From an uncultured Planctomycetota bacterium (GTDB taxonomy: Bacteria > Planctomycetota > Planctomycetia > Gemmatales > Gemmataceae): a stretch of 64,000 nucleotides of DNA. The notes under the pieces were generated by a model. It did not search any database and had not been told where the DNA came from. It worked only from the letters and a program-made list of their open reading frames with translations. Where the stretch lies: positions 64,001-128,000 of the forward strand of contig CAWKHF010000005.1 in assembly GCA_963849325.1 (NCBI GenBank), in the 5' to 3' direction. Shown here in pieces: positions 1-64,000 of this stretch. Within the stretch, counting starts at the first letter, position 1. Each line of letters starts with the position of its first letter. Both the position numbers and the translations under genes were made by a program.

Positions 1-51
1 CTCGCCAAGCCCTCGGTTGAATTCGGCGGATGAGTCTGCATCCCCGTCGGG

Positions 52-70
52 GCCGAACGTCACAGATCAG
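52..70 (-). other. attC site, distal half (L'/R'), separated from its proximal half by a 241-bp insert
   Basis: Minus strand reads CTgatctgtgacGTTCGGC, which completes the attC arm ending at 312 (...gctgCT). Confidence 0.75.
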
Positions 71-311
71 GTAGCCCATTCGATGGTCGCCGTGGGGCGA
101 TACATTCCAGGTAAAAGCTTGGAGAGAGCCGAGCGTTGAAGTGCCGAGGAGGAGTAGTTGGCGAGTCGCCGAGAGCAGGGTAGTCGGTAGGCACGGTGGG
201 TCAGACGGTGGCACGGAACAATTGCGACCATTGGGGTCGCAAAGGAGCAATGACCGTGCGCACCCAGCGTGCCGGCATCCTCACCAAAATTGCTCTTGCA
301 TTGCTTAGAAA
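71..311. mobile_element. Non-autonomous 241-bp insert in attC (MITE-like or IS remnant)
   Basis: Flanked by AG at 69-70 and 312-313 at the same attC position as the IS1111 insertion. No transposase ORF. Long nested hairpin at 190-273. Confidence 0.6.
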
Positions 312-391
312 AGCAGCCGGGCGGCCAGGAGGGACTGCATGTCGCGCGAAACCAGAATGGCCGCCCGGTCTGCTGAAGCGGTTTGTTCGGC
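312..391 (-). other. attC site, proximal part (R'', L'', stem)
   Basis: Minus strand GCCGAAC-aaacc-gcttcagcagac-cgggcggcca...tggccgcccg-gctgct, directly after the stop of the 398-883 gene. Confidence 0.85.
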
Positions 392-397
392 CCTCCG

Positions 398-883
398 CTA
401 CCCGATCAAAGATGCTTTCCCTCTGAATTTCCGCTCTGGCCCGAGTAGAAGCGAGATGCCGTGCCCAGCGAACAGGTCGCCGCACGAGTAATACCAGGAC
501 GCGCTGCCGTCGTGGTACAGGTTGATCCCACTCGGGCGGATGTTGGCCAGGAACTCTGCCCGGTTCATGGGCGGGGTGCCCTCTTCGGGATCCTCGTCCG
601 CCCACACCTCGTTGTAACAGTTGAGTAGGTCGTCAGCCACCCTCGCCCGGACTTCCGGTTCGGCCTCTCGTGCCCAGGCGAGGTACTCGGCGCCTACCGT
701 GAACAACTCGGCCGGCTCGGCTCCCGCCCACTCAGCCTCGGCCACGATGGAGAAGCTGAGCGGATACCCAGGGACCAGTTCGACTTCGGTCCCCCAGGAG
801 TTCACCCGGTCGTCCCACTGAATCTGACCCAGGACAGGGTGATTGCGTGTCCGCTTGGCCATCAGAGCCTCCGCTTCCACCAC
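398..883 (-). CDS. Integron cassette protein, DUF2262-like
   Basis: 161-aa ORF between two attC sites. The C-terminal WYYSCGDLFAGHGI resembles the DUF2262 motif. Confidence 0.6.
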   Translation of the reverse strand: MVEAEALMAKRTRNHPVLGQIQWDDRVNSWGTEVELVPGYPLSFSIVAEAEWAGAEPAELFTVGAEYLAWAREAEPEVRARVADDLLNCYNEVWADEDPEEGTPPMNRAEFLANIRPSGINLYHDGSASWYYSCGDLFAGHGISLLLGPERKFRGKASLIG

Positions 884-1027
884 TATGGCTATCCGTCATC
901 TGTGCTATCCGGCACCCAACGACAATGCTCGACTGCCGAGTTGGATGGGGCGCCGCAAGCCGAACCCCATCGTGCCGGCCTGGAGACCAGTCCGGAAGCA
1001 AAACGCACATGGGCGAGGGGTCAAGTG

Positions 1028-1124
1028 GCCGAACGACGAAGCTCACCTGCCCGGCGGGCGCTGGGAGCGATGACCCTGGAACAGCCTCCATGCCCGCCGG
1101 GTCAGGTGCAGCGCCTGGTTAGCC
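1028..1124 (-). other. Intact attC site (97 bp)
   Basis: Minus strand GGCTAAC caggc gctgcacctgac ccggcggg...cccgccgg gcaggtgagc ttcgtc GTTCGGC. R''/L''/L'/R' boxes with an extrahelical G. Confidence 0.92.
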
Positions 1125-1128
1125 GAAA

Positions 1129-1655
1129 TCATAGCGACTGAAAGACCAAGGTGGAATCCACTTTCAGGATTGTGCCGTTGACGCTTCCGGCTCGGGCTAC
1201 AACCTGGCCGAGCGAACCGTCCGGCGCTTGAGCGTCCCCTCCACCACAATCCCGAGTTTGGAAGGAGCGCCCTTTCCTACTGTCGCGGCCACCAGTTCGC
1301 CATCGATCAAAAGGTGCACGCGTCGCCACACATACCATTCTCTGTAACCCACTTCGATCGTGTGTCCCCCAGACTGAAGAAGAAACCAGCGGTTGGATAG
1401 CGCGTAGCAAGACAGAACGGAGTCAATCGAGATCCGGCACCGGCAGCCCCAGCCGACGCGAACATGCACCGGATGGTTATCCCTGCCGGCATGACCAGCT
1501 TGCGCCGTCAGCGCGATCGGGAGGAGATGCCAGCCGCGCTGTTCGGCCGCTAAAACACCATCCAGATACAGGCGATCCCAAGGGTGGGAGTCGCGCCGCA
1601 TTTGGATGTGCGCCTCGTGCCCTTCCCACCGATAAGTCCACTCAATAACCGACAT
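1129..1655 (-). CDS. Integron cassette hypothetical protein (probable frameshift near 1230)
   Basis: ORF 1197-1655 apparently continues in the frame ending at 1129, next to the attC R''. Confidence 0.6.
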
Positions 1656-1687
1656 AGTTGCGATTACGGTGAAGAACGTCCAGCATC

Positions 1688-1705
1688 GGCTAACACCAAG
1701 CTCAG
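1688..1705 (-). other. attC distal half (L'/R'), split by IS1111
   Basis: Minus strand CTgagcttggtGTTAGCC. GTTAGCC is complementary to the R'' GGCTAAC at 1118-1124. Confidence 0.85.
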
Positions 1706-1797
1706 ATGGGGATGATGCCGGGTTGCTCCCACCGACGACAAGCCGGCGGTATTATGGAGTAACCCAGTAAAAGCCACCCCATCTGGAGCAACCCGAC

Positions 1798-2811
1798 ATG
1801 TCCACCACTCTACCACTGTTCGTCGGACTGGACTACTCCCAACACGCCGTCCAACTGTGCGTCTTGGACCCCACGGGTCAGGTCTTGTGTAACCGCGCCG
1901 TGCCTGACTCCGCCGACGCCATCGATCAGGCCGTCCGGCGATTCGGTGCCGTCCGCGGCGCCGCCCTGGAAGCCTGCACCGGAGCCGCCAACCTCGCCGA
2001 AGAACTCGCCGACCGCTACGCCTGGCCCGTCCACCTCGCCCACCCCGGATTCGTCAGCCGCATGAAGCAGTCGCCCGACAAAACCGACTTCTCCGACGCC
2101 CGCGTCCTGGCCGACCTCGAACGGGTCGGCTACCTACCCCGCGTCTGGATTGCACCCCAGCAGCTCCGTGAACTCCGTACCCTGGTCCGCGACCGCCAAC
2201 AACTGGCCGCCCAGCGACGCAATCTCAAGCTCCAGATCGGTGCCCTGCTACGGGAACACCGCCTACGCTGTAGCCACAACCGCTGGACGCGGGCCTGGCA
2301 CGCCTGGCTGGAGCATCAAGCTCAACTGCCCGAACAAGCACGCTGGGTCATGCAACAACGCCTGCGTCGGCTGGCCTGGATCGTCCAGGAGATCCGCACC
2401 GTCGAAGAACGTCTCCAACAAGTCACCGCTGTGGACGGCACCGTAACTTGGCTGCGGACGATCAAGGGCATTGGTCCGGTCACCGCCTGGACGTTGCGGG
2501 CCGAGATCGGTCGCTTCGACCGTTTCCGAACCGGCAAGCAGTTGGCGCGGTACTGCGGCCTGACGCCGTGCAACCGCTCCTCGGGCGTGCGTGAGGCCGA
2601 CGCCGGTTTGATCCGGGCGGCCAATCCCGAACTGCGTCGCGTGCTCATCGAGGCGGCCTGGCTGTTGGCTCGTCTGCAGCCGCGTTGGCGGCAACTGGCC
2701 GAGCGTCTGAAGGCACGGGGCAAACCGAGTACGGTGGTGATAGCGGCCGTGGCCAACCGCTTCGTGCGTTGGTTGTACCACGAAGGAGTCCGCCAACAGG
2801 CGGCGGCCTGA
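1798..2811 (+). CDS. IS110 family transposase (DEDD RuvC-like)
   Basis: Motifs FVGLDY, ALEAC, KTDFSDARVLA, GIGPVTA, YCGLTPCNRSSG. Intact 337 aa. Confidence 0.95.
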   Translation: MSTTLPLFVGLDYSQHAVQLCVLDPTGQVLCNRAVPDSADAIDQAVRRFGAVRGAALEACTGAANLAEELADRYAWPVHLAHPGFVSRMKQSPDKTDFSDARVLADLERVGYLPRVWIAPQQLRELRTLVRDRQQLAAQRRNLKLQIGALLREHRLRCSHNRWTRAWHAWLEHQAQLPEQARWVMQQRLRRLAWIVQEIRTVEERLQQVTAVDGTVTWLRTIKGIGPVTAWTLRAEIGRFDRFRTGKQLARYCGLTPCNRSSGVREADAGLIRAANPELRRVLIEAAWLLARLQPRWRQLAERLKARGKPSTVVIAAVANRFVRWLYHEGVRQQAAA

Positions 2812-2835
2812 CGGATAGTGACAAGGCGTTGTCAT

Positions 2836-2990
2836 TGTCGGGGAAGTTCCTGAGCGGTTGCGGGTGTGCTCGGCCGGCTGCTGGGGTTTAATCCTCGCGC
2901 TCAGATGGGGCAGCCCGCAACCTTTCTTCGCATCCCATTTGGGCAGGGTCTTGAACCCACGCTCGGATAAGAAGCATGGGAGCCCCGACA
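2836..2990 (+). ncRNA. Putative bridge RNA / seekRNA of the IS1111 element
   Basis: Closing stem tgtcgggg/ccccgaca. The inner stem ggttgcggg/cccgcaacc encloses a loop with gccggctgct and gctcag, which match the two sides of the attC insertion site. Confidence 0.75.
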
Positions 2991-3156
2991 GCGTTGGCGT
3001 CCTGCCGAAGATTTCGCCGCCTCCGTGCGGCGACCAGGGGCGCTGATTGCCGCCCCCTGGACCCCCGGCTAGCCTCTCTCTGTTCCGGGAGGAAGAGAGG
3101 AGACTAACGCCGAGAAAAGGTGATTTTCCTCTTGACGAGTGGCCTGGCATCATAGA

Positions 3157-3239
3157 AGCAGCCGGCTCACGCGGAATTGGCGTTATGACTCGGAGAGCCG
3201 CCTATCGCGTGGCCGGTCTGCTGCAGCGCCTGGTTCGCA
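3157..3239 (-). other. attC proximal part, split by IS1111
   Basis: Minus strand TGCGAAC caggc gctgcagcagac cggccacgcg...cgcgtgagccg gctgCT. Confidence 0.85.
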
Positions 3240-3305
3240 TCCTCGCAGGGTTCCCCTGCACCACAATGCCAGGAACTTGGGGCGAGACTCGCTTATCCTA
3301 CCTCC

Positions 3306-3494
3306 GGTGTCCGGTGTCGATGTCCGACATGCTTCTGGTGCTGAGAGGCTTTGCGCTCCGCCCGCTGGTTCGACTGGACCGGGGAGCGATTTTCGGCCCA
3401 CTCGTTTGGTGACGACCGCCTACGGCCTTCGACGCCGTCGCGGTCGATCCCGTTGGGACGGCTGGTGCCCGTGCCGACTCCCCCACCGGACACC
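3306..3494 (+). ncRNA. Putative bridge RNA upstream of the second IS110 transposase
   Basis: Perfect 11-bp closing stem ggtgtccggtg/caccggacacc enclosing several hairpins. The position matches IS110-group bridge RNAs. Confidence 0.45.
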
Positions 3495-3528
3495 CTGGTT
3501 CCCCAATCCCCCTATTGTGGAGGCTCCC

Positions 3529-5011
3529 GTGTCCGACTGCAAGACCCCACCACGCGACGCCCGTAAACCGCAAACGCCATCGGTGGCCGCGACCGCCAAC
3601 GAACTACGCCGCGCCGCCCGCCACGCTGAAAAGACCCGACGTGACGCCCAGGAGTGCGCCAAGCTGGTCTCGATGCCGGTGCAGCATGCTCACGCCGCCG
3701 GCATCGACGCTGGCGACGTCAGCCACTGGGCCTGCGTCGAATCCACCCCCGACGACAGCGACGCCGTCCGCGAGTTCCCCGCTCATACCGCCGGGCTGCG
3801 GCAATTGGTCGCCTGGCTACGCCAATGCGGCGTCACCACCGTGGCCGTGGAGGCCACCGGCGTCTACGCCCACGTCCTGTTTTTGACTCTGCTGGAAGCC
3901 GGCTTCGTGGTGGTGATGACCGCACCGCAGTTTGCCCGCCAGATCAAGGGCCGGCCCAAGACCGACAAGCGTGACTGCCAGTGGATTCAACGCCTGCACA
4001 AGCACGGCCTGTTGCCGGCCATCTTCCAGCCCGACGAGGCCACCCAGACCCTGCGCGACTACGTCCGCCAACGCGCCAACCTGGTCCGCCTGTCCGGCCA
4101 GCACATCCAGAGGATGCAGAAGGCGCTGCAACTGATGAACCTCAAGCTGACCGGCGTGCTGGGCGACGTCACCGGCGTAACGGGGCTAAAGATCATCCGG
4201 GCCATCCTCGCCGGCCAACGCGACCCGCAGCAACTGGCCAGGCTGCGCGACCGCCGCTGCCGGCACAGCGTTGCGGACATCGCCCAGGCGTTGGATGGCC
4301 GCTATCGCCCCGAGCATATAACCGAGCTGCGCTGTTGCCTGACCTTGTGGGAGAAGTATCAGGAGGTGATCGGTGAGCTGGACGAAGCCATCGACGCCCA
4401 CCTGCGGAGCATGCGTCGGCAGACCGCGTTGCCCCCACTGCCGCCCAAGCCCCGCATGCGTGGCCGCAAGCCGCACGACCCACGCTTTGACGTGCGCCAG
4501 GCGTTGTACTTGGCCACGGGCGTAGACCTGACGGCGATCGAAGGCATTGACGAGGTGCATGCGTTGACGTTGGTCAGTGAGCTGGGTTGGGACTTCACGA
4601 AATGGCCGACGGTCAAGCAGTTCACCTGCTGGCTGGGGCTGTGCCCCAACTGGCACAAGACCGGGGGTAAGGTGCAAGTCCAGCGCGACGCGTAAGGGCA
4701 AGGGGCGTGCGGCGCGGACGTTGTGTTTGGCGGCCTGGAGTCTGATGCGGAGCAAGAGCTATTTGGGAGCCTATCTGCGTCGTCAGCGTTCGCGTCTGGG
4801 TGCGCCCAAGGCGATCACGGCGACGGCGCACAAGCTGGCGCGGATCGTGTACCACTTGGTGCGTTACGGCATGGCCTACGTCAAGCAAACGGAGGCGGTC
4901 TACGCCGAGCAGGTGCGGGCGCGTCTGGAGAAGCAGTTGCGTCGTCGTGCGATGGAGCTGGGCTTCGAGCTGCGGAAGGTGGAGGCGCCGCCGATGCCGG
5001 CGGTGACCTAG
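3529..5011 (+). CDS. IS110 family transposase (frameshift near 4675)
   Basis: AAGIDAG, AVEATGVY, KTDKRDCQWIQRL, WLGLCP, then KAITATAHKLARIVY in the second frame. Confidence 0.9.
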
Positions 5012-5203
5012 ATTCGCGTTGGCGTTGGCAGTCATTGACAGTGAGGTGAGACGGAAACAGCGGAGAGGACAAGGGCGAAGGGCGGAAGGGAGCGGAGACG
5101 GTGCGCGCCGGCGGAGGCCCATCGCAGCAGGGAGCTACGTCACCGTCGCGTCACCTTCCGAGGAAGTTCCTGGGGCGGCCGTATTCTCTGACCCGGCAAG
5201 CCA

Positions 5204-5342
5204 TTACGGCCTGAAGAGACCGCGAACCTCTCTCTTGAGCTGCGCTGCCTTTCCCTCATACTTGGAGTACGAATACAACCAACCTTTGTATTCTCCGAAA
5301 CTAATCCGGCCCTCCTCCTCGTCAACGTCGAGAGGATTCATA
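5204..5342 (-). pseudogene. 3' fragment of an interrupted cassette gene
   Basis: Minus frame MNPLDVDEEEGRISFGEYKGWLYSYSKYEGKAAQLKREVRGLFRP*, lower GC, abutting the IS end. Confidence 0.45.
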
Positions 5343-6675
5343 GACTCAGTAGTTTCCGGTGAGTGTGAATTATGATACCATTCCCCAACTCATTCATACA
5401 TCCGATGTTCCGTGGCGATTTCATCGTGGATTCCCAAATGGGCTTCGGCCCAGTGTTGCAACCACACCAGCATCTTGCGAAAGCTCAAACGCCCCAGGTC
5501 GATCCGCCGACCGCCTCGCTGACGACGCGCCAACACCTGCCCATGCAACCACACCCAGACGTTGCGCAAGAGCAACGCCACCCCCACGTACAACAAACGC
5601 AGCAGCGGATCGCGCGTACACGTCCGAATCCGCGCCTGGTGCATCTGACGGTAACTCGTCTCGATGGCGAACCGACTCCGGTACGTCTCCTTCACCCACG
5701 TATACGACGACGGACGCAACGGCCCACCGAAGGCATAGACCAACGCCTCACGACCATGCCGTCCACGCTCGCCCCGCCGGTTGCGGCACTTCACGCACAC
5801 CGCGAACCGCGCCCGACGTTTGCTGGCATTGGTCATGGTGTACTGCCCCCAACCGCTCCGCTTGCACCCGGCGAAGACTCGGCTGCCCGAAGGCCCCTTG
5901 GGGTGGTCAGCCTTGCGGCCCCGCAACACCAACGGCATCAGCCACGCGTAGCGGGCGCTTTGCAAGTAGCGGATGACGTCCACGCTGCAAAACCCCCGAT
6001 CCAGCAGCAGATAACGCGGTCGGACACCGCCCTGGGCCGCTTGCCGCAACAGGCGTTGCAGCACGACGGGTAAGGCATCGTGGCGGTTCACCGTCGTCAG
6101 GGCAACCGTGAAGCGTCGTCCTTTGCGGAGGACGTAGGCGGTGGCGTAGGCGTGGAAGTGGCTGGTGCCACTCTTGGCCTGGCCGCGATAGATCTCGTCG
6201 GGTTGGTGCAAGGGTTTGCCGTGGTAAGGCAGCAGGGTGAGGTCAATGGCCAGGGGTTGGCGATGGCGACGTAAGGCGTGGGGCAGGTCGCCTTGCAGGG
6301 CGCGGTTGAGCCGGCGTTGTAATTCGGCGTAGGTGGGCAGGGTGGCCAGCAAGGCATCGTGGGCGGCGCTGTCGGAGGGAGCATCGCGGAGGGTGGCGCA
6401 GGCAGCGGCCAGGGAGATGATGCGGCTGGCGGCATAGAAGAGGACGGTCCACAGGGTATCGGTGGTGCATTTGCGGCCGTGGTCTGGCAGGCGGAGATGC
6501 TTTTGGATGCGCCAGGCGGCGTGGGCCTGGACGTGGGCGGGGGTGAGGGTATACTGCCGAGGTCGCATGGCTTCCTCCTGAAATGTCCTTGGTAGCACAA
6601 GTCATTATCAGGAGGAGCCTTGCGATTGCCCTCTACACCTTTTGTCGTTCCGCCCGAACCGGAAACTACTGAGGC
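5343..6675 (-). mobile_element. ISH3-like (IS4 superfamily) insertion sequence
   Basis: 18-bp terminal inverted repeats gactcagtagtttccggt / accggaaactactgaggc (1 mismatch), TA on both sides. Confidence 0.88.
5390..6568 (-). CDS. ISH3-family DDE transposase
   Basis: LAIDLTLLPYHG, AKSGTSHFHAYAT, LLLDRGF, YRSRFAIETSYR (YREK-like). Confidence 0.88.
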   Translation of the reverse strand: MRPRQYTLTPAHVQAHAAWRIQKHLRLPDHGRKCTTDTLWTVLFYAASRIISLAAACATLRDAPSDSAAHDALLATLPTYAELQRRLNRALQGDLPHALRRHRQPLAIDLTLLPYHGKPLHQPDEIYRGQAKSGTSHFHAYATAYVLRKGRRFTVALTTVNRHDALPVVLQRLLRQAAQGGVRPRYLLLDRGFCSVDVIRYLQSARYAWLMPLVLRGRKADHPKGPSGSRVFAGCKRSGWGQYTMTNASKRRARFAVCVKCRNRRGERGRHGREALVYAFGGPLRPSSYTWVKETYRSRFAIETSYRQMHQARIRTCTRDPLLRLLYVGVALLLRNVWVWLHGQVLARRQRGGRRIDLGRLSFRKMLVWLQHWAEAHLGIHDEIATEHRMYE

Positions 6676-6795
6676 TAGATGTCGAACGGTGTCGATCCAG
6701 TTTATCGGGTCGAGGTCGAACTCAAGGTTAAAGAATCCGAATAGGTCGCGCAACGCCACTTTCCCCAAACTGCGTGGCCGTGATTGGTCTGGCAT
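6676..6795 (-). pseudogene. 5' fragment of the first cassette gene, cut by the IS
   Basis: RBS gagg then MPDQSRPRSLGKVALRDLFGFFNLEFDLDPINWIDTVRHL running into the IS end. Confidence 0.45.
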
Positions 6796-6868
6796 ACGAG
6801 TAGTTCCTCGTTGAGCGAGAGGTCAGCATCAGGTTCAGCCGCTCTCACGTCATGGGCAGCCCTCCGTG

Positions 6869-7035
6869 GCCGAACAAGTGATTAGGGTGCGCGCGTGCCC
6901 TAATTCGGAACCCTTGTGCCAGGGGTATTCGGCGCAAAGGATTTCCCTGGCAAGGGTCGCCGCATTTACCACCGCCGTTATCTCAATATTAGGGTGTGCG
7001 CCTAAGCAGGTGCTTAGGGCGCGCACGCCCTAAGC
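6869..7035 (-). promoter_or_regulatory. Putative attI region with three TTAGGG...CCTAA palindromic sites
   Basis: Minus strand ccctaatcactt GTTCGGC at the array start. Related palindromes at 6881-6904, 6988-7007 and 7012-7035, just upstream of the divergent intI. Confidence 0.65.
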
Positions 7036-7165
7036 CGGATTGAAACCCCACGGTGTCTCGCCGTCAAGCGAAATCTTAACCCGTGCCGTTTTTTTTCTTT
7101 CCTCCGTGTCTATCCAGGCGTACACTCCTTCTTCAGGACGCATTTTCCACTTTGCGGAGTGTCTC

Positions 7166-7630
7166 ATGTCCACACCTCCTTCCCCTCCTCGACTCCTCGA
7201 TCTCGTCCGTCCGGTCGCCCAGACACGCTTCGGCCAGGACGGACCTGGAGAACGCTACGCTTGTTGGACGCGCTGCCTGATTCTCTTTCACGACAAACGT
7301 CATCCCCGCGACCTGTCGCCCGGCGACGTGGGGCGTTTCCTCGAACACGTCGCGCAGACCGAAAAAGATGCCTTGAATGCTCTGGAAGAAGCCCATACCG
7401 CCCTGACCTTTCTCTACCGCGACGTTCTCGGCCTGGCCATCGGCGAACTGCCCTGCCCCGAGCCGCCGCGTTTGCTCGATCGCCTCCGCCGCGCTTGCCG
7501 CGTTCGTCAATACTCGCCCCGTACCGAAGACTGTTACACCGAGTGGGCCACGCGCTTCATCCGCTTTCACGGCCTGCGTCATTCCAACACGCTCACCGTC
7601 CGTCACGGCAAGGGCGCGGGGTCAGGTTAA
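7166..7630 (+). pseudogene. intI: Truncated integron integrase (duplicated N-terminal SAM-like domain, catalytic domain mostly deleted)
   Basis: PPRLLD twice and YSPRTEDCYTEWATRFIRFHGLRH (IntI N-terminus), joined directly to LTVRHGKG and a stop. Divergent from the cassette array. Confidence 0.85.
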
Positions 7631-7646
7631 ATTCTCTCGAAAAGAC

Positions 7647-7736
7647 GGAAAACCACGAATCACACGAATGAAAGAAAAGGCAACATTTCTCGGGGGTTAT
7701 TTTTATTCGTGTTATTCGTGTTATTCGTGGTTTTCC
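7647..7736. repeat. REP/MITE-like element with 9-nt-periodic inverted arms
   Basis: aaccacgaatcacacgaat ... attcgtgttattcgtgttattcgtggtt around an AT-rich core. Confidence 0.8.
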
Positions 7737-7754
7737 TCTTTATTGTGGTGGTTC

Positions 7755-9066
7755 TTAACTTCCCTTCAGCGAATTGAACACCAACCCACTGAGCAATTTC
7801 GGATAGAAATACGTCGATTTGGGCGGCATCTTCTCCAGGTTGCCGGCGATCTGCTCGACGTGGTGCATCGTGGCCGGCGGCACCAGCACGGCCAACTTAC
7901 AATCCTTCCGCACCACCGCGTCCGTCACCTCGCGCAGCAGATGCACGTACTTGCATTCGGGCTTGCCGCCAACCGTCTGCGGCAGCAGATGGTCGAGCAC
8001 GGCGACGTGCAGAACGCTGACGGCCAGGCCGCGCCAGGCGGCGCTGTGGTCGGCGGCGTGCTCGGCCATCAGCTGCCGGCGTGCGGAACCGCGCCGTCTG
8101 CCAGACGCCGTCGGCCACGGTGCCGAAGCCGAGCAGCTCCTGCGAGCCGTCCGCCTCGATCAACTCCCAGGTATCGCGGGCGCCCTGCTCGCCCTGACCG
8201 ACGCGCTCAAGCTGGAAGTGCTGGCCGAGGATCGCGGCCAGGCGGTCGGCGGTCACGTCGGGGAGGCCGGAGACGAGGCGGTGCGTCGGCAGGATGATGA
8301 GGCCGGGATCGCTCATGCTGACGAGCATCATCAGGATGAAATTCGCCGCGGCCTCGTCGTCGCGGACCTCGCCGGCGGCGCGGCGCTCTTCGAGGTAACG
8401 CAGGCCGGTCTCGTAGCGGTGATGGCCGTCGGCGATGAAGACCGGCTTGGGACCGAGCAGGCCGGTGACGGCGCTGACGACGTGCTGGTCGGTCACCGGC
8501 CAGAGACGGCTGACGACGCCGAGGTGGTCGGTCGCTTGCAGCGGCAGGCTGCGCGAGACCAGGGCGTCGAGGTGCTGGATGACCTCGTCGCCGGGGTCGG
8601 GGTAGAGGCCGAAGACCGGGCTGAGGTTCATGCCGGTGGCGTGGAACAGCCGTAAGCGGTCGGCCTTGGGGCCGGCCAGCGTCTCCTCGTGCGGATAGAT
8701 GCGGCCGGTGCCGAACGGCTCCAGGCGAACGCGGGCCAAGAAGCCGCGGCGCGTGTAGCGGCGGCCCTCGACCTCGAAGTCCTGGTAGTAGACGTACAGG
8801 CCGCGGGCCGAATCTTGCACGAGAATGTCGTCGCGCTGCCAGTCGCGCAGGAAGCGGGCGGCGCGGCTGTAGCGGTTGTCCGTCTCGTTGTCGCCTGGCT
8901 CCTCCTTGTTGAGGATGAGGCGGATGACGTTGTAGGGGTTTTGGTCGTAGAGGGCTTGCTGCAGGGCCGGGTCGATGACGTCGTAGGGCGGGGCGATGAC
9001 GTCGCTGAGGGCGCCGACGCGGCCCAGGTCGTAGCGGAAGGCGCGGAACGCACGAACGTCGGCCAT
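7755..9066 (-). CDS. DUF1015 family protein (frameshifted)
   Basis: APPYDVI, IYPHEET, FIADGHHRYET, and C-terminal MPPKSTYFYPKLLSGL in a second frame. Confidence 0.9.
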
Positions 9067-9079
9067 ACATTCTCTCCGA

Positions 9080-9215
9080 TTCACCACCCAGACACAAAGA
9101 ACCCAAAGCCGGCAATGAAGTGAGTATATAAAAGAGGATGGCAACGACGGCGCCTCGATCCCATGCGCCCGCGCGATGGGTTCTTCCTTTGTGTTCTTTG
9201 TGCCTTGGTGGTGAA
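9080..9215. repeat. REP/MITE-like element with 9-nt-periodic inverted arms
   Basis: ttcaccacccagacacaaagaacccaaag ... ctttgtgttctttgtgccttggtggtgaa. Confidence 0.7.
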
Positions 9216-9220
9216 CGCTT

Positions 9221-9915
9221 ATGAGCGTGGATGCACTGGCCGAACGGCTGGCCGCCGTGGAAGATCGGCTCGGCGCCGCCTGCCGCCGGGCCGGCCGAGC
9301 GCGCAACGAGGTCACGCTCATCGCCGTGACCAAGACCGTCTCCGCCGACGTCGTCGCCCTGCTGCCGGGCCTGGGCGTCCACGATCTCGGCGAAAGCCGG
9401 CCGCAGGAGCTATGGCACAAGGCCGCCGTTGCCGCGGCGTCCGCTGGCACCTCATCGGCCACTTGCAGCGCAACAAGATCGAGCGCACCCTGCCGCTGGT
9501 GTCGCGCATTCATTCGGTGGACAGCCTGCGCTTGCTCGGCGCCCTGGAGACGATGGCGGAGAACCTGGCGCCAGTCCAACCTCTACCCGTGCTTCTGGAA
9601 ATCAACGTCAGCCGCGAGGCGAGCAAGCACGGCTTCGCACCGGAAGAGGTGGACGGCCTGGCCGCCGCCGTGGCGGCGTTGAAACACGTCCGCGTGGACG
9701 GACTGATGACGATGGCGGCCTACGAGGAGGACGCGGAGCGGACGCGGCCGACGTTCGCGGCCTTGCGGGAGCTGCGCGATCGGCTGTCGGCGACGCTGCG
9801 CCGGCCGCTGCCGCACCTGTCGATGGGCATGAGCAACGATTTCGAGGTCGCCGTCGAGGAAGGGGCGACGATGGTGCGCCTGGGCACGGTGCTGTTCGAG
9901 GGGATTGGCCCATGA
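9221..9915 (+). CDS. yggS: PLP homeostasis protein YggS (frameshifted)
   Basis: LIAVTKT, WHLIGHLQRNK, IHSVDS, LSMGMSNDFEVAVEEGATMVRLGT. Confidence 0.93.
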
Positions 9916-9938
9916 TCGCGGTCAATGAAGAAAAAATG

Positions 9939-10058
9939 AACCACGGATAACACGGATAACACGGATAAAAAAGACAAAAAATATTGAATGAGATGGAGTT
10001 ATTTGGCTATTCTTTCGTTTGTTATATTTCATCCGTTTTATCCGTGTAATCCGTGGTT
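9939..10058. repeat. REP/MITE-like element with 9-nt-periodic inverted arms
   Basis: aaccacggataacacggataacacggat ... atccgttttatccgtgtaatccgtggtt. Confidence 0.8.
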
Positions 10059-10097
10059 TTTCTTTTTTCTCTCTGTGTCCACCTCCCTGGAGGCATC

Positions 10098-10899
10098 GTG
10101 TCGGAAAAGCAGAGTCCGCAAGTGGGTGAAAAAGCCTGGCTGGCCCTGGTATTGGCGCTGGTCGCCGGCTGTATCGACGCGGTCGGTTACATGGTCCTTC
10201 TGAAGCTGTATACCGCGCACATGAGCGGCAACAGCGTCGGCGCGGCCGTTTACAGCGGCGAAGGCAAGGGAGGCCAAAGCCTTCGAGCGCGCCTTCCCCA
10301 TTCCGGTGTTCGTGCTCGGCGTGGCCGCCGGCGCCACCCTGAGCGAAGCCTTGGCCCGCCGCGGCCTGCGTCGCATCTTCACCGTGGCCGTCACGCTGGA
10401 GGCGGCCTTGCTGCTCGTTTTCCTGCTGTGCGGCGGCTCCGCGTTGCGTGACGGCGCTCTGCCCGAGGAGCCGGCCTGGCGGTTTTACCTGCTCGTCGCC
10501 CTGCCCACCCTGGCGATGGGCGTTCAGAACGCCAGCCTGCGCCGCGTCGGCGGCGTCACCGTGCGCACCACCTACATCAGCGGCATGCTCACCAACTTCG
10601 CCGAGCAGACGGTGCAATACCTGTTCTGGCTGCGCGACCACTGGGCCGAACATCGCGGCCGGCCGGCGGCCCTGCTCCGGCTGTCCCTGGAGCAGCCGCC
10701 GTTCGGTCATTTGTCGCTGCAATTGAGCATTTGGCTGGCCTTCGTCCTGGGTGCGATCCTGGGAGTGGCGGCCACGCTGCGCTGGGGTCTGCTGTCGTTA
10801 GCAGTGCCCATCGCTTGCCTGGGTATCGTCGCTGTCTGCGATATGCTGCGCCCGATTCATCCCCCGCGCCAGGAGGAGTCCAAGCCCGACTGGACGTGA
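10098..10899 (+). CDS. YoaK/DUF1275 family membrane protein (frameshifted)
   Basis: AGCIDAVGY...YTAHMSGNS, AMGVQNA, VRTTYISGMLT. Confidence 0.85.
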
Positions 10900-10916
10900 A
10901 GCCGTTCGCCGCGGCG

Positions 10917-11585
10917 CTACTCTTCCTCGAAGGAATCCGTCGGCCGGAAGAAATCGGTATCCGGATGCGGAGGCGGCGTCCCGGTGATGTCGGTCCTGGC
11001 GTCGGCTCGGCGGCGCGGAGCGGCCTCCCGAACGCGCGGCGGACGGAAGGCCGGGGTGTAACGGCGCGTCACGAAAGACAGGACCAACCCGACGGCGAGT
11101 CCGGGGATGGTGCCGAGCAGGCAGCGGTCGGCGCCCAGCAGCACGCCCGCGACGAACGAGCCGAGCAGACCGGCGACGAACACTAGCAGGACCGCCCGCA
11201 TTCCGTGGCGCGTCATCCCGTAGGCCAGCACGCCGAAAAACGCCGCCGCGCCAACGAGGAGCAGGCTGCCCAGCGCCGCCGGCACGAGCAGCTCTCCTAC
11301 TTCACGGCCGCCTAGCCCCAGGAGGGCGCCGCCGACGAGACCGAGCGTTCCCAGAAACAGAACGCCGTCGGCCGCGCCAACGACCGCGCCCTGCGCGACG
11401 GGCGACAGCTCCCGCTCTCCCGTCCGGACGAACGCCTCCACCACCTGCCGACCCAGACGGGTGCCGGCCATGCGTCCGCTCTGCGCGAACAGCGCTCCCG
11501 TCAGCGCGCCGAAGGCACCACCGAGAAGGGATCCCCCACCGGCGCCGCTGACTATCCAAAGGCCGATCCGCAGCCGCTCGTCCAT
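10917..11585 (-). CDS. Hypothetical membrane protein
   Basis: 222-aa ORF with several Gly-rich hydrophobic helices and an RBS (ggagga). Confidence 0.7.
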   Translation of the reverse strand: MDERLRIGLWIVSGAGGGSLLGGAFGALTGALFAQSGRMAGTRLGRQVVEAFVRTGERELSPVAQGAVVGAADGVLFLGTLGLVGGALLGLGGREVGELLVPAALGSLLLVGAAAFFGVLAYGMTRHGMRAVLLVFVAGLLGSFVAGVLLGADRCLLGTIPGLAVGLVLSFVTRRYTPAFRPPRVREAAPRRRADARTDITGTPPPHPDTDFFRPTDSFEEE

Positions 11586-11784
11586 GTCCCATCCTCCGCG
11601 GGGATTGTACCGGATGTGCCGTTCGGGACGAACACGAGCATGGCCGTCCGCCGGGAGAGATGAAAGATATTTTATCCAGCGCTCATGCTTGCTTCAGCCG
11701 GCTCGGGTATGCTGCGGGGCATACGGTGACGGCCCGTCAGGGTGACGGCTGCCGTCGAATGCGGTCCCCAATCAGGAGAGCACG

Positions 11785-12681
11785 ATGCAACGATGGCGTG
11801 GTTGGCTGGTGGCGAGTCTCGTCGCGGTTGGCTCCGTGGCCTTCGCCGTTGCGGAGGACCAGGAAGGGAAGGTGTCGCTTGACAAAGTGCCCAAAGCGGT
11901 CCTGGATGCGGTCAAGACCAAGTACGCCAAGGGAAAAATCGTGGCCGCCGAGTTCGAGACGGAAAGCGGCACCAAGCTGTACAAACTGGACGTCAAAGTC
12001 GGCAATGCGGAATTGGAGGTCAAGGTTCGGCCCGATGGGAAGATCCTGAGAGTGGAAAAGGAAATCGCCCCGGACAAGCTGCCGCCAACGGTTCGGAAAG
12101 CGTTTGCGGCGAAATTTCCCGGAAAGCACATCAAGAAGGTTGAGCAGATCGAACAACGAGGTCTCGTCCTCTACGAGATCGAATTCTACCTGCAAGGCAC
12201 CAGCGGCAAGGACAAGGAAGTGATGTTCACGGCCGAAGGAAAAGAGGCCACCGTCGAAGAAGGCGGCGAGATCGAGGTCCCGGTGGCGGAACTGCCCAAG
12301 AAGGTTGTTTCCGCCGTGAAAGCCCTGTTCCCGCACGGCGAACTGACCAAGGGCGAAAAGGAAAAACTGGACGAGGAAATCGTCTACACGGTTGTGGTCA
12401 AAGACAAGGGCAAGCCGGTCGAAGTAACCCTCAACGGCGAAGGCAAAATCCTGGAGGTGGAAAAGGAGGTCGCCGCCAAGGACCTGCCGAAGGCCGTGGT
12501 CGAAGCGCTCCGGGCCAAGTATCCCAAGGCTGCGATCGAGGAGGCGGCGGTGGAAATCAAGGGAGAATCGAAAGTCTACCGGGTGTCGTTGCTTACCGCG
12601 GACAAGAAGAAGGTGGATGTGAAGCTCGATGCCGGCGGCAAAATCCTGATCGAAGAACGCAAGGACAAGAAGAACGATTGA
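11785..12681 (+). CDS. Secreted PepSY-like repeat protein
   Basis: Signal peptide and four repeats of a LPKAV..A.K.KYP...YE...G.ILE-type unit. Confidence 0.8.
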   Translation: MQRWRGWLVASLVAVGSVAFAVAEDQEGKVSLDKVPKAVLDAVKTKYAKGKIVAAEFETESGTKLYKLDVKVGNAELEVKVRPDGKILRVEKEIAPDKLPPTVRKAFAAKFPGKHIKKVEQIEQRGLVLYEIEFYLQGTSGKDKEVMFTAEGKEATVEEGGEIEVPVAELPKKVVSAVKALFPHGELTKGEKEKLDEEIVYTVVVKDKGKPVEVTLNGEGKILEVEKEVAAKDLPKAVVEALRAKYPKAAIEEAAVEIKGESKVYRVSLLTADKKKVDVKLDAGGKILIEERKDKKND

Positions 12682-12770
12682 GCAGCCGTGCCGCGCGGCT
12701 AGGATGTGGCCCGAACGGATGGTACAACAATCGAGTTGGCCATCCGTTCTTATCTCGTCGGGATGGAGAC

Positions 12771-13449
12771 ATGGGCATTCGCATCCTGGTTGTCGAGGAT
12801 GAGCCGGCGATCGCGGATTTCCTGGTGCGCGGTTTGCGCGAGGAGGGTTTCACGGTCGAGCACGCCGGCGACGGCGAATCGGCCTGGCACGCCCTGGACA
12901 GCGGCGGCTGGGATGTCGTGCTGCTGGACTGGTGGCTGCCGGGCGCCGATGGTTTGACCTTGCTGCGCCGCTATCGCCGGGCGGACGGCGCGGCGCCGGT
13001 GCTGTTTTTGACGGCGCGCGACGCCGTCTCCGATCGCGTGCGCGGCCTGGACGGTGGGGCCGACGATTACCTGTGCAAGCCGTTCGCCTTCGACGAATTG
13101 CTCGGCGCATCCGCGCCCTGGCCCGCCGTCACGAGCGCGGCGCCGATACGGTGCTGAGTTGCGCCGGCGTGCGCATCGACTTGGCGACACAGGCGCGGAA
13201 CGGGCCGGGCGGCGACTGGACCTGACGGCCAAGGAGCAAGCCCTGCTCGTCTTGTTCCTGCGTCATCCCGGCGAAGTGCTGTCGCGGACGCGCATCTACG
13301 AACACGTCTGGGACGAGCGTTATGACGGCCTGTCGAACACGCTGGAAGTCCACGTCATGGAACTGCGGCGCAAGCTGGAGGTACACGGGCCGCGCCTGAT
13401 CCACACGCGGCGCGGCCGCGGCTACGTCTTCGAGGAGACGCCGTCATGA
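12771..13449 (+). CDS. OmpR-family response regulator (frameshifted)
   Basis: RILVVEDE, LLDWWLP, GADDYLCKPF, and winged helix LTAKE...IHTRRGRGY. Confidence 0.92.
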
Positions 13450-14899
13450 CGCTGACCACGCGGCTGTCGGTGTTCTTTCTCGGCACGCTGGCGGCCGTGC
13501 TGCTCGGCTTCTCGACGACGCTGTATCTGCTGGCCCACACCTATTTGCATCGCCAGATCGAGGACCGCTTGGAGGCGGCGCTGGAACGTCCTGTCGGCGA
13601 CGGCGGAGGTCAAGCCGGATGGCGTCGAGTGGGAGGCGAGCGAACGTCCGGTGTCGCTGGCGCCGCCGCCCGGCGCGGAGCCGATCGTCTGGAGAGTATG
13701 CGACGATCGCGGCCGAGCGATCGACCGCTCCCGCGACCGCGACGACGCGAACCCCTGGTGCGCAACGAAGCCTCGTGGCGAGTGCGAAGCCGGCGCTTGC
13801 CGGTCGAGTCGGTCCCCGGCATCGGGAAGGTGGGGCATCGCCATCGACGAGAGAACATGAAAAGGAGAGGAAATATCCTTTTATCGTGCTGACGGTGGGT
13901 CTGCCGCTGCGTTCCGCGGCCACGACCTTGCGGGACTTGCTGTTTCTGCTGGGCGGCCTGTCGGCGCTGTTGTGGTTGTCGGCGGCGCTGGTGGGCGGCC
14001 GCCTGTGTCGCCGGGCACTGGCGCCGGTGCTGCGAATGGCGGAGGCGGCCGGCGCCATGAACGCGGCCGACCCCGGACAGCGTTTGCCGGCCGTGGATAC
14101 CGGCGACGAGCTGGAAGAGCTGAATCGCGCCTTCAATCAGTTACTCGCCCGTTTGCAGGAGTCCTTCGAGCAGCAGCGGCGTTTCACCGGCGATGCCTCG
14201 CATCAGTTGCGGACGCCGTTGACGGCCATGCTCGGACAGATCGAGATCGCCCTGCGTCGTCCGCGCGCGGCGGAGGAATATCACCGGACGCTGACGGTGC
14301 TGCACGGACAGACGCTGCACGTGCGGCAGATCGTGGAGACGCTGTTGTTCCTCGCTCGCGCCGACGCCGAGGCCAAATCGCCGCAGCTCGAACGCCTCGA
14401 CGTGCGGACGTGGCTGACGGAGCATCTGGCGACGTGGTCCGGCCATGCGCGGGCGGCGGACCTGCGGACGGAGATGGCGGGCGATGGCCCCTTGTGGGTG
14501 CGGGCGCAGGCGCCCTTGCTGGGCCAGTTCGTGGACAATCTGCTGGAGAATGCGTGCAAATATAGCATGGCCGGCTCGTCCATCACGGTTCGGCTGGCGG
14601 AGGAAGGAGGAATCGTGTCTCTATCGGTGGCGGACGCTGGCGACGGCATCTCCGCCGAGGACTTGACGCACATTTTCGAGCCGTTTTATCGCTCGATTCA
14701 GGCGCGGTGCCGAGGTGTGCCGGGCATCGGTCTGGGCCTGGCCGTGGCGCAGCGCATTGCACTGGCGTTGGGCGGCGTGCTGCGTGTCGAGAGCCAGCCA
14801 GAGCGAGGATCGCGTTTAGCTTCAGATGGAAGTCGCTGGCGGGTAGGAGAGAAAGGGGGAATGCCCACGCGTCAGGGAATGAATACCGATTATACCTAA
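13446..14899 (+). CDS. HAMP sensor histidine kinase (frameshifted, 3' end atypical)
   Basis: FTGDASHQLRTPL H-box, NLLENACKYS, DAGDGI, GIGLGLA. Confidence 0.9.
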
Positions 14900-15173
14900 A
14901 CTCTGCCGAGATTGTGATTCGCAGAGAACGTCGCCCTTTTCCGTTCCCTTTTCCGTTAGAACGTCACCCTTTTCCATTCTGAGTCTACCGACTCCCGCAT
15001 GGGCTATGCCGCACGGAGGGGTACTACCCGGTCGGCGGCGCCGCTTTCCTCGGGCGGGGAATTGACGATCCGGTAGCCAAAGGGGATACTAGGCGTCGCG
15101 TTGTCGCGGCCCAAGAAGCCGCCAGCAGGGTCACCATCGGCGTGCCCACACCCCCGTTAGCGCAGGAAGGACC

Positions 15174-16665
15174 ATGAGCACTTTTCACCGACACTTGCTA
15201 CCCAGATTCACTCCATTCATCCTTACCATCGGCACGGCCTTTCTGTCGATCCGCTCGGAAAGCAAGGTCTATTCCGCGGAAAAGACAGGTGTACCCAACA
15301 TCGTCTTCATCCTCGCCGACGACCTCGGCTATGGCGATTTGCACTGTTACAACAAGGACTCGAAGGTCCCGACGCCGCACCTCGACCGCCTGGCCGCGCA
15401 GGGCACGCGCTTCACCGACGCGCACACGCCATCCTCGCTGTGTACGCCGACGCGCTACGGCATCCTGACTGGCCGATACTGCTGGCGCTCGTCGCTGAAA
15501 CGCGGCGTGCTCAACGGCTACTCGCCGCTGTTGATCGAGCCGAAGCGCCTGACCGCGGCGTCTCTGCTCAAGCGTCACGGCTACGTCACGGCCGGCGTCG
15601 GCAAATGGCACCTCGGCCTGGGCGACGGCGGCAAGACCGACTTCGCCAAGCCGCTGCGGCCCGGCCCGTGCTCGGTCGGCTTCGATTCGTACTTCGGCAT
15701 CCCCGCCTCGCTCGACATGCCGCCTTACGTATTCATCGAGAACGAGGGCGTCACCGAGGCGCCGACGGCGACGATCGAGGCGAGTGCCATGCGCCGCCGG
15801 GGCGGCGACGGCTTCTGGCGCGCGGCGCCATCGCGCCGCACTTCAAGCACGCCGACGTCCTGCCGGCGCTGACCGAGCGCGCGGTCGGGCTTCGTCCGCA
15901 AGCAATCGGCTGAACAAGCCGTTCTTTCTCTATCTGGCGCTGACGGCGCCGCATACGCCGTGGATGCCGACCGAGGCGTTTCGCGGCAAGAGCGCGGCAG
16001 GCTGGTACGGCGATTTCGTCGCCCAGGTCGATGCCAGTGTCGGCCGTTTACTGCAAGCGCTGGACGAGGCGAAATTATCGGACAACACGCTGCTGATCTT
16101 CACCAGCGACAACGGGGCGCACTGGCTGCCGACCGACATCGACAAATGGGGACACCGGGCCAACGACGGCCTGCGCGGCCAGAAGGCCGACATCTGGGAC
16201 GGCGGTCATCGCGTGCCGTTTCTGGCTCGCTGGCCCGGCCGCGTTCCGGCCGGCGTCACGAGCAAGGAGCTGATTTGCCTGACGGATTTCCTGGCGACGG
16301 CGGCGGCCCTCGTCGGCGCCGAGCTGCCGGCCGACGCCGGTGAGGACAGTTACAACATCCTGCCCGCCCTGCGCGGCGACAAGCGCGATAAGCCAATCCG
16401 CGAGGCAATCGTACATCACTCCGGCGATGGTACGCTGGGCATCCGTCAGGGTCCGTGGAAGCTGGCGCTGGCGCTCGGCTCGCACGGGTTCAGCCAGCCG
16501 GCGAACGTCAAACCGAAACCCGACGGACCCAGGGGCCAGCTCTACAACCTCGACGACGATCCCGAGGAGCGCAACAATCAGTGGTTGGACAAGCCCGAGA
16601 TCGTGAAGCGCCTGACGGCGCTGCTGGAGAAGTACCAGCGCGAGGGCCGCAGCCGGCCGCGCTGA
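15174..16665 (+). CDS. Arylsulfatase (frameshifted)
   Basis: PNIVFILADDLGYGD, CTPTR formylglycine motif, GKWHLG, FTSDNG. Confidence 0.93.
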
Positions 16666-16739
16666 CCTCGCTCGTCTTGCCGTAAGGTTGTCCGCGTGGG
16701 ATACTGCGAGAGGGTCGCCCTATTTTCCCGGAGATCGCC

Positions 16740-16937
16740 GTGAGCCTGCAGGAACTCGAATCCGCCGTAAGCCAGCTGCCCGCTGACGAGTTAACCGCCT
16801 TTGCGCGGTGGTTTGAGGAGTACCTCGCGGACGCCTGGGATCGCCGCATCGAAGCGGACATCCAGGCCGGACGATTGGAAGAGGCGGGTCGCCGTGCGGA
16901 TGCTGATTTCGAGGCGGGGCGGTGCAAGCCGCTATGA
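16740..16937 (+). CDS. Small antitoxin-like protein
   Basis: 65 aa, WDRRIEAD...GRL motif. Overlaps a truncated toxin start (ATGA). Confidence 0.6.
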   Translation: MSLQELESAVSQLPADELTAFARWFEEYLADAWDRRIEADIQAGRLEEAGRRADADFEAGRCKPL

Positions 16938-16972
16938 ACCACTTTGCCATGCCCGATTTCTGGTATTGTTGA
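16934..16972 (+). pseudogene. N-terminal remnant of a ParE/RelE-like toxin
   Basis: MNHFAMPDFWYC*, translationally coupled to the antitoxin-like gene. Confidence 0.4.
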
Positions 16973-16973
16973 C

Positions 16974-17321
16974 ATGGATGAGGCCGACTACTGGGTATCG
17001 TTGGAGTTCCGTGTCTGCCGCGAGTTCGCGGGGATGCCGGAGAACCGCGTCCGCTTCCTGTGGTGCGATGGCTTCATCCCAGAACGATACTTCCTGGATG
17101 GCCCATCGCCACGCATCACGGGCCGGGCGTGGATCGGTAATGGTCCCCGACAAGACGAATGGATTTTCACGCTCTTCTTGAATCAGACATTCGGTTCGCC
17201 GCGAGAGATAGAATGGCAGCGACTGCTCCCCCCGGAGAACGTCACTCGATGGCTGGCTGTTGACCTGCCGGGTAAGCGTATCCAAGTCGAGCCGGCGGCG
17301 ACGGTCGCCGAGGGAAAGTAG
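16974..17321 (+). CDS. Hypothetical protein
   Basis: ORF MDEADYWVSLEFRVCREF... with protein-like composition. Confidence 0.6.
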   Translation: MDEADYWVSLEFRVCREFAGMPENRVRFLWCDGFIPERYFLDGPSPRITGRAWIGNGPRQDEWIFTLFLNQTFGSPREIEWQRLLPPENVTRWLAVDLPGKRIQVEPAATVAEGK

Positions 17322-17398
17322 CGGTCTGTTCGGCGCACCATCCACAGCGTCGCCAAGCGGATCGCGGGTAGTGTGGCCGGTGACAAGGACCGATCCCA

Positions 17399-17884
17399 AT
17401 GGTACAGCGAACTCCCGTGGCAACCGCCGCCTTGTACGAACAGGACGAAACAGCCTGGCTGGAGGCAACGGCCGAGCTAATCCGGCAAGGGCAGCTGGAC
17501 GGGGTGGATTTGGACACCCTGGCGGAGTATCTAACGGACATGGCCAAGCGGGACCGTCGTGAGGTGTACAGTCGGTTGGTGGTGTTGCTGTCCCATCTGC
17601 TGAAGGGGGACTACCAGCCGGATCACCGCTCTGGGTCGTGGCAAGGGACCATTTTGGAGCAGCAGCGGGAATTGCGTCAGCTCCTGGAGAGCAATACCCT
17701 CCGAAACCACGCCATCGCGGTGTTCGCCGCTGCGTATGCGGACGCCCGCAAGCAAGCCGCAGCAGAGACGGGGCTGACACGCGGGACGTTCCCAGAAGAG
17801 TACCCTTGGAACCTGGACGGCGCACTTGCCGACCGCGGCGAAGACGCCGATCCCAATGCGGCGGCAGATCGGCCACGCCAATGA
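17399..17884 (+). CDS. DUF29 family protein
   Basis: LYEQDETAWL, LAEYLTDM, LLSHLLK, SWQGTILEQQ, AAAETGL...FPEEYPW. Confidence 0.9.
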   Translation: MVQRTPVATAALYEQDETAWLEATAELIRQGQLDGVDLDTLAEYLTDMAKRDRREVYSRLVVLLSHLLKGDYQPDHRSGSWQGTILEQQRELRQLLESNTLRNHAIAVFAAAYADARKQAAAETGLTRGTFPEEYPWNLDGALADRGEDADPNAAADRPRQ

Positions 17885-18065
17885 GGTTTCTCCGCGTTTC
17901 AACGTCTTTCCTCGCGGAGCCGGCTGCGGAGTGCGTGGGAGGATGTGCCTGGCGTCCGCCCCTGCCTTTAGACCCCGCCGCGCATAAAACGAAACTTTTT
18001 CCGAAACCATTTCCCGCCGCGTTTGTTAGAATCTACGGTGAGTCGCCTACCCGCCGAGACACCGC

Positions 18066-20404
18066 ATGAGACCGCCGTCGGCCCGCCTTTATTCGATCTC
18101 CTTCCTTTCCGTGCTGGCACTGCTCGCCGCGGGGTCCGCGCTTTGCGCCGCGGACGCCGGCGTTGTCTTCTTCGAGACGAAAGTGCGCCCGGTGCTGGTC
18201 GAGCACTGTTATCGCTGCCATTCGACGGCGACGAAGCAGCGCGGCGGATTGAGCCTGGACAGCCGCGACGGACTCCGCAAGGGCGGCGATACAGGGCCGG
18301 CGCTCGTGCCGGGTCAACCGAAGGACAGCCTGCTCCTCCAGGCGGTGCGCTACAGCGAGGAGCTGCGCATGCCGCCCAAAGGCAAGCTGCCCGACGCCGT
18401 CATCGCCGATTTGGAGAAGTGGATCGCGATGGGCGCGCCCGACCCGCGCACCGGGTCCGGCGCCGTCGTCGCGGCGAAAGGGATCGACGTGGAGGAGGGT
18501 CGCAAGTTCTGGGCGTTCCAGCCGCCGCGACCTCATCGCGTGCCGCAGGTCCAGGACACGAGCTGGCCGCGCGGCGACATCGATGCGTTCCTGCTCGCCG
18601 GCCTGGAGGCGAAGGGTCTGCGTCCGGCCGCGGACGCCGACCGGGCCGTGCTGCTGCGCCGCGTCTGTTTCGACCTCCTCGGCCTGCCGCCGACGCCGGG
18701 CCAAATCGACGCCTTCGTGAACGACCCATCGCCGAACGCCTTCGTCCGCGTCGTCGATGATTTGCTGGCCTCGCCGCACTTCGGCGAGCGCTGGGGTCGG
18801 CACTGGCTCGACGTGGCTCGCTTCGCCGAGTCCTCCGGCGGCGGCCGTTCGCTGCTGTTCCCCGACGCCTGGCGCTACCGCGATTACGTCATCGAATCGT
18901 TCAACGCCGACCGGCCCTACGACCAGCTTCGTCACCGAGCAGATCGCCGGCGATCTGCTGTCCGCTGCGACGCCGGAACAACGCCGCCGTCAGCTCGTCG
19001 CCACCGCTTTCCTGGTGCTCGGACCCACCAATTACGAGCAGCAGAACAAGGACGCTCTGGAGATGGACGTGGTGGACGAACAACTCGACACGATGGGCCG
19101 GGCCATCCTCGGCCTGACGATCGGCTGCGCTCGCTGTCACGATCACAAGTTCGATCCCATCCCGACGCGCGATTACTACGCCCTGGCCGGCATTCTGCAC
19201 AGCACGCGGACACTCCTTCACGACAACGTGTCGCGCTGGGTCGAGCAGCCGCTGCCGGTGAGTACCGAGCAGGATGAAACGATCCAACGACACGAGGCCG
19301 CCATCGCCGAGCTGCGCCAGCGTCTCAAGCAGGCCCGGACGGAGAAGGGCCAAAGCAAGGCAGCGGTGGAGTTGGAGAAGGAACTGCGGCGACGGATCGA
19401 GAGCGGGCCGCGGCGGCCGACGGCGATGGCGGTGCGCGACGCGGAGCGCATCGAGGATTGCGCCATCTGCATCCGCGGTAACATTGCCAGCCGTGGCGCC
19501 AAGGTGCCGCGCGGCTTCCTGCAAGTCGCCAGCACCGTCCCTTCACCCGCGCTGTCGGCGCGGGAGAGTGGTCGCCGCGAGCTGGCCGCCTGGCTGACCC
19601 GGCCGGACAATCCGCTGACGGCGCGAGTGATGGTCAATCGCATCTGGCATCACCTGTTCGGCGCCGGCCTGGTACGCACGGTGGACAACTTCGGCAGCGC
19701 CGGCGAACGGCCCTCGCATCCGGAATTGCTCGATGCGCTCGCCCTCCGTTTCGTGCAAGACGGCTGGTCCATCAAGAAACTGATCCGCGTCCTCGTGCTG
19801 TCGCACGCCTACCAAATGAGCAGCGCCGCCGGGCCGGAGGCGCCTGCGCGTCGATCCCGAGAATCGACTGCTGGGACGCATGAATCGACGCCGTCTCGAC
19901 GCCGAGTGTCTGCGCGACGCCATGCTGGCCGTCAGCGGCCGGCTCGACCGTTCGCTCGGCGGACCCACTATCCGGAAGGGCACGACCAGCGAGATCGCCT
20001 ATCGTTTCGACGAGACGCGCCGCAGCGTGTACGTGCCGATTTTCCGCAACAAGCTGCTGGAGCTGTTCGAGGCGTTCGACTTCGGCGACCCCAATCTCGT
20101 CAACGGCCGCCGCAACGTCAGCACCGTCGCCACGCAGGCGCTGTATCTGATGAACAGCCCGTTCGTGAGGGAGCAGGCGCGGCAGGCGGCGCGGGCGCTG
20201 CTCGACGTGCCGGGCCTGGACGAAAGCGGCCGTCTGGAACGTGCCTATCGTCTGGCGTTAGGCCGAGCCGCCGACGCTGCGCGAGCGCGACATCGCCTTG
20301 ACGTTCCTTGGCTCGTCCGAGGACAGGCAGCGCGGAACAGCGGTTGCCCAAATGGGGGCGGTTGTACCAGGCTTTGTTTGCGTGCCTGGATTTTCGCTAT
20401 GTGA
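18066..20404 (+). CDS. Planctomycete cytochrome c / PSCyt2 (DUF1549) / PSD1 (DUF1553) protein (frameshifted)
   Basis: CYRCH and CARCHDHKFDP, WGRHWLDVARFAES, NPLTARVMVNRIW. Confidence 0.92.
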
Positions 20405-20465
20405 ACTGATGCGGGTTATAGCAACGGAACAGGTAACGAGAAGTAGGGTGCGGGAACGGATAGTG

Positions 20466-20664
20466 GGGGTATTTTTCGTTAGCCCAGCCCTTCAGGGCTG
20501 GGAACAGCGGTGAGTAGGTGGTCTTGGGGCGGGGCTTTAGCCCCTCAACGAGGGCTTCAGCCCTCGATTCATGCGTCCTCGGCAAAGGGCTAAAGCCCTG
20601 AACAAGTCCTCTTTCCGTGGTGCCGTCCCCAGCCCTGAAGGGCTGGGCTAACGAAAAACACCCC
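20466..20664. repeat. Composite palindromic MITE/REP element with ~37-bp terminal inverted repeats
   Basis: ggggtatttttcgttagcccagcccttcagggctggg ... cccagccctgaagggctgggctaacgaaaaacacccc, with inner gggctWWagccc hairpins. Confidence 0.85.
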
Positions 20665-20694
20665 AAGCCATTAGGGCGGCTGAGGAGCACGCAT

Positions 20695-20988
20695 ATGGAT
20701 CCCGTGACACGTGTTCGAGAATTCCTCCTGGATCAAGTCGGTCACCTGACTCGCCCTGGGGTTGCCTCGTTCGATTCCCTGGCAAGCCGCTGGTTTGTCC
20801 CCATCTGTTGCCGAACCGAGCGCGGAGACGTGGTTATCGGTGATGTCGAGGTAGACCGCGAGGGACATATCGTCTTCGCACCTAGCCGAGACGAAATGTT
20901 GACTCGATTGCACCGGGCGATGGCGTCATCGTCCCAGCCCATCAAGGAAACAACGCCGCTTGGAGACGTGGCTCATGAACACTCGTAA
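20695..20988 (+). CDS. Small hypothetical protein
   Basis: RBS gaggag then MDPVTRVREFLLDQVGHL... Confidence 0.55.
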   Translation: MDPVTRVREFLLDQVGHLTRPGVASFDSLASRWFVPICCRTERGDVVIGDVEVDREGHIVFAPSRDEMLTRLHRAMASSSQPIKETTPLGDVAHEHS

Positions 20989-22396
20989 TACTCTGCTCCC
21001 CACTCGCCGTCAACTTCTCCAGAGTACGGCATGCGGCTTCGGCTACCTCGCCCTGGCGGGACTGACCAATAGCGCCGCGGCGAATCCGCTGGCGCCGCGG
21101 GCGGCGCCGATTCGTCCGCGTGCCAAGCGGGTGATCTTCCTGTTCATGCAGGGCGGTCCCAGTCACGTCGATACCTTCGATTACAAGCCGCGCCTGGAAC
21201 GGGACAACGGCCAGATGCGTTCCTTTGACGACGCCCGCACGCTGGCCAAGACGCATCAGGTCGTCGCGCACCGCGTGATGAAATCGCCGTGGCGGTTCCG
21301 CCGGCACGGCCACAGCGATCTGTGGGTGTCCGAGTTGTTTCCGCACATCGCTCGCCGCGCCGATGATTTGTGCGTGCTCAAGGGCATGCACACCGAAGGC
21401 ATCGCCCACGGTCCGGCCACGCTGTTTCTGCACACCGGCGCCATCAACCTCATCCGTCCGTCGGTCGGCTCGTGGGTGCTCTACGGTCTGGGTACGGAGA
21501 ACCAGAACCTGCCGGGCTTCGTCACCCTCTGCCCGTCGATGGGCAACGGCGGCCCGCGCAACTACAGCAACGCCTTCCTGCCGCCGGCCTACCAGGGCAC
21601 GGCCGTCGGCCGCGCCGGCATCCCGGCCACCGAGGCCAAGATCCGCAACCTCGGCAACGACCGCCTCGCGCCCGCCGAGCAGCGCCGCCAACTCGATCTC
21701 CTGCAAGCACTCAACGCCGAGCAGATGCGTCCCTCTCCCGGAGACGCCGAGCTGGAGGCCGTCATCGATTCCTTCGAGCTGGCCTTCCGCATGCAGACCC
21801 ATGCGCCGGGCGTTCTCGACCTGTCCGGCGAGACGAAGGAGACGCAGCGACTGTACGGCATCGGCGCGAAAGATACGGACAATTTCGGCCGTCAATGTCT
21901 GATGGCGCGTCGCCTGGCCGAGTCCGGCGTGCGTTACGTACAGATCAACTACGGCGACAATTCGGCCAATCCGGCCTGGGACCAGCACTCGAATTTGCCC
22001 AAGCACGCCGATCACGCTCGCGCCGTCGATAAGCCGGTGGCGGGGCTGCTCGAAGACTTGCGGCGGCGCGGCCTGCTGGACGATACGCTGGTGTGGTGGG
22101 GCGGCGAGTTCGGGCGGACGCCCTACGCCGAGAAGAACGGCACCGGCCGCGATCACAACCCGGACGGCTTCACGGTGCTGTTGGCCGGCGGCGGCGTCAA
22201 GGCCGGCCTGTCTTTCGGCGCCACCGACGAGTTCGGTCATCACGCCGTCGCCGACAAAGTCCACATGCGCGACCTGCACGCCACTCTTCTGCACCTGCTC
22301 GGGCTGGATCACGAGCAGCTGACCTATCGCTACGCCGGCCGCAACTTCCGCCTGACCGACGTGGCCGGCCGCGTGGTACACGAGATCATTGCGTGA
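20975..22396 (+). CDS. DUF1501 family protein
   Basis: TRRQLL Tat-like signal, AKRVIFLFMQGGPSHVDTFD, GEFGRTP. Confidence 0.93.
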   Translation: MNTRNTLLPTRRQLLQSTACGFGYLALAGLTNSAAANPLAPRAAPIRPRAKRVIFLFMQGGPSHVDTFDYKPRLERDNGQMRSFDDARTLAKTHQVVAHRVMKSPWRFRRHGHSDLWVSELFPHIARRADDLCVLKGMHTEGIAHGPATLFLHTGAINLIRPSVGSWVLYGLGTENQNLPGFVTLCPSMGNGGPRNYSNAFLPPAYQGTAVGRAGIPATEAKIRNLGNDRLAPAEQRRQLDLLQALNAEQMRPSPGDAELEAVIDSFELAFRMQTHAPGVLDLSGETKETQRLYGIGAKDTDNFGRQCLMARRLAESGVRYVQINYGDNSANPAWDQHSNLPKHADHARAVDKPVAGLLEDLRRRGLLDDTLVWWGGEFGRTPYAEKNGTGRDHNPDGFTVLLAGGGVKAGLSFGATDEFGHHAVADKVHMRDLHATLLHLLGLDHEQLTYRYAGRNFRLTDVAGRVVHEIIA

Positions 22397-22724
22397 GAAA
22401 AGGGGAAGTCGGCGGTGAGACGGGAGAAGAGGTCCGGCGACAGTGTCATGTGGAAAGGATTCCGTCTTGATTTCGCTCCGAGGGGGAGGGTTTTGTCGGG
22501 GCTGCCGGTAGTTCTGCCTAGGTTGGCGAGAGGACCGAATCGGTTCGCGGAAGGGGGGCGCTTTGTATGGTCTCTTGTGCCGGCAGACGGTCTAATGATA
22601 GTTGACGGTACCGGCCGGAGAGGATCCCATCCGGGAGCCTGGCCGGGGCCGACTGGGCCGCGAGCAGACGAAGCTGCCGTAAGCGCCGGGACAGGACGGC
22701 CCGGACCAAGAAGGACCCGTCCCC

Positions 22725-23543
22725 ATGACCAGCCCCACCCGACAACTGGACGCCTCCGGTCTAGAAGAGGCTTTTTACCGGCTGTACCGCGAGTTCTTCG
22801 ACCAGGCCGAGAGGAAACGGCGTTGGTCGATCCGCGACGACATCCCCTGGCACCAGGTCAACCGGAACATGCCCCCGGCTGTGGCCAACGTGGTCGAATC
22901 CTTTTGCGCCGTCGAACTCTACCTGCCCGACTATATCACCAAGGCGTTGGCCTTGCCGTTGATCCGGGCCAGCCGCGGCCGGGCCTGGTTCCACGCCAAC
23001 TGGGGCTACGAGGAGGCCAAGCACTCGCTGGCCCTGGGCGACTGGCTGCTCCACTCCGGCCAGCGCACCGAGGAGCAGATGGCCGACCTGGAAGGGCAGG
23101 TCTTCGACCACGAATGGGAGTTGCCGCGCGACAGCCCGATGGGGATGATCCTGTACGGCATGATGCAGGAGTTTGCGACCTGGCTCAACTATCGCAACCT
23201 GCAGCACCGGGCGGACGAGTTCGGCGACCCAGCCTTGTCCCGGCTTTTGGGCTATGTCATGGTGGACGAGCGTTGCCACTACGACTTTTACAAGCGGATC
23301 GCGCTGATGTATCTGGAACGCGATCGGCAGAGCACGATCGAGGAGTTGCGCCGGGTAGCGCAGACCTTCGCCATGCCGGCCCTGCACATGCTGGCGGACA
23401 GCAGGCAGCGGGTCGCCGAGGTGAAAGCCCTGAACATCTTCAGCGAGGACATCTTCTTCCGCGACGTGCTCCGGCCGCTGCTGACCGCGCTGGGGGTGAG
23501 CTGGGCGGAATTCCGCCAGCGCGACCCGCAGCGCAAGTCGTAG
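22725..23543 (+). CDS. Acyl-ACP desaturase-like ferritin-fold diiron protein
   Basis: WGYEEAKH, MMQEFAT and DERCH: paired ExxH motifs. Confidence 0.8.
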   Translation: MTSPTRQLDASGLEEAFYRLYREFFDQAERKRRWSIRDDIPWHQVNRNMPPAVANVVESFCAVELYLPDYITKALALPLIRASRGRAWFHANWGYEEAKHSLALGDWLLHSGQRTEEQMADLEGQVFDHEWELPRDSPMGMILYGMMQEFATWLNYRNLQHRADEFGDPALSRLLGYVMVDERCHYDFYKRIALMYLERDRQSTIEELRRVAQTFAMPALHMLADSRQRVAEVKALNIFSEDIFFRDVLRPLLTALGVSWAEFRQRDPQRKS

Positions 23544-23657
23544 GAGGTCCGTGCGACTTGCCGAGGGGTAGATAGGGCCGGCGAAAGCGCTGCTGTCAAG
23601 CCACTGTCATACGGAACAGGCGCGCTCCTCGGGGATAGATCCTGGGGGAACCGATTC

Positions 23658-26042
23658 TCAGTCGGGGCGCGACGGCTCTCTCTCGCGCCGGGGCCGGAAG
23701 GAGGGGCCGCCCGACGGCCAAGCGCGCATCCGTTTCGTCAACTCCTCGGCCTGGAGCGACGCCTTCGCGGCCAATTCCGGTTCCTGCAGACGCTGGAGGA
23801 CAGCCGCGAGGTTCCGGTACTGCTCGGCGAGCAACTCGCTGCTCGGCCGCATGCGCGGATCGCCCTTGCGTCCCGTCTGCAAGTCGGCGATCGACTCTTC
23901 CAGCACGGCGCGGGCGTCGGCGGGGTGGTCGCGCTCGAGGAGCAGGTTGGCCAGGGCTTCCCGCGCCTGTGCCCGCTCGAACGCATCGCCGAAGAAGGCG
24001 TTCGTCCGGCGATCGAGCGCCTGGAGTTGATCGATCGTCCGCCGATACGATGCCTCGGCCTCGTCCTTTCGCCCCTGCTGCCGCAGGACGGCGCCGAGCC
24101 TGCTTTGGATGTGGGGGACAAGGCGGACGTAGCGCGGCTCCGTGGCGTCGGCCCTGGTCAACTCCTCGGCGAGTGCCAGGGCGCGGCGCAGCGCTGCTCC
24201 ATCGGAGCCAACGCCGTCGGCTCCGTCGCACGAGGATCGATGCGAGCGTAGGTCTGGGCCAGTTCGTAGCGGTAGTCGAGGTTCGTAGGAGAGGCGGCGG
24301 CCAGTTCCTCCAGCATGGCGACGGCGCGGCGGTAGGAGGCGGCCGCCTTGTCGGACTGGCCGCGGTGCAGGTGGATGTCGCCGACGTGGCGGTGGGCCTT
24401 GGCGGCCTCGACCCGCACGCGCGAGTTGGTCTCGTTCTCCTTGGCGAATTCGTCGTAGAACTGCAACACGTCCTGGAGCAAGGCTGCCTCTCGTTCCGTC
24501 TGCGCGCGTGCGGCGGCCGGCGCGACGACGGCCCCGTTTCCTGGGCGGCCAGATCCTCGAAAATGCCCTCGAAGGCTTGCAGCGACAGGCGCACGTTGCT
24601 CTCGGCGCGTTCGGTCGCCTTCTCGGCCCTCTCGCGTTGCTGGGCCTCGCTCGCCAGGGCGTACTCGGCCTCGCGCCACTTCCAGACCACGCCGGCGAAG
24701 CCGGCGAGGAACACGAACACCAGCGCGGCCAGGAGGGCGGCGACCACGCGGTTGCGGCGATACCAACGCAGCAAGCGCTCGGGGGCGGTAATGCGGCGAG
24801 CGCGGATCGGCCGGTCGTCGAGAAAGCAGCGCAGGTCGTCGGCCAATTCCGCCGCCGTCGAATAGCGGCGGGCCGGCTCGCGCGCGATGGCCTTGAGGAG
24901 GATCGTTTCCAGGTTGCGCGGGATGGCCGGGTTGAGCTTGCGCGGCCGGATCGGTTCGTGGGCGCTGACCTGCTGGAGCAGCTTCGCCGGGTTGGACTCG
25001 GGGAACGGCGGCGTCAGCGTCAGCAGCTCGTACAGCGTCAGGCCCAGGCTGTACACGTCGCCGCGCGCGTCGCTCGGCCCGTGCAGGCTCTCGGGGGCCA
25101 GGTATTGCAGCGTGCCGACCAGGTCGCCGGTGCTGGTCAAGTTGTTCTGCTCGGACAGCTTGGCCAGGCCGAAATCGGTTAGCCAGACGGTACCCTGCGA
25201 ATCGAGCAGGATGTTGGCCGGCTTGACGTCGCGGTGCAGGGTGCCGTGCTGGTGGGCGTAGGCCAGGGCGTCGGCGGCCTGCACGCCGATGCGGGCGACC
25301 TCATGCCAGTGCGCATTGGCCGACCAACTTCCCCCCCTCTCCCCCGAAGTGGGGGAGAGGGGTTGGGGGTGAGGGGGCGGCTCCTCCCCCTCACCCCCAA
25401 CCCCTCTCCCCCACTTCGGGGAGAGGGGAGAGCGGATGCCGTCGTGCCCGAGAGATTGGCGGCGGTGGCCGGCTCGGCTCGGCTCATGATCTCCGGCCAG
25501 GAGACGCCGCGGCGCAGACGGGCCAGCACTTCATGCAGCCCCTGACCCGGAATGAGCTGCATGACGTAGTAATGCAGGCCGTCGTCCTCGCCGACGCCGA
25601 AGACCGGCACGATGTTGCTGTGGTGCAGCCCGGCGGCGGCCTGCGCCTCGCGCTGGAAGCGCGCCAGCTTCTTGGGATCCAGCAGCGAATGGCGCGGCAG
25701 CACCTTCAGGGCGACGTGGCGGCCGAGCGATTCCTGGACGGCCTCGTAAACGATGCCCATGCCGCCGCGGCCCAGCTCGCGGACGATGCGGTAATCGCCC
25801 AGGCGCTCGATCGTCTCGCGTCCAAGCGCGGCGGCCGCGCCCTGCTTGTGCCGGCGCAGCTGCTCCATGAAGGCCGCCGCCGGCAGTAGCTCACGCAGCT
25901 CGTCGGCCCATTGCGGATAGCGCGTCAGATATTCGCTCAGCGACGGCATTTCGCCGCGACGGCAGCGCGCCGCGAACTCCTCGGCCACCACGTCGAGCGG
26001 ATCGCGTTCGTCGAGGACTTCCGGATGCGGGGGGTCGATCAT
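23658..26042 (-). CDS. Ser/Thr protein kinase with C-terminal TPR-like helices (multiple frameshifts)
   Basis: LGRGGMGIVY, HVALK, LHRDVKPANIL, DFGLAK, GTLQYLAPE. Confidence 0.9.
25331..25430. repeat. Palindromic REP-like element inside the kinase coding sequence
   Basis: cccctctcccccgaagtgggggagaggggttgggggtgagggg followed by its reverse complement. Encodes PSPRSGGEGLGVRG...PLTPNPSP. Confidence 0.85.
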
Positions 26043-26682
26043 GGCGGGCCGTCCAGGAAACCGGGGATGTCGGTGAGGATGTCCTTGAGTCGCCGCAGGC
26101 GCGGACGTAGCGCTTGCTGGCGGCGGCCGGCTGAATGCCGAGCACTTCCGCCGTCTCGTGATTGCTCATCTCCTCGAAGTGCCGCAGCGTCAGCACTTCG
26201 CGATCCAGCGGGTCCATGCCGGCCAGCGCGTCCTCCAGCATGGCGAAGCGCTCGGCCCGCACCACCGCTTCGCTCGGCGACGTCAGGTGCTCGACCAGCC
26301 GCGCCGCCAGGCACGTCGAGCTGGCGGAGGGGATGCCGGCCTGGTTGAGCGAGATTTCCTGACCGGCGTTGCGGGACTGCGCTCCCAGGTGCTGGCGATG
26401 GACCTCGATCAGCCGTTGGCCGGCGACCCAGCGCAGCCACAAAAAGAACGGCATGTCCGGCTTGGCGAAGTAGTGTTCGACGCGCTTGAGGGCGTCGATG
26501 TAGGCTTCCTGCAGCACGTCCGAAGGCGAGACGCGGCCATTGAGCCGATGATCGAGCCGCACGTCGATCATTCGTCGCAACGGATCGCGGTAACGCGCGA
26601 ACAGGTCGGCCAGCGCCTGCTGCTCGCCCTGGCGCAGACGGACCAACAACTCCGAAATGTCCGTCGCGTCGTCGCCGGTCAT
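26039..26682 (-). CDS. ECF sigma-70 factor, planctomycete type (frameshifted)
   Basis: RVSPSDVLQEAY, TSPSEA, DREVLTLRHFEEMSN. Coupled to the kinase gene. Confidence 0.92.
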
Positions 26683-26888
26683 GATCGCCGATTCTCCGCC
26701 GGTCGAGACCTCTACTCTGTTAAACGCGAACGCGGACCGTCCGGCGACAAGCCCGGCGGACCATTCGTCATTGTCGCCCCGGCGAGAGGTGGACGGAAGG
26801 TGAATTTCCCCTCCGCATCGCTGTCCGAGCCCGGATTCTTCGTTGTCGCCACCGCCAGCGGAAGGCGAAGGGGATGCCCACCCGCTTG

Positions 26889-27314
26889 CTATTCGAGCCA
26901 GTTCTCGAAGCGCAGTCCCGGCACTTTCTCGAAATCCCGCCGATTGGCCGTAAGCAACAGGGCGTTATTGGCCATGGCGATGCAGGCTGTCTTCAAATCC
27001 ATGGTGGCGATTTTCACGCCCGATTTGCGGAAGCCGTTGAAAAGCCCAGCGGCTTTTGCATCCAGTAATACAATCGTGTAGCCGGAGAAAAAGGTGAAGA
27101 GTTCAGCCAGCTCACGATACGCGGATAACTGCCGTTCGATCCGTCGTTCTTTGGCGATGGCCGAAAGCCAGCCGCGCATCGCCTCCTCGACGTTTGCAAT
27201 GGATGTGGCGATCGGCTTTTCCGTCGCTTGATCTAAACGGGCGGTGAGCTGGAGCGCGCGTTCGCTGTTATGATACCGCAGGATTGATAAATGGTCCGAG
27301 TCCAGAATGATCAT
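26889..27314 (-). CDS. vapC: VapC/PIN domain toxin
   Basis: MIILDSDHLS, MDLKTACIA, LLTANRRDFEKVPGL. Confidence 0.9.
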   Translation of the reverse strand: MIILDSDHLSILRYHNSERALQLTARLDQATEKPIATSIANVEEAMRGWLSAIAKERRIERQLSAYRELAELFTFFSGYTIVLLDAKAAGLFNGFRKSGVKIATMDLKTACIAMANNALLLTANRRDFEKVPGLRFENWLE

Positions 27315-27526
27315 TCGCCCTCTTCCGTTTCGGCCGCCCGGCGATCGGCGTCACGCAGGGCATCCATCTCCGCTTGCATGAGGCGCGAAAAATCGGTCAT
27401 TTCCGAAATGCCGACGACGCTTCGCCAATCTTTGGTCGGCGCAATGACCGACGGCTGTTTCTCGTTCAGGCGGCGCTCGATTTCGTCGAGGCGGCGGGCC
27501 AGGCTTTCCAAAGTCAATTCCGACAT
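27311..27526 (-). CDS. Putative antitoxin
   Basis: Small ORF overlapping the vapC start (ATGA). Confidence 0.7.
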   Translation of the reverse strand: MSELTLESLARRLDEIERRLNEKQPSVIAPTKDWRSVVGISEMTDFSRLMQAEMDALRDADRRAAETEEGE

Positions 27527-27705
27527 AGTGATTCTCCCCGAATTCGGATGGAGGTATTCTACCCGGGTAAGGATCATTTCGCAGCGCCGGATTCAGCCCA
27601 TTTCCGCCGCCGATCAGCCGAGCCGGCGAGGGAACCGAGCCGGCCGCGTTCGGCCAGGCAGGGCCGAGGGCAGTCTATTGCAGTGGGGGCGACACGGACA
27701 TTCCT

Positions 27706-27777
27706 CGGCAACAGCCGCCACGCTACTTCTGGAACTCCCCTTTGTCGTAGCGAACCCGGAACTCCGCCGCTGGCCAG
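27706..27777. repeat. 72-bp direct repeat of the kinase 3' end (copy 1)
   Basis: 68/72 identical to 28723-28794. Confidence 0.9.
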
Positions 27778-27778
27778 C

Positions 27779-28183
27779 TCACCAAATCACGGTCCCGAGT
27801 CCTGAACTCTGAATGACCGAATCCCGAGTCCGTAGCGCTACCGTGGCGCCCTTGTCCTGCAAAACCAAGGCCGACGCCACGATCTGGCGATCGTGCATCT
27901 CGTCGATCACCGCAAGGCCAAGGCTGCGGTCCAGAACCTCTCGGTTCAATGGCGTGATTTCGAGTCGCGGATCGGCGTCCACGACCGCAAGCAGATCTTG
28001 CACGTTTGAAATCGTGGATTTGCCATGTTCGACAATCCAGCACGCTTCGGCGAGGGCGATCATCGGCAGCACCAACTCGCTGCTTGGATCCGCAAGGATG
28101 GTTTTGGCGCTGGAACCCAGCCGCGAATTTCCTTCCAGATGCCATACGAGGGCATGTGTGTCCAGAATGTGTTTAGTGGTCAT
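27779..28183 (-). CDS. PIN domain (VapC-like) toxin
   Basis: ILDTHALVW, IALAEACW, EMHDRQIVASA. Confidence 0.88.
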   Translation of the reverse strand: MTTKHILDTHALVWHLEGNSRLGSSAKTILADPSSELVLPMIALAEACWIVEHGKSTISNVQDLLAVVDADPRLEITPLNREVLDRSLGLAVIDEMHDRQIVASALVLQDKGATVALRTRDSVIQSSGLGTVIW

Positions 28184-28403
28184 CGTTGTTATCGCCGTGC
28201 CACTCCGCATTGCGGAAGTCTTCCTCGGTGGACATTTTTTCTATCGGGCCCGAAAACTGGCCGAACCGCATCATCCGCGGGCGCGGCTGGGCCTGGGCGG
28301 ACCCCAGGAAGGTGACGAGGACTTTCGCTTCGCGCAGGCCTTGCGGCGTCTCGCTCAATTCCACTTTCCCCTCTTTGAATGTGCCTTCGATGGTGAAAAG
28401 CAT
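28173..28403 (-). CDS. Putative antitoxin
   Basis: TIEGTFKEGKVELSE motif. Overlaps the PIN gene start. Confidence 0.7.
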   Translation of the reverse strand: MLFTIEGTFKEGKVELSETPQGLREAKVLVTFLGSAQAQPRPRMMRFGQFSGPIEKMSTEEDFRNAEWHGDNNDDH

Positions 28404-28440
28404 GGCTTATTCCTCCCAGGAGAACTTCGTGCCGTGAGAG

Positions 28441-28677
28441 TCAGCTCGAAGGCGAAATGTTTGCCGCCGACTCGAAGCTGACTCCTCTGATCGACGTGCC
28501 GTCGAGCATATCCAACTCACCGTTGCGCTGGTAAACCAACACCGTTCGTCCTTGTTCGGGTGGGACGAGAATAACGTCACGGCCTGTCACTGGAACGCGC
28601 CGGCCATCGGCAATGTTGAACGTGAAGGGTACGAAGGGGGACGCGACCATACATTTTCTCAATTCGTCAACTGACAT
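28441..28677 (-). CDS. Small hypothetical protein
   Basis: PFVPFTFNIADGRRVPV motif, RBS present. Confidence 0.6.
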   Translation of the reverse strand: MSVDELRKCMVASPFVPFTFNIADGRRVPVTGRDVILVPPEQGRTVLVYQRNGELDMLDGTSIRGVSFESAANISPSS

Positions 28678-28722
28678 GGTGTTTTCCTTTCCCTTTGCGC
28701 GTATCTACCACATATTGTAAGC

Positions 28723-28794
28723 CGGCAACAGCCGCCACGCTACTTCTGGAACTCCCCCTTGTCGTAGCGATCCCAGAACTCCGCCGCCGGCCAG
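28723..28794. repeat. 72-bp direct repeat (copy 2, actual kinase 3' end)
   Basis: Encodes WPAAEFWDRYDKGEFQK* plus 17 nt downstream. Confidence 0.9.
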
Positions 28795-31700
28795 GCTTGC
28801 TTCCATGCGAGGCCGATGGTTTCGAGGCTCTTCATGTCGCGGAGAATATCCAGGCCCCGAGTGATGTTCTTCGGGGTCAGGCGGATGTGTTCCAGCGGCA
28901 TGCCTTGCAGGGGAGTCAGGTCGGTGATGGCGGTGTTGTTCATGTTCAACTCCCTCAGCGACATGCCCTTGAACTGGGCCAGACCCGCATCGCCCACCTG
29001 CGTGCTGTCCACGTACAGGAACTTCAGGTTCTTGCAGTCCTTGAAGTGGGCCAGGCCCACGTCGCTCACCTTCGTTCCGGCCAGATTGAGGTTCCTCATG
29101 GCCTTACAGCCCTGGAAATGGACCAGGCCCGCGTCGCCGACCGGCGCGTTATTCAACCAGAGAGTGGTCAGGTTCTTGCAGTCCTTGAAGTGGACCATGC
29201 CCGCGTCGGTCACCTTCGTGTTGTCCAGATAGAGGTGCCTCAGGTCTTTGCAGTCCTTGAAGTGGACCATGCCCGCGTCGGTCACCTTCGTCTGGACCAG
29301 GTTAAGAATCGTCAGGTTCGCCAGTTTCATTCTCTTCAGCGGCGTCAGGTCTGCCAGGAGCCCGTTGGGCTTGAAGTTGGCCCATGTGCCGCTGCAATCG
29401 AGCACCCGCAGGGCAGTCCAGACTCGAATCGGGGCGATGTCCGTCACCTTGTCGGTCACGATCCGGAATTCCGTGACGACGCCGTCCTCGATCTTGTACT
29501 TCATCTGGCCGTCGAAGCCGGGGTTGCGTCGCACCAGCTCCTTCCGCACTTCCTCGACCTGCAGGGCGGCGGGCAGGGCGGCGATGCGCTGCACGTCGGC
29601 GTCGGTAAACGGAGCGATCGCCGGCGCTGCGGGTTTGTTCTTCGTCCCGCTCTCGGTCCCGGCGCCGGCAGGAGGCGAAACGAGCAGCACACGAAAACCG
29701 CCGTGACCGTGGCGGCTATCGGGAGCTACGTAGCCGCGGAACGCCGAGCGGCAGTACACGGGCCCGAACGGATACGAGCCGCCGCGGGCCACGCGACCGC
29801 CGCCAGCGCTTGGGCCGGGCGGGTCTTTCACAGGGCTGTTCTTGTAATAGTCCGGATCGTAGTTGTCCTGACACCATTCCCATGCGTTGCCGTGCATGCC
29901 GTAAAGACCCCAAGCGTTGGGCTTCTTCTTGCCCACCGGATGCGTTCCGACGCCTGGGTGCTGTCCGAAACGAGGGCGAGCGCCTGCATTCGTGGCGTAC
30001 CAGGCATATTCTTCCAGCTGTGCTTCGTCGTCGCCAAAGCAGTACCGACTCCCGGCTTTCCCGGCCCGGCAGCTATGTTCCCATTCGGCCTCGGTGGGCA
30101 AGCGGTATTCTTTCCCTTCCTTCTTGCTCAACCATTTGCAAAAATCCACCGCATTGTTCCACGAAACCCAGACCACCGGATGCTGGTCCGTCTGATCGAA
30201 CCCCGGATTTCTCCATGTGCCATCACCCACCTGGTAGCCCTGTTCGTCAACGAATTGTCGAAATTGCCCGACCATGACTTCCGTGGCTCCCAGGTAAAAT
30301 GGCTGCGTGATCTCCACGAGATGCTCCGGACCCTCGGTCGCCAGGGTCTTCTTTACCCAAAGCTCTGCACCTTCTAACTGCTTAAGGCAACGGTCGATCT
30401 CTTCTTTCGGCGATCCCATCGTGAACTTGCCTGCCGGGATGAGCTTGAACTTCATCCCCAGCGTGTTGGTGAAATCCGTGGAGGGTCCGTTGTCCTTCGC
30501 TTGGTCACCGCTTTGGAGCAGGTCGGGCGTCGGTTGCTGCTTCGGCAACAGATGTGTGATCCCGGCGATCTCCGTCAGCGCCAGCGCAACGACGGGAAGC
30601 AATAGGGCTGCTGCCGCGACCCATTTCCACCGGCCGCTCGCCCCTGCCGCGGGTTTGCTCTGCGGGATGCGGGAGAAATCCTTGAGCTTGGCGTTGGCCT
30701 TGAGCTGGGCCTCGCAGTCGGTGAGCACGTCGGCCACTTCCCGGGCCGACTGGTAGCGGTCGTCCGGATCCTTGGCGTGCAGCTTGGCAATGATGTCGCA
30801 CAGCCACTGCGGCGTCTCGGGGATGATCTCGCGGATGGCCCGCGGCTTGTCCTCGGCGACGCGCTTCAGCACCGCGACCGCGCGTATTCGCCCGGAACGG
30901 CGGCCGGCCGGCCACCATCTGATAAAGCACGCTGCCGAGGCTGAACAGGTCGGCCCGCTGGTCGAGCGTTTGACCCTGGGCTTGTTCGGGGGCCATATAC
31001 ATCGGGGTTCCGGCGATGATGCCGCTCTGCGAGATGCTGGCGTCGTCGGCCGTCCGCGCCAGCCCGAAGTCGCTGATCTTCACCTTGTGTTGTCCGCCTT
31101 CGAGAAGCACGTTGCCCGGTTTGATGTCGCGATGGATCAAGTCCGTCGCATGGGCCGCGGCCAGACCCTCAGCGATCTGCCGGCCAATTCGCAACACTTC
31201 CGGCACCTCGAGCGGGCCGGTCCGGTCGAGCTTCTGCTGAAGCGTCTCGCCAGGGACGAACTCCATCGTCAGGTAGGGGAGCGGCTGTTCGCCGACCTCG
31301 TAGATCTGCACCACGTTCTCGTGCCGCACCTGCGCGGACGACCGGGCTTCGCGCAGGAACCGTTTGCGCGGGGGACAGGGTGGCAATCTGCGGGGCCATT
31401 ACCTTCACCGCGACCACGCGCTGCAACACGTCGTCGAAGGCGCGAAAGACGATGCCGAAGCCGCCGCGGCCGAGCACCTGGAGCATTTCGTAATGCCCCA
31501 GCCGGCCCAGCGAGTCGGGCCGGCTGGACGGGGTGAGGAATTTCCGGTCGTCGGAATCGTCTTCGTGGTCTTTTTCGGCAGACACGGCAGCCGCCGAGAT
31601 CGTGACCGTGTTTTCTTCCCTCGAACCCGCCTTGACCTGCTCGGCCGCCGGAACGTCCAGAAACTCCCCGCTGCGGAAGTGCGCGGCCAGCAGGGCCTCG

Positions 31701-31810
31701 ACCTGGCGGCGGAACACAGCGTCCTCGCCGCAAGTCTCGTTCAGATAAGCGGCTCGGGCGGCGGTATCGGACAGGTCGAGGGCAGCGAGAAAGACTTGTT
31801 CTTCGGTCAT
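28740..31810 (-). CDS. Ser/Thr kinase - FGE-sulfatase (SUMF1) - leucine-rich repeat protein (frameshifted)
   Basis: LGRGGFG, IHRDIKPGN, DFGLA, GTPMYMAPE; FTMGSP, RLPTEAEWE, GNAWEWC; 24-aa LRRs (TKVTDAGMVHFKDCK). Confidence 0.92.
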
Positions 31811-31888
31811 GGCGGGGTCTCCGCAAGGGATCACGGTTCCGGCCTCACTCCCAATGCGTAATCCGCCCGAAAAACCGGCCAAGAAGGT

Positions 31889-32457
31889 TCAAGATTTTTC
31901 CCCGCTGCCTTCGACGGCCCGCCGCAGCCAGGCGCGGGCGTAGGCCCAGTGGCGGCCCGCCGTCCGCTCCGACAGCCCCAGCGCCGCGGCGGCTTCGGGG
32001 AGAGTCAGGCCGACGAAGTAGCGGAGCTTGACGAGATCGGCCTTGAGCGGATCCTCGGCCGCCAGCCGGTCCAGGGCGTGGTCCAGGGCGAGCAGATCTT
32101 CCCGCGGCTCGCGGGTGGCGGCCAGGTCCGGCTGGAGTTCGAGTCGGGCGAGCCCCCTCCGTGCCGGGCAGCCGCCTTGCGGCGGGCGTGATCCACCAGG
32201 ATACGCCGCATGGCCTCGGCCGCGGCGGCAAAGAAGTGGCCGCGGTTGTCCCAGCGGGCGGCGTCGGCTGGCCCGACCAGCCGCAGATACGCCTCGTGGA
32301 CAAGGGCCGTTGGGTCCAGGGTGTTGCCGGGAGCCTCCTCGGCCATCCGGACGGCCGCTAGTTTGCGCAGCTCCTCATACACCAACGGCAGCAACTGCCC
32401 GGCAGCGTGTGTATTGCCCTGTGCGAGGTCGGACAGGATCTGGGTGACTTCGTTCAT
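31889..32457 (-). CDS. ECF-type sigma factor, planctomycete family (frameshifted)
   Basis: [33 protein letters not shown]. Confidence 0.92.
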
Positions 32458-32769
32458 CGCTCACCAGAAGGCACGAACAGGGTGCGGACACCTGCGACTG
32501 CCATGCTCGGGCCGGTTGGGGAATGGTAGCGCTCTTTCTCGCGTCGAACCTGTTGTAGCGTCCAGGTCGATTCCCTCCCACGAAGACTGCCGATGAGTTT
32601 ACCACCAGGGTGCCCACAAATCCTCGATTTTCTTGACATGCCTCTCGTGCGGGGTGCGTGCGCCGCGGGAAAACTGCGATCAACAAACGCGCCTGGTCAG
32701 GGTACAATGACATTTCCTCGTCCAGGGTACATTTCTCAACCGGACGATGCAGGGGAGGACAGACCCATC

Positions 32770-34380
32770 ATGCTTTCTCCCGCGGTGTTGTCGAATCCTG
32801 TGCGAGCGGGTCTCGACCTGGGCCGACATGGAATCCATTATCCGGGCGCGATTCATTACCAACTGCCGCCGGCAGCATGGGTCGAGCTGGCCCTGGCGCG
32901 CGACGAGGGCGTACTGGCCGACAACGGCGCCTTCGTCGCTTCCACCGGCGCGCACACCGGCCGCTCGCCGCGCGATCGCTACCTGGTGGCCGAGCCGCTG
33001 TCGCAGGCGGACATCGCCTGGGGACCGACCAATCGGCCAATGGAACCGATCGTCTTCGATCGCCTGCTGCATCGCGTCCTGGCGTACTTGCAGGGGCGCG
33101 ACCTGTTCGTCTGCGACGCCAGCGCCTGCGCCGATCCCGACCATGCTCTTCCGGTGCGCCTCATCGCCGACCGGGCCTGGCACGCGCTGTTCGCCCAGTC
33201 GTTGCTGCGCCGCGCGCCGGGGACGGACGCCGCCAGCGAGGCGGGGTTGACCATCCTGTGCGCCAGCGGCATGCACGCCGAGCCGGTCCTCGACGGCACG
33301 CACAGCGACACCTTCATCGTCCTGCACCTGGCCCGCGGCCTGGTGCTGATCGGCGGCACCGAGTACGCCGGCGAGATCAAGAAAGCCGTCTTTTCGGTCC
33401 TCAATTATCTCTTACCCTTGCGCGGCGTCGCCACCATGCACTGTGGGGCCAACGTCGGCACGGCCAGCGATACCGCCCTGTTCTTCGGCCTCTCGGGCAC
33501 CGGCAAGACGACGCTGTCGGCCGACCCCCAGCGACGGTTGATCGGTGACGACGAGCACGGTTGGTCCGACGCGGGCATCTTCAACATCGAGGGCGGCTGT
33601 TACGCCAAGACCATTCGCCTGTCGCGCGAGGGCGAGCCGCAGATCTGGAACGCCATCCGCTTCGGCAGCGTGCTGGAGAACGTGACGCTCGACCCGCACA
33701 CGCGCCGGCCGGACTATGACGACGACCATTTCACGGAGAACACCCGCGCCGCCTACCCCCTGGCCCACATCGACGGCGTCGAGCCAACCAGCCGTGGCGG
33801 TCCTCCGCGCACGATCCTGTTCCTGGCCTGCGATGCCTTCGGCGTTCTGCCGCCGTTGAGTCGATTGACGCCGGAGCAGGCGTTGTATCACTTTCTGTCG
33901 GGATACACGGCCAAGGTGGCCGGCACCGAGGCCGGCGTGCGCGAACCGGAAGCGACGTTCAGCACCTGCTTCGCCGCTCCCTTCCTGCCGCTGCATCCGA
34001 CCCGCTACGCCGAATTACTGGCCGAGCGCATACGGAGGCACGGCAGCCAGGTCTGGCTGCTCAACACCGGCTGGATTGGCGGACCCTACGGCCGAGGCCA
34101 ACGCATTCCCCTGGCGCAGACGCGAGCCATGGTGCGGGCCATTCTCGCCGGCGCTCTCGACGATGTTGCCTTTTCGCCGGAGCCGTACTTCGGCCTGCTG
34201 ACGCCGGCGGGCTGTCCCGAGGTGCCGGCGGAACTGCTGCGGCCGCACCAGACCTGCGCCGACCGCGACGATTACGAGCGCCGCGCGCGCCAGCTCGCCG
34301 AATTGTTCCGCGCTAACTTCGAGACGTACTACGCCCCGCACGTCGCCGAGCCGGTGCGCCAGGCTGGGCCGCGCGTTTGA
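32770..34380 (+). CDS. pckA: Phosphoenolpyruvate carboxykinase (ATP)
   Basis: TGRSPRD, YAGEIKK, FFGLSGTGKTTLS, LIGDDEHGW, EGGCYAK. Confidence 0.96.
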   Translation: MLSPAVLSNPVRAGLDLGRHGIHYPGAIHYQLPPAAWVELALARDEGVLADNGAFVASTGAHTGRSPRDRYLVAEPLSQADIAWGPTNRPMEPIVFDRLLHRVLAYLQGRDLFVCDASACADPDHALPVRLIADRAWHALFAQSLLRRAPGTDAASEAGLTILCASGMHAEPVLDGTHSDTFIVLHLARGLVLIGGTEYAGEIKKAVFSVLNYLLPLRGVATMHCGANVGTASDTALFFGLSGTGKTTLSADPQRRLIGDDEHGWSDAGIFNIEGGCYAKTIRLSREGEPQIWNAIRFGSVLENVTLDPHTRRPDYDDDHFTENTRAAYPLAHIDGVEPTSRGGPPRTILFLACDAFGVLPPLSRLTPEQALYHFLSGYTAKVAGTEAGVREPEATFSTCFAAPFLPLHPTRYAELLAERIRRHGSQVWLLNTGWIGGPYGRGQRIPLAQTRAMVRAILAGALDDVAFSPEPYFGLLTPAGCPEVPAELLRPHQTCADRDDYERRARQLAELFRANFETYYAPHVAEPVRQAGPRV

Positions 34381-34408
34381 CGGCGTGTAGAGCCCGAGAG
34401 GAGCATTC

Positions 34409-34675
34409 ATGCCGCCTGATGTCCGGAAATTGCGATCCGCCTTGACGGCCTGCGAACATGCCCTCCGCCGCATCGTGGATTCTCGTCTCGACCCCTTTCT
34501 CGACCAACGCTTGCGCGACCTGAGTGAACGCAAGGAGTGGCTCAGCGCGGTGGAGCATGACGAACTGCTAGCCCTGATCGCTTTCACCCAGCAACGCACG
34601 TTGGAGCAACTTGAGGCGGAAGCAGCGTTACGGGAACTGCAATCGGCTCGCATGGACTTGGCGCGGACGTCATAA
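34409..34675 (+). CDS. Small hypothetical protein (antitoxin-like)
   Basis: 88 aa with RBS gaggag. Confidence 0.55.
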   Translation: MPPDVRKLRSALTACEHALRRIVDSRLDPFLDQRLRDLSERKEWLSAVEHDELLALIAFTQQRTLEQLEAEAALRELQSARMDLARTS

Positions 34676-34880
34676 CTACTCTCTCCGGTGAACTATCGCC
34701 CGCGCGGCAGCGAACTGCGAACCCTTGCGGGGCGTAGGGGAGAATACGGCCGCACGCAATCGGATCGCGGGGACGGTGGATCGTCGCCTCCCCTTGCAAT
34801 GCGTGCGCTCGCGCCCTAAAACACAAGTCTCCAAGGGAATTGCGTGCCCCGGACGGGATGGGACGGATAACGGTGGGACC

Positions 34881-35853
34881 ATGATTCACGTCGAGAACTT
34901 GAGCAAGTATTTCGGCCCCGTCATGGCCGTCAACAACGTCAGCTTTCAGGTCGAAGCCAACGAGATCGTCGGCCTGCTCGGCAACAACGGCGCCGGCAAG
35001 ACGACCATCATGCGCATCCTGACCACGTATCTGCCGGCCTCCAGCGGCATCGCGCGCGTGGCCGGCTTCGACGTCATGACGCAGTCGATGGAAGTGCGCC
35101 GCCGCGTCGGCTATCTGCCCGAGAGCATCCCCCTTTATCCCGAGATGCGCGTCGAGGAATACCTGTCCTACCGGGCCAAGCTCAAGGGCGTCGAACGCCG
35201 AAAGCGGCCGCAGCGCATCGCCTACTGCCTGGAGCGCTGCCGCGTGCGCGAGGTACAGCGCCGCCTGGTCGGCACGCTGTCCAAGGGCTATCGTCAGCGC
35301 GTCGGCTTGGCCGACGCCATGATTAACGATCCGCCCATCCTGATCCTCGACGAGCCGACCGACGGCCTGGACCCCGGCCAGAAGGCCGAGACGCTCGGCA
35401 TGCTCCGCGAACTGGGGCAGGACCACACGATCATGTTGTCGTCGCACATGCTCAGCGAGGTCGAGACGCTGGTGCAGCGCGTCATCATCATTCGCCGCGG
35501 ACACCTGGGGTTGGCCAAGAAGCTGTCCGAGCTGGAGACCGACGACGTCATCGTCGTCGAGGTGCGCGGCCCGGTCGATCAGGTGGCGGTGGCCCTGCGC
35601 AACACCGAGGGCGTGGCCCAGGTGACGACGCGCGACAGCGACGACGGCGTGACGCTGTTCGAGGTGCGCACGCACCAGCTCGAAGGATCTGCGCGAGCAG
35701 ATCTCGCAGCGGTTGGCCAAGAACGGTTGGCCGATCCGTCGTCTCGATCTGCGGCGGCGCAGCCTGCAAGACCGCTGGGACGAAATCAACAACTGGGCCG
35801 ACGTCGAGTCGCCCGCCAAGCCCGCCGGCAGCAACACGGCCGTGACGGTATGA
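34881..35853 (+). CDS. ABC transporter ATP-binding protein, GldA-like (frameshift near the end)
   Basis: GNNGAGKTT, LSKGYRQRVGLA, ILDEPT. Confidence 0.93.
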
Positions 35854-35904
35854 GCCGCTTGTGGCTTCGCGCGAACCGCAAGCAGCCCCTGTGAGGATGC
35901 CACC

Positions 35905-37489
35905 ATGTCCAGCAAGGCGATCACCCAACCCCAAGGCCCGCGTCCCGGCGGCGACTGGCAGTCGCGCCAGGAAACGGCGCCGTCGGTCCTCCGCAGCGAC
36001 GATCCCGGGTTCGCGCGCGTCGTCGGCATGATCGGAGCGGCCAGCGTCATCTTCGGCGGTATGGCCCTGATCCTGCAAGGCACCGGCCGCATCACGCCCT
36101 TGGGCACTGGCTGGTCAAGCTTCCTGCTGGCCGCCGGCGTCGCCGGGCTGCTGTTCCACGCCGCCTTCGATTGGGACCTGCAATTTCGCCGCCTGTACAT
36201 GCTGTTCGGCTCCGTCGTCGTCATCGTCGGCGTCTTCCTCGCCGTCGTGCCCTACAACGGCCAGATGGGTTCGCTGTTCGGCCACGGCTTTTTGTGCCTG
36301 CTGCTGGGTCTGTTGTTCCTGCTGGCCTTCCTGCGCAACGAGACCGACGCCTGGATGCGGCGATCCGTGTACAACGCCCTGGGCATCCTGGGCGGACTGA
36401 TGGCCGTCGTCGGCCTGGTCGGCGGCAACGTCAAGGGCGAGTTCCTGACGCCCATCGGTCTGCTGCTGTCGGTGCTCGGCCTCATCTACGCGACCGCCTA
36501 CGTCGCCGGCGTCGGCGTCAGCGATGACCGCGGCTACCGCGCCGGCCTGGGCCTCGGCGTCCTCGGAGTCCTTGTCTTCGTCGTCGCCCTGGGCCGCTCC
36601 GCTCTGCCGCCGTTGTTCTACCGCTGGCACTGGACGCAAAACCAGCCGGCCGACTACCTCGTCCCTTACGGCCTGCTGCTGATGGCCCTGGGGCTGCTCT
36701 ACGTTTGCGTGTCGCTGCTGTTGTGCTCGGATTGGACCCTGATCGTGTTGACGCGACGCGAACTCGGCTCGATGTTCTATTCGCCCATCGCCTACATCGT
36801 GCTGTTCGTCTTCGTCATTGCGCACTGGTGGGCGTACTTCTGGGTGCTGTCGGGCATGTTGCTCAGCGAGGCGTCGTCGCCGGAGCCGATTGTCAGCAAC
36901 TTCATTTTGCAGTGGTCCGCCGTCATCAGCACCATTGTCGTCATCCCCGTGCTGACGATGCGGCTGTTGAGCGAGGAGAAGCGCGCGGGCACGCTGGAGG
37001 TGCTGCTGACGGCGCCGGTCGATGAGGGGGCGGTAGTGATCAGCAAGTTCCTGGCCGCCTGCGTCATGTTCCTGACCATGTGGGTGCCGTTCGGCCTGTT
37101 TTTGGTGTACCTGCGCCTGGGCGGCGGCTCGGAGTTCGACTATCGGCCTCTGTTCAGCTTTACCATCGGCCTGGCGGTGACGTCGGCGGCGTTCGTCAGC
37201 ATGGGCGTATTCTTCTCCAGCCTGACGCGCAGCCAGGTCGCCAGCGGCGTGCTGACCTTCGCCGGCATGTTGTCGTTGACGCTGCTGTTCCTGGTCGGCG
37301 GCATGCTCAGTCGCTTCATGGCCTCCAGCGCCTGGGTGACGGTGCTCAAGCACCTGTCCTACATCGACGTGTGGATCGACACGCTGGATGGCCGGCTGCA
37401 TGCCGCGGCAGCTGATTTTCTTCGCGTCCATGACGGTGGTTTGGCTGTTCTTGAGCGTCAAGGTGCTGGAAGCGCGAAAATGGACGTGA
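35905..37489 (+). CDS. ABC-2 permease, GldF-like, with an extra N-terminal membrane domain
   Basis: RELGSMFYSPIAY, TMRLLSEEKRAGTLEVLLTAP. Confidence 0.88.
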
Positions 37490-37504
37490 GCTAAGTTCCT
37501 CGAA

Positions 37505-37571
37505 CCGGCGAGCGGGGGGCGTCAGCCCCCTGTTGGCAACAAACAGGGGGCTGACGCCCCCGCTCGCCAGT
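37505..37571. repeat. REP-like palindrome
   Basis: ggcgagcggggggcgtcagccccctgtt / aacagggggctgacgcccccgctcgcc. Confidence 0.8.
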
Positions 37572-37595
37572 TGAGGCGTCGTGAGGAGTGGAATC

Positions 37596-39726
37596 ATGTC
37601 GAGCATTCCATCGACAACGAATACAGGTGACGTCTACGAACGCCTGGCGGCCAAGCGGCAGACAATCGCCTACGCGCTGATCGTCGCCGGCATCGCGCTG
37701 GCGGCCATCCCCATCACCAACGTGGCCCTGTATCGCTGGCAGTCACTGGCGGTCTTCCTCTGGGGGGCCGGACTGTCGCTGTTCGTCCTCCTGGCGGGTG
37801 TGATCTACCTCGTGCTGGAGACGACCGGCAGCCGCCGCGACGAGGCGGACCGTCTGCGCGTCACCGTGCTTATCGTGCTGGGCGGCGTTGGCCTGCTGAC
37901 GGCCCTGCTGGGTTTGCTGCTGCCGTTCGCGTCGCCGCCGTTCGCCTTGACCAACTACCCGGACATCTTCGCCGGCGGCGTGCGCAAGTGGCGCGAACGC
38001 GACAACGCCCTGGCCCTGACTCGCTGCGGCGCGGCGCTCCTCGGCGGCCTGGTCCTGATGTTCGTCGGACTGATCCAGGCCCGCACCTTCGAGCGCACCC
38101 GCCCCAACCTGCGCCGCCTGCTCTACGGCTACAACGCCATCCTCACCAGTCTGCTGCTCGTCCTCATCGTCATTCTCGTCAACCTGCTGCCCTATTCGGG
38201 CGTTCGGCCGTTCAGCTACGCCAACGAGTCGATCGACTGGACGCGCGCCGGCATCCACACGCTGCACCCGGCGACGAAGAACCTGCTGGCCGAGCTGAAG
38301 CAGCCCGTCAAGGTGTACGTGCTCGGCTCGGCCAACGATCGCGTCATGTTCGAGATGACGGCGCTGCTGGAGAAGTGCCGGGCCATCGATCCGCAACTGA
38401 GCTGGGAGCAGGTCTCGCGCGACCGCAACCGCGACCGCCATGCTGCGAGCTGATGCGAGAAGTACAGCGTCCCCGAGAGCGAGGGCGTGCTCGTCGTCTA
38501 CGGGCCGGCCGGGAACGAGGTCCACGAGTTCATCAAGAGCAGCGACCTGTTCGAGACGAACATGGCCGACCCGGCCGGGCCAACGCTTCACCTTCAAGGG
38601 CGAGAACGCCCTGCTCAACGCGCTGACCTTCCTGTCCGCGGGCAAGACGAAGGCCGACGGTCTACTTCACGCAGGGCAACGGCGAACTGGCGTTCAACGA
38701 TCGCAGCGCCGACCGCATCGACGTGGGCATGGGTCTGCTGATCGACGAGCTGGGCCGCGTCAACTACCAGACGCGCGAGCTGGACCGTGACGGCGGACAC
38801 GGACAAGATGCCCGAGGACGCCGACATCGTTGTCGATCGCTCGGCCGCGCGAGGAGGTGCCGGCCAAGTTCGTCGACCGCCCTGCGCGACTACCTGCAGC
38901 GGCACCAATCGCAAGGACAAGAAGAAGGGCAAGCTGATCGTGCTGTTCGACGTGGTGCAGCGCGGCGGCAAGGGGCCGATGGTGCGCACCGGGCTGGAGG
39001 CGCTGGTGGCCGAGCAAGGCGTCCGCGTCGGCGACAACCGGGTGCTCGATCCGTCGAGCCGCCGCGATCCCCTGGCCCTGACCGTCATCGCCGACCCGCG
39101 CAGCAAGAACCCGATCGCCCGCGCCTTCTCCAACGAGGCTGAGGGATCGTCGCTGTTTTTGCTTCTACCAGGCCCGGACCGTGGAGCCGGCGCAAGCGAA
39201 CCCGCCCGGCGCGCCGGCGCCGTCCGGCCGACAACCTGATCATCACCTTCCCGGTACAGCGCGGTCCTGGTCGATGACGGACCTGAACGTCCCGCCGCGC
39301 GCCCTGATCGAGGAGTTGATGACGCGATCCGCGAGAAGATCAACGAAAAGTTGAGCCCGCACGCCGCGTGCCGTTGGCCGTGACGGTCGCCGAGGGCAAG
39401 ACGCAGGCGCCGCCGATCCCCGGCCACGATTTCATGGCCAAGGAGGGCCAGCCGCGCCTGGTGGTCTTCGGCGACGCCAGCTGGATCTCCAATCCGCTGC
39501 TTCAGCAGGCCGCTCCGAACCATTTCAACCTGTTCGCCAGCTCGTCTGTCGTGGCTGGCGGAACGAGCCGGACATCGGCAACCGCGTACCGCCGACGCAG
39601 CATGATCTGTATCGCCTCAAGGCGCCGCCCGGCAGCGGCGGCCGTCTGCTGTTTCTGCCCGGTTTCCTTCTGATGCTGGGCGTGCTGGCCCTGGGCGTCG
39701 GCGTCTGGGTGGTGCGGCGGCGCTGA
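37596..39726 (+). CDS. GldG-like ABC auxiliary protein (multiple frameshifts)
   Basis: DWTRAGIHTLHPATKNLL, FKGENAL, YFTQGNGE, RLVVFGD, C-terminal TM ending WVVRRR. Confidence 0.8.
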
Positions 39727-39748
39727 TCTTTACCGAGGTTCCCTCGCC

Positions 39749-42284
39749 ATGAATTTCAAAACAACCTACGTCCTCTTCGGCATTCTCGGTGTTGTACTGT
39801 TGGTGTTCGCCTGGGTGCTGTGGGTCGGCCCCACGAACGTCGAGCAGACCGCTTTCGTGCTGCCCTCCATGCACAAGGAGGGCAGTCCGCTCGATCCCAA
39901 GGACATCACCCGCGTCGAGATCGAGCGCAGCAGTCCCAGCGCCGAGAAGTTCGTCTTCGTCCGCGACGCCGGCGGCGATCCCTGGCGCATCGTCGAGCCG
40001 CGCGACTACGCGGCCAACAGCTCCGCCATCGACAATCTCGTCCGCCAGGTCTACAACGCCCGCCTCGAAGAGAAATCGGACGTGGTCAACAACCCCAAGC
40101 AGTACGGTCTGGAAACGCCGGTCGAGGTCGTCACGCTCATCAAGGAGGCCGAGCCGCGGCGCGAGGTGAAGCTCAACGTCGGCGAGGCCAGTCCCGGCAA
40201 GGATAAGGCCGTCATCTACGTCACCTCGTCGGATCGCAGCGAGGTCATGGCCGTGCGCAAGAACGACCTGGACAGCGTCAAGAAGACCGCTGGCCGAATT
40301 CCGCAGCCACGACCTGCTCAGCCCGGCGACCGGCGACATCCAGGCGTTCGCGCTCAGCCAGCGCAACAAGGACAAGGTGGTCAAGGGACCGATCGAAGTG
40401 AAGAAGGGCAGCGAGGAACGCTGGACCTACGTGCAGCCGCCCTACGGCGATGCCCAGGTGGAGGGAGCCGACCCGGCCGCGGCGGATAAGCCGCCCAGCA
40501 ACGTCCGCTCGGTGCTGACCGACATCTCCAACTTGAAGGTGGAGAACAACGGCGATTTCGTCAAGGACGACGTGACGGACCTGGGCAAATACCACCTCGA
40601 CCCGGCCAAGGACGACGTCTTGCGCATCGAGATCGAGCGCGTCGAGGAGATTGCCAAGAACGCCGAGGGCGAGAAGGAAAAGAAGACAACCAAGATCGCC
40701 CTGCTCGTCGGCATTGGCAAGAAGGTAGACGACAAAAGCGATCAGTATTATGCCTGCATCGACGATCCCAAACACAAGGACATCGTCAAGGTCGCGGTCA
40801 AGAACGTCGAGCGCTTCGTCAAGCTGCTGGACAAGCCGGACGCCCTGCGCGATCGCAATCTCGTCGCCCTGGGCAATATCCGCAAGCCGGACGCCATCGA
40901 CGTCAAGAACAGTTACGGCCTGCTGGAGTTCCGTCGTACCTCGGATACGCAGAAGCCGTGGAAGCTGTGGCGAGGCGACAAATCGTATCCCGTCGATGAG
41001 CCGTCCATCCAGAACCTGATTACGCTGCTGACGGCGCCGAACCAGGTCGAATCGTTCCCCGATCCCAAGGAGAAGGCACAGCTGGGCCTGGACAAACCGG
41101 ATGTCGTCGTGACGCTGTGGGCCGACAGTCTGCCGGCGGAGGACAAAAAGAAGGACGACAAGGACAAAAAAGAGGAGAAAAAGGACAAGAAACCGGAGCC
41201 GAAGGACAAGTCCAAGCCGGCGTACACACTGTCGTTCGGATTCCGCAAGGAGAACGCAGTGGCCGTCGAACGCAAGCGCGGCGACGACAAGAACAGCGTC
41301 CTTGTGATGGTGCCGGCCAAGCTGCTCGACCAGGTGCGCGAGGGACCGCTGGCTTACCTCGACAAAGAGTTGCCGCCGTTTGGCAACAGCCGCTTCGACG
41401 CCGTGACGGGGGTGACGAAGCTGGCGCTGACGCGCGACGGCACCACCTACGAAATCAGCCGCGAGAATAAGCCCGACGCGCCGTGGAAGATCGACAAACC
41501 GTCCGACTTCGCCGGCCGCACCGCCGACCGCGCCGCCGTCGAAAACATGCTGCGCGACCTCAACAACCTGCGCGCCGTCAAGATCGTCGAGGACAAGATA
41601 CCCGCCGACGCCAAGCTGGCCGAGTGGGGATTGAAGGAGCCGCGCATCAAGGCCGTCGTCACGGTGACCAAGGACGGCAAGCCCAAGACGTTCACCTACG
41701 ACTTCGGCAAGGAGGCTGACGACAAGAGCGGCGTCTATCTCCGCACCGGCCAGCAAGACACGATTGTCGTCGTTGCCAACAACGTCGTCACCACGTTGCA
41801 GCGCGAATTGCAGGACCCGACCGTGCTCCAGTTCGACACGGCCAAGGTCAAGGAGGTCAAGCTGACGGGCTGGATCACTCTGGCGAAGCAGCTCGGCAAG
41901 AACACACCGCTAACGCACACCTTCAAGCGCCACGCCAATGGCACCGACTGGGAGGCCGAATCGAAGGACGCGCTCAAGCCCGATGCCAAGCGGCTGAACG
42001 ATTTCCTCAAGGAACTGTCCAATCTCAAGGCGGTGAAGTTCGTCGCCCACAAGGCGACGCCGAAGGCCGAGCAGGAGCTGGACCCGGCCAAGGGGGCGCT
42101 GCTGATCGAGCTGACCGTTGCCGGCGACAAGGAGCCGAAGAAGCTGACGTTGACGGTGGGCAAGGCGGACGGCGACGCCGCTTACTTCGCCATCAGCAAC
42201 CAGCTGCCCGGCGACATCTTCGACGTTCGCAAGGACATCTTCGAGAAGCCGCGATCCGCCCCGGCGTACTTCAGTGGGCAATGA
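39749..42284 (+). CDS. DUF4340 repeat protein (frameshifted)
   Basis: MNFKTT.., repeated W.I..P...AD and YGL..P units, downstream of the GldG-like gene. Confidence 0.8.
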
Positions 42285-42285
42285 T

Positions 42286-42353
42286 CCGTTTCGCCGCGAC
42301 TGCGCAGCGGAGCGCGGCACGCTCGCGCTCCGCTGCGCATCGCGGCGAAACGG
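42286..42353. repeat. REP-like palindrome (GTTTAGCCGCGACGCG family)
   Basis: ccgtttcgccgcga..gcgcagcggagcgcg / cgcgctccgctgcgc..tcgcggcgaaacgg. Confidence 0.85.
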
Positions 42354-42427
42354 CGTTTCTTGCAATCCCTTCCTCGTGTCCGTATAGTTCACACGTGCCT
42401 TTCGGGCGATGGAACGCGAGGAGAGCC

Positions 42428-43804
42428 ATGACCCCCCCGATCATGCGGCGCATTCATCTCGGCGGCGCCGGCGCCGCCGAGCAGCTGGCTCGTCTCCGCG
42501 CGCAGCTCGGCGCTCAGGGCAACGTGGTCTCGGCGCGCGGCCGCGCCTTGACCGAGAAGGTCTTCGGCGAAGCGCTGCCGCCGTCGCGCGTGGTCGAGCG
42601 GGTCTGTGAGGACGTGCGCCAGCGCGGCCGCGAGGCCGTCTTCCACTACACTGAGCAGTTCGACCGCGTCCGCCTCGACGCCGACACGCTGCGCGTCAGT
42701 CGCTCCGAGCTGGAGGAGGCGCACGCGGCGGCGGAGGCGGCCTTGCTGGAGACGGTGCGGCGCGTGCGGCAGAACATCCTGTCGTTTCAGCTTGGTCTGC
42801 TCCATCGCACGGCCCGGTTAGCGGTATCCGGCCGGCACGAGCTGCGCCTGCGCTATCGACCGATGCGGCGCGTCGGCATCCTGGTGCCGGGTGGGGCAGC
42901 AGCGTATCCCTCAACGCTGCTGATGACGGTCTGTCCGGCGCAGGCGGCGGGGGTGAAAGAGCTGGCCGTCGTCATGCCGCCGACGAAGACGGGCGCCTAC
43001 AACAAGGACATGCTGGCCGTCTGTCAGGAGCTGGGCGTCACCGAGGTTTATCGCGTCGGCGGAGCGCAGGCCGTGGCCGCCCTCGCTTACGGCATCGAGG
43101 GATTGCCGCCGGTGGACATGATCGTGGGGCCGGGCAACCTGTTCGTCGCCCTGGCCAAGCGGCACGTCTTCGGCCAGGTGGCCATCGACTGTATTGCCGG
43201 GCCGAGCGAGGTGGTGGTGCTGGCCGACGCTTCCGCGTCGCCGGAGTTCGTCGCCTCCGATCTGATCGCCCAGGCCGAACACGCTCCCGGCGCCAGTATC
43301 CTCGTCACCTGGCACGCGCCGCTGATGGACGCGGTCGAGTCCGCCTTGCAAGCGCAGTTGTCGCGCCTGTCGCGCGGCGAGCTGGCCCGCGAGAGCCTCG
43401 AACAGTTTGGCGCCCTCGTGCTGGCCCGCGACGCGAACGAGGCGGTCGCCTGCGTCAACGAGTTGGCCCCGGAGCACCTGCAGATCGCCGCCGACGACGC
43501 CGAGGCGCTGGGCGAGCGCATCGACAACGTCGGGGCGATCTTCCTCGGCCCGTACACGCCGGTAGCGGTCGGCGATTACGCGGCTGGTCCATCGCACGTG
43601 TTGCCGACCGGCGGCACGGCGCGCTTCACCAGTGGGCTGACGGCCAACGATTTCCTACGCCGCAGCAGCATCCTGTCGTTCACGCGCGACGGCCTGTCGC
43701 GCATGGCCGACGACGTGATCCGCCTGGCCCAGCGCGAAGGTCTGACCGCCCACGCCGCCAGCATCGAAGTACGCCTACCCGAGACCACCGAAACAAACAA
43801 ATAG
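42428..43804 (+). CDS. hisD: Histidinol dehydrogenase
   Basis: GPGNLFVALAK, AGPSEV, DLIAQAEH, APEHL, GDYAAGPSHVLPT. Confidence 0.97.
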   Translation: MTPPIMRRIHLGGAGAAEQLARLRAQLGAQGNVVSARGRALTEKVFGEALPPSRVVERVCEDVRQRGREAVFHYTEQFDRVRLDADTLRVSRSELEEAHAAAEAALLETVRRVRQNILSFQLGLLHRTARLAVSGRHELRLRYRPMRRVGILVPGGAAAYPSTLLMTVCPAQAAGVKELAVVMPPTKTGAYNKDMLAVCQELGVTEVYRVGGAQAVAALAYGIEGLPPVDMIVGPGNLFVALAKRHVFGQVAIDCIAGPSEVVVLADASASPEFVASDLIAQAEHAPGASILVTWHAPLMDAVESALQAQLSRLSRGELARESLEQFGALVLARDANEAVACVNELAPEHLQIAADDAEALGERIDNVGAIFLGPYTPVAVGDYAAGPSHVLPTGGTARFTSGLTANDFLRRSSILSFTRDGLSRMADDVIRLAQREGLTAHAASIEVRLPETTETNK

Positions 43805-43805
43805 A

Positions 43806-43952
43806 CACCACGGAAAGCACGGAATACACGGAAAAAAGCCAAAAACCATAAAAGATCTATAGGGGAGAGCGCCCCATTTAGTTTGGGAAAGATGATCGGT
43901 ACGTTCATTCTGCTTTTGTCTTTTTTCCGTATTTTCCGTGTTTTCCGTGGTG
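43806..43952. repeat. REP/MITE-like element with 9-nt-periodic inverted arms
   Basis: caccacggaaagcacggaatacacggaaa ... tttccgtattttccgtgttttccgtggtg. Confidence 0.8.
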
Positions 43953-43973
43953 AAATGTTTTTGGAGGTCGGCG

Positions 43974-45023
43974 TTGATCGAGTCGCTTCGTCCCTGTATC
44001 CGCGCCATGGCCGGCTACGTTCCCGGCGAGCAGCCGCGCGACGGGACGTTCCTCAAACTCAACACCAACGAGAACCCCTACCCGCCCTCGCCGCGCGTCT
44101 TCGAGGCGCTGCACGCGGCGCTGACCGGCGATCGGCTGCGCAAGTATCCCGATCCGTCGGGGACGCACTTCCGCCAGACGGCGGGCAACGTGCTGGGCGT
44201 CGATCCCGATAGCATCCTCATCGGCAACGGCTCCGATGATGTCTTGACCATCCTCACGCGCGCCTTCGTTCCCGAGGGCGGTCTCGTCGTCTCGCCGACG
44301 CCGAGCTATTTGCTGTATCACACGCTGGCGAGCTTGCAGGGAGCGCGGTTTTTGACCGTGCCGTTCCTGGTCGATTGGAAATTGCCGGACCCGTGGCCGG
44401 TTCGCTACGCCAACCTGACCTTCCTCGCCAATCCCAATTCGCCTTCCGGGACGGTCGTTTCGCTGGCGGAGATCGATCGACTGCGCGGCAGCCTCGACGG
44501 GCCGCTGGTTGTCGATGAGGCGTACGCCGACTTCGCCGAGAACAACGCCCTGGAGCTGGTCCAGCGCGGGGCGAAGGATGTCGTGGTGACGCGCTCGTTC
44601 AGCAAATCGTACAGTTTGGCCGGCATTCGCTTCGGCTTCGCCGTGGCCGACCCGGCGGTGATTTCGCATCTGTTGAAAGTGAAGGATTCCTACAATTGCG
44701 ATGTACTCAGTCTCGTCGCGGCGGCGGCGGCCATCGAGGACCAGGATTATTTCCGCACCATCCGCGACCGCATCCGGGCGACGCGCGGCCGCATGGAGAC
44801 GGCCCTGACCGATCTGGGGTTTCTCATTTGTCCGAGTCAGGCGAACTTCGTGTGGTGCCGGCGGGAAGATCGAGCCGTCAAACCGATCTATGAAGAGCTA
44901 AAAAAGCGCAATATCCTGGTGCGCTACATGAATTACGAAGGGTATGGCGACGGCCTGCGCATCTCGGTCGGGACCGAGGACGAGATCGACCGGCTGCTGG
45001 CTGAATTCAGGGCGATTTTGTGA
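43974..45023 (+). CDS. hisC: Histidinol-phosphate aminotransferase
   Basis: KLNTNENPYPPSP, GNGSDD, VDEAY, RSFSKSYSLAGIR. Confidence 0.96.
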   Translation: MIESLRPCIRAMAGYVPGEQPRDGTFLKLNTNENPYPPSPRVFEALHAALTGDRLRKYPDPSGTHFRQTAGNVLGVDPDSILIGNGSDDVLTILTRAFVPEGGLVVSPTPSYLLYHTLASLQGARFLTVPFLVDWKLPDPWPVRYANLTFLANPNSPSGTVVSLAEIDRLRGSLDGPLVVDEAYADFAENNALELVQRGAKDVVVTRSFSKSYSLAGIRFGFAVADPAVISHLLKVKDSYNCDVLSLVAAAAAIEDQDYFRTIRDRIRATRGRMETALTDLGFLICPSQANFVWCRREDRAVKPIYEELKKRNILVRYMNYEGYGDGLRISVGTEDEIDRLLAEFRAIL

Positions 45024-45034
45024 GAGAAACGGGC

Positions 45035-45621
45035 ATGGCACGAACGGCACAGATCCACCGGGAGACCGGCGAGACCAAGATCGACCTGACCCTCGACCTC
45101 GACGGCAGCGGTCGGGCGACCGTGGCAACCGGCGTCGGCTTCTTCGATCACATGCTGACGCTGCTGACCCGGCACAGCCTGATCGATCTGACCGTGCAGG
45201 CGCGCGGCGATCTGCACGTGGACGCACACCACACCGTCGAGGACGTCGGCATCTGTTACGGCCGAGCGCTGGCGCAGGCGCTGGGCGACAAGGCCGGCAT
45301 CCGTCGCTACGGTGACGCCACGGTGCCGATGGACGAGACCTTGGTGACGGCGGCGATCGATTTGAGCGGCCGGCCGTTCTGCGTCTGGCGGGCCGACGTG
45401 CCAATGGAGACGCTGGGCAGCTTCAACGCGCCGTTGGCCGAGGAGTTCTGGCGGGCCGTGTCGTCGAGCGGGGCGCTGACCCTGCACGTCGTCTGCCATC
45501 ACGGCCGCAATACGCATCATATCGTCGAGGGGATTTTCAAGGCGACGGCGCGGCGCTGCGCCAGGCGGTCGAACTCGATCCGCGCGGCGGCGGCGTGCCC
45601 TCGACCAAGGGCGTGCTGTGA
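45035..45621 (+). CDS. hisB: Imidazoleglycerol-phosphate dehydratase (frameshift near the end)
   Basis: FFDHML, DAHHTVEDVG, PMDE, NTHHIVE, PSTKGVL. Confidence 0.96.
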
Positions 45622-45623
45622 GC

Positions 45624-45679
45624 GTCGGAGCCTGAAGCGTAAGCGAAGAGCACTCTTCGCTTACGCTTCAGGCTCCGAC
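45624..45679. repeat. Perfect palindrome between convergent genes (REP-like or bidirectional terminator)
   Basis: gtcggagcctgaagcgtaagcgaagag / ctcttcgcttacgcttcaggctccgac. Confidence 0.8.
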
Positions 45680-46517
45680 GAGACAAACTCCACCTTCACC
45701 GGATTGGAGATGATGCCGGCGCGATGGCCTTCGGCCAGCAGGCGGCGCACCGCCTCGCGGCCGCGCGCGCCGTAGTCCAGCGTCCAGTCGTTGACGTACA
45801 TGCCGACGAAGCGATCCGCCAGCGCCTTGTCCATGTCGCGCGCATACTGCAAGGCGTAGTCCAGGGCCGCGTCGCGGTGCGCCAGGGCGTAGCGGATGCT
45901 CTCCTTGAGCAGCCGGCTGATGGTGCGCATCGGTCTCGGTGCCGAGGTCGCGGCGCACCACGTTGCCGCCCAGCGGCAGCGGCAGGCCGGTCTTCTCCTG
46001 CCACCACACGCCCAGATCGACGACCAGGTGCAGCCCCTGGTTCTGGAACGTCAGCTGCCCTTCGTGGATGATGAGGCCGGCGTCGAAACGGCCCTCGGCC
46101 ACCGCGTTCAGGATCTGGTCGAACGGCACCACCTCGTAAGCGAAGCCGTCCGGCAGCAGCAGACGCAGGGCCAGGAACGCCGTCGTCAGCGTGCCGGGCA
46201 CGGCGATGCGTGCGGTTCGCAGCTCGCTCGACCGTCAGCGGCCGGCGGGCGACGACCATCGGGCCATAACGGTCGCCCATGCTGCATCCGCTGGGCAAGA
46301 GGGCGTACTTGTCGAGCAGCGATGCATAGGCGTGGATGCTGATGGCCGTCACTTCCAGCTCGCCGCGCAGGGCGCGGCGGTTGAGCGTCTCGATGTCCTG
46401 CAAAACGTGGCGGAATTGTAGATCGCCGGTGTCGAGCTTGTCGTGGGCCAGGGCGTAGAACATGAAGGCGTCGTCGGGGTCGGGACTGTGGCCGACGGTG
46501 ATCAATCGTTTGCTCAT
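45661..46517 (-). CDS. mqnD: 1,4-dihydroxy-6-naphthoate synthase (MqnD-like, futalosine pathway; frameshifted)
   Basis: [44 protein letters not shown]. Confidence 0.88.
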
Positions 46518-46606
46518 GAGAGGGGCCTGAAATAATCGTGGCGAAAAACATCCGATCCGCGGCTCGAAGGAGAGAACCGCAGGGAGGAGAGCGAGGTAAC
46601 GGGCGG

Positions 46607-47146
46607 TTACCGGAACACCGACTTGACGTCGGGACTGAGGAGCACGACCAAGGCCCAGATGCCGATGCCCTCCCCCAGACCGCAGCACGCCGTGGCCGAG
46701 ATGCACGGGATGGCAGCGGAAATCGCTCCGCACAGGGCCAGGGCGTAGGACTTCATCGATAGCATGCGCGCCCCCCCACGATGGGTAGGATCGAGGCCAG
46801 CAGGGCGAACAGGGTCAGCGGCCAGTTGATGAGCAGGGCCTGCATCTTCATCTCCGCGGCGCTCTTCGCCTCAGTGTCGCTGCATGGCCGGCGGCAGCAT
46901 CTCATACATCTGCATCTGCTGCGCCTTGAGCTTGTCCGCCGGCATCAACGTCGTCACGACACTGTTGAACACCATGTACAGGCCGAAGAACAGGTTGAGA
47001 ATGCCGACCACGATGAGGCCGATGGCGGGGGCCTGAACGCGGCCCTTCAGGCGGCTGGCGCCGCCCGGCAGCGGACGGTCGTCCTCGTAGGGTTCGCCGG
47101 GGCGAGGCTCGTCGGCGTCGTAGTTGCTGTAGGGGTCGTAACTCAT
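46607..47146 (-). CDS. Hypothetical membrane protein (frameshifted)
   Basis: VQAPAIGLIVVG and C-terminal GIWALVVLLSPDVKSVFR. Confidence 0.7.
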
Positions 47147-47417
47147 CGGTCTCTCTCCACGCGGATCGGCGGAGTCTGTAAGTTCGCCCTATTGTACAGG
47201 TTCGGCGACGAAAACGAAGAGGACGGCGAACCGGCCGACGGATCGCGCTGTCAAAATCCGCACAACGGGCGAGACGGGCAAACTCGACCGGGGCCAGCCG
47301 CGGCGGACGAATGGCACTGGACAAGATTTTTCCGACAGTTTAGAGTATTATTAGGACAGAGAGAACAAAACAGAAGTGTTGGAATCCTTAGTTACGGAGG
47401 TTTGTTTGACGACCGCA

Positions 47418-48650
47418 ATGATGGTGGAGCCGCGCAGCGGCTTCCACGACTTAGCCCTCTCCCCGCCGGTGCTGGCCGCGCTCGACCGAGCCGGTTACAG
47501 CGAACCCACCCCGATTCAGGCCGCTTTCATTCCCGAAGCCCTCACCGGACGCGACGTCATCGGCCAGGCCCAGACCGGCACCGGCAAAACCGCCGCCTTT
47601 CTGCTGCCCTTCCTCAACGGCTGGCGCGACGACAACCGGCCAGGACCGCAAGCCCTGGTGCTGGCGCCGACGCGCGAACTGGTCGTGCAGGTCAGCGAGG
47701 AGGCGGCCAAGCTGATGCCGAGCAGTCACTGCCGGGCCGTGCCCATCTACGGCGGCCAGCGCTTCGGCCAGCAATTGACTCTGCTGCGTCGCGGCTGCAA
47801 CATCGCCGTCGGCACGCCGGGCCGCGTCCTCGACCACCTGTCGCGCGGCACGCTGACGCTGGATCACGTCCGCTACGTCGTCCTCGACGAGGCCGACCGC
47901 ATGCTCGACATCGGCTTTCGACCGGACATCGAGAGGATCCTGCGCCGCTGCCCGCAGCAGCGCCAGACCTTGCTGCTGTCCGCCACGGTGCCGCCGCCGG
48001 TGCTGCGGCTGGCCCAGCGCTACATGGTCGATCCGCTCAACATCAACCTGTCGCCGGCCAAGATCACCGTCGAGAACATCCGCCAGACCTATTTCACCGT
48101 CGATGAGGACCGCAAGTTCGAGCTGCTCTTGAAAGTGTTCGAGCGCGAGGAGCCGCGACAGTGCATCATCTTCTGCGAGCGCAAGCGCTGGGTGGAAGAC
48201 GTGTACCGCATGTTGCGCAAGCACCACCGGCGCGTGGCGGCGATGCACGGCGATCTGCCGCAGTCGATGCGCAACCGCATCATGCAGGGCTTCCGCGACG
48301 GCAAGATCACCTACCTGGTGGCCACCGACGTGGTCGGTCGCGGCATCGACGTGCGGAACATCTCGCACGTCATCAACTACGACATCCCGATCGATTCGGA
48401 GAATTACGTCCATCGCATCGGCCGAACCGGCCGCATCGGCGCCGACGGCGTGGCCATCGCCTTCGTCACGCCCGAACAGGGCGAGCACCTGACCGAGATC
48501 GAGCGCTTCATCAACAAGCAGATCGACGAGGACCAGATGCCCGACTTCCAGGCGTACACGCCGCGCGTTCGCGTCGAGAAGTCGGAGTCTCCGCGCCGCG
48601 CCGCCCCGGTCTTCGGTCGCCGCGTCAAGCGCTACAGCAATCGGCTGTAA
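47418..48650 (+). CDS. DEAD-box RNA helicase
   Basis: PTPIQ, AQTGTGKT, PTREL, LDEADRM, SAT, HRIGRTGR. Confidence 0.96.
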   Translation: MMVEPRSGFHDLALSPPVLAALDRAGYSEPTPIQAAFIPEALTGRDVIGQAQTGTGKTAAFLLPFLNGWRDDNRPGPQALVLAPTRELVVQVSEEAAKLMPSSHCRAVPIYGGQRFGQQLTLLRRGCNIAVGTPGRVLDHLSRGTLTLDHVRYVVLDEADRMLDIGFRPDIERILRRCPQQRQTLLLSATVPPPVLRLAQRYMVDPLNINLSPAKITVENIRQTYFTVDEDRKFELLLKVFEREEPRQCIIFCERKRWVEDVYRMLRKHHRRVAAMHGDLPQSMRNRIMQGFRDGKITYLVATDVVGRGIDVRNISHVINYDIPIDSENYVHRIGRTGRIGADGVAIAFVTPEQGEHLTEIERFINKQIDEDQMPDFQAYTPRVRVEKSESPRRAAPVFGRRVKRYSNRL

Positions 48651-49513
48651 CCTCCTCCATCCGAGCCGCTTGCGACTTCTCGCTAAGCCGCAAGCGGCGC
48701 CCGCGTCCGGCACCTCCTCTTTTTTTCTCTTTTTTGCGCGAACCTTTTGCCCCTTTTCGCGTCTCTTCCTTTAGGGGGCGATTGTGTCCGTCCCCGGCGA
48801 ACTTTTTCCGAAAAGTTCTGTCACCAACGTCGAATACCTCCGTATCAACAAGAGCGAGGCTCATCCCCTCGAATTCGTTGACACCAACCTGTGAGGTAGC
48901 CGAGAAACCGTATCGATTCTTCGCTCCGATGGACTCGCTGGCGTGCGAGTCCGGTCAACCCTTCTCTCTCGATCGCCGGAGGTCTCCCATGGCCGTCCTG
49001 AATCGGAAATCCCTGGTGCTGCAAGGCTCCGCCGTCCTGTGGGTCGGCAAGGCCGGCAATCCGCGCCTCGGTACCGGTTCAGCGGCCAGCCCCGAGACCC
49101 CGGAGGTCCGCATCTCCATGCGACACCCGTCGCTCGGCTGGGGGCAGGAATATCAACCTGCCCGGCGGCTACGTCCCGCGGACGCTTTCCGCATGGATTT
49201 CGTAGCTGCTTATGGGGCCGGTCGGTCCCGCCGTACAACGGGTATCCGTAGTCGAAGCCGCTTGCCTCGGACCACCGAGCCGGCTTCGATAAGGGGATGC
49301 GAGGTCCGCTAGTCGGCAGCCCCGACATCGACCATCACCCCAATCGAAACACGGAGTCGCCGTCACCCTCGACCTGGCCCGGCGAGCAGCCGCGCGTCCC
49401 GGTGCCTGGCTGAGACGGAAGCGCAACGGTCCCGCGGTTGATCCCCGCGGCGTCGTCCGCTCCCGCACGTGGTGCAAGTCCATTCGCGCATGGATCGAGA
49501 AGGGTATCTGCGA

Positions 49514-50095
49514 ATGTCCTGGATCGAGATCAAGATCCTGGTGGAGAAGGCGCAGGCCGGCGACCGGGCGGCTTACGGAGAGCTGATCGAGCGCTTCCAG
49601 CCGACGGTCTACGCGGTGGCGCTGGCGCGTCTGCGCAACCCGACGGAGGCGCAGGAGCTGGCGCAGGAGGTGTTCCTGCACGGCATGACCAAGCTGCCGC
49701 AGCTGCGCGACGCTCAGTGCTTCGCCGGCTGGCTGCGTCAGATCACGGTGCGCATGGCGCTCAACCGTCTGACGCGGCGCGGCCCGGTGCAGAAGGTCGA
49801 GCCGGAGGTGCTGGACAACGCCGAGGCCGCCGGCGCCAGCCCGCTGGAGACGCTGGTGCAGGCGGAGCAGGCGGCCGAGCTGTACCGCGGCCTGGATCGC
49901 CTCAAGCCGGTGGACCGCGCCACGCTGGTGGCGTTCTACCTGCGCGGCCGTTCGCTGCAGCAGATGAGCCGCGACTTCGAGGCGCCCGTCGGCACCATCA
50001 AGCGCCGTCTGCACGTCGCGCGCAATCGTCTCAAGAAGGCGATGGAGCGCGGCGCAGCCGGCAAGGCCCGCCGCCGTGAGGCGGCGTGCGTGTAA
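49514..50095 (+). CDS. ECF sigma-70 factor
   Basis: AQELAQEVF, FAGWLRQI, PVGTIKRRLHVAR. Confidence 0.92.
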   Translation: MSWIEIKILVEKAQAGDRAAYGELIERFQPTVYAVALARLRNPTEAQELAQEVFLHGMTKLPQLRDAQCFAGWLRQITVRMALNRLTRRGPVQKVEPEVLDNAEAAGASPLETLVQAEQAAELYRGLDRLKPVDRATLVAFYLRGRSLQQMSRDFEAPVGTIKRRLHVARNRLKKAMERGAAGKARRREAACV

Positions 50096-50129
50096 CCGCA
50101 CATGACCCTCGGCTCGCCGGGGACATGGG

Positions 50130-50168
50130 GAACGCCCGTCCTCCGTAAGAGGACGGGCGTTCTTTTTT
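50130..50168 (+). terminator. Rho-independent terminator
   Basis: gaacgcccgtcctc cgtaa gaggacgggcgttc followed by tttttt. Confidence 0.85.
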
Positions 50169-50244
50169 CTTGCCGTATCGCGGCCCCGACCCAACAATAC
50201 ACCTCCACGACCATCCATTCCGTCGGATGGCGGAGGGGTGACGG

Positions 50245-51832
50245 ATGTTGATCGGCTACGTCAGCGACGAGCGTTATGCGGCCCTGCCCGACGTGCTGCT
50301 GGAATTTGCCCGCGACAGCCAATCGTGGGAGACGCGCTCGCGCGCCAGCGGGGCCGTGTACGCCGAGCTGCCGCCCGGCGAGTACGAGGTGACGCTCGCC
50401 AAGCCCGGCTTCGGCGGCAAGCGCCTGCGTCTGACGCCGCGGCCGGGACAGCCGTATCACTTCCGCCTGCTCTCCGACGGCCTGCTCGGCTACGCCTGGC
50501 CCAAGTGCGTCCGCGCCGGCGAACGGGCCGAGTTCCGCGTCCACTCGGTCGAACCGTATCGGCTGGAGCTGTGGCGCTACGGCTGGCGCAAGGAGCGGGT
50601 GCGGAGCCTGGGCTGGCACGATGAACACGGCCCGCGCGCCGTCATGCAGATCACTCCCGACGGCGATTACACGCAGACCGGCGTGGCCTGGAACGAGGTC
50701 GGCTACGGCAGTCCGCACCACCGGCAATTCGTCGAGGCGCCGGCGCCGTCCGGTCTGTACTACTTCCACGCCCGCACTGGCTCCGGCCGCACGTTCGCCT
50801 TCCCGTGGGTCGTCGCTCCGGCCGCGCCGCAAGCCCCGGTGGCCGTGCTCGCCTCGAACATCACCTGGAACGCCTACAACAACTTCGGCGGCCGCAGCAA
50901 CTACATCCACGCCGACGCCTTTCCACCGACGCCGACCGTCAACGCACGCCAGGAACTGAAGCGCTACACCGATCCGCAGCACGCGACCTGGGGGGCGGCG
51001 TCGTATGCGCCGTTGTCGTTCGACCGTCCCGAGCCGATCAACGACATCGACCCCAACGAGGAGATCACTGACCCGATCGAGGGTCGGGCCGCCTGCCACG
51101 TCGCTCCCGCCGAGTGGCGCCTGCTCGGCTGGCTCCAGCGCGAAGGCTTCGCCTATGACCTTTATGCCGAAACACAGCTCCATCACGGCGTCCTCGACCT
51201 CGCCGCCTACCGCGTGCTCATTCTCGAGCACCCACCCGGAATATTGGACAAAAGAGATGTATTTTCGCGTCAAGACGTGGGTGTTCGAGCGCGGCGGTCG
51301 GCTGATGTACCTGGGCGGCAACGGCCTCAACAGCGAGGTCGAATTGCTGGAAGGCGAGCGCATGATCGTCCACAACGGCGTCCTCCGCAGTCTGTGGCCG
51401 GAAGGCATCGGCGCCGAGAGCCGCTTCGCCAAACGGCAGGAATCGGAGGCGAACCTGCTGGGCGTCGTCTTTTCGCCTGCGGGCATGATGACCGGAGCGC
51501 CGTATCGCGTTGTCGATGCTGCCCACTGGGCGTTCGCCGGCACCGGCCTGCGCGGCGGCGACCTGTTCGGCGAGAAATGTCTGCACCAGCGCTGCCCCGG
51601 CGGCGCCTCCGGGCACGAGACGGACAAGCGGTCGCCGAGTTCGCCGCCGAACGTGCGGCTGCTGGCCAAGGGCACCAATCCCGACGATGGCGGGGCGGAG
51701 ATGGTTCACTTCGACACGCCCAGCGGCGGCGCCGTGTTTTCTGCCGGTTCGATTTGTTACCCCAGTTCGCTGCCGGTGGATGACAACGTCTCGAAGATCA
51801 CGGCGAACGTGCTGCGGCGATTTCTGCAATAA
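50245..51832 (+). CDS. N,N-dimethylformamidase large-subunit-like protein (frameshifted)
   Basis: TWNAYNNFGGRSNY, LSFDRP, HPEYWT, LMYLGGN, GGAVFSAGS. Confidence 0.75.
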
Positions 51833-51965
51833 TCCCCTTCGCGCTCCCCTTTTCACATTTTTCTCTCACTCGCGCGTTGTTCTTCCCCCTCGGTTTGCCT
51901 TATATTGAATCATCCTGCCCTCGCGTCCACCGATGACCCGCAACGACTGCCACAGCGAGGTTTCG

Positions 51966-54343
51966 ATGAAACCGTTTGCTTGTTCCTGCCTGGTCCTGAC
52001 CGTCCTGTTCGCCATCCCCGCACGAGCGTCGTCCGCCGAATCGGACGTCGATTACAACCGCGACATCCGGCCGATCCTGTCGAAGAATTGCTTCGCCTGC
52101 CACGGCCAGGACGACGGCCATCGCGCCGCCAAGCTGCGCCTGGACCGCCGCGAAACGGCCGTCCTGCCGCGCAAGCGCGGCGCCGCCGTCGTGCCGGGCG
52201 CGCCCGAAAAGAGCCTGGTCATTGCGCATCACCAGCGCCGATGAGGACGAACGCATGCCGCCGATGCAGACCGGCAATTCGCTGACGACGGCGCAGATAG
52301 CGACGCTGAAGCGCTGGATCGCCCGGGGGGCGACGTATGCCGAGCACTGGGCGTTCGTCAAGCCGACGCGCCGGCCACTGCCCGAAGTCCGACATCGCGC
52401 CTGGCCGCGCCGCGAACTCGATTTCTTCGTGCTGGCCCGACTGGAGAAAGAGGGACTGTCGCCGACGACGGAGGCGGATCGGTATACACTACTGCGCCGC
52501 GTCAGTCTCGACCTGCGCGGCCTGCCGCCGACGCCGCGAGAGGTGGAGGCGTTTGTCCGGGACACCTCGGCCGACGCCTACGAGAAGGCGGTCGATCGCT
52601 TCTTGCAGGACGCCGCCTACGGCGAACGCTGGGCGCGGATGTGGCTGGACCTGGCTCGCTACGCCGACTCAGCCGGCTACGGCTCCGATCCGCTGCGGCC
52701 CAACATTTGGCCCTACCGCGATTGGGTCATCGACGCCTTCAACCGCAACCTGCCCTTCGACCAGCTCACCCGCGAACAGCTGGCCGGCGACCTGCTGCCG
52801 CAGCCGGCGCTCGACCAGCGTATCGCCACCGCCTTCCACCGCAACACCATGACCAACACCGAGGGCGGCACCGACGATGAGGAGTTTCGCGTCGCCGCCG
52901 TCAAGGATCGCGTCGATACGACCCTGCAAGTGTGGATGGGCCTGACGATGGGCTGCGCCAAGTGCCACAGCCATAAATACGATCCCATAACTCAAAAAGA
53001 ATACTATCGCTTTTTCGCGTTCTTCAATCAGACGGCCGACAACGATCAGCCGGACGAACGACCGACGCTAGCCGTGCCGACGGTCCAGCAGCGCCAGAGG
53101 AATCGGGACATCGACCAGCGGATCGCCGAGCGGAAAAAACGACTGGCGGAGCCAGCGCGAGTTGCCGTGGCTGCCGTGCGACGGACGGCAATCCCCGTCG
53201 AGTCGCTGTCTCTCCTCGGCGAGATCGCGAAGCTGGAAAAGTCGCGTCCGGCCATTCTCGCGGTGCCGGTCATGGAAGAACTGCCGGCCCATCGGCAGCG
53301 GCAGACGCACCTCATGGTCAAAGGCAACTTCCTCAACCCGGGCGAGAAGGTCGAGCCGGGCGTGCCGGCGGCTTTTCATCCGTGGCCGAAGGATGCGCCG
53401 CTCAACCGCCTCGGTATGGCGAAGTGGCTGCTCGACCCGGACAATCCGCTGACCGCCCGCGTCGCCGTCAATCGCTACTGGGCCCAGCTGTTCGGCACCG
53501 GCCTCGTCGAGACCGAGGAAGACTTCGGCACGCAGGGCGAGATGCCCAGCCATCCTGAATTGCTCGACTGGTTGGCCACCGAGTACGTGCGGCTCGGCTG
53601 GGACACCAAGGCGTTTTTGAAACTACTGGTTACGTCGGCGACCTACCGGCAGTCGTCGCGGGTGATGCCGGAGGTATTGGCGAAAGATCCGCGCAATCGC
53701 CTGTTGTCGCGTGGGCCGCGTTTCCGATTGGAGGCGGAGATGGTGCGCGATCAGGCGCTGGCCCTGAGTGGCCTGCTCAGCCGCAAGATGCACGGTCCTT
53801 CGGTCTATCCGCCGCAACCGCCGGGGCTGTGGCAGGCCGCCTTCAACGGCCAGCGCACCTGGGCAATGAGCAGCGGCGTGGATCGCTATCGCCGCGGTCT
53901 GTACACGTTCTGGCGGCGCACGGTGCCGTATCCGTCGATGGCCGCCTTCGACGCCACCAGCCGCGAGACCTGCACCGTTCGCCGCATCCGCACCAACACG
54001 CCGCTGCAAGCGTTCGTCACCCTGAACGATCCGGTATACGTCGAGGCGGCGCAGGCATGGCGCGACGGATCGTCAAGGAAGGCGGAGCGACCGCCGAGGA
54101 CCGCGCCGCTTCGCGCTGAGGTTGTGCTTGTGCCGCCCGCCACGGCCGGAGCAGGTCAAGCACGTGATGACGCTGTTCGAGACGGAGCACAGGCATTATC
54201 GCCAGGACACGAAAGCGGCGCTGGCCCTGGCGACCGACCCGCTCGGCTCGCTGCCGGTCGGGATGAACGCGGCCGAGGCAGCGGCGTGGACGGTGGTGGC
54301 GAACGTGCTGCTGAATCTCGACGCGGTGCTGATGAAAGGATAA
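51966..54343 (+). CDS. Planctomycete cytochrome c / DUF1549 / DUF1553 protein (frameshifted)
   Basis: CFACH and CAKCHSHKYDP, WLDLARYADS, RTNTPLQA. Confidence 0.92.
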
Positions 54344-54407
54344 GAATCGCGGGAGTGCCGCAGTACAATATCGGCAACCATTGTCCGTTGAGTAAAGGAG
54401 GATAATC

Positions 54408-54812
54408 ATGATCTCTGATGAGGCCGCCCAGCAGTTGCACGACCGAGCGACACGGGGAGAACCGTTGTCCGCGGAAGAGCGAGCTATCCTTGATGCCTGG
54501 TACGCGCGGCAAGACGCGGAGGAAGCAGAGCAGCTGGCGATTGGCTGGCTGGAGCAAGAAACATCCCTGCGCGAACGGATGAAAGATGTCCTCACGCGAA
54601 TGACGCTCCTCACGCAGAAGATGCAAGAAGCGATAGTGGAGAGCAAACAGTTGCAAGAAGAACTCGCCGCACTCTCGAAGTCGTCGCTTGAGGCGGAAAT
54701 TGCGGACATCCGTCAGGCCTATCCACTCATGGACGCCGTGGCGCGCCAAGAAGGTTGGGATGATCCAGAGATGGATAGCTACGACATTTACGCACGGAAA
54801 CCTCAACAATGA
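54408..54812 (+). CDS. Hypothetical protein, antitoxin-like C-terminus
   Basis: Ends EGWDDPEMDSYD and overlaps a MazF-like start. Confidence 0.6.
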   Translation: MISDEAAQQLHDRATRGEPLSAEERAILDAWYARQDAEEAEQLAIGWLEQETSLRERMKDVLTRMTLLTQKMQEAIVESKQLQEELAALSKSSLEAEIADIRQAYPLMDAVARQEGWDDPEMDSYDIYARKPQQ

Positions 54813-55059
54813 GCATCCACCGGGGTGATGTAATCATTATTGATTGGCCATTCGGAGCAGGCATTGGGGGAAAGGCTCGGCCGGCATCGTGATCCAGAAT
54901 GACCGCGATAACGCTCGACTAACCGCTATCATTGTGGCCATGATTACCAGCCGTACTCATCGCTCCAGGGAGCCAACACAGGTACTGGTCGATGTGAGTA
55001 CGTCCGCGCTGCTTCAGCAAGTCGAGGCCGCGCTGAAGGTGGCTTTGGAATTAACCTGA
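54809..55059 (+). pseudogene. MazF/PemK toxin remnant
   Basis: MSIHRGDVIIIDWPF..GKARPA / IVIQND...IIVAMITS. Frameshifted and shortened. Confidence 0.75.
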
Positions 55060-55117
55060 TGCCGTAGGCGGGACGCCGCCCACCTGGCGAGAGTATCTTA
55101 ACGAAAGGCTGATCCTC

Positions 55118-56562
<1,445 letters not shown>

Positions 56563-56571
56563 GAGTCCACT

Positions 56572-57447
56572 ATGTTCCCGAGCATCGACCGCCGCGCGTT
56601 CTTGCAATCCACCCTGGCGACGACGGCGGCCCTTGCGGCCGGCGCCGCCGCTGACGCCGAGGAGAAAAAACCAAGGCTCAAGAAGGCCGTCAAGTTCGAC
56701 ATGATCCGCATCAAAGGATCGATCCAGGAGAAATTCGAGCTGATCAAATCGCTCGGCTTTCGCGGCGTCGAGATGAATAGCCCCAGCGACATCAACAAGG
56801 ACGAAGCGGTCAAGGCCCGCGACAAGACCGGCATCGTCATTCACGGCGTCATCGACTCGGTTCACTGGCGCGACACGCTGTCGCACCCCGACGCGACGGT
56901 GCGCGCCCGCGGACTGGCGGCCCTCGAAACCGCCTTGAAGGACGCCAACGTCTACGGCGCCGACACCGCTCTGCTCGTGCCTGGCGTCGTCAACAAGGAC
57001 GTTACCTATGAGCAGTGCTGGCAGCGCTCCTCGGCCGAGGTGCGCAAGGCCATCCCGCTGGCCGAGAAGCTCGGCGTCAAGATCGCCATCGAGGTCGTGT
57101 GGAACAACTTCCTCACCAAGCCGGAACAGCTGGTCGAGTACGTGGACCAGTTCAAGACGTCCTACGTCGGCGCCTATTTCGATTGCAGCAACATGATCAA
57201 GTACGGCGTCAAGCCCGGCGACTGGGTTCGCAAGCTCGGCAAGCGCATGCTCAAGTTCGACTTCAAGGGCTACAGCAAGAGCAAGGGCTGGGTGCCGATC
57301 GGCGAGGGCGATGAGGATTGGCCGGACATTCTCCAGGCGTTGGTCGAAGTCGGCTATCACGGCTGGGCGACGGCCGAGGTCGCCGGCGGCGGGCCGAAGG
57401 AACTCAAGGACGTTGCCGAGCGCATGAACAAGATCCTGGGGACGTGA
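56572..57447 (+). CDS. Tat-exported sugar phosphate isomerase/epimerase (xylose isomerase-like TIM barrel)
   Basis: DRRAFL signal, IAIEVVWNNFL, YFDCSN, IGEGDEDW. Confidence 0.85.
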   Translation: MFPSIDRRAFLQSTLATTAALAAGAAADAEEKKPRLKKAVKFDMIRIKGSIQEKFELIKSLGFRGVEMNSPSDINKDEAVKARDKTGIVIHGVIDSVHWRDTLSHPDATVRARGLAALETALKDANVYGADTALLVPGVVNKDVTYEQCWQRSSAEVRKAIPLAEKLGVKIAIEVVWNNFLTKPEQLVEYVDQFKTSYVGAYFDCSNMIKYGVKPGDWVRKLGKRMLKFDFKGYSKSKGWVPIGEGDEDWPDILQALVEVGYHGWATAEVAGGGPKELKDVAERMNKILGT

Positions 57448-57546
57448 CACGGACGACGGACGCCGCCGCGTCGATCCCGTAAAACAATCGGTGCCGTGTC
57501 GGCGTTCATCGCCCCTCATGTCTGTCAGATGGAGGAGGACATACCC

Positions 57547-58326
57547 ATGCGCCGTACCCTGGGAGTTGGCATCGCGGTCCTGCTGCTGGCGTCGTCGGTC
57601 CGGCCCTGGCGGCCGAGACGAAACTCAAAACGACGGAGACCACCATCAAATCCGGCGATGAGGAGATCAAAGCGTTCCTCGCCGAGCCGGAGGGCAAAGG
57701 CCCGTATCCCGCCATCGTCGTCATCCAGGAGTGGTGGGGACTGACCGACTGGATCAAGGACAACGCCAAACGCCTAGCGGCGCAGGGCTACGTCACGCTG
57801 GCGCCGGACCTGTATCGCGGCAAGGTCGCCGAGGACATGAAGACGGCCAGCGAGCTGCGCAAGGGCATGCCGCACGATCGCGCCCTGCGCGACCTCAAGG
57901 CGGCGGTCGATACGCTGGCCGCCAAGGGCAACGTGGACAAGGGACGGATCGGCTCCATCGGTTGGTGCATGGGCGGCGGCTACTCGTTGCAGACTGGCGC
58001 TGCACGACCAGCGCATCAAGGCGTGTGCCATGTGCTACGGGGCCGTCGTGACCGACGCCGCCACGCTGGAGCCGTTGAACGCCACCATCCTGGGCATCTT
58101 CGGCGAGGACGACCGGGGCATCCCGCCGGCGCAGGTCCAGAAGTTCGAGGCGGCCCTCAAGCAGGCCGGCAAGAAGGTCGAGTCCATCAAGGAGTTCAAG
58201 GCCGGCCACGGCTTCATGCGCCCCGGCAACCCCGGCAGCAAGAACCCCGTCTACCGCGAAGCCGAGGCCAAGGAAGCCTGGCAGGACATCGACCGCTTCT
58301 TCGCCAAGGTGCTGCAAGGCAAGTAA
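57547..58326 (+). CDS. Dienelactone hydrolase family protein (frameshifted)
   Basis: IQEWWGL, APDLYRG, IGWCMGG, AGHGF. Confidence 0.9.
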
Positions 58327-58346
58327 GGTCGCGTCCAAGAATCAAT

Positions 58347-58417
58347 TCCGTTTAGCCGCGACGCGCAGCGGAGCGCGGGACAGACCCGCGCTCCGCTGCG
58401 CGTCGCGGCTAAACGGA
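58347..58417. repeat. REP-like palindrome (GTTTAGCCGCGACGCG family)
   Basis: tccgtttagccgcgacgcgcagcggagcgcggg / cccgcgctccgctgcgcgtcgcggctaaacgga. Confidence 0.9.
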
Positions 58418-58444
58418 GAACGTGTTCGTGTCATGGTCGAATTC

Positions 58445-59233
58445 ATGAGATATTTCTTTACTATTTTAATCGTTTTTCTGTCGCTCGGCTGTTCCTCATC
58501 CGCTCGCAAGGTTCGCGTGGTGGAGGGGCCTGGCGCGACAGCGGAGATGGTCTCGTACCGTTCGGGTGAGGAGAGCGTGCGCGGTTTTCTCTGTCGCCCG
58601 GAGGGCCGAGGGCCGTTTCCGGGCCTGATGCTGATCCACGACGATTTCGGACTGACCGACTGGGTGAAGGAACAGGCCAAACGCCTGTCCGATCAGGGGT
58701 ATGTCGTCCTGGCGGTCGATCTGTATCGCGGCGAGGTCGTCGCCGATCTGGAGGAGGCGCACATCATGGACCGCGGATTGCCGGAGGACCGCGTGTACCG
58801 CGACCTCAAGTCGGCGGTCGATTGCCTGGCAGCGCGGCGGGACGTGCGGGCCAAAACGCTCGGCGTCGTCGGCTGGGGCATGGGCGGCGGTTACGCCCTC
58901 GATGCGGCCATCCACGATCCGCGCCTGGGAGCGGTAGTGACGTGTTACGGCCGGCTGACAACCGATCCGCACGCGCTGGAACCTCTGAAAGCCTCGGTGT
59001 TTTGCGTCTTCGCCGGCAAGGACAAGGGCATCAGCCCCGAGACGATCGAGCAGTTCCGCGTCGCCATGAACAAGGCCGACAAACGCCTCGTCGGGATGCG
59101 CATGTACACGGCCTGTGCTCACGGCTTCCTCGACCCGGCGACATGGAAGACGCATGGGGTGCCGCCGGCCGACGACGTCAAGGATGCCTGGGGCCGGATT
59201 GACGATTATCTGGATAAGGCGCTGCATCAATAA
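58445..59233 (+). CDS. Dienelactone hydrolase family protein (paralog; GWGMGG replaces GWCMGG)
   Basis: IHDDFGL, VDLYRG, AHGF. Confidence 0.88.
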   Translation: MRYFFTILIVFLSLGCSSSARKVRVVEGPGATAEMVSYRSGEESVRGFLCRPEGRGPFPGLMLIHDDFGLTDWVKEQAKRLSDQGYVVLAVDLYRGEVVADLEEAHIMDRGLPEDRVYRDLKSAVDCLAARRDVRAKTLGVVGWGMGGGYALDAAIHDPRLGAVVTCYGRLTTDPHALEPLKASVFCVFAGKDKGISPETIEQFRVAMNKADKRLVGMRMYTACAHGFLDPATWKTHGVPPADDVKDAWGRIDDYLDKALHQ

Positions 59234-59272
59234 AGGTCGGCAATACACTGATCGTGGGAGGAGAGGAATTTC

Positions 59273-59527
59273 ATGGACATCAAGACAATCCCCCTGAGTC
59301 GCCTGGAAGCGGACCTGCGGGGAACGCTGAATGAGTGTGCCGACTCCGGGCAGGCGCTCGTTGTCGAACTGCCGGACCAGCGCTTGCTCGCTATCCAGCC
59401 TCTGGAGACGGCGGAGGACGACGATTTGGTCAGCGACCTGCTGGAATCGAACGCGGCTTTCCAAGCCCTTGTTGCCAAATCGAAGGCGAGTCCGCGTAAG
59501 CCATTCGCGGCGGATCACGGCGATTGA
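59273..59527 (+). CDS. Small hypothetical protein (orphan antitoxin-like)
   Basis: 84 aa with RBS. No toxin follows. Confidence 0.55.
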   Translation: MDIKTIPLSRLEADLRGTLNECADSGQALVVELPDQRLLAIQPLETAEDDDLVSDLLESNAAFQALVAKSKASPRKPFAADHGD

Positions 59528-59563
59528 CTCTGTTTCCCAAAGACCAAACTCAGGAGAAACGCA

Positions 59564-60529
59564 ATGACGCAGGCAGCGACCTTTCGCGGCAGGATTTACG
59601 ACGACATCACGCAGGCCATCGGCGCCACGCCGTTGATCCGGCTGCGCCGGGTGGTGGGCGACGCCCGCGCCACGGTCGTCGCCAAGATGGAGAACTTCAA
59701 CCCCCTGTGGTCGGTCAAGGACCGTATCGGCGTGGCCATGATTACGGCCGGCGAGCGCGACGGCCGAATCAAGCCCGGCACGACCATCATCGAGCCGACC
59801 AGCGGCAACACCGGCATCGGCCTGGCCTTCACCTGCGCCGCGCGCGGCTACAAGCTGATTGTCACCATGCCGGAGAGCATGAGTCTGGAACGCCGTCGTC
59901 TGCTCAAGGCCTTCGGCGCCGAGGTCGTGCTGACGCCCAAGGAGACCGGCATGAAGGGCGCCATCGAGAAGGCCAACGACATGCTCAAGACCATCCCCAA
60001 TTCATTCATGCCGCAGCAGTTCGAGAACCCGGCCAACCCCGAAGTGCATCGACAGACCACGGCCGAGGAAATCTGGGCCGACACCGACGGCAAGGCCGAC
60101 ATCCTCGTCTCCGGCGTCGGCACCGGCGGCACCATCACCGGCGTCGGCGAGGTCATCAAGAAGCGCAAGCCGAGCTTCAAAACCATCGCCGTCGAGCCGA
60201 CCGCCAGCCCGGTCATCATGCAGACGAAGAACCATCAGCCCCTCAAGCCCGGCCCGCACAAGATTCAGGGACTCGGCGCCGGCTTCATTCCCAAGGTGCT
60301 CAACGTCGAGATCATCGACGAGGTGATCCTGGTCAACGACGACGATGCTTTCGCCATGTCGCGTCGGTTGGCCCGCGAAGAGGGCATCCTGGGCGGCATC
60401 AGCTGCGGCGCCGCCGCCCACGCCGCCGTCCAGGTCGCCCAGCGCCCCGACAGCGCCGGCAAGCTCATCGTCGTCGTCCTGCCCGATCTCGGCGAACGCT
60501 ACCTGAGCACGGCGCTGTATCCCGAATAG
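59564..60529 (+). CDS. cysK: Cysteine synthase A
   Basis: [30 protein letters not shown]. Confidence 0.96.
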
Positions 60530-60538
60530 CAACCCTTC

Positions 60539-60605
60539 GTTTAGCCGCGACGCGCAGCGGAGCGCGCGAGAGTCTCTCGCGCTCCGCTGCGCGTCGCGGC
60601 TAAAC
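60539..60605. repeat. REP-like palindrome (GTTTAGCCGCGACGCG family), supplies the folD stop codon
   Basis: gtttagccgcgacgcgcagcggagcgcg / cgcgctccgctgcgcgtcgcggctaaac. Confidence 0.9.
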
Positions 60606-61454
60606 TCTTTTGGCGGATTGCAGTGTGTTGTACAGAAGCATGGTAATGGTCATCGGCCCGACGCCGCCGGGCACGGGTGTGATGGCCGAGGCCACCTCGC
60701 GCACCGCGGCGAAATCCACGTCGCCCGCCCACGAGCCATCCGACAAGCGGTGCATGCCCACGTCGATGACCACGGCGCCGGGCCGAACCATGTCCGCCTT
60801 CAGGAAGCGCAGCTGACCGATGGCGACCACGAGGATGTCCGCCGTCCGCGTCAGGGCGGCAAGGTTCTTGCTGCGGCTGTGGCAGACGGTGACGGTGGCG
60901 TCGATGCCCTTCTGCATGAGGATCAAACTCATCGGCTTGCCGACGATGTTGCTGCGGCCCAGGACGACGACGTGCGCGCCGGCTACGGGAATGTTGTTGC
61001 GGACAAGGAGCTGCAAAACGCCGTGCGGTGTGCAGGCGAGGAAGCGCGGCCGGCCTGCGGCCAGAAGACCGAGGCTGTGGGGACTGAAGCCATCAACGTC
61101 CTTGTCCGGCGAGACCGCATCGACAATCGCGGATTCATGGATGTGAGGCGGCAGCGGCAGCTGCACGAGAATGCCATGGACGGCGGGGTCGGCGTTGAGG
61201 CGGGCGATCAGAGTGAGAAGGTCCGCCTCGCTGGTGCTGGCCGGCATTTCGTGCAAGAAGCTGGCGAGGCCGGCCTTGTCGCAGGCGCGGCGCTTGTTGC
61301 GGACGTAGAGATGGCTGGCGGGATTGTCGCCGACCAGCACCGCCGCCAGGCCGGGCCGGACGCCGTGTACCCGCATCAGCTCCGCCGTCTCGGCGGCGAT
61401 CTCCGCTTGCATCGTCTGGGCCAGTTGTTTGCCATCCAGTAGTACGGCCGTCAT
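60600..61454 (-). CDS. folD: Bifunctional methylenetetrahydrofolate dehydrogenase/cyclohydrolase
   Basis: HGILVQLPLP, KDVDG, GRSNIVGKP, TPVPGGVGPMT. Confidence 0.97.
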   Translation of the reverse strand: MTAVLLDGKQLAQTMQAEIAAETAELMRVHGVRPGLAAVLVGDNPASHLYVRNKRRACDKAGLASFLHEMPASTSEADLLTLIARLNADPAVHGILVQLPLPPHIHESAIVDAVSPDKDVDGFSPHSLGLLAAGRPRFLACTPHGVLQLLVRNNIPVAGAHVVVLGRSNIVGKPMSLILMQKGIDATVTVCHSRSKNLAALTRTADILVVAIGQLRFLKADMVRPGAVVIDVGMHRLSDGSWAGDVDFAAVREVASAITPVPGGVGPMTITMLLYNTLQSAKRV

Positions 61455-61683
61455 GCGCGGTTCCTGAAATCGGTGAGCCGGCGGCGAATGGCTTGAGAAT
61501 AACGAAAGGGCGCGGCTGTGGCAAGAATGCGGTCGCTCTCACTCCTTTCCGAACGATGCCGGTTCCGGTTGGCATAAAGAATCGCTCTTGTTTTGCCGAC
61601 AGCAGGCCGATATGCCTGCTATCCGCTACCCGCCCCGAGACGCCATGCGGGGCGCTCGTTGGTCCCTCCAACCACGGGTAGAT

Positions 61684-62592
61684 ATGAGCACGACTTCACC
61701 TCCCCCCTTCGTGCCGGCCCGGACGGCCCTCGTCCTGGTATGGGGTCTCTGGTTGTCTTCCGCCGCCCAGGCCCAATCCTTCGGTCCCGGTTCCGATCTG
61801 TCTACCTGGGACCTCTCACAAGCTGCTTCGAGTAGCGCCGAGCCGACGCCGCTCCGTCGTATGCCGCACCTTCGCCTGTTCTGCATCGCGCCGGGCTTCC
61901 TCAACAATCCCGTCAGCATCCAGGACGACGACGCCACGCCGGCGCTGCCCGGCGTGCCGGGGCTGGGCGGTCCCTCGCCGCCGGCCGAGGCAGACAATGG
62001 CCCAGATTGGATTCAGTTCAACATGGGTACCGACAACCCGTACTTCGATTTGCGGCGACCCGGCGATCCCGGCGGCGTCGGCTACTACCGCGTCAACACG
62101 CAGGTCCAGCTGCTCGATTCGCCGACCACCGCCTGCACGATGGACTTGCAAGCGGTGACGCCGTCGGGCATCCAGTTCGCCGGCATGCCGGATGGACCGA
62201 CCGTGTTCAGTCCCGCCTTCAGCGTCTTCCACGCCCTGAGCGAATCCACGGCCGTGCAGGGGTTCGTGGCCAAGAACGTCGCCGTCAGCGGTGCCGACGG
62301 GCCGCGCCTGATCCAGCGCAATCTCCAGTGCGGCATGGCCGTGCAGCGACCGATCGTCGCCGATGGCCCAGAAGGCGTTCGCAGTCTGTTCCTGTCCGTG
62401 GGCGCGCTGGGGCAGGTCCGCCCGGAACGCGACAACTTGCAGCTGATGCCGACCTGTGACTTGCTGCCCGGCCTGCACTGGTATGTCAATGACAACTGGT
62501 GGCTTTCCAGCGCCGTGCTCCTGCCCATCGGCCCGACGACGCGCACCACGCCCGGCCAGCAGTGGCAGCTCACCTGCTCCGTTCGCTTCTAG
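61684..62592 (+). CDS. Secreted or outer-membrane hypothetical protein
   Basis: Signal peptide ending AQA, C-terminal Phe, beta-strand pattern. Confidence 0.65.
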   Translation: MSTTSPPPFVPARTALVLVWGLWLSSAAQAQSFGPGSDLSTWDLSQAASSSAEPTPLRRMPHLRLFCIAPGFLNNPVSIQDDDATPALPGVPGLGGPSPPAEADNGPDWIQFNMGTDNPYFDLRRPGDPGGVGYYRVNTQVQLLDSPTTACTMDLQAVTPSGIQFAGMPDGPTVFSPAFSVFHALSESTAVQGFVAKNVAVSGADGPRLIQRNLQCGMAVQRPIVADGPEGVRSLFLSVGALGQVRPERDNLQLMPTCDLLPGLHWYVNDNWWLSSAVLLPIGPTTRTTPGQQWQLTCSVRF

Positions 62593-62726
62593 CCTTCCCA
62601 ATAGAACGCCAACGTCCACGCCTAGATCCCACGGAAATTTTCTTGTATCCGGCGGCGGATCGGTCACGATGGCGGAAGGCCGCCTTCCCAGCCCGGAGCG
62701 TCCGCGACGGGTTGGTGAGGTGGAGA

Positions 62727-63485
62727 ATGGTGTTGGAGATCCCCTCCGTGTCTGTTCGCGTAAGCTGTCCGCATTGCCGGACGACGTGTCTGGTGGCCGA
62801 GCAACACCTCGGCAAGCCGGTCCAGTGCGGCCGATGCGCCCGCACCTTCACGACGCGCGGCGAACAAGCCGGGGCGGCGCCGGTGCGTCTGGACATCGGC
62901 GTCGCCACGTCGCCGGGACGGGTGCGGCCGCGCAACGAGGACAGCTTTCTCGTGCAGCATTTGGTCTGGTGCAACCTCGACCAACGTCACGAAGTGGCGG
63001 TACTGATTGTCGCCGACGGCATGGGCGGCGCCGTGGCGGGCGACCGGGTCCGTGGGTTGGTGATCCGCGCCGCCGGCGCCGCCCTGGCCCCGCTGCTGGC
63101 GGATGTCCTCAACGGCTCGGCCCAGGACGCCTCCGCCGTGTCGGAGGCCATCACCGCCTGCAAGGGCGTGGGCGCCGCGGTGGCCGTCGCCGTCGTCTGG
63201 GACGGTCGGGTTCATGTCGGCCGCGTCGGCGATTGCCGGGTCTATCAGCAGCGCGGCGGTCGGCTGACGCAAATCCTGCGCGATCAAACGCTGGTACTGG
63301 CCGCCGGCGATTGGCTCGTCCTCGCCTGTGATGGGCGGCACGCCCACCTCGACGAGAACGTCCTGCAAACGGAGATCGCCCGAGCGGTCCCTTCCGCCGT
63401 CCAGGTGGCCCAGCAACTGGTCGAGCGCGCCGACCAGCTCGGCGGCAGCGACAATTGCACGGTCGTCGTCGCGCGCTGCTATTGA
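62727..63485 (+). CDS. Zinc-ribbon plus PP2C-type phosphatase (possibly degenerate)
   Basis: CPHC/CGRC, RNEDS, VADGMGG, VGDCR, ACDG, DNCT. Confidence 0.82.
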   Translation: MVLEIPSVSVRVSCPHCRTTCLVAEQHLGKPVQCGRCARTFTTRGEQAGAAPVRLDIGVATSPGRVRPRNEDSFLVQHLVWCNLDQRHEVAVLIVADGMGGAVAGDRVRGLVIRAAGAALAPLLADVLNGSAQDASAVSEAITACKGVGAAVAVAVVWDGRVHVGRVGDCRVYQQRGGRLTQILRDQTLVLAAGDWLVLACDGRHAHLDENVLQTEIARAVPSAVQVAQQLVERADQLGGSDNCTVVVARCY

Positions 63486-63492
63486 CGAATTC

Positions 63493-63551
63493 GTTTAGCC
63501 GCGACGCGCCGCGGAGCGCGGAACACGCTCCGCGACGCGTCGCGGCTAAAC
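63493..63551. repeat. REP-like palindrome (GTTTAGCCGCGACGCG family)
   Basis: gtttagccgcgacgcg...cgcgtcgcggctaaac. Confidence 0.88.
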
Positions 63552-63572
63552 TCGAAATGAATTCGGCACGAC

Positions 63573-64000
63573 TTACTCCTCCGCCGTGAGCTGCACGAGG
63601 AAGGCGAGCTGTTCGAGCTGGACGGTGAGGTCCACGGACACGACGCTGACCGAGGACGGCAAGCGGAGCACTCGCGGCGTGAAGTTGAGCAGACCGCGAA
63701 CGCCGGCGGCGACGAGTGCCTCGGCCACGGCCTGCGCCGCCTCCGATGGGACCGTCAGCACGCCGAGTTCGGCCCTCGTCGCGGCGAGGACGAGGGGCAT
63801 CGCGTCCAGCGGAGACACCTCCAACCCTTCGACGCGCTGACCGACCTTGGCCGGGTCGGCGTCGAACAGGGCCACGAAACGGAAACCGCGTTCGATGAAT
63901 CCCTGGTAGCGGAGCAATGCCCGAGCCAGGTTGCCGACGCCCACGAGGGCGGCGGCCCAATCGCGGTCGAGTCCGAGAGCGCGGCGGATGGCCGCGATCA
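63573..64000 (-). CDS. rex: Redox-sensing transcriptional repressor Rex (3' part)
   Basis: GVGNLARALLRY.GF, FDADPAKVG, GVRGLLNFTP, VDLTVQLEQL. Confidence 0.93.
   Translation of the reverse strand, partial: IAAIRRALGLDRDWAAALVGVGNLARALLRYQGFIERGFRFVALFDADPAKVGQRVEGLEVSPLDAMPLVLAATRAELGVLTVPSEAAQAVAEALVAAGVRGLLNFTPRVLRLPSSVSVVSVDLTVQLEQLAFLVQLTAEE

Follow-up and report, generated by a model that had tools for sequence, protein, structure and literature searches.

A 241-bp insert that divides an attC-like site of genome G000 is very probably the solo right end of an RNA-guided IS110-family element, truncated at its 5′ side and belonging to a type that is represented by a complete copy on contig C7 of this genome. 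The window, meaning the whole stretch of 64,000 nucleotides that was analysed, comprises bases 64001-128000 of contig C5 in an assembly of 8.16 Mb that is 84.7% complete, and the insert occupies window positions 71-311. Such a solo right end is the relic of an element whose kind is already known, and its exact truncation is the sole unusual point.

Reading of the sequence placed an AG dinucleotide on either side of the insert, at 69-70 and at 312-313 (CT on the cassette strand). The plus strand thus runs in the order GGCCGAAC (51-58), GTCACAGATC (59-68), AG, insert, AG, CAGCCGGGCGGCC onward, and GTTCGGCC (385-392). The neighbouring small ORFs (398-883 and 1197-1655) are read from the minus strand, and on that strand an attC-like palindrome is broken as ...CCGGCTG-CT-insert-CT-GATC.... 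When positions 71-313 were excised in silico, the remaining 113 nt folded into an attC-like imperfect hairpin in which a symmetric 8-nt internal loop separates an outer stem of 9 bp from an inner stem carrying one extra-helical base. The energy of this restored site was -33.8 kcal/mol, compared with -21.3 ± 2.8 kcal/mol for 200 dinucleotide shuffles, none of which (0/200) was equally low. The site at 51-392 has the features of an attC: it forms an imperfect hairpin that contains an extra-helical base, its spacer is symmetric, and its outer repeats are inverse. The outer repeat GTTCGGC is one position off the attC consensus GTTRRRY. The preliminary description of this DNA had recognized an attC split at a CT/AG core, and this is confirmed by the flanking AGs and by the hairpin restored upon excision; its statement that the insert carries no transposase ORF also holds, as no ORF in 1-400 resembles a transposase. 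The span of 52-391 that it gave for the attC was short by one base at each end, the outer repeats actually running from 51 to 392. The site is composed as follows.

51-68, minus strand: 3′ arm of the attC-like site on the cassette strand, consisting of R′ (GTTCGGCC on the minus strand, 51-58), a spacer and the left target flank GTCACAGATC; read from the sequence, and folding with 314-392 after excision.
69-70, plus strand: left copy of the core dinucleotide AG (CT on the minus strand), exactly where homology to the full-length IS starts; from the start of the blastn alignment, with an internal AG at this column in 7/7 attC-clade elements.
312-313, plus strand: right copy of the core dinucleotide AG; read from the sequence, ...TAGAAA-AG terminating all 20/20 elements (here and below, hyphens mark element junctions).
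314-392, minus strand: remainder of the attC-like site, with the right target flank CAGCCGGGCGGCC, the loop, the 5′ arm and R″ (GGCCGAAC on the minus strand, 385-392); from the sequence, the fold and the match to guide 1.

The locus has the appearance of an integron or cassette array that has decayed, with 51-392 as its last attC. A 196-aa ORF on the plus strand (7040-7630) contains two stretches of the N-terminal SAM-like integrase domain (PF13495, E = 6.2e-24) without the catalytic domain, and no integron integrase above the TIGR02249 cut-off was found in the 84.7% complete genome. By splitting its 3′ arm, the 243 added bases should keep this attC from folding and should block recombination of its cassette. 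The neighbouring IS, at about 1700-3225 of the window, encodes a 337-aa IS110-family transposase and is present in four genome copies, all of which are flanked by ...AAC-N9-10 (ending GCTC) and AG on the left and by AG and CAGCCGGCTCACGCGG on the right; this shared flank pattern shows that the earlier observation, by which the insert lies at the core position used by that IS, is correct. Cassette-like ORFs were also seen on the minus strand to the left of the 196-aa ORF, with three IS elements between.

The origin of the insert was determined by comparison with the rest of the genome. When window 1-450 was searched by blastn against the whole genome, a single strong match was obtained beyond the self-match: window 69-318 aligned with C7:285725-285476 at 99.6% identity over 250 nt (249/250). 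The match on C7 lies in a complete IS110-family element and covers the final ~245 bp of its 3′ non-coding region. The sole mismatch between the fragment and the C7 copy is a T at window 72, which is common to relatives L036, L037 and L040 and is therefore a lineage variant rather than damage. Furthermore, an nhmmer search of the 8.16 Mb with a profile built from 20 non-coding regions found one full copy, on C7, and window 68-313 only. Homology to the window starts 139 nt past the stop codon of the C7 transposase, at an internal AG, and the first base of the fragment falls in alignment column 136, which holds the A of the AG by which the donor loop is closed. Of the two alternatives offered by the preliminary description, the second, a right-end remnant of another attC-targeting IS, is thus the one upheld, through the 99.6% identity to the 3′ end of C7 and, for the attC-targeting part, through close relatives of the C7 element that occupy attC-like sites with the same core and in the same orientation. 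That description had also named a single-copy sequence with no homologous ends elsewhere as evidence against both alternatives; the sequence is indeed single-copy as a fragment, and the other half does not apply, as homologous right ends exist. Finally, the plus frame VAHSMVAVGRYIPGKSLERAER (VAHSM...ERAER, followed by a stop), which had been considered as a transposase tail, lies within the non-coding region and in another frame and is therefore not such a tail: the C7 transposase ends 139 nt upstream in a different frame, and the stretch is RNA loop and hairpin sequence in which indels are not divisible by three.

The C7 element is ~1.77-1.8 kb long and is the sole full copy in the genome. 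It comprises a short left end (~40-85 nt on the upstream side), a 448-aa DEDD transposase and a ~380-nt 3′ non-coding region, its ends having been set by comparison with relatives. The transposase contains the DEDD_Tnp_IS110 (PF01548, E = 3.8e-08) and Transposase_20 (PF02371, E = 4.1e-12) domains. Among 267 genomes of the order, the transposase was detected at E <= 1e-60 in four (G000, G010, G189 and G200), and the 243-bp query matched five, G000 included. When metagenomes were scanned with an alignment of three transposases, 43 loci of 47-85% identity were obtained; motif matching yielded 19 two-ended metagenome candidates, 17 of which (1746-1877 bp) were retained, L045 and L068 being excluded from the alignment for ambiguous right ends or implausible length. 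An alignment of 20 non-coding regions was then composed of the C7 copy, one copy each from G189 and G010, and the 17 metagenome contigs, the G200 copy being omitted because its 3′ region is different or truncated. All 20 elements end in ...TAGAAA-AG and start with AG-T(G/T)GGCTATA, with the exception of L040, whose start is GTGGCTATA. AG occurs at both junctions of the 17 metagenome elements, of 12 two-ended genome copies (from C7, G189 and G010) and of the window fragment.

Seven elements, namely the C7 copy and six relatives with 79-85% transposase identity to it, constitute an attC clade. They are mostly located in attC-like sites, with ...GAAC-N8-10-(A/C)GCTC on the left and CAGCCGG, CAGCGG or CTGCCG on the right; L042 has a different left flank (...TAGACC) together with its own matching right-flank guide, and the right flank of L036 is unrelated. 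The other 13 elements mostly occupy the REP-like repeat AGCCC-AG-GGT(C/T) and close variants of it, and a few lie at other sequences.

The non-coding region consists, in order, of a target loop, a donor loop, a long hairpin, a subterminal repeat and the right end, and it is predicted to encode a bridge/seekRNA-like RNA. RNAalifold detected two loop modules across the 20 sequences. Module 1, the target loop, has a CCUUC/GAGGG closure and a small internal hairpin. Guide 1, on the 5′ strand of this loop, is reverse-complementary to AG together with the 5-6 right-flank bases next to it; guide 2, on the 3′ strand, reads as the final 5-6 left-flank bases followed by AG and T. Guide 1 matched its own insertion at a mean of 6.5/8 (n = 19; L041 was left out, its contig having no right flank) compared with 4.5/8 for non-self combinations (n = 334), scores of 8, 7, 6, 5 and 4 being reached by three, eight, five, two and one elements, respectively. 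The poorest matches were those of L036 (4/8), whose right flank is apparently unrelated, and of L051 and G010_b (5/8 each). For guide 2, the mean was 6.9/8 with the own insertion (n = 20) compared with 5.0 for non-self (n = 348), distributed as three elements with 8, 14 with 7, two with 6 and one with 4. The guides also fit at unusual targets, guide 2 in L046 TGGCGAGT, L049 TTGCGAGT, L052 TCCGAAGT and L059 CCGGCAGT, and guide 1 in L042 CTGCCGCT and L039 CCGCTGCT; these matches are convincing.

Both target guides lie upstream of the first base of the fragment, and the guides of its relatives were compared with its site. Guide 1 of C7, CGGCTGCT, is the exact complement (8/8) of window 312-319, that is, of AG plus CAGCCG, and the left flank of the insert, AGATC-AG, matches the clade guide 2 AGCTCAG at 6/7. 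In the C7 copy itself, guide 2 has CG at a place where AG is found in 6/6 relatives. Most other clade members for which an attC flank can be identified are oriented in the attC as the fragment is. The fragment therefore sits at a true target of the C7-type family, in the usual orientation.

The stems of module 2, the putative donor loop, show compensatory changes at pairs 120/208 (7 sequences), 132/198 (9) and 137/193 (7), the last of which closes the loop and is G-C in 7 elements and U-G in 13. Within this loop lie (N)AGCC(C/A)AUU, which is complementary to the left end and places UU opposite the AG core; a hairpin that likewise shows compensatory changes; and an invariant AAAAG that repeats the right end plus core. 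AGCCCA (AGCCCC in L040) is found with TGGGCT (GTGGCT in L040) in 7/7 attC-clade elements, and AGCCAA with TTGGCT in 13/13 others, a co-variation that tracks the two-clade split, with L040 as a partial case, and so represents nearly one evolutionary event. The fragment retains the two donor guides and the hairpin of the donor loop, together with the long hairpin, the subterminal repeat and the right end. It has lost the transposase, the left end and the entire target loop, as well as the 5′ strands of the basal stems of the donor loop, whose columns fall upstream of the fragment start. Because the transposase, left end and target loop are missing, the fragment is unable to move alone. Its parts are listed below.

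71-311, plus strand: the insert, distal 3′ non-coding region of an IS110-family element; 99.6% identity to C7:285476-285725, and nhmmer.
72-80, plus strand: right-donor guide (T)AGCCCA plus UU, reverse complement of the left end TGGGCT(A); from clade-wise co-variation with the left end.
82-106, plus strand: internal hairpin of the donor loop (GAUGGUCGC / GCGAU.ACAU); RNAalifold pairs 149-157/172-181 of alignment A2 with 2 compensatory pairs, and 98.6% of cells paired in alignment A3.
113-119, plus strand: left-donor-guide-like AAAAG (the letters of the right end plus core, ...AAA-AG), then CU closing the loop on AG 69-70; invariant in 20/20.
120-189, plus strand: orphaned 3′ strands of the donor-loop basal stems, and linker; A2 pairs 120-125/203-208 and 131-133/197-199.
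190-273, plus strand: long nested hairpin; from the folds (z = -4.57), with 78-96% of cells paired per helix within the clade.
274-280, plus strand: right copy of the subterminal inverted repeat, GGCATCC; from the sequence, GGCAT being nearly invariant in the 20 elements.
296-311, plus strand: -35-like TTGCAT (296-301) and right terminus TAGAAA (306-311); from the sequence.

In the full element, the left copy of the subterminal repeat, GGATGCC, lies ~17 nt inside the left end, and GGCATCC lies 32 nt from the right end. After joining of the two ends, TTG(A/C)CA or TTGCAT is placed 17 bp from the left-end TATAAG/TATAGG; this motif and its spacing suggest that the joined ends may act as a circle-junction promoter, a reading that draws on other IS110-family elements as presented in the accessible text of PMC12288879.

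The four nested helices that had been proposed for the long hairpin (190-195/268-273, 197-201/262-266, 211-216/254-259 and 222-229/235-242) all occur in the minimum-energy fold. The whole insert folded at -104.4 kcal/mol (z = -2.65) and the long hairpin by itself at -45.6 kcal/mol (z = -4.57), and in each case 0/200 shuffles were as good. Elements of the other clade have a hairpin of different sequence at the corresponding place, with z-scores of -5.6 to -8.4 in four members. In a pairing test on an alignment of the insert, seven clade members and two fragments from relatives, 90.1% of cells of the long and donor-loop hairpins were paired, compared with 30-43% when the partners were slid, a control that is generous because the structure was derived from the insert sequence; four pairs had changed on both sides. 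An Rfam search of window 1-8000 in evalue mode gave no match in 1-400, and its microRNA-like matches at a hairpin at 7634-7748 were judged to be chance.

Right-end fragments were also found in two genomes of the same genus, G104 and G101, where they are shorter and have no transposase within 1.5 kb. The G104 fragment (75 bp) is AG-flanked and lies at the identical core position of an attC-like site with both arms complete; relative L037 has an AG immediately before the base that matches the G104 break point. The G101 fragment (~91 bp) carries the true right end, flanked on its right by CAGC..., but its left junction shows no AG, and no clear attC is seen on its right side. No transposase homologue was found in G104 or G101 at E <= 1e-60, and as both assemblies are fragmented (about 380 contigs each), its absence is not established. 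The break points of the three fragments fall at alignment positions of about 138, 339 and 354, and two of them are exact at the target core. A search of the 267 genomes with a strict right-end pattern gave no new solo ends, returning the known copies and unrelated matches; the latter, in six other genomes (G173 and five of one genus), were set aside. No unit sharing both ends of the 241-bp insert was found in the 267 genomes.

These data also bear on the first alternative of the preliminary description, a mini-element mobilised in trans. In its present form, a non-autonomous element of ssr9 or MITE kind would have been put into the attC as a small circle by the C7 transposase and its RNA. The core dinucleotide on both sides, the intact target and the 8/8 guide match would suit it, as would the 99.6% identity to the full copy, by which the event would be recent; moreover, ISPpu9 circularises its 3′ module alone and isolated copies of ssr9 exist, as stated in the accessible text of PMC12288879. 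Nevertheless, this origin is improbable. The insert occurs once in 8.16 Mb despite 14 loose matches to an empty target, at least four of them with a GCTC/TCTC/GCCC left flank, and it has no target-guide loop. Its left end GTAGCCCATTC agrees with the true left end TGGGCTATAAG at 6/20, which is chance level, and no A′-type box is present; the donor guide therefore could not recognise the junction of a mini-circle, and with this mismatch movement in trans is unlikely. Furthermore, the 5′ strands of the donor-loop stems are missing, and the 241-bp stretch is an integral and conserved part of the non-coding region in 20/20 elements rather than an add-on. The fragments of G104 and G101 are broken at other positions, which also speaks against this origin. 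Contigs that reach position 69 run on into the full non-coding region (five loose ends in soil run X2 and one in metatranscriptome X20), and the left junction of the insert was in none of those six contigs.

A functional stand-alone RNA gene is very unlikely. Its product would be a donor-loop-only RNA that damps transposition, or its hairpin would serve as a terminator or stabiliser, and the fold stabler than shuffles, the intact donor-loop hairpin and both intact donor guides are in line with such a function. Two metatranscriptome runs contained related contigs over 69-225, which belong to relatives and may be DNA. Against this, no promoter was identified for it, the donor-loop basal stem is unable to form, and the 99.6% identity with the parent leaves no time in which selection could have shown. 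In addition, according to the accessible text of bioRxiv 10.1101/2025.10.25.684509, a donor-loop-only RNA of another IS110 element was inactive in direct transfer, with neither excision nor integration and no in vivo transposition colonies. A cassette or intergenic fragment joined by recombinase-independent deletion, with AG flanks by chance, hardly merits belief: AG is frequent and one of the three fragments (G101) has none at its left junction, but the right boundary is the exact right end common to 20 elements, the attC arm at the left boundary is complete to the base with symmetric 8-nt spacers, and the G104 fragment is equally exact.

For the truncated right end of a C7-type element, the junctions themselves suggest how it was made, probably by the element's own recombinase at AG dinucleotides and not by random deletion. 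A recombinase origin is favoured by the intact attC, the left junction at the core AG and the AG of the parent at the break; it is further favoured because a random deletion would rarely end at the last base of a target arm, and this was seen twice. AG dinucleotides are common, so that an AG at two break points weighs little in itself. By one route, an aberrant deletion would have joined the left junction of a once-complete resident copy to the internal AG. By another, the insertion would have been incomplete and 5′-truncated, which is conceivable under the top-strand/sequential-transfer pathways proposed for another IS110 element in the accessible text of bioRxiv 10.1101/2025.10.25.684509. 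A guide-directed reaction at a pseudo-site was considered and rejected. In register, the internal break matched the left-flank guide at 0-1/7 and the right-flank guide at 1/6; shifted by 1 nt, the site gives AGCC, which was judged insufficient, and the right end is also unmatched in register. As the internal site has no convincing guide match beyond AG, such a reaction is unsupported. Slippage via the inverted repeat formed by the left end and the donor guide was likewise rejected, its predicted junction lying 10 nt from the observed one. None of the public sequencing runs searched contains the locus (shares of words 0.04-0.07, best 0.07), and in four runs that were examined only IS relatives were present.

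In a more speculative and less probable reading, transposition of RNA-guided IS110-family elements would regularly yield exact 5′-truncated right ends as a by-product. The recombinase would connect an internal AG of the element with the left target half; alternatively, a top-strand or one-ended transfer would be finished short. The donor loop that the fragment retains could still bind the recombinase. We found no description of exact solo right ends in the IS1111-attC or the IS110/attC/integron-remnant literature, which is not proof of absence.

Insertion into attC sites is reportedly the habit of an IS1111-attC group (ISKpn4, ISPst6 and ISPa21), said to have been described by Tetu and Holmes in 2008 and by Post and Hall in 2009. 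Compared by description with its named members, the C7 type resembles this group in its orientation-specific insertion at a fixed position of one attC arm, which should disable the site, and differs from it in its planctomycete-like soil host and its transposase size class. The account of attC-targeting IS by Tetu and Holmes is said to be in line with a blocked site.

The C7 type also shares its basic organization with IS110/IS1111 elements such as IS621, ISEc11 and ISKpn4, as far as these are covered by the accessible texts of PMC11208160 and PMC11187229. Common to them are the DEDD transposase with a PF02371 C-terminal domain, the two-base core at both junctions and the subterminal inverted repeats; as in bridge RNA and seekRNA, the target loop is complementary to both target strands, and the putative donor loop shows sequence complementarity to the element ends. 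The C7 type is set apart from the systems in those texts by an additional long hairpin, which follows the donor loop and precedes the right end. Its non-coding region lies downstream with the top-strand-complementary guide first, as in the IS1111 type (accessible texts of PMC11187229 and PMC11208160), and its subterminal repeat GGATGCC/GGCATCC, at 7 bp, falls within the 7-17 bp of the IS1111 subgroup. The 448-aa transposase, however, is outside the 330-350 aa given for the IS1111 type in the accessible text of PMC11187229, and the C7 type is therefore filed under the IS110 family only, although it works like the IS1111 type. Unlike complete bridge-RNA elements, the object in the window is a fragment only.

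A transposase-free 3′ piece standing alone in the usual target, with AG boundaries, is likewise presented by ISPpu9/ssr9 of Pseudomonas putida KT2440, and the same study also describes a partly deleted remnant of the element (PMC12288879, accessible text). In that text, ssr9 is a separable add-on with its own A′ and B′ end-box copies, has several isolated copies and is dispensable for transposition, whereas the 241-bp piece is integral to the guide-RNA region, has no A′-like left box and occurs singly. Like solo ends and partial IS copies generally, it is a relic without transposase; unlike ordinary partial copies, its deleted side halts exactly at the target core and the target is left intact.

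The fragment has led to an attC-targeting, RNA-guided lineage of the IS110 family in planctomycete-like soil bacteria, in which co-variation with the flanks allows the two target guides and the donor loop to be read directly; we met no description of this lineage in the literature, although it was not searched for specifically. At the locus itself, the relic indicates that the terminal cassette of what looks like a decayed integron is probably locked by the insertion. The exact truncation, seen twice, hints at a testable side reaction of the recombinase. If exact right ends are indeed a by-product of transposition, such relics would be natural footprints of single-strand or sequential transfer, for which observations to date come solely from in vitro work and engineered E. 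coli assays.

The only full copy of the C7-type element, the RNA-guided IS110-family element whose truncated right end is studied here, lies on contig C7 of the same genome (locus L001/L022) and was compared with its relatives in A2, an alignment of 20 related non-coding regions. Guide 2, the target-loop strand equal to the left flank plus the AG core, reads AGCTCCGT in this copy (approximately 285780-285790; A2 columns 86-97), and the same columns read AGCTCAGT in all six of its close relatives. The core position of this left-target guide is thus occupied by CG and not AG in the contig C7 copy, and therefore, judging from the sequence, its target pairing may be impaired.

The surroundings of the contig C7 copy and of the right end under study contain the following features.

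Contig C7, locus L001 200-2026, minus strand: IS110-family transposase, 608 aa
Window 1700-3225: neighbouring IS110-family element with a 337-aa transposase
Window 3226-4700: third IS110-family element (ORF 3139-4695, 518 aa, PF01548 and PF02371)
Window 5390-6598, minus strand: DDE transposase (PF01609), 402 aa
Window 7040-7630: integrase fragment that has two stretches of N-terminal SAM-like domain and lacks the catalytic domain

The genome contains four copies of the neighbouring element at 1700-3225, each of which occupies an attC-like site at the same AG core. The 3′ region of this element carries CCGGCTGCT, a target guide identical to that of the C7-type element, despite very different transposases in the two elements. 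Part of the gene of this neighbouring element also occurs, as a 195-bp piece with 87% identity, directly left of the C7 element, which was inserted just upstream of the 608-aa transposase. The latter is a fusion with a C-terminal CHC2 zinc ribbon of the DnaG type (PF01807, E 4.3e-09), and contig C4 carries a copy at 89% DNA identity.

Within the window, the third IS110-family element starts where the second ends, and contig C1 contains a 100% match to the first 175 bases of this third element. The DDE transposase separates the IS110-type elements from the integrase fragment, which is directly followed by a perfect-looking, AT-rich hairpin of approximately 110 nt (7634-7748; 37% G+C). Rfam matches of this hairpin to plant microRNA precursors were below threshold and were attributed to chance.

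In G189, another genome of the order, right ends of a related element are paired face-to-face, approximately 160-200 bp apart, on contigs C11 (389697-389935) and C15 (41668-41945); therefore, each pair represents two element copies inserted tail to tail in neighbouring REP-like repeats.

All 20 aligned elements carry TTGACA or TTGCAT at the right end and TATAAG, TATAGG, or TATAGA at the left end, and in a circle junction the two motifs would be spaced by 17 bp. This motif pair likely constitutes a junction promoter for the transposase.

Follow-up and report, generated by a model that had tools for sequence, protein, structure and literature searches.

An IS1111-type insertion sequence in an integron attC site carries a predicted guide RNA with loops that match its target

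Introduction

In the window studied here (the whole stretch of 64,000 nucleotides that was analyzed), an insertion sequence interrupts an integron attC site at one precise point, which raises the question of what leads the element there: the transposase protein itself or an RNA encoded beside it. An attC is an imperfect palindrome with inverse-core and core boxes (RYYYAAC/GTTRRRY), an unpaired spacer, and extrahelical bases. An earlier note on this DNA had proposed an IS1111-type element, lodged at the CT core in the L' box of a planctomycete-type attC and directed by a bridge/seekRNA whose loop segments read the two flanks. Our analysis makes it highly probable that positions 1706 to 3158 hold an intact, recently active IS1111 element, composed of a DEDD/serine RNA-guided recombinase (1798-2811) and a two-module bridge/seekRNA of ca. 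130 to 155 nt (2836-2990). Element limits, copies, site identity, the covariation of guides with flanks and of stems, and the attC nature of the target were computed directly; the features are collected in Table 1.

Table 1. Features of the element, its predicted RNA, and the interrupted attC (window coordinates)
Feature	Position	Strand	Description
IS1111-family insertion sequence	1706..3158	+	1,453 bp; one of 4 genomic copies
Left end	1706..1719	+	6-nt tip ATGGGG (1706-1711), then subterminal inverted repeat ATGATGCC (1712-1719)
Transposase/recombinase gene	1798..2811	+	337 aa; DEDD/RuvC-like domain and Tnp domain
Predicted bridge/seekRNA region	2836..2990	+	Conserved core ca. 2848-2980; from fold and covariation
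Target-binding module	2857..2921	+	Basal stem, invariant GCUCG (2868-2872), distal hairpin GGGG...CCUC (2883-2896)
5' target guide GCCGGCUGCU	2873..2882	+	Equals attC top strand GCCGGCTG plus CT
3' target guide	2898..2910	+	Variable 7-mer CGCUCAG, then AUGGGG (2905-2910)
Putative donor-binding module	2923..2980	+	5' side CAUCCCAUUU (2931-2940) facing left end; hairpin GGGC...GCUC (2941-2964)
Putative donor module 3' side AUAAGAAG	2967..2974	+	Facing right end CATAGAAG (3151-3158)
Right end	3132..3158	+	-35-like TTGACG (3132-3137, conserved); subterminal inverted repeat GGCATCAT (3146-3153); tip AGAAG ending in AG core (3157-3158)
attC 3' part (top-strand terms)	1684..1705	-	+ strand reads GGCTAAC ACCAAGCTC AG
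attC 5' part (top-strand terms)	3159..3239	-	+ strand reads CAGCCGGCTCACGCGG...CGCGTGGCCGGTCTGCTGCAGCGCCTGGTTCG

Results

An intact IS1111 element in four copies

Alignment of the four genomic copies gave an element of 1,453 bp, with the AG/CT core counted once. Across the junctions, the plus strand reads ...GGCTAACACCAAGCTCAG|ATGGGGATGATGCC...GGCATCATAGAAG|CAGCCGGCTCACGCGG..., and the rejoined minus-strand target is therefore GAGCCGGCTG-CT-GAGC, just as the earlier note had it. All four copies share the same attC position and orientation (...AGCTCAG|IS|C(A/T)(G/A)CCGGCTCACGCGG), with the AG core at both junctions and no duplication beyond it, so that the proposed insertion at the CT/AG core of an attC was borne out. 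The exact 14-nt target sequence is present in the genome at only two occupied sites and one free site, while the other two occupied sites are one base off. In copies B and D, a mismatch at position +2 or +3 counted from the core is tolerated.

The family assignment also held. The criteria for IS1111 elements given in section 6 of PMC11187229 and in PMC11208160 are a transposase of 330 to 350 aa with a GL-P----S(t)G motif, a longer noncoding region downstream of the gene, and subterminal inverted repeats of 7 to 17 bp followed by short terminal extensions. Here, the transposase matched DEDD_Tnp_IS110 (PF01548, 72.4 bits), the C-terminal Transposase_20 domain (PF02371, 87.4 bits), and the NCBIfam model NF033542 for "IS110 family RNA-guided transposase" (203.5 bits against a cut-off of 140), and residues 254 to 263 read GLTPCNRSSG. 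Noncoding DNA amounts to 347 nt downstream of the gene (2812-3158) versus 92 nt upstream (1706-1797), the inverted repeats are 8 bp long with tip extensions of 6 and 5 nt, and insertion is site specific in a single orientation. Among 11 relatives, D12, E58, D100, P257, and S261-S262-G263 are invariant and D97 nearly so. Similarity to the IS621 protein is distant (E = 4.8e-16 over the C-terminal domain), and the best tblastn identity among 72,556 plasmids was 33%.

A scan of positions 1600 to 3300 for promoters and terminators found no sigma-70-type promoter and no intrinsic terminator in the integrated element. The conserved CTTGAC and its fixed spacing in relatives suggest that a promoter (TTGACG, 17 nt, GAAG|AT) may instead form at the junction of a circle. 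The negative scan, the low number of copies, and a genome that has no integrase above the cut-off (see below) could all be taken to mean that the element is a dead relic, carried to its four sites by duplication or recombination of attC-bearing segments rather than by transposition. This scenario is very unlikely, however: similarity between copies ends at the attC on both sides, with unrelated outer sequence at all four loci, and every copy is 1,453 bp long with an uninterrupted ORF, at 98 to 100% identity. The other three differ from the window copy at 1, 10, and 25 nt, copies A and B are 1 nt apart, and the most diverged (copy D) has 22 nucleotide changes in the ORF but just 4 amino acid changes, which makes them mostly synonymous. 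In addition, relatives at 77 to 91% amino acid identity occupy the same attC position on soil metagenome contigs. An intact, recently active element thus remains the preferred reading.

The interrupted repeat is an attC

The insertion lies inside a 103-nt attC, 81 nt from its 5' (R'') end and 22 nt from its 3' (R') end. The R' box GTTAGCC is represented on the plus strand by its complement, GGCTAAC (1684-1690), and the core recurs in the flank as AG (1704-1705). Since the top strand of the attC corresponds to the minus strand of the window, the L' arm is a fair description of the position; the cassettes run on the minus strand and the transposase gene on the plus strand, that is, antisense to them. 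The window contains three attCs (312-394, 1021-1128, and 1684..3239), minus-strand cassette ORFs, each of them then followed by an attC, and an N-terminal remnant of intI (7040-7630) with NCBIfam matches to integron-integrase families only; together, these make up a decayed integron. At the R'' box of the same attC lies an IS110-type element (ca. 3240-5176) unrelated to the IS1111-type element in the L' arm, and its upstream noncoding region carries strings that match its own flanks.

Some properties of the repeat would suit a palindrome of the REP or MITE kind, which would make the link with integrons spurious: most of its 47 copies in the genome are solitary or paired, its boxes (GCCGAAC/GTTCGGC) deviate at one position from RYYYAAC/GTTRRRY, and no integron integrase scored above the cut-off in the window's genome (84.7% completeness; best, 85 bits). 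Against this stand the fold, the surroundings, and the distribution of the repeat. The consensus GCCGAAC...GTTCGGC folds with an R stem of 7 bp, an unpaired spacer of 5 nt, and a bulged C and T, 6 bp apart and both on one strand (window plus strand). The window itself has the layout ORF-attC-ORF-attC plus an intI remnant. Furthermore, among 61 genomes of the same taxonomic family, 25 have an integron integrase above the TIGR02249 cut-off, and a model of the repeat, built from the window's genome, matched 8 of 13 distinct intI neighborhoods of related genomes, in arrays that directly adjoin the integrase, always point toward intI, and have cassette-sized spacing (one of them with 22 sites and gaps of 190 to 480 bp). 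The target is thus a true attC, and a noncassette repeat is barely credible. Within the label "planctomycete-type attC," the attC identity stood, while the planctomycete part is a presumptive attribution.

A covarying two-module RNA fold at the right end

The region from 2836 to 2990 forms a closed fold, as had been claimed, with a free energy of -72.2 kcal/mol (z = -2.64; 1 of 200 shuffles was as stable). Its outermost stem (2836-2843/2983-2990) is particular to the subclade of the window element and is weakened in copies C and D by G2987A. The inner stem described previously (2856-2864/2914-2922) is also present and covaries among relatives; in the target module, the covarying basal stem is set at 2857-2865/2913-2921. 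In the RNAalifold structure obtained from 41 sequences, 95.5% of the cells were paired, compared with at most 54.5% when the partners were slid, and the RNA covariation score was 0.369, versus at most 0.104 in the slid-partner controls. None of 500 shuffles attained the observed value on four of five structure measures, and 5 of 500 did so on the fifth. Both target guides fall in unpaired columns of this structure, and a single scaffold order (GCUCG, guide, GGGC hairpin GCUCG, guide) is used twice in the RNA. At gathering thresholds, Rfam gave no matches in the whole window, so that no curated bridge-RNA family applies. An RNA read from the minus strand was considered and rejected because its fold was weaker (-61.5 versus -72.2 kcal/mol) and its guide geometry was inverted with respect to both published models.

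With regard to expression, none of the public sequencing runs contained more than 0.14 of the sampled words (the habitat labels of such small-share runs were disregarded), and the four runs examined gave fragments only. In one rhizosphere metatranscriptome, a single 194-nt contig covers 2860-2981 with one mismatch at a low depth (2.9); RNA libraries can contain DNA, and the contig is a weak hint of RNA. The uncovered parts in this run are uninformative on the transposase mRNA.

Guide segments follow the flanks across relatives

The two guide segments lie where they had been located, GCCGGCTGCT at 2873-2882 and GCTCAG at 2899-2904, and match the flanks over 10 and 6 nt, respectively. The first is complementary to AG+CAGCCGGC on the window plus strand (3157-3166), and the second, within the 3' guide, equals the left flank plus the core. 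The DNA pattern GCCGGCTGCT-N10-30-GCTCAG occurs once in the window and in none of 100 dinucleotide shuffles. The order of the guides, complement of the top strand first and bottom-strand match second, is the one described for IS1111 seekRNAs in PMC11187229. The AUGGGG that follows has the same letters as the left tip of the element; it may be handshake-like, a concept taken from PMC11208158, or it may belong to a short GCUC/GGGC stem of the scaffold, since in RNAalifold the invariant GCUC has GGGC as its partner.

The check on guide-target covariation called for in the earlier note covered 93 related loci. The scaffold was found in 59 of them, giving 51 nonredundant guide pairs; the other 34 had no match to the regular expressions used, many being on contigs that end within the element, and stand outside the counts. 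Of 45 nonredundant elements, 34 had a run of 7 nt or more shared between the 5' guide and the right flank in reverse complement (29 had 8 nt or more), compared to 0.8% of 1,966 mismatched pairings at the 7-nt threshold. For the 3' guide and the left flank, 30 of 47 elements had a run of 5 nt or more, versus 2.4% of 2,134 mismatched pairings, and in 2,000 permuted trials the observed mean was never attained for either guide. Shorter runs were found in the remaining elements (11 of 45 for the 5' guide, 17 of 47 for the 3' guide). About half of the 11 short 5' runs come close to a full match, being off by a single mismatch or shifted by 1 nt (L029, L080, L105, L108, L089, and L116); L027, L061, L074, L079, and L098 showed no 5' match at all, and L079 is probably a misregistered scaffold match. 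The clade has more than 40 distinct natural guide pairs, and small guide steps can be seen even inside the attC-targeting subclade (L057, GGCGGCTGCT with flank CGCGGCTGCT; L030, CGGCAACT with an identical flank, CGGCAACT).

These data bear on whether the transposase could read the attC directly, for example, by the shape of its hairpin, as the integron integrase does, with the internal flank matches as by-products. An attC is, after all, a structured and conserved repeat, and the guide RNA is a prediction in the host organism. Nevertheless, relatives of the same family with the same scaffold sit in unrelated, non-attC sites and follow their own loops, at the frequencies given above. As for insertion at unrelated sites, which the earlier note had named as evidence against its proposal, all four genomic copies lie in an attC, and only 7 of the relatives' 59 reconstructed sites fit the same attC model, all from the closest subclade; relatives at 47 to 65% identity target non-attC sequences. 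Moreover, the matching segments are unpaired columns of a covarying structure, and RNA proved essential for ISKpn4, ISPst6, and ISEc11 in the experiments described in PMC11187229. Direct recognition by the protein is, in our view, highly improbable. Guidance by the RNA, as originally proposed, agrees with loop segments that both covary with the flanks and with scaffold stems that covary as well.

The putative donor module

The proposed donor guide fared less clearly. CATCCCAT (2931-2938) is one C short of the sequence that it resembles, the left end in reverse complement (CATCCCCAT), and the pairing of UCCCAUUU with AG+ATGGGG requires two G-U pairs. On the other side, AUAAGAAG has one extra A (a 1-nt bulge) relative to the right end CATAGAAG. 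The ends of the element are nearly invariant among relatives and too uniform for informative covariation; the lone covarying case is L024, with GAUAGAGG and end CATAGAGG.

Discussion

A model for insertion into the attC

The following model leans on experiments with relatives, as described in PMC11187229, PMC11208160, and PMC11208158, for its assumptions that the RNA is produced and bound and that a circle is the intermediate, as well as for its chemistry and the consequences for cassette mobility. The target module would offer two unpaired guides between invariant parts of the scaffold, of which the 5' guide (GCCGGCUG-CU) would pair with one attC strand on one side of the CT core and the 3' guide (GCUC-AG) with the other strand on the opposite side. 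The donor module, in turn, would offer two segments similar to the tips that meet in the excised circle, AUA(A)GAAG for the right tip and UCCCAUUU for the left. A recombinase-RNA complex could then bring together the circle junction (...CATAGA-AG-ATGGGG...) and the attC, with strand exchange at the CT core. The expected outcome would be an element 22 nt from the R' end, with its transposase antisense to the cassettes, as found here. Such an insertion splits the arms of the attC hairpin, and the integrase should then be unable to catalyze excision at this edge of the cassette.

Significance of the locus

It is well supported that the window element is a further example of a published phenomenon and not a new mechanism, since seekRNA guidance and attC-targeting IS1111 elements (ISKpn4, ISPst6, and ISPa25) are already in the literature. 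What the locus offers is a natural case in which the guide of an RNA-guided recombinase would be readable straight against its target, together with ca. 45 independent guide/target pairs on one scaffold. Models of IS1111-type bridge/seekRNAs could be trained and benchmarked on this set. The rules of these RNAs, which are less well characterized than those of IS621, include guide length, the 1-nt register shift, tolerance of mismatches beside the core, and a possible long handshake. The locus would also widen the known range of attC-targeting insertion sequences beyond Proteobacteria, to a further phylum (the host is probably Planctomycetota) and to the opposite arm of the site, and connect RNA-guided insertion sequences with the decay of chromosomal integrons.

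More tentatively, and with slightly less than even confidence, attC targeting may have arisen here independently of the proteobacterial IS1111-attC group, by guide rewriting within a large, mostly planctomycete clade, in which case RNA-guided insertion sequences would be recurrent, convergent parasites of attCs that cause integron decay. If so, a single attC in a decayed integron would have been struck by two unrelated RNA-guided elements, with intI reduced to a remnant. The non-attC targets of the nearest relatives (47 to 65% identity) suggest such independent retargeting. These other targets and the identity of at most 33% to plasmid-encoded relatives argue, indirectly, against membership in the monophyletic ISPst6/ISPa21 clade.

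Comparison with known systems

The closest parallels are the attC-targeting IS1111 elements, with seekRNAs demonstrated experimentally for ISKpn4, ISPst6, and ISPa25 (Siddiquee et al. 2024, PMC11187229). The IS1111-attC group (ISPst6, ISPa21, ISKpn4, and the more distant ISPa25) likewise consists of IS1111-family elements that are site specific in attC, antisense to cassette transcription, and equipped with a short RNA downstream of the transposase gene, with two matching segments, one per target strand, that follow the order predicted here. However, the hosts of that group are Proteobacteria, whereas the host of the window element is probably a member of Planctomycetota, and the attC class differs. 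The position differs too: insertion near the 5' end of the attC, a criterion of the group (Tetu and Holmes 2008, as described in PMC3001079), contrasts with the 22 nt from the 3' (R') end found here. We found no report of an attC-targeting IS1111-type element in Planctomycetota in the parts of the literature on attCs, integrons, and insertion sequences of this phylum that were covered, including PMC4889954. The group IIC-attC introns are also mobile and home to attCs antisense to the cassettes, but they are retroelements with a wholly different mechanism (PMC3001079).

ISEc11 and ISXne4 differ in host range and scaffold sequence, but in these elements as well, relatives keep the scaffold and exchange the guide segments for new sites (PMC11187229).

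Finally, the bridge RNA of IS621 (Durrant et al., PMC11208160; Hiraizumi et al., PMC11208158) is described as likewise having two modules with target and donor loops. In each loop, one guide has the sequence of the top strand through the core and the other pairs with the core and the opposite flank, an arrangement also predicted here for the target loop and possibly for the donor loop. Both systems have a CT core and DEDD plus serine catalytic residues, and in both the stretch after the 3' target guide matches the donor, with a possible handshake of 6 nt here versus 2 in the handshake guide of IS621. On the other hand, the RNA is predicted at the right end of the window element, the location expected for the IS1111 group in PMC11208160, while in IS621 it precedes the recombinase gene, at the left end. 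With the transposase gene as reference, the guides here read their target in the reverse sense, and the element has 8-bp subterminal inverted repeats, unlike IS621.

Element limits, genomic copies and family assignment

A search of the host genome (8.16 Mb in 14 contigs) recovered four copies of the element (A to D) sharing 98 to 100% identity. When these copies were aligned with their flanks, similarity began at ATGGGG and ended at ...CATAGAAG, with an AG dinucleotide at both junctions (plus strand, ...GGCTAACACCAAGCTCAG|ATGGGGATGATGCC ... GGCATCATAGAAG|CAGCCGGCTCACGCGG...). These limits therefore define an element of 1,453 bp, counting AG once. The 337-codon open reading frame (ORF) was unbroken in all four copies, with 1, 10, and 25 nucleotide differences between the window copy and the other three. 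In the most diverged copy, 22 changes in the ORF altered only four amino acids, which points to purifying selection on the transposase.

The 337-amino-acid transposase carries the Pfam domains DEDD_Tnp_IS110 and Transposase_20 and scored 203.5 bits against NCBIfam NF033542, “IS110 family RNA-guided transposase” (cutoff, 140), with GLTPCNRSSG as the GL-P----SG motif. Among 11 relatives, residues D12, E58, D100, and S261-S262-G263 were invariant and D97 nearly so, resembling, by position only, the D11, E60, D102, D105, and S241 of IS621 (PMC11208158). A short noncoding stretch upstream (92 nt), a long one downstream (347 nt), and 8-bp subterminal inverted repeats (ATGATGCC and GGCATCAT), whose terminal extensions measure 6 and 5 nt, complete the picture. 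These are traits of the IS1111 group according to PMC11187229 and PMC11208160, and on such sequence features we file the element in the IS1111 family. The closest solved structures were the ISCro4 and IS621 transposases, with a likeness over the C-terminal domain only (E of about 1e-16), and among 72,556 plasmids no encoded sequence exceeded 33% identity to the protein.

The target is an attC in a decayed chromosomal integron

The flanks of the four copies belong to a single repeat family of ca. 100 nt, with the consensus GCCGAAC-GACAAAGCTCAG^CAGCCGGCTCACGCGG-(variable)-CGCGTGGCCGGTCTGCTGCAGCGCCTGGTTCGGC on the window plus strand. A refined nhmmer model located 47 sites in this genome (E < 1e-3), mostly solitary or paired and spread over 11 contigs, with some pairs spaced 640 to 860 bp. 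No integron integrase above the TIGR02249 cutoff was found in this genome or in a same-genus relative (G038), but a sample of 61 genomes from their taxonomic family included 25 that have one. The 16 loci fetched around integron integrase genes (intI) represented 13 distinct neighborhoods, eight of which were matched by the repeat model (E < 1e-3), always with the repeats oriented toward intI, whether the array was 5' or 3' of the gene. At one locus (L045), the first of 22 consecutive sites lay 420 bp from intI, and the gaps between them measured 190 to 480 bp. Two layouts were seen, with the array 5' of a divergent intI (L034 to L036 and L042) or 3' of it with intI reading toward the array (L045 and L047 to L049), and in both the attCs pointed to intI. 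Cassettes read outward from the attI/intI side; together with the repeat orientation, this makes the model strand, and hence the window plus strand, the attC bottom strand.

Since the window holds three attCs, minus-strand cassette ORFs, and an intI remnant (see the table), it contains a decayed chromosomal integron, with three insertion sequences between the attC array and the remnant. The only NCBIfam matches of the remnant were integron integrases (TIGR02249, 64.8 bits; NF011946, 62.1 bits), and it was 37 to 49% identical to the N terminus of a relative's IntI. The interrupted attC, 103 nt in total, is the one nearest this remnant. The insertion point and the 3' (R') end of this attC are 22 nt apart, and the transposase gene is antisense to the cassettes. 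An earlier note had placed the element within the L' box of an attC; the repeat arrays beside intI and the integron remains in the window bear out that the site is an attC, and, with the window minus strand as its top strand, L' is a fair name for the arm.

Features of the window discussed in the text
Feature	Position	Strand	Remark
attC	312-394		Same orientation as interrupted attC
Cassette ORF, DUF2262	883->398	minus	attC next on that strand
attC	1021-1128		Same orientation as interrupted attC
Cassette ORF, no family	1655->1197	minus	attC next on that strand
Interrupted attC	1684-1705 + 3159-3239		
IS1111 element	1706-3158	plus	
Subterminal repeats	1712-1719; 3146-3153		
Closed RNA fold	2836-2990	plus	
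5' guide	2873-2882		
3' guide	2899-2904		
CATCCCAT	2931-2938		
UCCCAUUU	2933-2940		
AUAAGAAG	2967-2974		
Hairpin stretch	2991-3131		
TTGACG	3132-3137		
IS110-family element	3240-5176		Transposase gene, 3697-4695
CTGGTTCG	3365-3372		
TACGGCC	3421-3427		
Third insertion sequence	5390-6598	minus	DDE_Tnp_1 transposase, 402 aa
intI remnant	7040-7630		Two scrambled, out-of-order pieces of integrase N terminus; on the side attCs point to
Sulfatase frames	15174-15872; 15784-16665		Overlapping
PSCyt2/PSD1 protein	18757-20301		DUF1549/DUF1553

The interrupted attC is abutted at its R'' box (...GCGCCTGGTTCG|) by a second, unrelated IS110-family element (199.7 bits against NF033542), with a long upstream noncoding region and further copies at C1:444191-446138 (99.5%) and, partial, at C5:1040699-1041712. 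Within that region, CTGGTTCG equals the element's own left flank, and TACGGCC reverse-complements the right one; guides of the IS110 type are arranged in this order. There is no such match at the right flank in the C1 copy. Repeats of ca. 55 to 60 bp from around 5340-5400, next to the third insertion sequence, recur at more than nine places in the genome. Farther along, a sulfatase gene split between two frames may reflect a frameshift, and a PSCyt2/PSD1 protein, of a kind typical of Planctomycetota, is encoded.

A conserved scaffold of a probable guide RNA at the right end

The closed right-end structure described in the earlier note was recovered on the plus strand at -72.2 kcal/mol (z = -2.64), the minus strand being weaker (-61.5 kcal/mol). 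Scans of species genomes and metagenome contigs provided 12 and 80 related loci, respectively (amino acid identity, 47 to 91%), the named ones mostly Planctomycetota metagenome-assembled genomes. They share a right-end scaffold consisting of a basal stem, GCUCG, 10 variable nucleotides, a GGGC-hairpin-GCUCG unit, 7 variable nucleotides, AUGGGGCAG, and the second strand of the basal stem, together with a second module, CUCGAAxxACCCACUU-GGGC-hairpin-GCUCG-GAUAGAAG-AAUGGG. At the right tip, CTTGAC stands at a fixed spacing ahead of CATAGAAG. For 41 sequences, RNAalifold predicted 28 pairs, 14 of them with compensatory changes, and left both variable stretches (the guides) in unpaired columns. Under this structure 95.5% of cells were paired, against at most 54.5% when partners were slid by one to three columns, and the covariation score was 0.369 versus at most 0.104. 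Shuffles reached the observed value in 0 of 500 cases on four of five measures and in 5 of 500 on the fifth.

The RNA and the right tip are separated by ca. 140 nt with three strong hairpins (e.g., CCAGGGGCGCUGAUUGCCGCCCCCUGG; CCUCUCUCU...AGAGAGG), a stretch that only the window subclade (window and L022) has and that more distant relatives lack.

Guides covary with their targets

In the window, the 5' guide GCCGGCUGCU is identical to 10 nt of the top strand of the attC, up to and including the CT core, and the 3' guide GCUCAG is the 6-nt complement of CT+GAGC; the combined pattern was found a single time in the window and in none of 100 shuffles. The flank matches reported in the earlier note thus hold, and we also ran the guide-target covariation comparison that it proposed. 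Scaffold regular expressions matched 59 of 93 loci, giving 51 nonredundant guide pairs; the other 34 loci, many on contigs that end inside the element, are outside these counts. With the end of the 5' 10-mer placed either on the core or 1 nt beyond it, its match to the reverse complement of right flank plus core extended from the core over 7 nt or more in 34 of 45 elements and over 8 nt or more in 29 of them, against 7 nt or more in 0.8% of 1,966 pairings with another element's flank. For the 3' 7-mer, 30 of 47 elements had a left-flank match of 5 nt or more, compared with 2.4% of 2,134 control pairings. For each guide, no permuted pairing in 2,000 trials was at or above the observed mean. About half of the 11 weak 5' guides would match fully but for one mismatch or a 1-nt shift (e.g., L080, AAGAATCCGT versus GAGAATCCT). 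Those at L027, L061, L074, L079, and L098 had no match, L079 looking like a misregistered scaffold match, and 17 3' guides had short runs of 3 to 4 nt. The guide order is that of IS1111 seekRNAs in PMC11187229, where the complement of the element top strand comes first, and the reverse of the IS110 type.

The 14-mer GCTCAG+CAGCCGGC, exact and uninterrupted, occurs once in the genome (0.37 expected from composition), in an attC at C5:750906. Copies A and C lie in exact sites, copies B and D in sites with one mismatch 2 to 3 nt from the core. Among the 59 reconstructed sites, seven fit the attC model (window, L022, L050, L051, L053, L056, and L057), only in the closest subclade (77 to 91% identity). 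At 62% identity, L030 occupies another attC-like site, GGCTCAG|TTGCCGGCC, and its guide has changed accordingly (CGGCAACT); other relatives target unrelated sequences. Five metagenome contigs (L065, L067, L081, L083, and L104) have the guides TGCTNACGCT or TGCTCGCGCT and sites reading CGCTNACGCT|, so the clade may have a second family of repeated targets.

Donor module, junction promoter, and expression

In the second module, AUAAGAAG equals the right tip CATAGAAG plus one extra A, and UCCCAUUU can pair with AG+ATGGGG given two G-U pairs. The donor guide proposed in the earlier note, CATCCCAT, does resemble the reverse complement of the left end but is one C short of it. Because the element ends are almost invariant in the relatives, covariation cannot decide on the donor guides; a single case, L024, with GAGG in both RNA and right end, is in favor. 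The hexamer directly following the 3' target guide, AUGGGG, repeats the left tip of the element, at a position like that of the 2-nt handshake guide of IS621 (PMC11208158). Given that RNAalifold pairs GGGC at this site with an invariant GCUC, AUGGGG could be scaffold rather than a handshake guide.

On the circular form, TTGACG, a 17-nt spacer, and GAAG|AT would make up a junction promoter, judging from the conserved spacing in relatives and from ISEc11, which, by the title of a cited reference, reportedly has a Pjunc promoter. A promoter scan found no sigma-70-type promoter in the integrated element. Of the words sampled from the element, no public sequencing run contained more than 0.14. A rhizosphere metatranscriptome run yielded a 194-nt contig (depth, 2.9) matching 2860-2981 with one difference, only a weak hint of RNA expression since DNA can occur in such libraries.

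Comparison with known systems

Tetu and Holmes in 2008 and Post and Hall in 2009 reportedly described attC-targeting IS1111 elements, and our literature search found no report of one in Planctomycetota. As in the IS1111-attC group, the element is antisense, but its attC is of a different class and is interrupted close to the 3' end. It would work like the members of that group; its nearest relatives aim elsewhere. Because it lacks one defining feature, we leave it provisionally outside the named group. RNA guidance of IS110/IS1111 elements has already been published (PMC11208160 and PMC11187229), and the latter also includes seekRNAs of ISKpn4, ISPst6, and ISPa25 that match attC. The original observation is confirmed and its interpretation supported, as a further example of an RNA-guided, attC-targeting IS1111 element with no new mechanism. 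Its value lies in a natural set of guide programs of the IS1111 type, validated by comparison, and in an example of integron erosion by RNA-guided insertion sequences.
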